From an uncultured virus (IMG/VR IMGVR_UViG_3300047445_000292) (Duplodnaviria; Heunggongvirae; Uroviricota; Caudoviricetes), in the IMG/VR virus record IMGVR_UViG_3300047445_000292: a stretch of DNA of 20,000 bases; one strand, 5' to 3'. Below the pieces are notes generated by a model. It did no database searches. It was not told where the DNA came from and saw nothing but the letters and a program-made list of their open reading frames with translations. Each line of letters starts with the position of its first letter. Positions within the stretch are counted from its first letter, which is position 1. The translations under genes were made by a program, and so were the position numbers. Positions 1 through 20,000 of the stretch are shown here, in pieces.

Positions 1-14
1 AACATGGAGTCGCG

Positions 15-353
15 TTAGTCCTCCCCGGAATAGCCGATTGTTTCCCGCGACTTGTCACCATCGGGCCGCATGCGGTTGGTGTTGGGGTCTTTGAACCAAC
101 CCTGCGGTTCTTCATCCCGTTCCGGGTCAAACGCCAGCATGGCGGCGATGGCCTCGGCCACGCTGGTGTAGCAGTAGCACGCCTCAAACCCGCAATAGTC
201 GAGGTTGAAGAACAGCCGGCCCTTGCCGTAGGTCATGTTAGCGACGGCCATCCAGCGGCCATCCGGCAGTTGCAGGGCGTGGTTGTAACCCATGCCCAGC
301 ACCTGTTCCTCGGTCATCAGGTCACCGACCCGGGGAGCTTTTTGTTTATTCAC
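15..353 (-). CDS. Hypothetical phage-type protein (start may be ATG at 317)
   Basis: 112 aa ORF, co-oriented with neighbours; YCY and GW motifs resemble small phage hypotheticals. Confidence 0.7.
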   Translation of the reverse strand: MNKQKAPRVGDLMTEEQVLGMGYNHALQLPDGRWMAVANMTYGKGRLFFNLDYCGFEACYCYTSVAEAIAAMLAFDPERDEEPQGWFKDPNTNRMRPDGDKSRETIGYSGED

Positions 354-380
354 AACTCACAACTCACAATTCATGGTTCA
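350..380. repeat. Heptamer tandem repeat TCACAAC-TCACAAC-TCACAAT-TCATGGT-TCA
   Basis: Read directly; same family as the arrays at 16363, 16668 and 18114. Confidence 0.85.
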
Positions 381-382
381 TG

Positions 383-745
383 TCACGCCGTGCCGCCGGG
401 GCGGGCCATCATGAAGGCAATGCGCTGCGCCGCGAATTGGTCGATTTCGGCCATGATCGAGCTGATCCACGCATTTGCCTCGGCTTCACCCTGCTGGACC
501 TTGTCCATCAGCAGTTTCATCAGCATCTGACAAGCCGCGAACTGCGCCTGTTCGGTTTCGCGGATCTGGTCGGCCTTGGCGGTGGCGGGGATGCACCCGA
601 CCCGGTAGGCCTCGATGATGTGCGCGATCGAACTCGCGCTATCGAGCATTCCCTTCATGCGTTCCATGCGGGCCAGCGTCTCGGGGTTCTGCGCCGCGCT
701 TTCGCGTATCCGGCGCAGCATTTCCTCTTTGTCGTTCACATTCAT
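383..745 (-). CDS. Hypothetical helical protein
   Basis: 120 aa ORF, AAGGA RBS upstream on the minus strand, lies downstream of the lysozyme in the same operon. Confidence 0.75.
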   Translation of the reverse strand: MNVNDKEEMLRRIRESAAQNPETLARMERMKGMLDSASSIAHIIEAYRVGCIPATAKADQIRETEQAQFAACQMLMKLLMDKVQQGEAEANAWISSIMAEIDQFAAQRIAFMMARPGGTA

Positions 746-768
746 GTGTAGCGGTCCTTTTCAGGTAG

Positions 769-1353
769 TTACGCGAGCTGGATGCGGTTCATCGTCCAGC
801 CAAACACGTACTTCTTGTTTTTCGGTCGGTCTTCGGTGCGGCCGAGGTAATACACCGCCTGCTGGCTGTTGATCAGAGCCAGCAGGCAGTGTTCGCCTTG
901 TGTCTTGCGCAATTTCAGGAAGGCATCCAGGGCGATAAAGCTCTTTTCCCCCAGGTCGCCGTCCACCTTGAGCTGCGGATAGTTTACAACACCGTCGCCG
1001 TCCGGGTCGTTCAGTGCGTTGAGCGCCCGCTGCAGGAAGGTCGCGGCCTGACTCGGCGGCAGGTTCACCTCGATTTCAAACAGCTCGGCGGCCAGCGGGC
1101 GGCTGCGCAGCAGCACCTGGTCGAAGTGCGGCTTGACGAAGTAGTTGCGCAGGTAAAGCAACTCGGCCATGTCCCGCGGGTAATCCTTCATCGCGCCCTT
1201 GTAGCCGTCAGCGCGAGCCACGGCCTCGGTCACGCCCCAGCGGGTTGCGCCCCCGGCGTCATTAGGGTCGATGCGCCCATTTCCGTCCCCCTCGATGCCG
1301 ATCAGCTCGGCAATGATCTTGTCGATTTCCGGCGTCCGTGTGATCAGCCCCAT
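769..1353 (-). CDS. Glycoside hydrolase family 108 lysozyme with C-terminal peptidoglycan-binding (PG_binding_3-like) region
   Basis: IEGDG...DPNDAGGATRWGVT matches the EGG..DP.D.GG.T..GIT motif; FLQRALN, LKVDGDLG and C-terminal FGW..NRI are typical of the family. Confidence 0.92.
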   Translation of the reverse strand: MGLITRTPEIDKIIAELIGIEGDGNGRIDPNDAGGATRWGVTEAVARADGYKGAMKDYPRDMAELLYLRNYFVKPHFDQVLLRSRPLAAELFEIEVNLPPSQAATFLQRALNALNDPDGDGVVNYPQLKVDGDLGEKSFIALDAFLKLRKTQGEHCLLALINSQQAVYYLGRTEDRPKNKKYVFGWTMNRIQLA

Positions 1354-1643
1354 TACGCCACCTTCTTCGCGGCGACCACGGCGGTCAGCTGGCTCACGCG
1401 CTCGGCCAGGCGGCTCAGGCGCTGCTCGAAAATGTGCGCGAACTCGCCTTGCCCCTCACCACGAACCACCGCCATCGCGGCATCCATGCTCATTGGGATA
1501 ATCACCGGGCTGCTGCTTTCAGGCAGCTGGGCCAGGTGTGCTTCGGCTTCGTCGGTGTGGGTGTAGACGCCGGCAACCACCAGAGAGTGGCGTGCTTCGT
1601 CCAGCCGGTAGAGCACCAGCGCTTCGGGTGTGATTTCGCTCAT
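1353..1643 (-). CDS. Hypothetical protein (MSEITPEALV...)
   Basis: ATG at 1643 inside the longer 140 aa ORF; its stop overlaps the lysozyme start (TAATG coupling). Confidence 0.65.
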   Translation of the reverse strand: MSEITPEALVLYRLDEARHSLVVAGVYTHTDEAEAHLAQLPESSSPVIIPMSMDAAMAVVRGEGQGEFAHIFEQRLSRLAERVSQLTAVVAAKKVA

Positions 1644-1934
1644 GGGGAGACCTATCGAAAAATCAGCTCGGCCGTCTTCGGGTGAGTGAAACGCTCGCGG
1701 CCTTGGGATTAAGACTAGGTGAGGATCGCAAAAATATTTTGCATTGCCTTGAAATCGGGGCAAAAGGACCCTCAAAACCGGGGGTACTGTCTCAGTTTTG
1801 AAACTTTTTTAACTATTTTTTCGATGTGCTGGGAACCGTTTGTGGTAAGGCTTTGCCCGGAAAGATTGTCCGACAAACGGTGTTTTTTGATGGCGTTTTT
1901 GTGAATGTCAAGGGGGGAAAAGATGGTGGGCTGA

Positions 1935-1964
1935 TTGTCTTTTTACCTAAATGCTCCGTATCCT
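1935..1964 (+). promoter_or_regulatory. Possible sigma70 promoter (TTGTCT-18 bp-TATCCT)
   Basis: Imperfect -35/-10 at the end of an AT-rich intergenic region, just before a hairpin-rich tract. Confidence 0.35.
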
Positions 1965-1978
1965 ATTGACCAGTAACG

Positions 1979-2010
1979 AAAAAGCCCCCGCTGTTTAGGC
2001 GAGGGCTTTT
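1979..2010. terminator. Bidirectional terminator/attenuator-like hairpin
   Basis: AAAAAGCCCCCGC-TGTTTAG-GCGAGGGCTTTT: GC stem flanked by A and T tracts. Confidence 0.55.
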
Positions 2011-2014
2011 CGGG

Positions 2015-2600
2015 CTGGTGGGTATTGCAAGTACCGCCAGCCAAGGTCTCGGGGAATTCTGCTTTAAGACGGCGGGATACGAGACCGGGTCTAAAAAGTA
2101 TACGCGGTTTTTAGCCGTGTGTTCAACCACGCCCGCCTCACCCCCGTAACCCTTCCATCGTGCGTCTGGATCAAGATGGGGCGTTTGTTCGCCTATTGGG
2201 CCGCGATGCGTAGAACCCCCCACAAGGATCATCGTCTTACGGGGGTCGGTATAGCCAGGTGAGCGAACCCCGAAACGGGTCGAGAAGGCAATGGCAGAGC
2301 AGCGCGAAACCCAGTCACGGGCGCTGTTGACTGTCCCAAATCCCTCACTTGCCGCACGCCGAGACGGGCCGGGGGCGCTTGTAACGCTAAACCCCGAAGG
2401 TGCGGAACGCCTGCTGGGAGTGAGAGTCGGGAAACCGAAAAATCCTCACTGCGTGGAGTCGTGTGGAAGGCCTTTTTTCAAGGGCCGGACGCAGGGGCTC
2501 GCACGCCAGTGAGAGCAAAAAAGGGGCCAGCTTCTGGCCTTCCTTTGCGGGGGCATCAGCCCCCTGCTGTGAGGAACGAACGGGCTGTGACGGGATTTAG
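2015..2600 (+). ncRNA. Candidate large structured non-coding RNA / leader upstream of csrA
   Basis: No convincing ORF; many hairpins (2015-2040, 2419-2450 with GAAA tetraloop, 2469-2486, 2515-2548, 2549-2565) and a long-range pairing of about 2307-2320 with 2585-2598. Strand is inferred. Confidence 0.45.
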
Positions 2601-2698
2601 TTAAATTGCGTTCAGCGTCTGTTCAGATTTGTACGGGAAATGTAACGTGCAGGTGCCTGGTACCAGGAACCCTTCGAAAAACAACAAGGAAATGGACA

Positions 2699-2893
2699 AT
2701 GTTGATTCTGACCCGCCGCATTCACGAAACCATCATGCTGGGCGATGACATCCAAGTCACCGTACTCGGTATCTCTGGCCTGCAAGTGCGTATCGGCATT
2801 GCCGCACCGAAGGGCATCGAGGTTCATCGCGAAGAAATCTACAACCGGATTCAGGCTGAAAAAGCCGCCCTCGACACCTCCGAAACTGACTGA
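2699..2893 (+). CDS. csrA: Carbon storage regulator CsrA/RsmA family RNA-binding translational regulator
   Basis: [58 protein letters not shown]-binding R44 conserved; AAGGA upstream. Confidence 0.97.
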
Positions 2894-2923
2894 TCGGACA
2901 GCTGCGCAACAGGGAGTAACCCC

Positions 2924-3199
2924 TTGCAAGAATTCGCCAAACTCTACTGGGCCGAAGACCTCGGGCAGGTGCTGGTCACGCTCGATGGTCACTGTGTGAA
3001 CCTGCGTTTCGCCCTGCCCGGGGCGGTGTTGAGCACGGTGCGCAGCGAGTTCGAAGACAGCCCAGCCGGTGAAATTCAAGCTCAGGGTCTATTCTCAAGT
3101 TTCGACAGAGAACGCACATTAGCCGAGGTTCGCGAGTTCGTGAACACGTCCGGCGTGCGTGGTTTGCTCACGCAAAAGAGGGATTCCACGGATGTCTAA
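2924..3199 (+). CDS. Hypothetical protein
   Basis: TTG start with GGGAG RBS, 91 aa, overlaps the next start. Confidence 0.7.
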   Translation: MQEFAKLYWAEDLGQVLVTLDGHCVNLRFALPGAVLSTVRSEFEDSPAGEIQAQGLFSSFDRERTLAEVREFVNTSGVRGLLTQKRDSTDV

Positions 3200-3578
3200 T
3201 TCCCCGAAATCGCTATACCAGTACCTCGGCAAAGACGACACCTACGAGTTGCTGGGCGACTGCATCGGCGCCGGTACCGACCGTGGCCACGACACGATGG
3301 TCTACCGCAACATCCACACCGGCCAGTTGCACAGTCGGTTTCCCGATGACTTCGCGGATCGCTTGCACCGGATCGGTGAAAGGGTCGAGTACCAGAACGA
3401 CCTCGACACCGTGTTGTTGCGTGAAGTGCTGGAGCTGCTGGAACACGTCACCTTCCATGACGGTCGCTACCGCCAAGAGCTGGTTGTAAATTTCCAGCTC
3501 ACAGCGCAGAAGCTGGTGGTGCGCCTGGCCGAACGTCTTGGGGTCAAACCCTACGAGTCGATAGGGTCCGCCTCTTGA
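3192..3578 (+). CDS. Hypothetical protein, N-terminal DUF1653-like (SH3-like) domain
   Basis: LYQYLGK..TYELL...MVYRN..TGQLHSR..DDF..R resembles the DUF1653 pattern; ATG at 3192 with GAGGGA RBS. Confidence 0.6.
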   Translation: MSNSPKSLYQYLGKDDTYELLGDCIGAGTDRGHDTMVYRNIHTGQLHSRFPDDFADRLHRIGERVEYQNDLDTVLLREVLELLEHVTFHDGRYRQELVVNFQLTAQKLVVRLAERLGVKPYESIGSAS

Positions 3579-4021
3579 AAACAATTCGTTGGTTCTTCAA
3601 CTCCAACATCCTGTTGGCCGTGATCGCGATTCAGGTGTTCGTGCAGGTGTGGATTCAGGTTGTCGACGCCCCAATCATCGGCATGTTCCTCAGTCTTTGG
3701 TTGTCGTTAAAACTGGGTAGCCTTGCGGGCTATGCGGACATCCTGCAAGTGCGCCTTGATGCTGAACGAGAGTTCGCCGGGCACTTGATTGAGTATCAGC
3801 AGGAGTTCGACGCACTCCCTGCGGATGAACGCCTTGCACTGGCAGAAGCCCACGCCGAGTTCATGCAGCATCTGGTACCCCTGCACCAGATCCTGATCGA
3901 ACACTGCCAAATCCCCTACACCCCTTTGAAATTCCGCGACATGCTGCCGTCGCCAACCAAGTGGCTGGCCCGCCGTCGTGAACGCAAGATTATGGCCACT
4001 GACAAGGTCGTGCACGTCTGA
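3575..4021 (+). CDS. Membrane protein with two N-terminal hydrophobic segments
   Basis: ILLAVIAIQVFVQVWIQVV and IIGMFLSLWLSLKLG; TTGA overlap with the upstream stop. Confidence 0.7.
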   Translation: MKTIRWFFNSNILLAVIAIQVFVQVWIQVVDAPIIGMFLSLWLSLKLGSLAGYADILQVRLDAEREFAGHLIEYQQEFDALPADERLALAEAHAEFMQHLVPLHQILIEHCQIPYTPLKFRDMLPSPTKWLARRRERKIMATDKVVHV

Positions 4022-4056
4022 CCCACGGACCCGAAAACAACAACAAGGATGCCCCC

Positions 4057-4467
4057 ATGGCTTTCAAAGTCCCCGAGCGTTTCCGCGTCACTGACGGCAT
4101 GTTTGGCAGCGCCAAGGCCACCCACGGCAACAACGGCCTGTTCCTCATTCCGTTGCGCGACCCCGCAACCAACGCCGTGTTGCAGACGCGGGTGATTGCC
4201 TCCGATTGTGATAACTGGGAGCACGTCAGCGTCAGTTTCCAGAGCAAAACCCCGTCCTGGGATGTGATGTGTACGGTCAAGGACCTGTTTTGGGGGCCAG
4301 ATGACTGGGTGCTGCAATACCACCCGCCTGAGCGCGAGTATGTGAATTTTCACCCGCACTGCCTGCACATGTGGCGTCCGATCGGCCAAAAATGCCCCGT
4401 CCCGCCAAGCCACCTGGTCGGGCCGTTGTCCCGCCGCACCCCTGAACCCAACACCAAGGAGTCCTGA
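4057..4467 (+). CDS. Conserved phage protein (DUF7694-like)
   Basis: WEHVSVS...TPSWDVMC.VKDLFW...VLQYHP...YVNFHPHCLHMWRP signature; AAGGA RBS. Confidence 0.8.
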   Translation: MAFKVPERFRVTDGMFGSAKATHGNNGLFLIPLRDPATNAVLQTRVIASDCDNWEHVSVSFQSKTPSWDVMCTVKDLFWGPDDWVLQYHPPEREYVNFHPHCLHMWRPIGQKCPVPPSHLVGPLSRRTPEPNTKES

Positions 4468-4469
4468 TC

Positions 4470-4919
4470 ATGGCCAACGGCGCGATCTACTACGACGAAC
4501 TGCGTTTCGACACCCGCGACCCCGCGTTCACCCATGTGTATTGCTTCATCCGCGGTGAGGGGGATTGCCCGTTCAATATCCATGGCTGGCACCACAAGGC
4601 CTTCCCGAAAGAAGTCACCACCGAAGAAATTTTCGGCAAGATTTGGTCCGGGCACACAGACCCGTCGACGTGGGAGCGCGAAGCGCCGCAGGCGGTGGAA
4701 ACCCCACCGATTTACGCCCCGCATGATCGCGTACCCGTGCCGGTCGAGCAGTTGCAGAACTGGCACCAGGCCTTTGCCATGGTGGGGGACCCTCCCGCTG
4801 TGGAAATGGCCGAGCAGATCACTTCGCACCTGACCTCGGTGACGCAATGGGACAAGGTCTGCCCACACTGCCGGGCGCACGACATGATGCTGCAAGCGCA
4901 GCGGAACCCGCCACAATGA
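4470..4919 (+). CDS. Hypothetical protein with C-terminal CxxC
   Basis: 149 aa, AAGGAG RBS, CPHC near the C-terminus. Confidence 0.7.
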   Translation: MANGAIYYDELRFDTRDPAFTHVYCFIRGEGDCPFNIHGWHHKAFPKEVTTEEIFGKIWSGHTDPSTWEREAPQAVETPPIYAPHDRVPVPVEQLQNWHQAFAMVGDPPAVEMAEQITSHLTSVTQWDKVCPHCRAHDMMLQAQRNPPQ

Positions 4920-5377
4920 CAGCGGCGCCTGGGGAGAACTGGGCCAGCGAAATGCAGGCCCTGCAGGACCAGATCGAGCAGCTGGGTCTGGAGCTGGAGT
5001 GCGCCAGGCGCAACGAGAACAACGTGAACTACTGGTACGGTCAGGACGACGGCGTGCGGGGTGCGGCTCTGCGTTGGCATGAGGCGTTGACCTGCCCGAT
5101 CCCCAAGGCCGGCACCATGCAAGAGCCGCTGGAATCGCTGTATCGGCGAACCGAAGTGCTGCGCCAGGATCTGGCCTGCGCGATCAGCGACATCGCCCTG
5201 TTACGTGGCCAGAACGACGGCTACCTGCACCTGCTGCACGTCGTAATGGCGTCGATCGACGAGCACTGGGCGCCGCACGACCCCGTGTCGTCGAACGTGC
5301 GCGACGAACTGCTGGAGCGCCTTGGGCGATCCGCCAACGCGGCGCGGGAGGCGGTGGTTGCGGGGTTACGGCGATGA
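4916..5377 (+). CDS. Hypothetical coiled-coil protein
   Basis: ATGA overlap at 4916 and at 5374; heptad-like helices. Confidence 0.7.
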   Translation: MTAAPGENWASEMQALQDQIEQLGLELECARRNENNVNYWYGQDDGVRGAALRWHEALTCPIPKAGTMQEPLESLYRRTEVLRQDLACAISDIALLRGQNDGYLHLLHVVMASIDEHWAPHDPVSSNVRDELLERLGRSANAAREAVVAGLRR

Positions 5378-5601
5378 GCATGAACTACGCGATCGAGCAG
5401 CGCCTGCGGCTGATCGACTTCTTGCTGGAGCACTACGGCCACGTCGGCCGCCCGGAGCTGTGCGCGTTCTTCGGCATCAGTCTGCCGTGCGCGTCGAACG
5501 ACATTGCCGCGTACAACGAGGCCAACCCGGACAACGCAAAGTACGACTTCAAGAGCAAGCGGTGGGTGCGCAGCGCGACGTTCAAACCGCGCTATTCCTG
5601 A
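5374..5601 (+). CDS. Stand-alone winged-HTH resembling the N-terminal DNA-binding domain of CapW/BrxR WYL regulators
   Basis: EQRLRLIDFLL..YG.VGR.EL..FFGIS.P.AS.DI..Y....P.N..YD.KSKRWV....FKP.Y matches that domain; no WYL domain follows. Confidence 0.8.
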   Translation: MSMNYAIEQRLRLIDFLLEHYGHVGRPELCAFFGISLPCASNDIAAYNEANPDNAKYDFKSKRWVRSATFKPRYS

Positions 5602-5633
5602 CCGGCAAGACAACTATATAGAAGGAAGCGTCT

Positions 5634-5906
5634 GTGGAGACTGACACCGTCAAGGTGGGGCTGACCCCATGCGGTAGACCAAAGTTGACCTATGCCATGG
5701 AACAGCGAATGCGCTTCATCGACTTCGTGCTGTTCCACTTCGGCCACATCACCCGCAAACACCTGATCGAGTTCTTCGGTGTGACCTCGGCCACTGCCAC
5801 CCGCGATTTCGCCCTGTTTCATGAGCTGTACCCGGGCATGGCGCGGCTGAATCACGTCACCAAACTGTACGTTCCGACCAAGGAGTACAGCCGCATTTTC
5901 CCGTAG
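5634..5906 (+). CDS. Second stand-alone CapW/BrxR-like winged-HTH paralogue
   Basis: YAMEQRMRFIDFVLFHFGHITRKHLIEFFGVTSATATRDFALF aligns with the upstream ORF. Confidence 0.8.
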   Translation: METDTVKVGLTPCGRPKLTYAMEQRMRFIDFVLFHFGHITRKHLIEFFGVTSATATRDFALFHELYPGMARLNHVTKLYVPTKEYSRIFP

Positions 5907-5939
5907 TCCCGACACACCAACCATGCGAAGGAATAAGAC

Positions 5940-6230
5940 ATGGCAACGCGCATCTGGAAATGGCCCCTGAAAATGACCGCCCTGCAAGACATTGACCTGC
6001 CGATCGGCGCCCAGTACCTGGACGTGCAGATCCAGGGTGGCGAGCCGCAGCTGTGGTGTCTGTGCAATGCCAACGCGGCGCTGGAACCGCGCCGGCTGAT
6101 GATCCACGGCACCGGCAACCCCATGCCCGACGACCCGGGCGCGTACCTGGCCACGTTCCAGACCGGCGCGTTCGTATGGCACCTGTTTGAAGTTCCACAC
6201 CCCACCATCGAGCAAAGGACGGACGTATGA
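5940..6230 (+). CDS. Conserved phage protein (DUF7352-like)
   Basis: IWKWPL...IDLP.GA..L.VQ.Q...QLW...IHGTG.P...YL.TFQ...FVWHLFE pattern; AAGGA RBS. Confidence 0.75.
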   Translation: MATRIWKWPLKMTALQDIDLPIGAQYLDVQIQGGEPQLWCLCNANAALEPRRLMIHGTGNPMPDDPGAYLATFQTGAFVWHLFEVPHPTIEQRTDV

Positions 6231-6886
6231 ATACTGAAATTCTCGCGGTACTGGACATCAGCGGTTCCATGGCGCCGATCGCGGCCGATGCGATCGGCGG
6301 ATTCAACACGTTTCTCAAGGACCAGCAGAGCGTCGAGGGCGAAGCCCGACTGACCGTCGCGCTGTTCGATGACCAGTATGAGCTGCTGTACACCGCCAAG
6401 CCGCTGGCCGACGCCGAGCCACTGAACTCGGCGACCTTCGTGCCACGCGGCGCCACCGCGCTGATGGACGCCATCGGCCGCACGCTGAGTGTGCAGGGTG
6501 CGCGGATCGAGGCCGAGGGCTGGGCCGAGAAAGTCATCGTGTGCATCACCACCGATGGCGGCGAGAACCAAAGCCGTGAGTTCAACGCGCCGATGGTGCG
6601 CGAGCTGGTGACGCAGGCCGAGGCCAAGGGCTGGGTATTCGTGTTCCTCGCGGCCAACCAGGACGCCTTCGCCACCGCCACGCACTACGGCATGAGCGGT
6701 GCCCACGCGCAGAACTTCGCGGCCAGCGGGGCCGGGGTGGGGCAGGCCTACGCCAGCATCAGCAACGTGACCCGCAGCCTGCGCACCGGGGAGTCCGTGA
6801 TGCCTCCCCAGGCCGAGGCGTCTCTGCAGGCTGCGCTGGTCGCCAAGGCCACGCCGAAGCCTCGCAAAGCCCGCAAAGGTGCGTAG
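6227..6886 (+). CDS. von Willebrand factor A (vWA) domain protein
   Basis: MIDAS DISGS, T in GATALMDAIG, D in ITTDGGEN, FVFLAAN; basic C-terminal tail. Confidence 0.92.
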   Translation: MNTEILAVLDISGSMAPIAADAIGGFNTFLKDQQSVEGEARLTVALFDDQYELLYTAKPLADAEPLNSATFVPRGATALMDAIGRTLSVQGARIEAEGWAEKVIVCITTDGGENQSREFNAPMVRELVTQAEAKGWVFVFLAANQDAFATATHYGMSGAHAQNFAASGAGVGQAYASISNVTRSLRTGESVMPPQAEASLQAALVAKATPKPRKARKGA

Positions 6887-7128
6887 TGAGCGCGCCGATA
6901 CGGTGCGGGTCGGAGTTGCGCAAGCTGATCGAGTTCGCCAAGGAGCTGGGCTTTACCTGCGAAATCACCGGCAGCAACCAATTGAGCTTTCGCCGGCCGC
7001 ACACGCGGTCGGTGTGGGCTTCGTGCACCCCGAGCTGTCACCACGCCCGCAAGAACACTCGCCACGACCTGTTGCGGGCCGTGCGCGAGGCGGAAACACA
7101 AACAATACATCAAAGGAATGAGCAGTGA
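6886..7128 (+). CDS. HicA-like (dsRBD-fold) small protein
   Basis: ELRKLIEFAKELGF..EITGSNQLSF....SVW.S.TPS....KN.R.DL.RA resembles HicA-like mobile-element proteins; the usual His is replaced by Gln. Confidence 0.55.
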   Translation: MSAPIRCGSELRKLIEFAKELGFTCEITGSNQLSFRRPHTRSVWASCTPSCHHARKNTRHDLLRAVREAETQTIHQRNEQ

Positions 7129-7418
7129 GCGGGACCAAGGCAGCACCAGAAATCGAATACCTCGGGCAGTTCATGTTCGTCCAACGCAAGGCCCTGCGCC
7201 TGACGTTGGACGACGTGGCCAAGGGGGCCGGCACCTCGAAATCCTACCTGTGGGAGATCGAGCACGGGCAGGCGGCACCGTCGTTCATGCTGGTCGCCCG
7301 CTTGTGCCAGGTCTTGTGCCTGGACATCGGCGGGCTGGCCGCCGGGGCGTTGAAAGTGGCTGAGCTGTGTGGGGAGGTCGAGCAAGATCCGGGGCAGCTT
7401 CATCGCTCCGGGGCTTGA
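7125..7418 (+). CDS. XRE/Cro-family helix-turn-helix regulator
   Basis: RKALRLTLDDVAKGAGTSKSYLWEIEHGQAAPS is a canonical HTH_3 motif; GTGA overlap. Confidence 0.9.
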   Translation: MSGTKAAPEIEYLGQFMFVQRKALRLTLDDVAKGAGTSKSYLWEIEHGQAAPSFMLVARLCQVLCLDIGGLAAGALKVAELCGEVEQDPGQLHRSGA

Positions 7419-7530
7419 TTGACCCGACAACGAGCGAAGCGAGGCGTCAGGCTTTTAGGACCTCTGAAAACACCCCTATATCTAAGACTAAGAAGGGGAA
7501 TGGCTGTAGCCCTTTGTTTTCAAGGGGGTG

Positions 7531-7734
7531 CGATGTGAAATTCACACCGTTTCGATGTGAATTTGCGACTATTCTGGTAGAAAACACTATGCTTTTTCTA
7601 CCAGAACGGTAGAAAACCTACCACGCTTTACGAGTGTTTTGATAGAAAGTCTGAGCGAGATAGTAGAAAAATAAGGGTGTTTTCTACCGGTTCTGTAGAA
7701 ATGCAGGCTACTATTCACATCGAACCTGTAGAAA
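7531..7734. repeat. Iteron-like GTAGAAA(A) repeat cluster, candidate replication origin/operator
   Basis: Perfect 13 bp inverted repeat TTCTGGTAGAAAA (7572-7584) / TTTTCTACCAGAA (7594-7606); further copies at 7608, 7663, 7679 (reverse), 7695, 7728; CGATGTGAA direct repeat at 7531 and 7553; AT-rich; directly upstream of rep. Confidence 0.75.
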
Positions 7735-7772
7735 TTCTAATTCAGGCAGTAAAAACAAGGGGTTGTATCTTC

Positions 7773-8399
7773 GTGTCAGAAGAGAAGAGAGGTTACTACA
7801 CTTCACGCGCCGATGTGGTATCCGCGAGGGTCAACCCATGGGCCGGGGAGTTGGTACACACCATCAAGAAGGGCCGTAAAGTCACCGGCTTTTCCCGCAC
7901 CACCCGCCACTCGCTGGTCGACCACACCACCGGCGAGATTTCCGACGACATCGCCGTGCTCGGGGTGCAGAAGGTGGTCGACAAGGAAGAATTCATCAAG
8001 TTCTTCGGCGCCGGCATCATGGAAGTGTTCGAACTGACCAAACCGGCGAAAGACGTGTTCAAGGCAATCATGAACGTCTATCTGGAGCAGAAGAACAAGC
8101 CGGATCAGCTGTATTTCAACCACGAAATGGTGCGCCTGTACTTCGGCTTCGACAAGTCGCGCACCAGCTTCAACAACGGGATCAACGAACTGTGCGTGAA
8201 AGGCTTCATCGCCCCGGTCGAGGCCATGGACAGCCTGTATTGGGTCAACCCGAACCTGTTCTACAAGGGCGATCGCATCCGCATCGTGCATGAATACGTG
8301 CGCGCCGGGACCAAGGCGGCCAAGCAGGTGGAACTGGAGAACGCGAAGGCCAATCAAGGTGCTCTCGCGCTCGATGACCCCAACCGCGAAGACGAATAG
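7773..8399 (+). CDS. Plasmid-type replication/maintenance protein (RepL-like winged helix)
   Basis: DHTTGE motif, VDKEEFIKFF, NGINELCVKGFI and YWVNPNLFYKGDR; likely GTG start at 7773 with AAGGGG RBS. Confidence 0.75.
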   Translation: MSEEKRGYYTSRADVVSARVNPWAGELVHTIKKGRKVTGFSRTTRHSLVDHTTGEISDDIAVLGVQKVVDKEEFIKFFGAGIMEVFELTKPAKDVFKAIMNVYLEQKNKPDQLYFNHEMVRLYFGFDKSRTSFNNGINELCVKGFIAPVEAMDSLYWVNPNLFYKGDRIRIVHEYVRAGTKAAKQVELENAKANQGALALDDPNREDE

Positions 8400-8403
8400 C
8401 CGT

Positions 8404-8551
8404 AATCTGTCCCCGCCCGGTGTATCAGGGACAGATTCACGGTCAATGCCGGAATCTCTCCCTGATGGAGGCCCGTTTGCCCCCGTAGAACCGGGGCGTT
8501 CACGCGCCTAGCCGGAATTTCTCCCTGACTGACCATAAATCTGTCCCTGAT
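8404..8551. repeat. Five copies of AAT(C/T)T(G/C)TCCCTGA(T) downstream of rep
   Basis: Copies at 8404 (partial), 8424-8437 (inverted), 8453-8466, 8516-8529, 8538-8551. Confidence 0.85.
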
Positions 8552-8554
8552 TGA

Positions 8555-8968
8555 CTACACCACCGGCCCCAGCAACACCGCCAACGCCTGCGCACAGCGG
8601 GCCTGAAAGGCTTGCTCCCCCAACGCCTTGCGCAGCTCGCGCAGCAGCACCAGGTCGACGCTGTTGGCCTCCAGCCGTTCGGCCTTGTGCAGCCCGGCGA
8701 CGTGGCGCATCAGGCGCTGCTGGTCGCGGCGCAGATAACGTAGCTTGGCGGTTGCGCGGCTGTACCACTCGGAATCGGCAAACGTGCCCTCGACCGCGCT
8801 GCGGCGGCGCACCAGGTCGAGCTTGTTGCTCAGCTCGATGATCGTCGAATCCAACGACACGCGCAGCGTTTCGCATTCCGGCAGGGTGGCCGGCATGTCG
8901 ATCATGGGCGGGCGGTGGTTGAGGTGGGGCGCAGCAAGGGACGGAGCAGCGGCGGCGGGTGCGTTCAT
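8555..8968 (-). CDS. Hypothetical helical phage protein
   Basis: 137 aa ORF; D.EWY.RA..KLR helical hairpin; start uncertain. Confidence 0.7.
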   Translation of the reverse strand: MNAPAAAAPSLAAPHLNHRPPMIDMPATLPECETLRVSLDSTIIELSNKLDLVRRRSAVEGTFADSEWYSRATAKLRYLRRDQQRLMRHVAGLHKAERLEANSVDLVLLRELRKALGEQAFQARCAQALAVLLGPVV

Positions 8969-9024
8969 GTAAGGAGGCCTGACTTTTTATAGGATGGCCC
9001 CCTTGAGTTTAGGTCAGGTCGCGG

Positions 9025-9267
9025 TTATCGCGGTCCCTCGCGCTGCGGGCCGCCGGGTTTTGGCCCGGCCACGGACGCGGCGGTGATGCCGGGGCCGACA
9101 ATCTCGATGCGCCCTTCGTCAAACCACTGCACCGGCTCCAGCTTACCGTCCACTACCTTCGGCACCAGGTTGTATTGGTCGCAGCCGGTGAGGAACTGCG
9201 AGCGCCCGGTGATGATGCCGGTGAAGCCGGTGACCTTGTCTCTGCCTTCTTTGCCTAACTCGATCAT
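9025..9267 (-). CDS. Conserved small phage protein (SH3-like beta fold)
   Basis: IELG...RDKVTGFTG.ITGR..FLTGCDQY.L.P...WFDEGRI...PGGP pattern; AAGGA RBS. Confidence 0.8.
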   Translation of the reverse strand: MIELGKEGRDKVTGFTGIITGRSQFLTGCDQYNLVPKVVDGKLEPVQWFDEGRIEIVGPGITAASVAGPKPGGPQREGPR

Positions 9268-9292
9268 GGGTCGTTCCTTGGGTTGGGTGAAT

Positions 9293-9556
9293 TCAGGCCT
9301 TGAGCGCGTCCGGCATAGGTGGGCCGCCCAGCGCTTCCCAGCGCCCGGGGTGCGCGTCCTCGACGGCGGCGAACAGCGTGCGCGCTTCCATCACCGCTTC
9401 CTCGGCGGTGATGTAGCCGTGCTGACGCATGGTGCCCAGCGCCGCCAGGTGCAGGCCGATCACCATCGCGGCCGATGCCTCATTGCTGCCGGGGAGGAAG
9501 TTCAGGCCGCCGCGCAGGTTGGCCAAGGTCTGTTGTTTGAGGTCGTTGGGGCTCAT
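9293..9556 (-). CDS. Small helical protein, tandem-array member 9
   Basis: ALGTMRQHGYITAEEA...AAVEDAHPG; AAGGA RBS; 4 bp overlap. Confidence 0.75.
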   Translation of the reverse strand: MSPNDLKQQTLANLRGGLNFLPGSNEASAAMVIGLHLAALGTMRQHGYITAEEAVMEARTLFAAVEDAHPGRWEALGGPPMPDALKA

Positions 9557-9789
9557 TGCGGGGTGTCCTTGTTGTGTTTGCGGTACGCGGCGTGCACGAC
9601 ATCCAGCAGGGCTTCGTGCTCGGCCTCACGGATCAGCCCGAGGTCGCGCAGGGTGCGCACCGTCGCACGGCCGGCGGTGAGGATCTGCAACGCGCCGTCG
9701 TCGCTGGCCAGCGGCAGCAGCTGGTCGAGCAGGTGGTCGAGGTGTTCCAGCAGTGCGGTGTACACCGGGCCGCGGTCTTGGTCGGTCAT
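9553..9789 (-). CDS. Small helical protein, tandem-array member 8
   Basis: TVRTLRDLGLIREAEHEALLDVVHAAY; GAGGA RBS. Confidence 0.75.
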   Translation of the reverse strand: MTDQDRGPVYTALLEHLDHLLDQLLPLASDDGALQILTAGRATVRTLRDLGLIREAEHEALLDVVHAAYRKHNKDTPQ

Positions 9790-10157
9790 CAGTGGGGTTT
9801 CCTCAAACCGCGTTCGCGGAACTCGGCCAGCACCGTGCGGACGTTGCGCACCAGTTCGTCGCCTTGGCCGGGGTTGGCCAGCAGCGCGTCGAGTTCGGCA
9901 CTGCGCAGCGGCAGCCCGGCTTCCAGTTGCGCTGCGAGGCTCGGGTGGGCGTCGGTGAACACCTTCTTGACCAACAAGGTCCAGTCCTTGACCTCGGCGG
10001 TGTCGAGCAGGCCGTCGCCGTGCATCTTGGTCAGGCCGCGCACCAGGGTGTGCAGGAGGAACATCGCACCGTCCTCGGTGCTGCGCTCCAGCAGCCGCAG
10101 GCTGCCCTGCAGGCTGTCGATCAGCAGCCCTCTTTGTGCTTGTTCGTCGTCAGTCAT
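9789..10157 (-). CDS. Small helical protein, tandem-array member 7
   Basis: GLTKMHGDGLLDTAEVKDW...VFTDAHPS; AGGA RBS. Confidence 0.75.
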   Translation of the reverse strand: MTDDEQAQRGLLIDSLQGSLRLLERSTEDGAMFLLHTLVRGLTKMHGDGLLDTAEVKDWTLLVKKVFTDAHPSLAAQLEAGLPLRSAELDALLANPGQGDELVRNVRTVLAEFRERGLRKPH

Positions 10158-10390
10158 GGTGAGGTCCTGGTGAAGTCAATGGCGTCACTGCACGGGCGGT
10201 CGCACCGGGCGTAGGCGGCGTGCACCCGGGCCAGCAGCAGGTTGGCCTCGGCGGCGTCGATCAGCTGGCGGTCGCGCAGCAGCCGAACCTTTTTCAGGCA
10301 GCTGCCGAGCAGGGTCTGGTGCAGGCTCGGCGGCAACCCGGGAAAGGTGTCGAGCAGGTGGTGCAGGTGGTCGAGTAGCGCGGCCTTCAT
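10154..10390 (-). CDS. Small helical protein, tandem-array member 6
   Basis: ALLDHLHHLLD...KVRLLRDRQLIDAAEANLLLARVHAAY; close to member 8. Confidence 0.75.
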   Translation of the reverse strand: MKAALLDHLHHLLDTFPGLPPSLHQTLLGSCLKKVRLLRDRQLIDAAEANLLLARVHAAYARCDRPCSDAIDFTRTSP

Positions 10391-10779
10391 GGCACCACGG
10401 GTGCGTACACCGCGTAGTGCCCGAGCACGTCGCCTTTCATGGCGTCGGCGGTTTCGGCGTCGACGTACTGCAATTCCAGCAGGCGATCCACGCAGTGCCA
10501 GCAGATCACCAGGTTGCGCAAGGCACGGGCCGGGTCGCTGGCGTGGCGAAACACCAGCGGCAGATCGGCCAGCCGCGCTTTCAGTCCGACCAGGTACTCG
10601 GCGCGTTCCTCGGGCGTGGCGTGCTCGGCGTTGGCCGGGACCATCATGTTCACCGACTTGGCGGCGTCGATGAATACCGCCTGCAACTCGGCGTCCATCG
10701 GCCGGGCCTCAAAGCGCGCCTGCAGGGCGTTGAGGATGGCGTCGGTGTTGCGGGTGATGATGTCTTCGATGGGGGTCAT
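10387..10779 (-). CDS. Small helical protein, tandem-array member 5
   Basis: ATG at 10779 with AAGGAGG RBS; CVDRLLELQYVDAETADAMKGDVLGHY. Confidence 0.75.
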   Translation of the reverse strand: MTPIEDIITRNTDAILNALQARFEARPMDAELQAVFIDAAKSVNMMVPANAEHATPEERAEYLVGLKARLADLPLVFRHASDPARALRNLVICWHCVDRLLELQYVDAETADAMKGDVLGHYAVYAPVVP

Positions 10780-11096
10780 GGCGCCTCCTTGCGGCTGGCC
10801 GGGTCGTAGTCGACGTGGCCGGTGCAATGCACGCCCTCCGGCGCCAAGGTATTGAGCAGCACCTGCTGCATCAGTTCGTCGATCTGCCCGCTGACGGCGA
10901 TGCGCAATTCATCCTCCAGCAGCTGCGCCACCTCCATCGGCCAGGCTTCGACCTCGGCCATCGCCAGCAGGTAGCCCTGCGCGAGAAAGCGCCGGTTGCT
11001 CGCCGCTTCCACTGTGGGGGCGAGGGTGACGAAGCGGATCTGCTGCCGCGCCATGGCGTGAAAGCGGGCGCGTTCGTGCTCGGTGAATTCAGGCAT
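10776..11096 (-). CDS. Small helical protein, tandem-array member 4 (most divergent)
   Basis: ATG at 11096 with GGAG RBS; AQGYLLAMAEVEAWPMEVAQLLEDEL. Confidence 0.7.
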   Translation of the reverse strand: MPEFTEHERARFHAMARQQIRFVTLAPTVEAASNRRFLAQGYLLAMAEVEAWPMEVAQLLEDELRIAVSGQIDELMQQVLLNTLAPEGVHCTGHVDYDPASRKEAP

Positions 11097-11406
11097 GGCT
11101 GATGTTCTCCACATGCATGCGCAGGGTCGCCACCAGGCCGCGCACCGAGGCGGTGTCAAAACGGCCGTCGAGGTAGGTGTCGAGGATGCCGGCCAGCAGC
11201 AGGTCGAGCATCTGCCGGGCCTTGTCAGCGTCGTCGGGGATGATCACGTCGAGCTGCACCAGCACGTCGAGGCGGCCCTTGAGCTGGGCGGCGTCGACGA
11301 TGGCCAGCAACGGGTCGCGCTGGTCACAGAAGGCATTGAAGCGCGAGCCAAAGGCGGCCAGCGCGGCAAACTTCGTGGTGTCGAGGTCCTTGGTGTGCTC
11401 AGGCAT
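11089..11406 (-). CDS. Small helical protein, tandem-array member 3
   Basis: GGAGG RBS; LKGRLDVLVQLDVIIPDDADKARQML. Confidence 0.75.
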   Translation of the reverse strand: MPEHTKDLDTTKFAALAAFGSRFNAFCDQRDPLLAIVDAAQLKGRLDVLVQLDVIIPDDADKARQMLDLLLAGILDTYLDGRFDTASVRGLVATLRMHVENISHA

Positions 11407-11743
11407 CGGGGGCCGCCTCCGGTTTGGTCAGGATGCGCGGCAGCAGCTCGGGGCGCAGGCCGGCGTACATGGTCACCACCTCGCCGACGATGTCCTTGGC
11501 CTGGTTGTCGGTCAGCAGCTCCAGGTCCAGCAGCTGGCGCAGGCGCTCACAGACCAGGTGGTAGAGGAATTCCCCGGCGTCCGGGTTGAGTTGGGGCAGG
11601 TCGATCAGGGCGCGGGCGTTCTGGCTCAGCAGCAGCTCGCGGTAGTCCAGGCGGCCTTGCGCGGTGTCGAGGTCGGGGCGGCCCAGCGAAAAAATCAGCG
11701 CGTCGAGGTCGGCGGCGAGCAGGGCGTGGTGATTAGTGGGCAT
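11399..11743 (-). CDS. Small helical protein, tandem-array member 2
   Basis: ATG at 11743 with GGAG RBS; RPDL.......DYR and RLRQLLDLELLTDNQAKDIVGEVVTMY. Confidence 0.75.
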   Translation of the reverse strand: MPTNHHALLAADLDALIFSLGRPDLDTAQGRLDYRELLLSQNARALIDLPQLNPDAGEFLYHLVCERLRQLLDLELLTDNQAKDIVGEVVTMYAGLRPELLPRILTKPEAAPDA

Positions 11744-12047
11744 GGTTGACGCTCTCCAGCAGTCCGGGGTGTTCGCGCTCGTAGGCGCGGGTGAGGTCGG
11801 CGAAGCCGAGCTGGATACGGGCGTCATCGAGCAGGCCGATGGCGTGCAGTGCCCACAGGTGCGTGACGATCCGGCTGTGCAGGTGCAGGGCGTTGTCCGG
11901 TGAGCGCAGGTGCAGCAGCTGCAACTGGCGGACGATGGCGATGAGCACGCCGCTACGGTAGTCGGCGGCGCTCAGTTCGTCGGTCAGGTCAGGGCGGGGC
12001 AACAGGTTGACGGCTTCGTCGAGGGTGATGACGGTGGCGCTGGGCAT
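11733..12047 (-). CDS. Small helical protein, tandem-array member 1
   Basis: ATG at 12047 with AAGGAG RBS; RPDL.......DYR and HLWALHAIGLLDDARIQLGFADLTRAYEREHPG. Confidence 0.75.
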   Translation of the reverse strand: MPSATVITLDEAVNLLPRPDLTDELSAADYRSGVLIAIVRQLQLLHLRSPDNALHLHSRIVTHLWALHAIGLLDDARIQLGFADLTRAYEREHPGLLESVNHAH

Positions 12048-12321
12048 GGCAGTGCGCTCCTTGCGGACGGTGTCACGGAATAGGTGGGGGCCTGTGTCAG
12101 CGGTGAGGGAACCGACACGGCCGCCCGGGACGTACCTGCCTGGGGGTCGACCAGGCGAACGGCAGCGTCGGCGCACGGTAGCACGCGGCTTGTGGGCTGG
12201 GGAATAGGGGGCTTGCGAGGAAAAAGGGTGAGCCCCGGCCGTCCCGGAAAAGCCGGCGGGGCTCTGCGGGTCAGCGATCTGCCAATGCACTGGCCCGTTA
12301 CGGGTACGGTAGCACGGGGGT

Positions 12322-12365
12322 GAGCCCTCGGCCAAGGAACATGGGGATGGCTGGGCCGAGGGCTC
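12322..12365. repeat. Perfect 12 bp inverted repeat GAGCCCTCGGCC / GGCCGAGGGCTC
   Basis: Arms at 12322-12333 and 12354-12365. Confidence 0.85.
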
Positions 12366-12801
12366 GGGGGTGGCGCCCCACCGTGTGGCATCGGGGTACT
12401 GCGGGCGCGGCGTAACCCTAGCACGCGGGTGGGGGGCTCGCCAGTGAGGGGGGCACCGGCGTCTCGGGGGCGGTTTCGGGGTGTTTTAGTGGGTCAGTAT
12501 GGGTAACCATGAGTTTGAGGGTGGTGTGGGAGTTGGCACGGTATTTTCCGGTGAGATTGGCCTTCTTATGCGATTTGTACACTGTACCGCTGGGATTTTA
12601 GGGCGGCTGGATATGGAGAGGGGGTCTAAGGTTCGGCCTGGCTCACCACTCGTCGGAAAAAAGTGTGGGGTGGGTCTTATTGGTACGCTATTCGCATGCA
12701 CAAAGGTTGTGCCATGTGCTGGTTATATGCTTGGTCTTTGTTGTCATAAAGCTTATGCGAAAAGATCATAGCAAAAAACGTGTGCCACTATGGGGTTGGT
12801 C

Positions 12802-12834
12802 TATACTTTAGATGTAGCACCTGTTCTTTAAAAA
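12802..12834 (+). promoter_or_regulatory. -10 box TATACT followed by boxA-like TGTTCTTTAAAAA
   Basis: TATACT at 12802-12807 (no good -35); TGTTCTTTAAAAA at 12822-12834 resembles rrn/phage boxA (TGCTCTTTAACA). Confidence 0.6.
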
Positions 12835-12995
12835 AGCCTAGCTAGTCGAGTCGCCCCCGTAGGGGGGCGCGCCAAGTGAACCTTGCAAAAGGTACAGCGG
12901 ACAAACTCGCCTAGTGAAATTAGCGCGACGGTGTCGCGCTTGTGGATGTCGAGGCGTTCGCCTTTGCCCACTACCCCGGACACGGAGTTCATGCC

Positions 12996-13133
12996 ATGCG
13001 TTCTGTTATCGCTTCTGTAGTCGTGCTGTTAATCACCGCCATGCTGGCCGTAGAGGTTGGCGGGCTTGTGGGTGCGCGTATCAGTGCGCTAACTGACGCC
13101 GTGTCCCTTTCTTCACGGAGTGCCTCAAGATGA
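12996..13133 (+). CDS. Small single-pass membrane protein (45 aa)
   Basis: GGAG RBS; VIASVVVLLITAMLAVEVGGLVG hydrophobic; ATGA overlap with next gene. Confidence 0.6.
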   Translation: MRSVIASVVVLLITAMLAVEVGGLVGARISALTDAVSLSSRSASR

Positions 13134-13855
13134 AAGCTCAAACCCCTAGCTACTTTGACGCCGGTCTGGTAGCGCGTGCCACCGAACGCGCTGCTACTGA
13201 CGCCGTGTATAGCGCGTTGCTGGATCAAGCTGTTACCGCCGGTAAAGTCGCGGGCGCGGCAGTCAACAACACCGACGCTAGCGCCTACTGGAAAGCCTTG
13301 GGCGATTCGCTGGCGCGTCACGGCGTGGCCATGCTGGCGCACCCTGACGACGTGCCTAGCGCTAAAGAGTTGCGCGACTTGTGCGCGCTGGTCAATTCCG
13401 GGATCAAGGCCGCGCAATCGGCGGCCAAAACCCACGCGCTGAAAACCTTTGCCGCCGCGCAAATGGCCGACCGCGCCAAAAAAGCGCGTGACCGGATTGT
13501 CAAAGCGCTGACCCGTGCGCTGACCCCCTACGGCCTGAAAATCAATTTCCAGACCGCGAAAGTCGAGGCACTTGCCGCCGTAGTCGAATCGGACGTTGCG
13601 GACAAATCCGCCGATACGGCAAAGGCCGCCGTGACCGCTGGCACTACGGCCAACCTTGACGCCTTCCTAGACGGGTTGTGCGCGCTGGACCCTGCTACGC
13701 AAAAGCAGATTCTGGACCGCGTCGGCGCCTCCTATAAAAAGTGGCAGTCAGAAGAGGCCACCAAAAAAGTCGAGGCCGACAAAGCGGCGGCGGCGGCCTT
13801 GCAGAAAAAGCTGGACGACGAAAAATCGCGCAAAGACCAGCGCGAATCGGCCTAA
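13130..13855 (+). CDS. Ala/Lys-rich helical hypothetical protein
   Basis: 241 aa ORF with GGAG RBS. Confidence 0.8.
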   Translation: MKAQTPSYFDAGLVARATERAATDAVYSALLDQAVTAGKVAGAAVNNTDASAYWKALGDSLARHGVAMLAHPDDVPSAKELRDLCALVNSGIKAAQSAAKTHALKTFAAAQMADRAKKARDRIVKALTRALTPYGLKINFQTAKVEALAAVVESDVADKSADTAKAAVTAGTTANLDAFLDGLCALDPATQKQILDRVGASYKKWQSEEATKKVEADKAAAAALQKKLDDEKSRKDQRESA

Positions 13856-13974
13856 CCCCCACCGGGCGCCCCGCTGGGGCGCCCCCTACCCGCCACGACG
13901 CCCACGCGGCCCCCGCGTGAGGCGTTCGTGTGCCCGTCACATTTGTGCGCGACACGGTCGCGCTAGGGGCTCCC

Positions 13975-14313
13975 ATGGCTTTCGACGACAGCACCGGCGG
14001 CGCAGACCGCCTGCACTACCGCAACAACGCCGGCCAGTACGGCAACGACTGGGGCGACCATAGCGCGAAAAGTTTGTTTGGCGCCCTGTACACCGAGCAC
14101 GAACGCGCCGGGGTCGATTCCGAAAAACGGGCCGAGTACCTGGCCCGCCGCGCCAAGATCGCGGCCGACGCGACCCGGCGCCGTTCGGCCCCGGTCGAGG
14201 CGAAAATTCAGGCGGATCGGATCGCCCAGTCGAAAACCGTTATGGGCGCGGCGATGCGCGCTGCCCTGGACAAGCGCGATCGCAAGAACGGGAAGGAAAA
14301 GCCCGCGAAATAA
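13975..14313 (+). CDS. Basic hypothetical protein
   Basis: ATG at 13975 after AGGGG; Arg/Lys-rich C-terminus. Confidence 0.65.
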   Translation: MAFDDSTGGADRLHYRNNAGQYGNDWGDHSAKSLFGALYTEHERAGVDSEKRAEYLARRAKIAADATRRRSAPVEAKIQADRIAQSKTVMGAAMRAALDKRDRKNGKEKPAK

Positions 14314-14364
14314 GGGGCCACAAAGACCATCCGCCAGTTGGCCCAAAAATCCGGTCGGTACTGC

Positions 14365-14401
14365 GTACCATTTTACGGAGATTAACGGCTTAAAATGGTA
14401 C
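14365..14401. promoter_or_regulatory. res-like resolvase binding site (11 bp inverted repeat)
   Basis: GTACCATTTTA (14365-14375) - 15 bp - TAAAATGGTAC (14391-14401), just upstream of the resolvase. Confidence 0.65.
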
Positions 14402-14441
14402 ATGCTCTATTGGCACATCTAATTGGTACAAAGGAGGCTCT

Positions 14442-15110
14442 ATGAGCGTTTTGACCGACAAACCACCCCTGCTGCCCATGGTTCGCGCCTACCTTCGCGC
14501 TTCGACCGATACACAGGACGCCATGCGCGCAAAAGGCGCGCTGCTTGCATTCGCCGAGTCCCACGGCCAGCGGATTGCTGCTTTTTACCCAGAGAACGAA
14601 ACCGGGACCAAACTCAACCGCCCGGAGTTGTTCCGCCTGCTCGATGACTCGCAGCCCGGCGACGTGCTGCTGTGCGAACAGATCGACCGGCTCAGCAGGT
14701 TGAACAAGGATGACTGGGAAACCTTGCGCGGGATCATCAAGGCCAAGGGGCTGCACATCGTGTCGCTCGATCTGCCGACTTCGCACCCGCTGATGTCGCC
14801 GCAGGGGGAACATTCGTTCACCGGCTGGATGCTCTCGGCGATGAACGAGCTGCTGCTGGACATGCTCGCGGCGATTGCGCGCAAGGACTATGAGGACAGG
14901 GTGCGCCGCTCCCGCGAAGGCATCGCGAAAGCCCAACTGATTCCCGGCAAGTACACCGGGCGCAAGGCGGACGACGCCCTGCACGCCAGGGTGAAAGCGT
15001 GCCTGGCCGCAGGGATGGCCATTCGCAAAGTGGCGACGGTGTGCGACTGCTCGAAAACCACCGTACAGAAAATCAAGGCGGCCACGGACAAGGCGCTGGA
15101 GCCCGCCTGA
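14442..15110 (+). CDS. Serine recombinase, resolvase/invertase family with C-terminal HTH
   Basis: RAYLRASTDTQD catalytic motif, ETG.KLNRPEL, GDVLLCEQIDRLSR, R..EGI.KA...GKY.GRK and C-terminal HTH; AAGGAGG RBS. Confidence 0.96.
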   Translation: MSVLTDKPPLLPMVRAYLRASTDTQDAMRAKGALLAFAESHGQRIAAFYPENETGTKLNRPELFRLLDDSQPGDVLLCEQIDRLSRLNKDDWETLRGIIKAKGLHIVSLDLPTSHPLMSPQGEHSFTGWMLSAMNELLLDMLAAIARKDYEDRVRRSREGIAKAQLIPGKYTGRKADDALHARVKACLAAGMAIRKVATVCDCSKTTVQKIKAATDKALEPA

Positions 15111-15117
15111 CCAACTA

Positions 15118-15186
15118 TGAAGGGATCATTTGCCCTTTTCCTCGGGGGTCCAAGACCCCCCAGCCTTTGAAGGGATCAATCTGTCC
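15118..15186. repeat. Direct repeat TGAAGGGATCA x2 flanking a GC hairpin
   Basis: 15118-15128 and 15168-15178; hairpin GGGGGTC-CAA-GACCCCC at 15144-15160. Confidence 0.75.
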
Positions 15187-15337
15187 ATTTTTGAAGCCGG
15201 CAGGCCGGGGGTACCTGCCGGGGGCCTGTTATGTATTAAAGAAATAATTTTTTATTTTTATATAAGACAGTAAGGGCATCATCTTTTTTGTGGAATCATT
15301 CTCAATAAAAAAAGTTGACTTGGAAATCAACAAAAAT

Positions 15338-15377
15338 CTAGTTGACTAGTTTGAAACCCAAACTAGATGACTAGTTT
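15338..15377. repeat. Operator-like repeat CTAG(T/A)TGACTAGTTT x2
   Basis: 15338-15352 and 15363-15377, one mismatch, in an AT-rich island. Confidence 0.8.
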
Positions 15378-15675
15378 CTTACCTCAAATTCCGCCCCCCT
15401 CAAATCGAAAAAACCGACTTTTCCCTTTAAATTCAACGAGTAGCCGTCAGGTATGAAGTAGCAACCACCCCCCAAAAGTATGGCTAGCGAAATGCCGAGG
15501 GTATGGCCAAATCGACTTTCCAGAAATTGCAAGCGGAACCGTACTCATACACGAACTATTTTCGCCTCTCGGTTCCTCCCCGAAGCCATTTACCGCTACT
15601 CGGGCCATCCTCGCTGTTTTGCCCCGCCGTTGCCTCATTTTCCAAGCAACCGCCTATGAAGGCGACAACCCCCAC

Positions 15676-15722
15676 CCCTACGGCCCAGCCAAGCCCCACG
15701 GCCCAGCCAAGCCCCACGGCCC
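15676..15722. repeat. 18 bp tandem repeat CCC(C/T)ACGGCCCAGCCAAG, about 2.6 copies
   Basis: Read directly. Confidence 0.9.
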
Positions 15723-15756
15723 CGCTGTGCCTGTCACAACCGCAAGGAGAACCACC

Positions 15757-16068
15757 ATGACTGTGACCACCTGCGCCACCCCGACCGACCAGATCCGCGC
15801 CTTCAACACCGGCCGCACCTACACCGCCAAGGGCCAGCGCATTGCCTACGCCGAAATCAGCCGCGACGACGACCCGCACCTGCCGCTTGCCGCCGTGGTG
15901 TTCGTCGACGTGGACCGCCACATCGACGGCCTGATCAACGTGCCGGCCTACCCCAACGAACCGGTCAGCAACCGTGCCCTGCTGCACGCCTATGACCACG
16001 GCGGCTACGTCTACAGCGCCGACCGCGCCCTGTTGGCCCAGCTCAAGGCCGCGGCCGAGGCGCTGTGA
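15757..16068 (+). CDS. Conserved phage hypothetical protein (FNTGRxYTxxGQRI motif)
   Basis: ATG at 15757 with AAGGAG RBS. Confidence 0.8.
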   Translation: MTVTTCATPTDQIRAFNTGRTYTAKGQRIAYAEISRDDDPHLPLAAVVFVDVDRHIDGLINVPAYPNEPVSNRALLHAYDHGGYVYSADRALLAQLKAAAEAL

Positions 16069-16110
16069 CCCGCACCCCCTGCCTACGAAGGCAACGAAGG
16101 AGTCACTGCC

Positions 16111-16314
16111 ATGACCCACCAAGACCCCAAAGGCCAGTTCGTCCTGCTCGCCCCGCAGGAAGCCACCGACAGCACGGGCAAGCCGTTCGCCAAGCTGCTG
16201 GCCAGCTTCAAGCGCCGGCAGGACGCCTTGGCCTTCCTGCGCAACCGCCACCGCCCAGGTGAACAGGTCCTCGGGCGCAATGCCGCCCTGCGCCAGTTCG
16301 CCCTGATCGGCTGA
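16111..16314 (+). CDS. Hypothetical protein
   Basis: 67 aa, AAGGAG RBS. Confidence 0.7.
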   Translation: MTHQDPKGQFVLLAPQEATDSTGKPFAKLLASFKRRQDALAFLRNRHRPGEQVLGRNAALRQFALIG

Positions 16315-16362
16315 GAAGGGTTCGACGTACATACCACGCATACCCTGTACTACGTGGTATGA

Positions 16363-16404
16363 CATGAACCATGAACTCACAATTCATGGTTCACAATTCA
16401 CAAA
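16363..16404. repeat. Heptamer array CATGAAC-CATGAAC-TCACAAT-TCATGGT-TCACAAT-TCACAAA
   Basis: Read directly; contains an 11 bp inverted repeat 16365-16375 / 16383-16393. Confidence 0.9.
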
Positions 16405-16416
16405 AGGAAGGCCGCC

Positions 16417-16650
16417 ATGCTCGACTACCTGCTGCACCTGTACGGCGACACCGCGCTGTACCTGTACGCCCTGCTCAACCAGTACCTGTTCCCGGAGCTG
16501 GCCCTTGTCGTCGCGGCGACGTGGCCGGCGTTGATCTGCATGGTCCTGCTGGGCGGCGTGTTGCTGTACTTCACCTGGCAGGACCGCCGCACCCTCAACC
16601 GCCACCTCAACCGCCGGCTGGAGCAGGTGCGCCAGCAGCTGGGCGAGTAA
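16417..16650 (+). CDS. Small membrane protein
   Basis: Long hydrophobic stretch LALVVAATWPALICMVLLGGVLLYF; AAGGAAGG RBS. Confidence 0.75.
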   Translation: MLDYLLHLYGDTALYLYALLNQYLFPELALVVAATWPALICMVLLGGVLLYFTWQDRRTLNRHLNRRLEQVRQQLGE

Positions 16651-16667
16651 GTTCGCTCCCACAGGGG

Positions 16668-16702
16668 CATGAACCATGAAGTCACAATTCACAATTCACA
16701 AA
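16668..16702. repeat. Heptamer array CATGAAC-CATGAAG-TCACAAT-TCACAAT-TCACAAA
   Basis: Read directly. Confidence 0.9.
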
Positions 16703-16717
16703 CCCGGAGTAAGCCCC

Positions 16718-17182
16718 ATGAAGACTCTGCACACCTGCAACGACCTGACTGCCTTCGGCGTCCACCCGCTCACCGGCGAGGCCGACGCCTATGGCCGTCG
16801 CGTGCTCTGTGACCTGAGCCAAGAAGGGGTGATCCTGCTCACCGCCTACTTTGGCCTGAGCCACACCATCGAGGCCGGCCGGGCCTTCCCGGCCAACTGG
16901 AACAGCTGGGTCGGCGAGCAGCCGGCCGTGGCCTGCGTGATGCTGGCTCGGGGGGTCATGCAGGACCTGATGGTGTTCGCCCTGCTGCACGTCGGCCGGT
17001 TCGACTACGTCTATGAAGAGGTCGGGCTGGTCGTCGGCTTCAATGAAGCGGACGAACCCGCGCTGGCCTACTACCGCGAGCGCGAGACGGGCGGCCACCT
17101 GCACCAGAACGCGGCCAAGCGCTGCCGTAACGTGCAGGTCGACGGCCGCAACGTCCACGCCATGAGTGGCCGGGTTCTCTAA
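16718..17182 (+). CDS. Conserved hypothetical protein (LTGEA..Y.RR.LCDL motif)
   Basis: ATG at 16718 with GGAG RBS. Confidence 0.75.
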   Translation: MKTLHTCNDLTAFGVHPLTGEADAYGRRVLCDLSQEGVILLTAYFGLSHTIEAGRAFPANWNSWVGEQPAVACVMLARGVMQDLMVFALLHVGRFDYVYEEVGLVVGFNEADEPALAYYRERETGGHLHQNAAKRCRNVQVDGRNVHAMSGRVL

Positions 17183-17229
17183 CCTGCCCCCCAGCCTTAC
17201 ACTGACCACCCCAAGAAGGAGACACTGCC

Positions 17230-17640
17230 ATGTCCAACCTGACCCCCCACGCCCAGCTGGTCGCCATCGACGCCCGCCTGACGTTCCACTACGTGCAAGG
17301 CTGGCGCGGCGAAGACCGCTGGGCGCCCATGACCACCGCCCGCCTGACCCGTGGCGTGCTGCTGGCCCACGACGATGAGGACTACAGCACCACCCACCGC
17401 CACCTGCTAACCTTCGGCCCGCGTGGCTGGCAGGAAGCGAAACAGGTGTACCGGCGCCTGCTGCCGCGCAAGGACCGGCCGACCTTTGTGCGCTGGCTGG
17501 GCCGCATGGTCAGCGAACACTTCGCCTTCGGCTGCCGCTGTGAACACGACTGCTGTGGCCACCAGATCGGCAGCGCCAGCGCCACCTACCTTGGCCGCCG
17601 CCGGTTCAGTGTCGAACGCCACACCACCCGCAACGTGTAG
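17230..17640 (+). CDS. Hypothetical protein with CxCxHDCCG putative metal-binding motif
   Basis: GCRCEHDCCGH; AAGGAG RBS. Confidence 0.8.
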   Translation: MSNLTPHAQLVAIDARLTFHYVQGWRGEDRWAPMTTARLTRGVLLAHDDEDYSTTHRHLLTFGPRGWQEAKQVYRRLLPRKDRPTFVRWLGRMVSEHFAFGCRCEHDCCGHQIGSASATYLGRRRFSVERHTTRNV

Positions 17641-17682
17641 GCCACCGCCTGCACCCTGACCACCCCCGCAAGGATCACTGCC

Positions 17683-18111
17683 ATGATCAAACTCGACGAC
17701 CTCACCCACTGCTTCTACGTGCCCGGCGCCGGCAACATCATCGACACCGCGTTCAAGAATGAAGCCGGCGAATACGTCAGCCACATCCACCGTATGAACC
17801 TGATGCAGATGCGCGACGAACGCCCCGACGTGGTGTTGGGCGTGCTCGATGACTGGATTGAAAAGGAAGAACAGCGCCTGATCGGCACCCCCGAGGCAAT
17901 CACCAAGGAGGTGTGGTGGGAAGCGCTGGAATGCCTGCCGCCGGAGAGCTGGCAGAACAACGGCGGCGGCGAATCGTTCGTCATGAGCGAGTATTACAGC
18001 GGCCGGATCACCTCCATCTACGTGCGCCTGGGCGAGCGCTATTTCACCTGGCACGACGTGTGCTGCCTGCCGCACCTCGACCGGCTGGCGAAGGCCCGCA
18101 CGGCGCTGTGA
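17683..18111 (+). CDS. Hypothetical protein, DUF1419-like C-terminal region
   Basis: IT...WWEALECLPP..W....ESF.MSE...G.IT..Y...GERYF; AAGGA RBS. Confidence 0.7.
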   Translation: MIKLDDLTHCFYVPGAGNIIDTAFKNEAGEYVSHIHRMNLMQMRDERPDVVLGVLDDWIEKEEQRLIGTPEAITKEVWWEALECLPPESWQNNGGGESFVMSEYYSGRITSIYVRLGERYFTWHDVCCLPHLDRLAKARTAL

Positions 18112-18113
18112 AT

Positions 18114-18140
18114 TCATGGTTCACAATTCACAATTCACAG
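18114..18140. repeat. Heptamer array TCATGGT-TCACAAT-TCACAAT-TCACAG
   Basis: Read directly. Confidence 0.9.
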
Positions 18141-18160
18141 CCCGAGAAGGGGACGCCACG

Positions 18161-18535
18161 ATGAAACGCACCAAAAAAGAGGTCACGGCCTACCGCCAGG
18201 CGGCGCTGGCCATCCTGCGCCAGTTCGGCGCGCAGGTGAACGAAGCCAACCACCGCGATTACGTGGTAGCCACGCGCCTCGGCCCGCTGTACGTCAGCGT
18301 GTGGGACAACATGCTGCCGTGCAAATTCGAAGACGTGGTGCAGGCCCGTGCCGAGCTGCCGCACGCCTACCACGACCGCCTCAACCCGTTCTCCGGCAAG
18401 TGGAATTTCAACGGCGGCCTGAGCCATGACGGCGACATGACCGACCTCGCGCACTTCCAGCACGAACTGCGCCGCCTGCTGCCCGAAGGCTACCAACCCA
18501 ACCCCGACCTGCCACTGGTCCCCTACGAGGGCTGA
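18161..18535 (+). CDS. Conserved hypothetical protein (RLNPFSGKWNF motif)
   Basis: ATG at 18161 with AAGGGGA RBS. Confidence 0.75.
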   Translation: MKRTKKEVTAYRQAALAILRQFGAQVNEANHRDYVVATRLGPLYVSVWDNMLPCKFEDVVQARAELPHAYHDRLNPFSGKWNFNGGLSHDGDMTDLAHFQHELRRLLPEGYQPNPDLPLVPYEG

Positions 18536-18538
18536 GCC

Positions 18539-18988
18539 ATGAATCGCGAACGCCTGGAACTGATGGTCACCCTGCTCGCCGAAGTCGAGGCCGGCACTTG
18601 GGAACCGAGCGGCACCGGCCTCGACCCGTTGCCGCCGGGGATGCAACCCACCCACCGCTTCGTCATGGTCGACTGGTTCGACAACACCCTGCCCGACTGT
18701 GGCTTCGCCGCCTGCGCGGTGGGCCACGCCTGTCTGGACGCCCGCTTCAACGAACTGGGCCTGTTCATGCAATGGGATGGCCCGGGTCAGTCACCTGCCC
18801 CGGCGTACATCCACAACGGGCGCCAGCACCGCTCTTGGGCCGCCGTGGGCCGGTTCTTCGACCTCACCCCGGTGCAGGAGGACTACCTGTTCGACGGCGA
18901 CAAATACCCCTACGACAAGAAGCGCGACCCGGCCGCCGTGCGCCAGCGGATCGAGCAAGCCCTAGCCAAGAAGGAACCGCACCAATGA
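18539..18988 (+). CDS. Phage hypothetical protein with CGxxACxxG motif
   Basis: DCGFAACAVGHA; GAGG RBS. Confidence 0.75.
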   Translation: MNRERLELMVTLLAEVEAGTWEPSGTGLDPLPPGMQPTHRFVMVDWFDNTLPDCGFAACAVGHACLDARFNELGLFMQWDGPGQSPAPAYIHNGRQHRSWAAVGRFFDLTPVQEDYLFDGDKYPYDKKRDPAAVRQRIEQALAKKEPHQ

Positions 18989-19332
18989 CCATCCTGCGCA
19001 CTGACCTGCACGCCCCACCCGGCACCGTGTGGCACACCGCCGCCCCGGCCGAGCGGTTCCGCGCCATGTTCCTGACCCTGCGCGAGTACAACAGCAACGG
19101 CCTGCTGGCCCTGCTGGAGGACCCGGCCTGCGAACCGCTGCTGGCCAAGGCGGTGCGCGAAACCCTGAACGACGCCAGCCCGTGGTGGGCTGGCGAAGAG
19201 TACCAAGAGGTGTGCGCCTGGCTGGACGTGCTGATGCAGGCCTGCGCTCCGGCCGACCATTACTGGGGGCCACACCCCAACGACCCCAACAACCACGGCT
19301 ACTGGCCGATCAAGCAGGAACCGTCCAAATGA
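18985..19332 (+). CDS. Conserved phage hypothetical protein
   Basis: ATGA overlap, AAGGA RBS; AP..HYWGPHP.D...HGYW C-terminal motif. Confidence 0.75.
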   Translation: MTILRTDLHAPPGTVWHTAAPAERFRAMFLTLREYNSNGLLALLEDPACEPLLAKAVRETLNDASPWWAGEEYQEVCAWLDVLMQACAPADHYWGPHPNDPNNHGYWPIKQEPSK

Positions 19333-19760
19333 CCCTCAAGCGCGACGACCATGAGTCGAACTTTCACGCCCACCCCCGGCACATCGTGATCCGCTTTCAG
19401 GACCGCACGCTGGAGCTGGGCACGCCGTACCCGGCGGACTGCCTGGAAGTGGACGACTTCAACCTCGGCACCCTGACCCTTTTCATGCGCCGGGCCAGAG
19501 GCACCTACTACCAGCTGGACACGGCGACCCCGCCACTGACCCGGCTGCTGGCACAGGAAAGCCTCGAAATCGACATCAGCCAGCCGTTCCCGGCTGCGCC
19601 TGACCCGGCCTTCGACGCCCTGCGCCAGCAGGCCAAGCGCGCCCTGTTCGAAGCCGAACAAACCTTCCCCGGCATTGCCGATCGCCCGCAAATGCAGGCG
19701 CTGCGCGACCTGCTGGGCCTCGGTGAAGCCCCACCACCTGAAAAGGACCCTTACGCATGA
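19329..19760 (+). CDS. Hypothetical protein
   Basis: ATGA overlap at 19329, AGGA RBS. Confidence 0.7.
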   Translation: MTLKRDDHESNFHAHPRHIVIRFQDRTLELGTPYPADCLEVDDFNLGTLTLFMRRARGTYYQLDTATPPLTRLLAQESLEIDISQPFPAAPDPAFDALRQQAKRALFEAEQTFPGIADRPQMQALRDLLGLGEAPPPEKDPYA

Positions 19761-19930
19761 ACCCGACCGACGAAGACTTTGTGCAGTATTGCCGCACCCT
19801 CACCGACGCCCAGCTGGTGGAGGTGCTGCGCAAGGAATGGCAGGCCCACGACCACCGCGACTACGGTTCCGCCGTGGTCGCGGCCGGCGAGCGTGGCTGG
19901 TTCGTGCAAGATGGCCAGCGCATCAACTAA
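19757..19930 (+). CDS. Hypothetical protein, 57 aa (MNPTDEDFVQYCRTLTDAQL...), not in the ORF track
   Basis: ATGA overlap, AAGGA RBS, TAA at 19928-19930. Confidence 0.7.
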   Translation: MNPTDEDFVQYCRTLTDAQLVEVLRKEWQAHDHRDYGSAVVAAGERGWFVQDGQRIN

Positions 19931-19957
19931 CCCACCCGAGAAGGGAGCCATACCCCC

Positions 19958-20000
19958 ATGAGCCTGAAAACTTCCCTGCAATTCACCTTGACCCTTACCG
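19958..20000 (+). CDS. 5' fragment of the next gene (MSLKTSLQFT...)
   Basis: ATG after GGGAG RBS, open to the window end. Confidence 0.5.
   Translation, partial: MSLKTSLQFTLTLT

Follow-up and report, generated by a model that had tools for sequence, protein, structure and literature searches.

Two small adjacent genes of an uncultured phage (IMG/VR record IMGVR_UViG_3300047445_000292) raise the question of what a virus would do with the DNA-binding part of a bacterial defence regulator when the sensor of that regulator is missing. CapW is a repressor of CBASS built from a winged helix-turn-helix domain (wHTH), a WYL domain and a WCX domain, and BrxR is a regulator of BREX and of defence islands; members of this family form domain-swapped homodimers and bind a palindrome of roughly 19–27 bp that overlaps a promoter. 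Their genes lie beside, and usually divergent from, the defence system that they repress, whereas the two genes studied here are phage-borne and are not near a defence operon. Regulators of the BrxR/CapW type govern many defence islands, and a phage family made of their DNA-binding heads would be either an ancestral phage transcription factor standing behind the defence regulators or an undescribed form of counter-defence acting at the level of transcription. Should the heads turn out to be phage-internal regulators only, the result would be a useful annotation for a family that is now labelled hypothetical. We favor, with a probability of about one half, the reading that the two proteins, called here ORF-A and ORF-B, are constitutive phage transcription factors that work together with a helical protein encoded upstream.

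Two Paralogous Genes in a Phage Operon

The whole stretch of DNA that we analyzed, hereafter the window, is 20,000 nucleotides long. It is phage DNA, as it codes for a GH108 endolysin, a CsrA homologue, a DNA invertase and members of several PHROG families, and it is syntenic, in blocks of 69–93% identity, with IMG/VR contigs, typically 17–84 kb in length; a megablast search returned no close deposited phage. ORF-A (5374..5601, + strand) starts with ATG and encodes 75 aa; ORF-B (5634..5906, + strand) starts with GTG and encodes 90 aa, including an N-terminal tail (GLTPCGR..). Each gene ends at its own stop codon. The 32-nt spacer between them (5602..5633, + strand), read directly off the sequence, contains GAAGGAAG, the ribosome-binding site that serves the GTG of ORF-B, and among ORF-B orthologues the GTG start and the tail are kept in nine out of ten.

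The two proteins share 26 identities over 63 positions (41%; BLASTP, E 3e-20), and a 94-nt direct repeat with 72% identity links the two genes at the level of DNA. The preliminary description of this locus had announced two adjacent, complete and paralogous ORFs of 75 and 90 aa, a motif common to both, the helix strings SLPCASND and TSATATRD, and an unrelated gene behind them. The positions proved exact, the motif and both strings were found as quoted, and the next gene (5940–6230) codes for a DUF7352 protein (E 2.4e-21), followed in turn by the gene of a VWA-like protein. ORF-A and ORF-B are co-directional and stand inside a phage operon. When 51 window ORFs were submitted to PADLOC, the XRE gene at 7125–7418 obtained a match of a generic HTH/capH type, and no other defence match was returned.

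Fold and Family of the Two Proteins

ORF-A and ORF-B each encode a winged-helix head of the BrxR/CapW type and neither a WYL nor a WCX domain. In phmmer searches against PDB sequences, ORF-A matched the CapW proteins of S. maltophilia (7tb6, 3e-8) and of P. aeruginosa PA17 (7tb5, 5.7e-8), then BrxR of E. fergusonii (7qfz, 7.6e-7) and, as the remaining significant matches, 7t8k and 9c5g, followed by two unrelated chains at E 0.23 and 1.2. ORF-B has these five chains in common with ORF-A, with 7qfz at the top (1.9e-6) and 7tb5 and 7tb6 behind it (2e-5 and 3.2e-5, respectively). A profile of the head family retrieved only five PDB chains at E ≤ 0.01, and all five are BrxR/CapW (2.3e-16 to 9.4e-7, the two CapW proteins named above standing at 2.3e-16 and 2.8e-15). 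These sequence matches always cover the first 80–90 residues of proteins of about 290–300 residues. CapW continues into its WYL sensor and WCX dimerization domain and BrxR is likewise full-length, whereas ORF-A and ORF-B are heads only, ending 0–1 residues past the head. No WYL domain was found by Pfam in the 55 window ORFs scanned. With BrxR/CapW as the sole significant PDB matches, the proposal of CapW/BrxR-like domains lacking the WYL sensor is confirmed.

The proposed structural likeness to the CapW/BrxR wHTH is also borne out. An AF2 model of ORF-A, based on a 29-sequence alignment, reached a pLDDT of 92.9 and consists of three helices and a two-strand wing. Foldseek searches with this model placed BrxR/CapW chains at all ranks from 1 to 13 (TMq 0.88–0.95, rmsd 0.6–1.2 Å), BrxR 7QFZ being the top match (TMq 0.95, rmsd 1.1 Å) and the CapW structures 7TB5, 7TB6 and 9C5G (the last from R. 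leguminosarum) reaching TMq 0.88–0.92; the winged helices that come after rank 13 attain a TMq of 0.65 at most. The structure comparison was made with the ORF-A model only, and ORF-B was placed by sequence. Local Pfam searches gave weak, generic HTH_28/HTH_DeoR matches below the cut-off for the two proteins, and neither head has a family in PHROGs, NCBIfam or PADLOC; PF26109 is the precomputed label on all 27 short homologues of ORF-A and ORF-B.

Recognition Helices

In S. maltophilia CapW, mutation of R32, S42, Q45 and S47 abolishes DNA binding, as reported in PMC9122588. We read the equivalent positions after aligning the heads to the family model. The arginine corresponding to R32 is invariant (177/177 heads); at the positions of S42, Q45 and S47, the residues are S, C and S in ORF-A and T, T and T in ORF-B. 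Two helix types recur in solo and in full-length proteins: type 1, SxPQASxD, is that of CapW, and type 2, xxAxATRD, is that of the 7QFZ BrxR. The ORF-A helix SLPCASND (ISLPCAS, to be compared with ISxPQAS in CapW) is a variant of type 1 in which C replaces the usual, DNA-binding Q. The ORF-B helix TSATATRD belongs to type 2, resembles with its following F the helix of BrxR 7QFZ, and is invariant in 10 out of 10 orthologues. The recognition helices do differ, as had been noticed at first sight, and with a CapW-like helix in ORF-A and a BrxR-like one in ORF-B, the two proteins are expected to recognize distinct half-sites or operators. The base-reading motif SRQQ, with R38, that PMC9122589 describes for Acinetobacter BrxR (7T8K/7T8L) is not kept; the residues at those positions are S-L-P-C in ORF-A and T-S-A-T in ORF-B.

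The sharing of helix types bears on a reading directed at the host, already put forward in the preliminary description, according to which the heads would be uninducible silencers. They would sit on the operators of host defence genes regulated by BrxR/CapW and block the damage-triggered boost of immunity, so that CBASS, BREX or other islands are kept at their basal level during infection, single-stranded DNA being unable to switch the heads off. One head of type 1 and one of type 2 would cover two operator classes, possibly together with the sensor-less CapH-like HTH encoded at 7125–7418 in the same operon. We regard such silencing as a tentative option only, rather doubtful as things stand. 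The two helix types common to solo and full-length proteins agree with it, and so does the complete R/S/Q/S set of CapW contact residues, present in 28/113 solo proteins and 10/25 full-length ones (and in 19/39 of intermediate length). It is less easily reconciled with ORF-A, whose C in place of the DNA-binding Q occurs in 10 solo proteins but in none of the 25 full-length proteins.

One may also imagine an action on the host regulator itself, where a free head binds the WYL domain of a host BrxR/CapW protein and locks or unlocks the repressor. According to PMC9122588, each WYL domain of CapW has its main contacts with the wHTH of the other protomer, which makes a docking surface for a free head conceivable. 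However, an arginine that never varies and a recognition helix that is conserved indicate that contact with DNA is what selection maintains, and most of the solo-carrying bacterial genomes described below have no partner protein for a head to bind; we consider interference of this kind very improbable.

Distribution and Phylogeny of Solo Heads

A pattern scan of IMG/VR yielded 67 head loci. The ORF ends no more than 9 residues past the head in 63 of them; the other four comprise one with a 40-residue tail and three of full length (286–301 aa). Where a longer ORF could be drawn upstream of a head, it was mostly a spurious arginine-rich extension produced by the longest-ORF rule. Seven of the eight loci found by pattern in bacterial genomes are solo as well. 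An exhaustive profile search collected 2057 cluster representatives at E ≤ 1e-3, among which solo forms score highest; full-length proteins join them at scores of about 75 bits and less. As a background sample, we drew 400 Gammaproteobacteria genomes evenly, a further one dropping out unscored, and obtained 47 matches in 45 genomes; 45 of the 47 lie within open frames of 277–428 aa, and of the two solo matches, one is the query's own prophage. With 63/67 viral loci solo and 45/47 genome matches of full-length size, phages carry the form without a sensor, and cells the form that has one. The heads are, in other words, a large, conserved and almost purely phage-borne family, and this near-confinement of the sensor-less form to phages is one of the points in favor of the silencing of host operators. 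Full-text literature searches found no description of WYL-less BrxR/CapW heads in phages.

Loci with two copies arose at least three times: in the kin of the window (eight sources, that is, seven loci and the window), in L017, whose tandem copies are 64% identical, and in L032, whose copies are 42% identical and have one helix of each type.

We then placed 177 heads in a tree (76 columns, LG+G4, SH-aLRT support, midpoint root only). Its rows comprise the two ORFs of the window, the 27 homologues from word-index searches and the 150 best matches to a profile; since this profile was made from solo proteins, the sample is biased towards solos. A single subtree of 69 rows (SH-aLRT 89) holds all 25 full-length proteins, 35 of the 39 proteins of intermediate length, which are probably fragments, and 9 short rows. 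Outside this subtree stand 108 rows, 4 of them intermediates and the others solo forms with or without an N-terminal extension; ORF-A and ORF-B fall into two different solo clades among them (support 96 and 97). As far as the tree goes, with its 76 columns and a key branch that is not strongly supported, the heads would be old phage lineages rather than host regulators captured recently; the full-length regulators could even derive from phage heads. This placement, in deep branches that hold phage heads only and lie outside the host clades, counts against heads that silence host operators.

One has to keep in mind that a short ORF may be what is left of a longer one. The possibility that ORF-A and ORF-B are degraded remnants of a full-length gene, under no purifying selection, had been raised in the preliminary description, and we rejected it: pairwise Nei-Gojobori comparisons of the window with its relatives gave dN/dS values of 0.17–0.32 for ORF-A (7 pairs) and 0.15–0.28 for ORF-B (9 pairs), hence 0.15–0.32 across all 16 comparisons, which is purifying selection; the stop codon comes directly past the head in the 63 viral loci mentioned above, out of 67; and none of the window ORFs scanned has a WYL domain. 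The homologues recovered by word-index searches are all 69–91 aa long (12/12 for ORF-A and 15/15 for ORF-B). Between the window and L007, ORF-B is nearly identical (dS 0.03) and ORF-A is not (dS 0.40), a difference that marks a recombination junction lying between them.

The Upstream Helical Protein

The gene upstream of ORF-A (4916..5377, + strand) encodes an all-helical protein of 153 aa, counted from the ATG at 4916, which is a candidate partner or scaffold of the heads. The longest ORF that can be drawn for it starts at 4847 and corresponds to 176 aa. ATGA overlaps link this gene both to its predecessor (4916–4919) and to the start of ORF-A (5374–5377), and ORF-A is translationally coupled to it. 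Homologues of the protein are present in 10 sources (nine loci and the window), in every case directly 5′ of a head. At two of these loci, L057 and L059, the head behind the homologue is of the B type and ORF-A is absent; in a sister phage (L008, protein P0039), the helical protein is fused in frame to the ORF-A homologue. For the helical protein, AF2 predicts nothing but helices, though at a confidence (pLDDT 52) that is too low to warrant a fold search. Pfam, PHROG, NCBIfam and PADLOC have no family for it, and a protein atlas returned unnamed viral clusters only. Other solo heads bear unrelated N-terminal extensions, such as Cys-rich ribbons or, in P0047, an XRE-type HTH.

Published BrxR/CapW dimers are described as held together by their WYL and WCX parts (PMC9122601, PMC9122588), so a lone head needs another pairing route. 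We infer that the helical protein encoded upstream of ORF-A supplies it. The same structural accounts, in which the WCX/WYL dimer holds two heads on a palindrome of 25–27 bp (PMC9122601, PMC9122589), weigh against the occupation of host operators by a lone head, which is without this dimer.

On the reading that we prefer, that of constitutive phage transcription factors, ORF-A and ORF-B would be small, sequence-specific DNA-binding proteins consisting of the head only, each of which, to judge by its homologues, would recognize a DNA half-site through helix three and the wing. Having neither WYL sensor nor WCX domain, the heads presumably cannot respond to single-stranded DNA and would act constitutively, their activity being set only by their own protein level; oligomerization would have to be provided by something else, most likely the helical protein. 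Their job would be transcriptional control, in the form of repression, of the phage's own promoters, exerted within a long early or accessory operon that extends over about 2.6–7.4 kb of the window. They would, in this respect, resemble the small HTH autoregulators found in phage accessory operons, of which the Aca proteins of anti-CRISPR operons are an example. Aca-type autoregulators are, like the heads of the window, small sensor-less DNA-binding proteins encoded within a phage operon of small accessory genes. They belong to another fold family, however, and in the case of the heads neither an operator/promoter palindrome in the window nor a known anti-defence gene in the operon was found.

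Gene Context and Search for Operators

The window is enriched in two motifs, GTAGAAAA with 5 copies where 0.16 are expected and AATTCACA with 9 copies where 0.33 are expected. The first of them makes iterons and palindromes at 7575–7690, in an iteron-rich, low-GC region 1.7 kb downstream of the heads. In sister phages, the iteron type switches with the N-terminus of a 240-aa ORF (7677–8399), whereas the helix of ORF-B is invariant; as they co-vary with this ORF, the iterons belong to it and not to the heads, and GTAGAAAA was ruled out as a head operator on these grounds. Nor is a role of AATTCACA as head operator supported, as this motif does not cluster in relatives. A search for palindromes in the window (arms of at least 10, spacer of 0–10) gave 45 overlapping ones, or roughly 20 distinct sites, to be compared with 6–17 in 10 shuffles, and none of them could be assigned to the heads. 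Overall, no head operator was found in the 20 kb covered by the search, taken from a genome of probably about 80 kb.

The gene context was examined at the other head loci too. No gene neighbor is conserved past the close kin of the window, the most frequent one reaching 12 of the 77 sources (76 loci and the window) at most, and gene context, therefore, gives no target. A Pfam family could be attached to 30 of the 121 flanking ORFs, with the reservation that some loci duplicate one element: among these 30 are 3 DNA methylases, 4 RNA ligases, 3 integrases, 1 resolvase, a primase, 3 MvaT/H-NS-like proteins and 2 Lar-like matches below the cut-off, besides others. The neighborhood of the head loci is early or accessory. 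DNA methylases, RNA ligases, MvaT/H-NS-like proteins and the sub-threshold Lar-like matches are the kind of company that speaks for the silencing of host defence.

Small winged-helix proteins also serve phages in replication, partition, recombination directionality or packaging. The heads could, in the same way, be accessory factors of phage DNA without any role in transcription, acting with the upstream helical protein at a replication origin, in partition, in recombination directionality or in packaging. The precedent of such proteins, the iteron-rich region downstream and the integrase, resolvase or primase standing next door at some distant loci would suit such a role; yet the iterons follow the 240-aa ORF and not the heads, no neighbor is conserved across the family, and all the characterized homologues are transcription repressors. 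We deem it unlikely.

Solo Heads and Resident Regulators in Bacterial Genomes

If the heads were aimed at host operators, one would look for a host regulator in the genomes that carry them. Of the seven bacterial genomes with a solo head, two contain a full-length homologue in addition and five lack one (E ≤ 1e-3), one of the five being a 2.2-Mb MAG. Set against a background of about 44/400, the proportion of 2/7 lacks statistical power, and nothing is concluded from it statistically. The five genomes without a full-length homologue indicate that the heads need no resident target, in keeping with control of the phage's own promoters, and they tell against silencing. So does the Dechloromonas genome, one of the two with both proteins, in which the solo head and the resident regulator are just 34% identical and have different helices; no palindrome was found upstream of this resident regulator.

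Published work on the regulators themselves points in two directions. In PMC9122588, CapW mutants of the WYL domain with constitutive repression are reported to protect against lambda as well as the wild type, that is, a constitutive repression of CBASS leaves its protection unweakened; stronger repression of a defence operon may, on that account, gain a phage little, which is a point against silencing. A preprint (10.1101/2025.11.13.688357) shows, for its part, that with BrxR derepression following a restricted infection, BREX levels rise so far that a phage inhibitor is overwhelmed; a phage could then profit from preventing derepression, which is a point for silencing.

The second genome with both proteins is a Frateuria MAG. 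The head of its prophage shares 50% identity with the resident regulator of 307 aa, and both have the ..PQASLDL helix. A perfect 8+1+8 palindrome stands immediately before the resident regulator gene, and neither this palindrome nor its half-site is present in the 8.2 kb of prophage examined. This single case (n = 1) favors a host-directed role. The shared helix types, the Frateuria case and the counter-defence-like neighbors fit a silencer directed at the host as well as, or better than, they fit the phage transcription factors that we prefer.

A Solo Head in a Cultured Phage

Among 50,697 deposited phage records, the sole relative was CPT_Sonora_088 of Stenotrophomonas phage Sonora (tblastn, 35% identity to ORF-B, E 2e-11), annotated as a hypothetical protein. 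At 75 aa it is, like the two proteins of the window, a stand-alone head, encoded in a run of small early-type genes; it differs from the window pair in being a single copy and in having the full CapW-like set. It keeps R, S, Q and S, all four of the CapW DNA-contact residues, another observation on the side of silencing. As Sonora is in culture and its host is known, gp088 offers a practical test case: a phage–host pair is at hand together with a published operator of S. maltophilia CapW, and gp088 matches the CapW proteins of P. aeruginosa and S. maltophilia at 4.9e-15 and 3.7e-13, respectively.

A Structured RNA Next to a Phage-Encoded CsrA Homologue

The window encodes a CsrA homologue on the + strand (2606-2893; Pfam CsrA, 7.9e-24), and directly 5′ of it, also on the + strand, lies a structured RNA (2160-2545) identified by both an Rfam match and covariation. 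The Rfam match, to PAGEV RNA (RF03037), spans the full model at 2160-2412 with an E-value of 2.4e-14; it is missed at the gathering threshold because it scores 60.9 bits, while the gathering score of this family is 61.1. In six phages, positions 2230-2545 yield a consensus of 93 pairs, with 98.6% of cells paired and compensatory changes in 15 pairs; shuffles gave 5.3 such pairs (0 of 500 reached 15), and slid controls gave 0-2. GGA motifs are numerous in this region, so the RNA could conceivably sequester the neighbouring CsrA as a Csr/Rsm-type sponge. ORF 2291-2512, located within the structured region, could be assigned to no family. As for the CsrA homologue itself, the true start is probably near 2699, given that its domain does not begin until residue 32 of the ORF. 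Just 5′ of this position, a 20-bp palindrome with one mismatch is found at 2652-2671, and its core is partly kept in relatives.

Regulatory Genes and Repeats

The operon of ORF-A (5374-5601) and ORF-B (5634-5906), the two paralogous BrxR/CapW-type winged-helix heads, also includes an XRE-type HTH protein (7125-7418, + strand), which is matched by the PADLOC capH model (4e-8) and by HTH_VI (1.1e-8). Of the PDB sequences, it matches just one at E ≤ 1e-3: 7t5u, an HTH protein of 69 aa and probably the N-terminal domain of CapH. The window yielded no CapP/ImmA-type peptidase. The XRE protein may be no more than a phage repressor of a generic kind. The roughly 130 nt following this gene (7400-7530) are nearly invariant in six phages whose aligned blocks are otherwise 69-93% identical, and contain a terminator-like hairpin with a T-run on its 3′ side.

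A low-GC intergenic hub comes next (7530-7740), with GTAGAAAA iterons and palindromes, present in 5 copies vs. 0.16 expected, and with TGTGAA/TTCACA repeats. Among the sister phages, the iteron sequence changes together with the N-terminus of a 240-aa ORF (7677-8399) for which no family was found; this co-switching suggests either an origin-initiator pair or a repressor paired with its own operator.

Other repeats, heptad-like (TTCACAA, CTCACAA, TTCATGG), are located at 343-383, 16356-16402, 16668-16705, and 18107-18139, where they overlap the starts of the + strand ORFs beginning at 380, 16371, 16676, and 18116. AATTCACA occurs 9 times in the window, vs. 0.33 expected. These repeats represent either an N-terminal peptide that small paralogues have in common or a DNA motif positioned at the start of genes.

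Mosaicism of the Head Pair, and Other Solo Heads

Compared with the related viral locus L007, ORF-B is nearly identical (dS 0.03), whereas the adjacent ORF-A is not (dS 0.40), a mosaic pattern which implies that recombination has recently created a joint between these genes. In another viral locus, L008 (5476-6228; protein P0039, 250 or 215 aa), the helical protein encoded upstream of ORF-A is naturally fused in frame to an A-type head. Other solo heads carry N-terminal extensions, either Cys-rich (P0029, P0044, P0054, and P0061) or consisting of an XRE HTH (P0047).

In a Frateuria MAG (L083), a perfect 8+1+8 palindrome (464-480) ends at the start codon of a full-length CapW-like gene (307 aa) and is a candidate auto-operator of this resident regulator. 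A prophage of the same MAG encodes a solo head whose recognition helix is identical to that of the resident protein.

Follow-up and report, generated by a model that had tools for sequence, protein, structure and literature searches.

The window, i.e., the whole stretch of 20,000 nucleotides analysed here, carries at 9293-12047 on the minus strand an array of translationally coupled paralogous genes, whose three-helix proteins form a family that has not been described before and is absent from Pfam and PHROGs. Tandem arrays of small phage accessory proteins are known already; what is new is this protein family. Our tentative reading (probability about 0.45) is that the array constitutes a copy-number-variable panel of small acidic binders, which may act in host take-over or counter-defence. 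The array is located in an accessory region, behind a conserved leader, of a phage of ~80-89 kb whose DNA polymerase is PMBT3-like, and the operon comprises the following features:

leader, 12048-12345, minus strand: without ORFs, upstream of m1; CCGTGCTAxCGT boxes, hairpins and a strong Shine-Dalgarno sequence
m1, 11733-12047, minus strand: 104 aa; first operon gene; three-helix domain preceded by an RPDL..DYR extension at the N terminus
m2, 11399-11743, minus strand: 114 aa; the nearest paralogue of m1
m3, 11089-11406, minus strand: 105 aa; helical; borderline family signal
m4, 10776-11096, minus strand: 106 aa; probable distant member; conserved C-terminal tail VHCTGHVDYDP
m5, 10387-10779, minus strand: 130 aa; ~55-residue N-terminal extension, then the three-helix domain
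m6, 10154-10390, minus strand: 78 aa; minimal domain; sole basic member (pI 8.6)
m7, 9789-10157, minus strand: 122 aa; domain with a C-terminal extension ending FRERGLRKPH (near-invariant)
m8, 9553-9789, minus strand: 78 aa; minimal domain; AlphaFold2 model is a three-helix bundle
m9, 9293-9556, minus strand: 87 aa; final family member of the operon
d1, 9025-9267, minus strand: 80 aa; same operon, no kinship to the three-helix family; phrog_16275 (E 5.3e-29)
d2, 8555-8968, minus strand: 137 aa; closes the minus-strand unit, no kinship to the three-helix family; phrog_6158 (E 1.2e-6)

The nine array ORFs are real genes, as indicated by their ATG starts (all nine), their successive overlaps (11, 8, 8, 4, 4, 4, 1, and 4 bp from m1 to m9), the GGAG/AGGA-type Shine-Dalgarno sequences upstream of eight of them (the exception being m6), and their GC3 of 0.85-0.90. 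An earlier note on this DNA had described nine minus-strand ORFs of 78-130 aa overlapping by 1-11 bp, which the coordinates confirm, and the motifs that it had reported, RPDL(x7)DYR in m1 and m2 and ALL(D/E)HLxHLLD in m6 and m8, were both found. Eight of the nine products are acidic, with pI 4.6-5.8 and net charge from -3 to -8.

Pairwise comparisons already linked several members, with Smith-Waterman z-scores (against 200 shuffles) of 12.8 for m6-m8 (45% identity over 60 aa), 9.1 for m1-m7, 7.6 for m1-m2, and 5.7 for m7-m9. Profiles of the orthologue groups of m1, m2, m5, m6, m7, m8, and m9, built from shallow alignments of 4-31 sequences, were then compared using hhalign, where 16 of 21 pairs exceeded 20% probability and 10 of 21 exceeded 60%, while all 36 reversed-sequence controls stayed at or below 3.8%. 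The m1 group matched those of m2 (98.0%), m7 (88.7%), and m8 (70.2%); further links joined m2 to m7 (92.3%) and m8 (82.7%), m5 to m6 (78.4%) and m8 (63.7%), m6 to m8 (98.4%), and m7 to m9 (95.3%) and m8 (95.0%). In addition, the protein P0097 bridges groups, matching m2 at 2e-9, m8 at 6e-6, and m5 at 2e-3. These seven members are homologous beyond reasonable doubt, with collinear profile matches along a ~65-residue core. Against the seven-group profile, m4 scored 51.7% (E 1.5e-4) over 63 collinear columns, in which its residues 6-69 align to residues 7-70 of m8 and cover the whole domain; none of 100 column shuffles reached this score, and the real scores of m5 and m9 were likewise never reached, so that m4 is a probable distant family member by profile and predicted structure. 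The candidacy of m3 is borderline at the sequence level: its hhalign probability against the family profile was 2.6%, with one of 100 column shuffles equally good, and hmmsearch placed it (E 0.021) as the top non-member among 307 window ORFs. Of the nine paralogues that the earlier note had proposed, with all-vs-all HHalign as the check, seven are thus firm (linked at 63-98%), m4 is probable from its profile, and m3 has only a borderline signal. A likeness between m6 and the ORF at 383-745 (Smith-Waterman z 5.1) was rejected, as the corresponding profile probability was only 0.2%.

AlphaFold2 models, which cover two of the nine members, showed three helices in both m8 (residues 8-27, 30-49, and 55-75; pLDDT 85.6, pTM 0.71) and m4 (residues 6-24, 29-48, and 54-83; pLDDT 86.4), supporting the three-helix scaffold suggested previously. 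As modelled, the family domain spans ~70 residues and folds as an up-down-up bundle of three helices, containing a short turn and a 5-residue loop. For m3, the ESM Atlas model (low confidence, pLDDT 0.68) is likewise helical, with an alignment of residues 1-78 to a bS20 cluster (TM 0.68 for the query and 0.80 for the target row). Conserved positions supply the hydrophobic core (L14, L21, L25, A33, L47, L52/I53, V65, and Y69 in m8 numbering), and a G-L-[LI]-[DT] turn is conserved ahead of helix 3. Helix 3 is capped by a near-invariant Pro (of the "HP" ending, m8 position 77) found in 98% of 75 aligned sequences, an alignment that leaves out m3 and m4, neither of which has a clear equivalent by eye. 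Surface-like helix positions had a conservation of 0.70 within orthologue groups and 0.40 between groups; paralogue surfaces differ, yet orthologues keep them. Natural fusions also occur: a single chain of P0108 contains two complete domains, and P0016 can be read as an m4-like domain joined to an m8-like one.

Across eight related loci, array size lies between 5 and 11, with the order of members kept. Nine members are present in the window, five in L007, L008, and L010, eight in L005 and L006, and 11 in L004; the m1, m4, and m9 types alone come close to being universal. The m1 group took in 11 orthologues at 63-81% identity together with the sequence from the window itself, and 28 orthologues were aligned for m4. 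Each paralogue is matched by orthologues of its own in the related phages, which makes the duplications old; the scaffold is traceable through at least ten paralogue types. In a quick tree, each of the seven groups made up one side of a branch (SH-aLRT 60-99), with SH-aLRT of 96 for the m1 + m2 clade and 99 for the m9 clade; together with the per-paralogue orthologues, this supports the old serial expansion that had been claimed. The tree and profile links further suggest that duplication of the m6-m7 gene pair as a block, giving m8-m9, may have contributed to the growth of the array, and that m1', m1, and m2 are probably the product of local expansion.

The median pairwise dN/dS was 0.60 in the array (n = 28 pairs) versus 0.32 in flanking genes (n = 77), with m3 at ~0.9, all being NG86 estimates that are rough in a GC3-biased genome and drawn from non-independent pairs. 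These values indicate that the array evolves faster, with a gene-wide average still <1, and the selection signal is weak. The diversifying pressure invoked earlier is therefore borne out as far as a dN/dS above that of flanking genes goes, but not by the average, which is <1. The gain and loss of members (5-11) is a clearer sign of plasticity than dN/dS.

At the nucleotide level, the leader is more conserved than the genes downstream of it, and its final ~170 nt are near-identical among the window, L005, L008, L009, and L010; its RNA folding z-score (-1.47) was not significant. The array is surrounded by small phage genes without known function as well as by genes for a serine recombinase and an HTH regulator, and d2 lies downstream of the array in six of the eight related loci. 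In Pseudomonas phage PMBT3, the homologue of d1 sits amid replication and nucleotide-metabolism genes. We assume from position that the array is expressed early.

No array member had a significant match in Pfam, PHROGs, NCBIfam, or PADLOC, the last of which covers defence systems, so the earlier note was right not to recognise the family. Relatives were found only in uncultured phage contigs of ~80-89 kb encoding the PMBT3-like DNA polymerase, including complete 82-84 kb phage genomes encoding DNA polymerase A. Megablast of 9000-12400 against phage and plasmid collections gave no match, and distant blastn gave one only, the d1 homologue in PMBT3, where the site is without the array. In tblastn against isolated phages, m8 had no match, and the only match of m4 was by its C-terminal tail to a hypothetical protein from phage Cygsa01. 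Similarly, no true relative was detected by m7 sequence and profile scans of viral, genome, and metagenome contigs, nor any relative by the m4 profile among 185,579 species genomes; a single metagenome locus (L001) was read as a chance match within an unrelated acetyltransferase-like ORF. A literature search returned no account of such an array.

Structural comparisons placed the domain among common helical bundles. bS20 chains appeared in the Foldseek lists of both m8 and m4 and headed that of m8 (TM 0.62-0.74, every E >0.2); no Foldseek match to PDB or BFVD reached E<=1e-3, and 17 of 50 VIA-align entries were common to the m8 and m4 lists. The designed three-helix minibinder 9q1v_C topped the list for m8 (Z 9.0, rmsd 2.3, 68 residues aligned) and scored Z 7.9 against m4, for which ribosome recycling factor (RRF, 6vud_B) scored Z 8.2. 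The bS20 proteins, RRF domain I, and the minibinders resemble the family in having three ~20-residue helices arranged up-down-up, but have no sequence relationship to it. bS20 is a basic, rRNA-binding protein, whereas eight of the nine array members are acidic, and its Pfam family (PF01649) was not matched by the family. Because such Z and E values are typical of any helical bundle, these matches speak for fold class only, and the three-helix bundle fold is uninformative on function. The ESM Atlas held no named relatives. Among PDB sequences searched with the family profile, the best was amyloid precursor protein (E 0.044), which we treated as chance.

A more local likeness concerns DUF2680 (PF10925) and SHOCT (PF09851): both contain, like the array family, the motif L..L...G-x-[LI]-[TD]-x-x-[EQ]-A with a second helix after it; the repeats of the DUF2680-bearing P0106 also end in H-[R]-P, like the three-helix family. 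This likeness is limited to a ~33-residue hairpin, not the three-helix domain, and DUF2680 and SHOCT are bacterial repeat or C-terminal modules, whereas the array proteins are stand-alone phage proteins. DUF2680 (gathering cut-off 25 bits) matched none of the nine window proteins and none of the 75 family members at E<=1; SHOCT matched none of the nine and one of the 75, at E 0.014 and under the SHOCT cut-off. Across the 75 members, just 18 Pfam families gave any match at E<=1.

We hypothesize that each member is probably a small stand-alone binder, whose orthologue-conserved, paralogue-specific surface would bind a distinct protein of the host or phage, that the whole panel would serve host take-over or counter-defence, and that changes of host may lead phages to acquire or drop members. 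A bolder version, which we regard as possible but doubtful, would make the array a natural "minibinder library" of reshufflable three-helix cassettes, each neutralising a different host defence or factor and swapped among related phages by recombination in the collinear array and the conserved leader. The members might instead be subunits of one hetero-oligomer, in which helical bundles pack side by side and coupling fixes their proportions. The 1-11 bp start-stop overlaps throughout the array, the scaffold common to all members, and the natural fusions P0108 and P0016 are as expected of such an assembly, but gene overlaps are commonplace in phage operons, and complete related phages differ in their member sets (5-11), a variable membership that fits poorly with fixed stoichiometry and counts against an obligate fixed hetero-oligomer; we consider this unlikely. 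It is also quite unlikely that the members are antitoxin- or immunity-type neutralisers of toxic phage or host proteins, or act in superinfection exclusion. In the family profile, the hairpin formed by helix 2, the turn, and helix 3 does match repeats in the DUF2680-labelled P0098 (E 5.4e-7) and P0106 (E 4.6e-5), and PMC10440598 names an antitoxin labelled DUF2680 among validated pairs of toxin and antitoxin. Against this, none of the 75 members matches DUF2680 itself at E<=1, PADLOC gave no matches, and the operon is without a toxin-like gene, d1 and d2 belonging to PHROGs without known function.

By analogy with T4-type phages, which have a variable internal-protein locus, the members might be internal virion or ejected proteins that enter the cell along with the DNA and disarm host nucleases. 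The locus is likewise variable, its proteins are small, and its array is collinear yet changeable, with weak structural rows to phage core or ejectosome proteins (9k2v_E, Z 8.3; 9vvp_I, Z 7.9); these Z values, however, fall in the generic helical-bundle range, the array lies outside any recognisable structural module, and no common N-terminal targeting peptide is evident, making this role improbable. Binding of nucleic acid, or regulation, e.g., via the conserved leader, would suit the bS20 chains at the head of the m8 list and the strong conservation ahead of the operon, but the acidic charge of eight members is opposite to that of bS20, all Foldseek E-values are >0.2, and no solved chain was matched by sequence at E<0.04, so we judge it highly improbable. 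Finally, we give almost no credence to amphipathic-helix convergence without a true family. A Leu- and Ala-rich composition, the borderline m3 signal, and the similar look of generic SHOCT/DUF2680-type hairpins would fit it, whereas the reversed controls, which keep helical periodicity, reached at most 3.8% against up to 98% for real pairs, the column shuffles did not attain the real m4, m5, and m9 scores, and P0097-type intermediates bridge the groups. Convergence is already refuted for seven to eight members and may apply to m3 alone.

Newly found inhibitors of bacterial immunity and host machinery come mainly from small early and accessory phage proteins, which are mostly orphans that cannot be grouped. 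The array offers a ready comparative set, with one fold and differing conserved surfaces, with which to ask what each copy targets. If the members inhibit different targets, they would provide a compact natural case of phages diversifying one binder scaffold; if the minibinder-library version is true, they would represent a new anti-defence or host take-over family whose scaffold evolves as designed binders are engineered. Should they prove ordinary, the analysis would still have cleanly defined a protein family that Pfam and PHROGs lack.

Tandem families in large DNA viruses include the ASFV MGF genes and the poxvirus "accordions". A phage example is T4 mobD/tk.2 (Pfam DUF7438), which likewise forms operon runs of small diverged non-structural paralogues with orthologues kept across phages. 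The DUF7438 fold is a two-helix hairpin, whereas the array family is a three-helix bundle, and neither the nine proteins nor the 75 members matched DUF7438 (PF24219) at E<=1. Unlike the tandem families compared with it, the array is documented to have gained and lost members from one complete genome to another.

The nine genes of the array (m1 to m9) lie consecutively on the minus strand in one operon, followed in the same unit by two further genes (d1 and d2) that are unrelated to the family described here.

Genes of the minus-strand unit and other assigned genes in the window
11733-12047, minus strand: m1, ATG-started ORF, 104 aa
11399-11743, minus strand: m2, ATG-started ORF, 114 aa
11089-11406, minus strand: m3, ATG-started ORF, 105 aa
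10776-11096, minus strand: m4, ATG-started ORF, 106 aa
10387-10779, minus strand: m5, ATG-started ORF, 130 aa
10154-10390, minus strand: m6, ATG-started ORF, 78 aa
9789-10157, minus strand: m7, ATG-started ORF, 122 aa
9553-9789, minus strand: m8, ATG-started ORF, 78 aa
9293-9556, minus strand: m9, ATG-started ORF, 87 aa
9025-9267, minus strand: d1, match to phrog_16275 (E 5.3e-29)
8555-8968, minus strand: d2, match to phrog_6158 (E 1.2e-6)
769-1353: GH108 endolysin with a peptidoglycan-binding domain
7125-7418: XRE-type HTH protein
14442-15110: serine recombinase

From m1 to m9, consecutive genes overlap by 11, 8, 8, 4, 4, 4, 1, and 4 bp, their GC3 is 0.85-0.90, and all but m6 are preceded by GGAG/AGGA-type ribosome-binding motifs. 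About 1.1 kb upstream of m1 contain no convincing ORF, and a plus-strand unit starts beyond, at 13130. Several other genes match PHROGs of unknown function, and the window is phage DNA. Isolated phages and plasmids gave no close DNA match to the array region, the only distant match being that of d1 to Pseudomonas phage PMBT3 (72% over 186 nt). Among related IMG/VR records, three have a completeness rating of 100% (81.7-84.4 kb, two of them with direct terminal repeats), and all three encode a large DNA polymerase A (~1200 aa), as does PMBT3. From these matches and the GC content, the host may be of Pseudomonas type.

Several array proteins are recognizably similar by direct comparison. In blastp, m6 and m8 share 45% identity over 60 aa, m1 and m7 30% over 77 aa, and m1 and m2 28% over 92 aa, and Smith-Waterman z-scores (200 shuffles) were 12.8 for m6-m8, 9.1 for m1-m7, 7.6 for m1-m2, and 5.7 for m7-m9, with a mean of 1.75 over the 36 member pairs compared to 0.04 over 126 member-control pairs. 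Relatives were retrieved from a collection of 5.8 billion proteins with m7 as query (10 proteins), with a nine-protein profile (65 proteins at E<=0.01 among 2990 candidates), and with a profile of m2, m3, and m8 (18 among 737 candidates), and an exhaustive profile search covering 1.84 billion cluster representatives yielded 32 proteins at E<=1e-3. Retrieved proteins were placed in paralogue groups by best blastp match, after removal of fused readings (P0016, P0017, and P0026) and of copies with 98% or more identity to the window; five (P0098, P0101, P0106, P0108, and P0112) were assigned to no group. Including the window sequence, the groups held 14 (m1), 10 (m2), 4 (m3), 29 (m4), 14 (m5), 4 (m6), 13 (m7), 9 (m8), and 10 (m9) sequences. 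Aligned all-vs-all with hhalign, these orthologue-group profiles gave, for selected pairs, probabilities of 98.4% for m6-m8, 98.0% for m1-m2, 95.3% for m7-m9, 95.0% for m7-m8, 92.3% for m2-m7, 88.7% for m1-m7, 82.7% for m2-m8, 81.0% for m6-m7, 78.4% for m5-m6, 70.2% for m1-m8, and 63.7% for m5-m8. Among m1, m2, and m5 to m9, 16 of the 21 pairs exceeded 20%, compared to a maximum of 3.8% in 36 reversed-profile controls that preserve composition and helical periodicity. A bridging sequence (P0097) matches m2 at 2e-9, m8 at 6e-6, and m5 at 2e-3.

The best pairwise link of m4 was only 15.2%, with m2. Against a pooled profile of the seven groups limited to the m8 core, m4 reached 51.7% (E 1.5e-4) over 63 collinear columns, with residues 6-69 aligned to m8 residues 7-70. 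None of 100 column shuffles attained the real score of 25.7 (null mean 10.0, sd 1.9, maximum 15.9), and under other settings m4 scored 9.4%, with the reversed profile at 0.1%. At the turn between helices 2 and 3, where m4 itself is diverged, several of its orthologues read G-[GA]-[LM]-T-[ED]-x-Q-A. For m3, the family profile gave 2.6%, with one of 100 column shuffles equally good, and the family HMM placed it as the top-scoring non-member among 307 six-frame window ORFs (hmmsearch E 0.021). Its ESM Atlas model (pLDDT 0.68) is helical, and the alignment of residues 1-78 to a bS20 cluster (TM 0.68 by query, 0.80 in the target row) is a lead only. The suggestion of the earlier note that all nine share one scaffold held for m1, m2, m5 to m9, and, through the pooled profile, m4, with m3 a borderline case; for the seven to eight members other than m3 the family and fold assignment is near-certain.

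The protein family is new. No member matched a Pfam or PHROGs family (best E among 75 members 0.014, to SHOCT, for one sequence), NCBIfam and PADLOC searches returned no matches for the array proteins, no family relatives were found in 185,579 species genomes or in isolated phages, and a literature search found no description of such an array. Of the 32 profile matches among cluster representatives, 28 have one of m1 to m9 as best match at E<=1e-3 (blastp); the remaining four are P0066, which belongs to the m4 group, P0108, in which two full domains match the family profile, which shows that two copies of the domain can occur in a single chain, and P0098 and P0106. In these last two, labeled DUF2680 by Pfam, the likeness is confined to a hairpin of ~33 residues (helix 2, turn, helix 3) that matches as repeats.

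AlphaFold2 models of m8 (75-sequence family alignment; pLDDT 85.6, pTM 0.71; helices 8-27, 30-49, and 55-75) and m4 (its own 29-sequence alignment; pLDDT 86.4; helices 6-24, 29-48, and 54-83) have the same predicted helix layout. Foldseek searches of PDB and BFVD gave no match at E<=1e-3; three-helix bundles top both lists, which share bS20 chains (e.g., 8cwo_T, 6ypu_u, and 6v39_t; TM 0.62-0.74 for m8). VIA-align, which is independent of Foldseek, ranked a designed minibinder (9q1v_C) first for m8 (Z 9.0, rmsd 2.3, 68 residues aligned), with 17 of 50 listed entries common to the m8 and m4 lists, and the tool's own notes rate such values as generic for helical bundles. As modeled, the fold class is clear and uninformative on function.

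Across the 75 aligned sequences (m8 numbering), the hydrophobic core is conserved (L14, L21, L25, A33, L47, L52, I53, V65, and Y69), position 10 holds a basic residue, Pro is frequent at position 26, G-L-[LI]-[DT] forms the helix 2-3 turn, and Pro directly follows helix 3 in 98%. Conservation at core-like helix positions was 0.80 within vs 0.57 between orthologue groups, and at surface-like positions 0.70 vs 0.40, so each member retains a paralogue-specific surface. Eight of the nine proteins are acidic (pI 4.6-5.8; m6 has pI 8.6). Individual members carry additions to this shared scaffold, including an N-terminal RPDL..DYR segment in m1 and m2 and about 55 additional N-terminal residues in m5. 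The C-terminal extension of m7 ends (C-terminus at 9789-9830) in ten residues, FRERGLRKPH, that vary little or not at all among full-length orthologues whose overall identity is only 69-80%, and this ending resembles a short docking motif. The C-terminus of m4 (10776-10850) holds a Cys/His-containing tail, VHCTGHVDYDP.SR, that is common to orthologues, though several lack it, and is disordered in the AlphaFold2 model; the only isolated-phage match of m4 is tail-based (residues 69-104, 52.8% identity to a hypothetical protein of Pseudomonas phage Cygsa01).

The duplications behind the array are old. In a quick IQ-TREE analysis of 75 sequences, each of the seven groups fell on one side of a branch (SH-aLRT 99 for m9, 98 for m1 and m5, 88 for m7, 86 for m6, 82 for m8, and 60 for m2), a coherence that is partly circular because groups were set by best BLAST match. 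The tree joins m1 with m2 (96), m5 with m6 and m8 (82), and, weakly, m7 with m9 (78). Since the m6/m8 and m7/m9 pairings fit the gene order m6-m7-m8-m9, they suggest duplication of a two-gene block. Scanned with the m4 profile, IMG/VR yielded eight related loci in which synteny is kept on both flanks and array membership differs; members have been gained and lost between complete genomes.

Array gene content (m1', an extra m1-type paralogue of the relatives; counts of family-type genes include m3 and m4 types)
Window: m1 to m9; 9 genes
L005, L006: m1', m1, m2, m3, m4, (unrelated 106-aa ORF), m5, m8, m9; 8 genes
L007, L008, L010: m1', m1, m4, m8, m9; 5 genes
L009: m2-like, m1', m1, m3, m4, (zinc-ribbon-like gene), m7, m9; 7 genes
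L003: m1', m1, m3, m4, m4', (zinc-ribbon-like gene), m6, m7-like; 7 genes
L004: m3, m2, m4, m8-like, m5, 168-aa protein with the domain, fusion ending in an m8-like domain, m6, m2-like, m7, m9; 11 genes

The zinc-ribbon-like gene within the array of two loci (L003, 4114-5037; L009, 1845-2282) has no copy in the window. Its product has a Cys-rich N-terminus and a conserved NHEWH..YD..GGY segment, related proteins are P0017, P0101, and P0112, and in some gene calls the segment precedes, in fusion, an m8- or m9-type domain. In one metagenomic gene call (P0026), an m9-type domain runs into a Cpn10/GroES domain (PF00166, E 1.8e-11), and from this reading the array in the source of P0026 is probably followed by a co-chaperonin-like gene, in the position that d1 has in the window.

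In pairwise NG86 comparisons of the window with related loci, median dN/dS was 0.60 in the array genes (28 pairs) vs 0.32 in the flanking genes (77 pairs; Mann-Whitney p 1.4e-8, with non-independent pairs and dS compressed by strong GC3 bias). At the amino-acid level the array therefore changes at roughly twice the rate of its neighbours. The diversifying pressure proposed in the earlier note is only partly supported: dN/dS in the array exceeds that of the flanking genes and is on average still below 1, short of gene-wide positive selection. The highest values among the genes compared were those of m3 (0.81-1.00, about 0.9, against four relatives), whose ORF, start, and coupling to neighbours are preserved in L003, L004, L005, and L009.

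Our tentative reading, to which we give a probability of about 0.45, is that each protein acts singly as a small binder of a different host or phage protein, and that the set would serve host take-over or counter-defence, the functional part being a guess from analogy. A fixed hetero-oligomer of array members is disfavoured because membership varies between loci, and the acidic charge of the proteins likewise argues against a role in nucleic-acid binding. We consider it unlikely that the proteins act in an antitoxin-like manner, and a little less likely again that they have a role inside the virion.

Directly before the first array gene lies a conserved ORF-free leader.

Leader and m1' in the window and related loci
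12048-12345, minus strand: leader of the window
L005 6425-6730, L008 and L010 7095-7400, L009 360-665: leader counterparts
L005 6727-7038, L008 7389-7700: m1', between leader and m1

The leader is more conserved in nucleotide sequence than the array genes downstream, and its final ~170 nt, up to the start codon, are near-identical in the window, L005, L008, L009, and L010. In the window it contains three CCGTGCTAxCGT boxes at spacings of 131 and 109 nt (chance expectation 0.34), together with GC-rich hairpins; the folding z-score of the leader is only -1.47, with little covariation to draw on. Its function may be that of a promoter or operator, of a leader RNA, or of a recombination anchor. 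In the window, which lacks m1', the same leader and ribosome-binding site adjoin m1 directly (start at 12047), so that precisely at the start codon either the window has lost one gene or its relatives have gained one.

A second tandem duplication in the window, unrelated to the array, comprises two adjacent small plus-strand genes (5374-5601 and 5634-5906) that are clear mutual paralogues (Smith-Waterman z 32.8) and are both kept in related loci at 69-99% identity.
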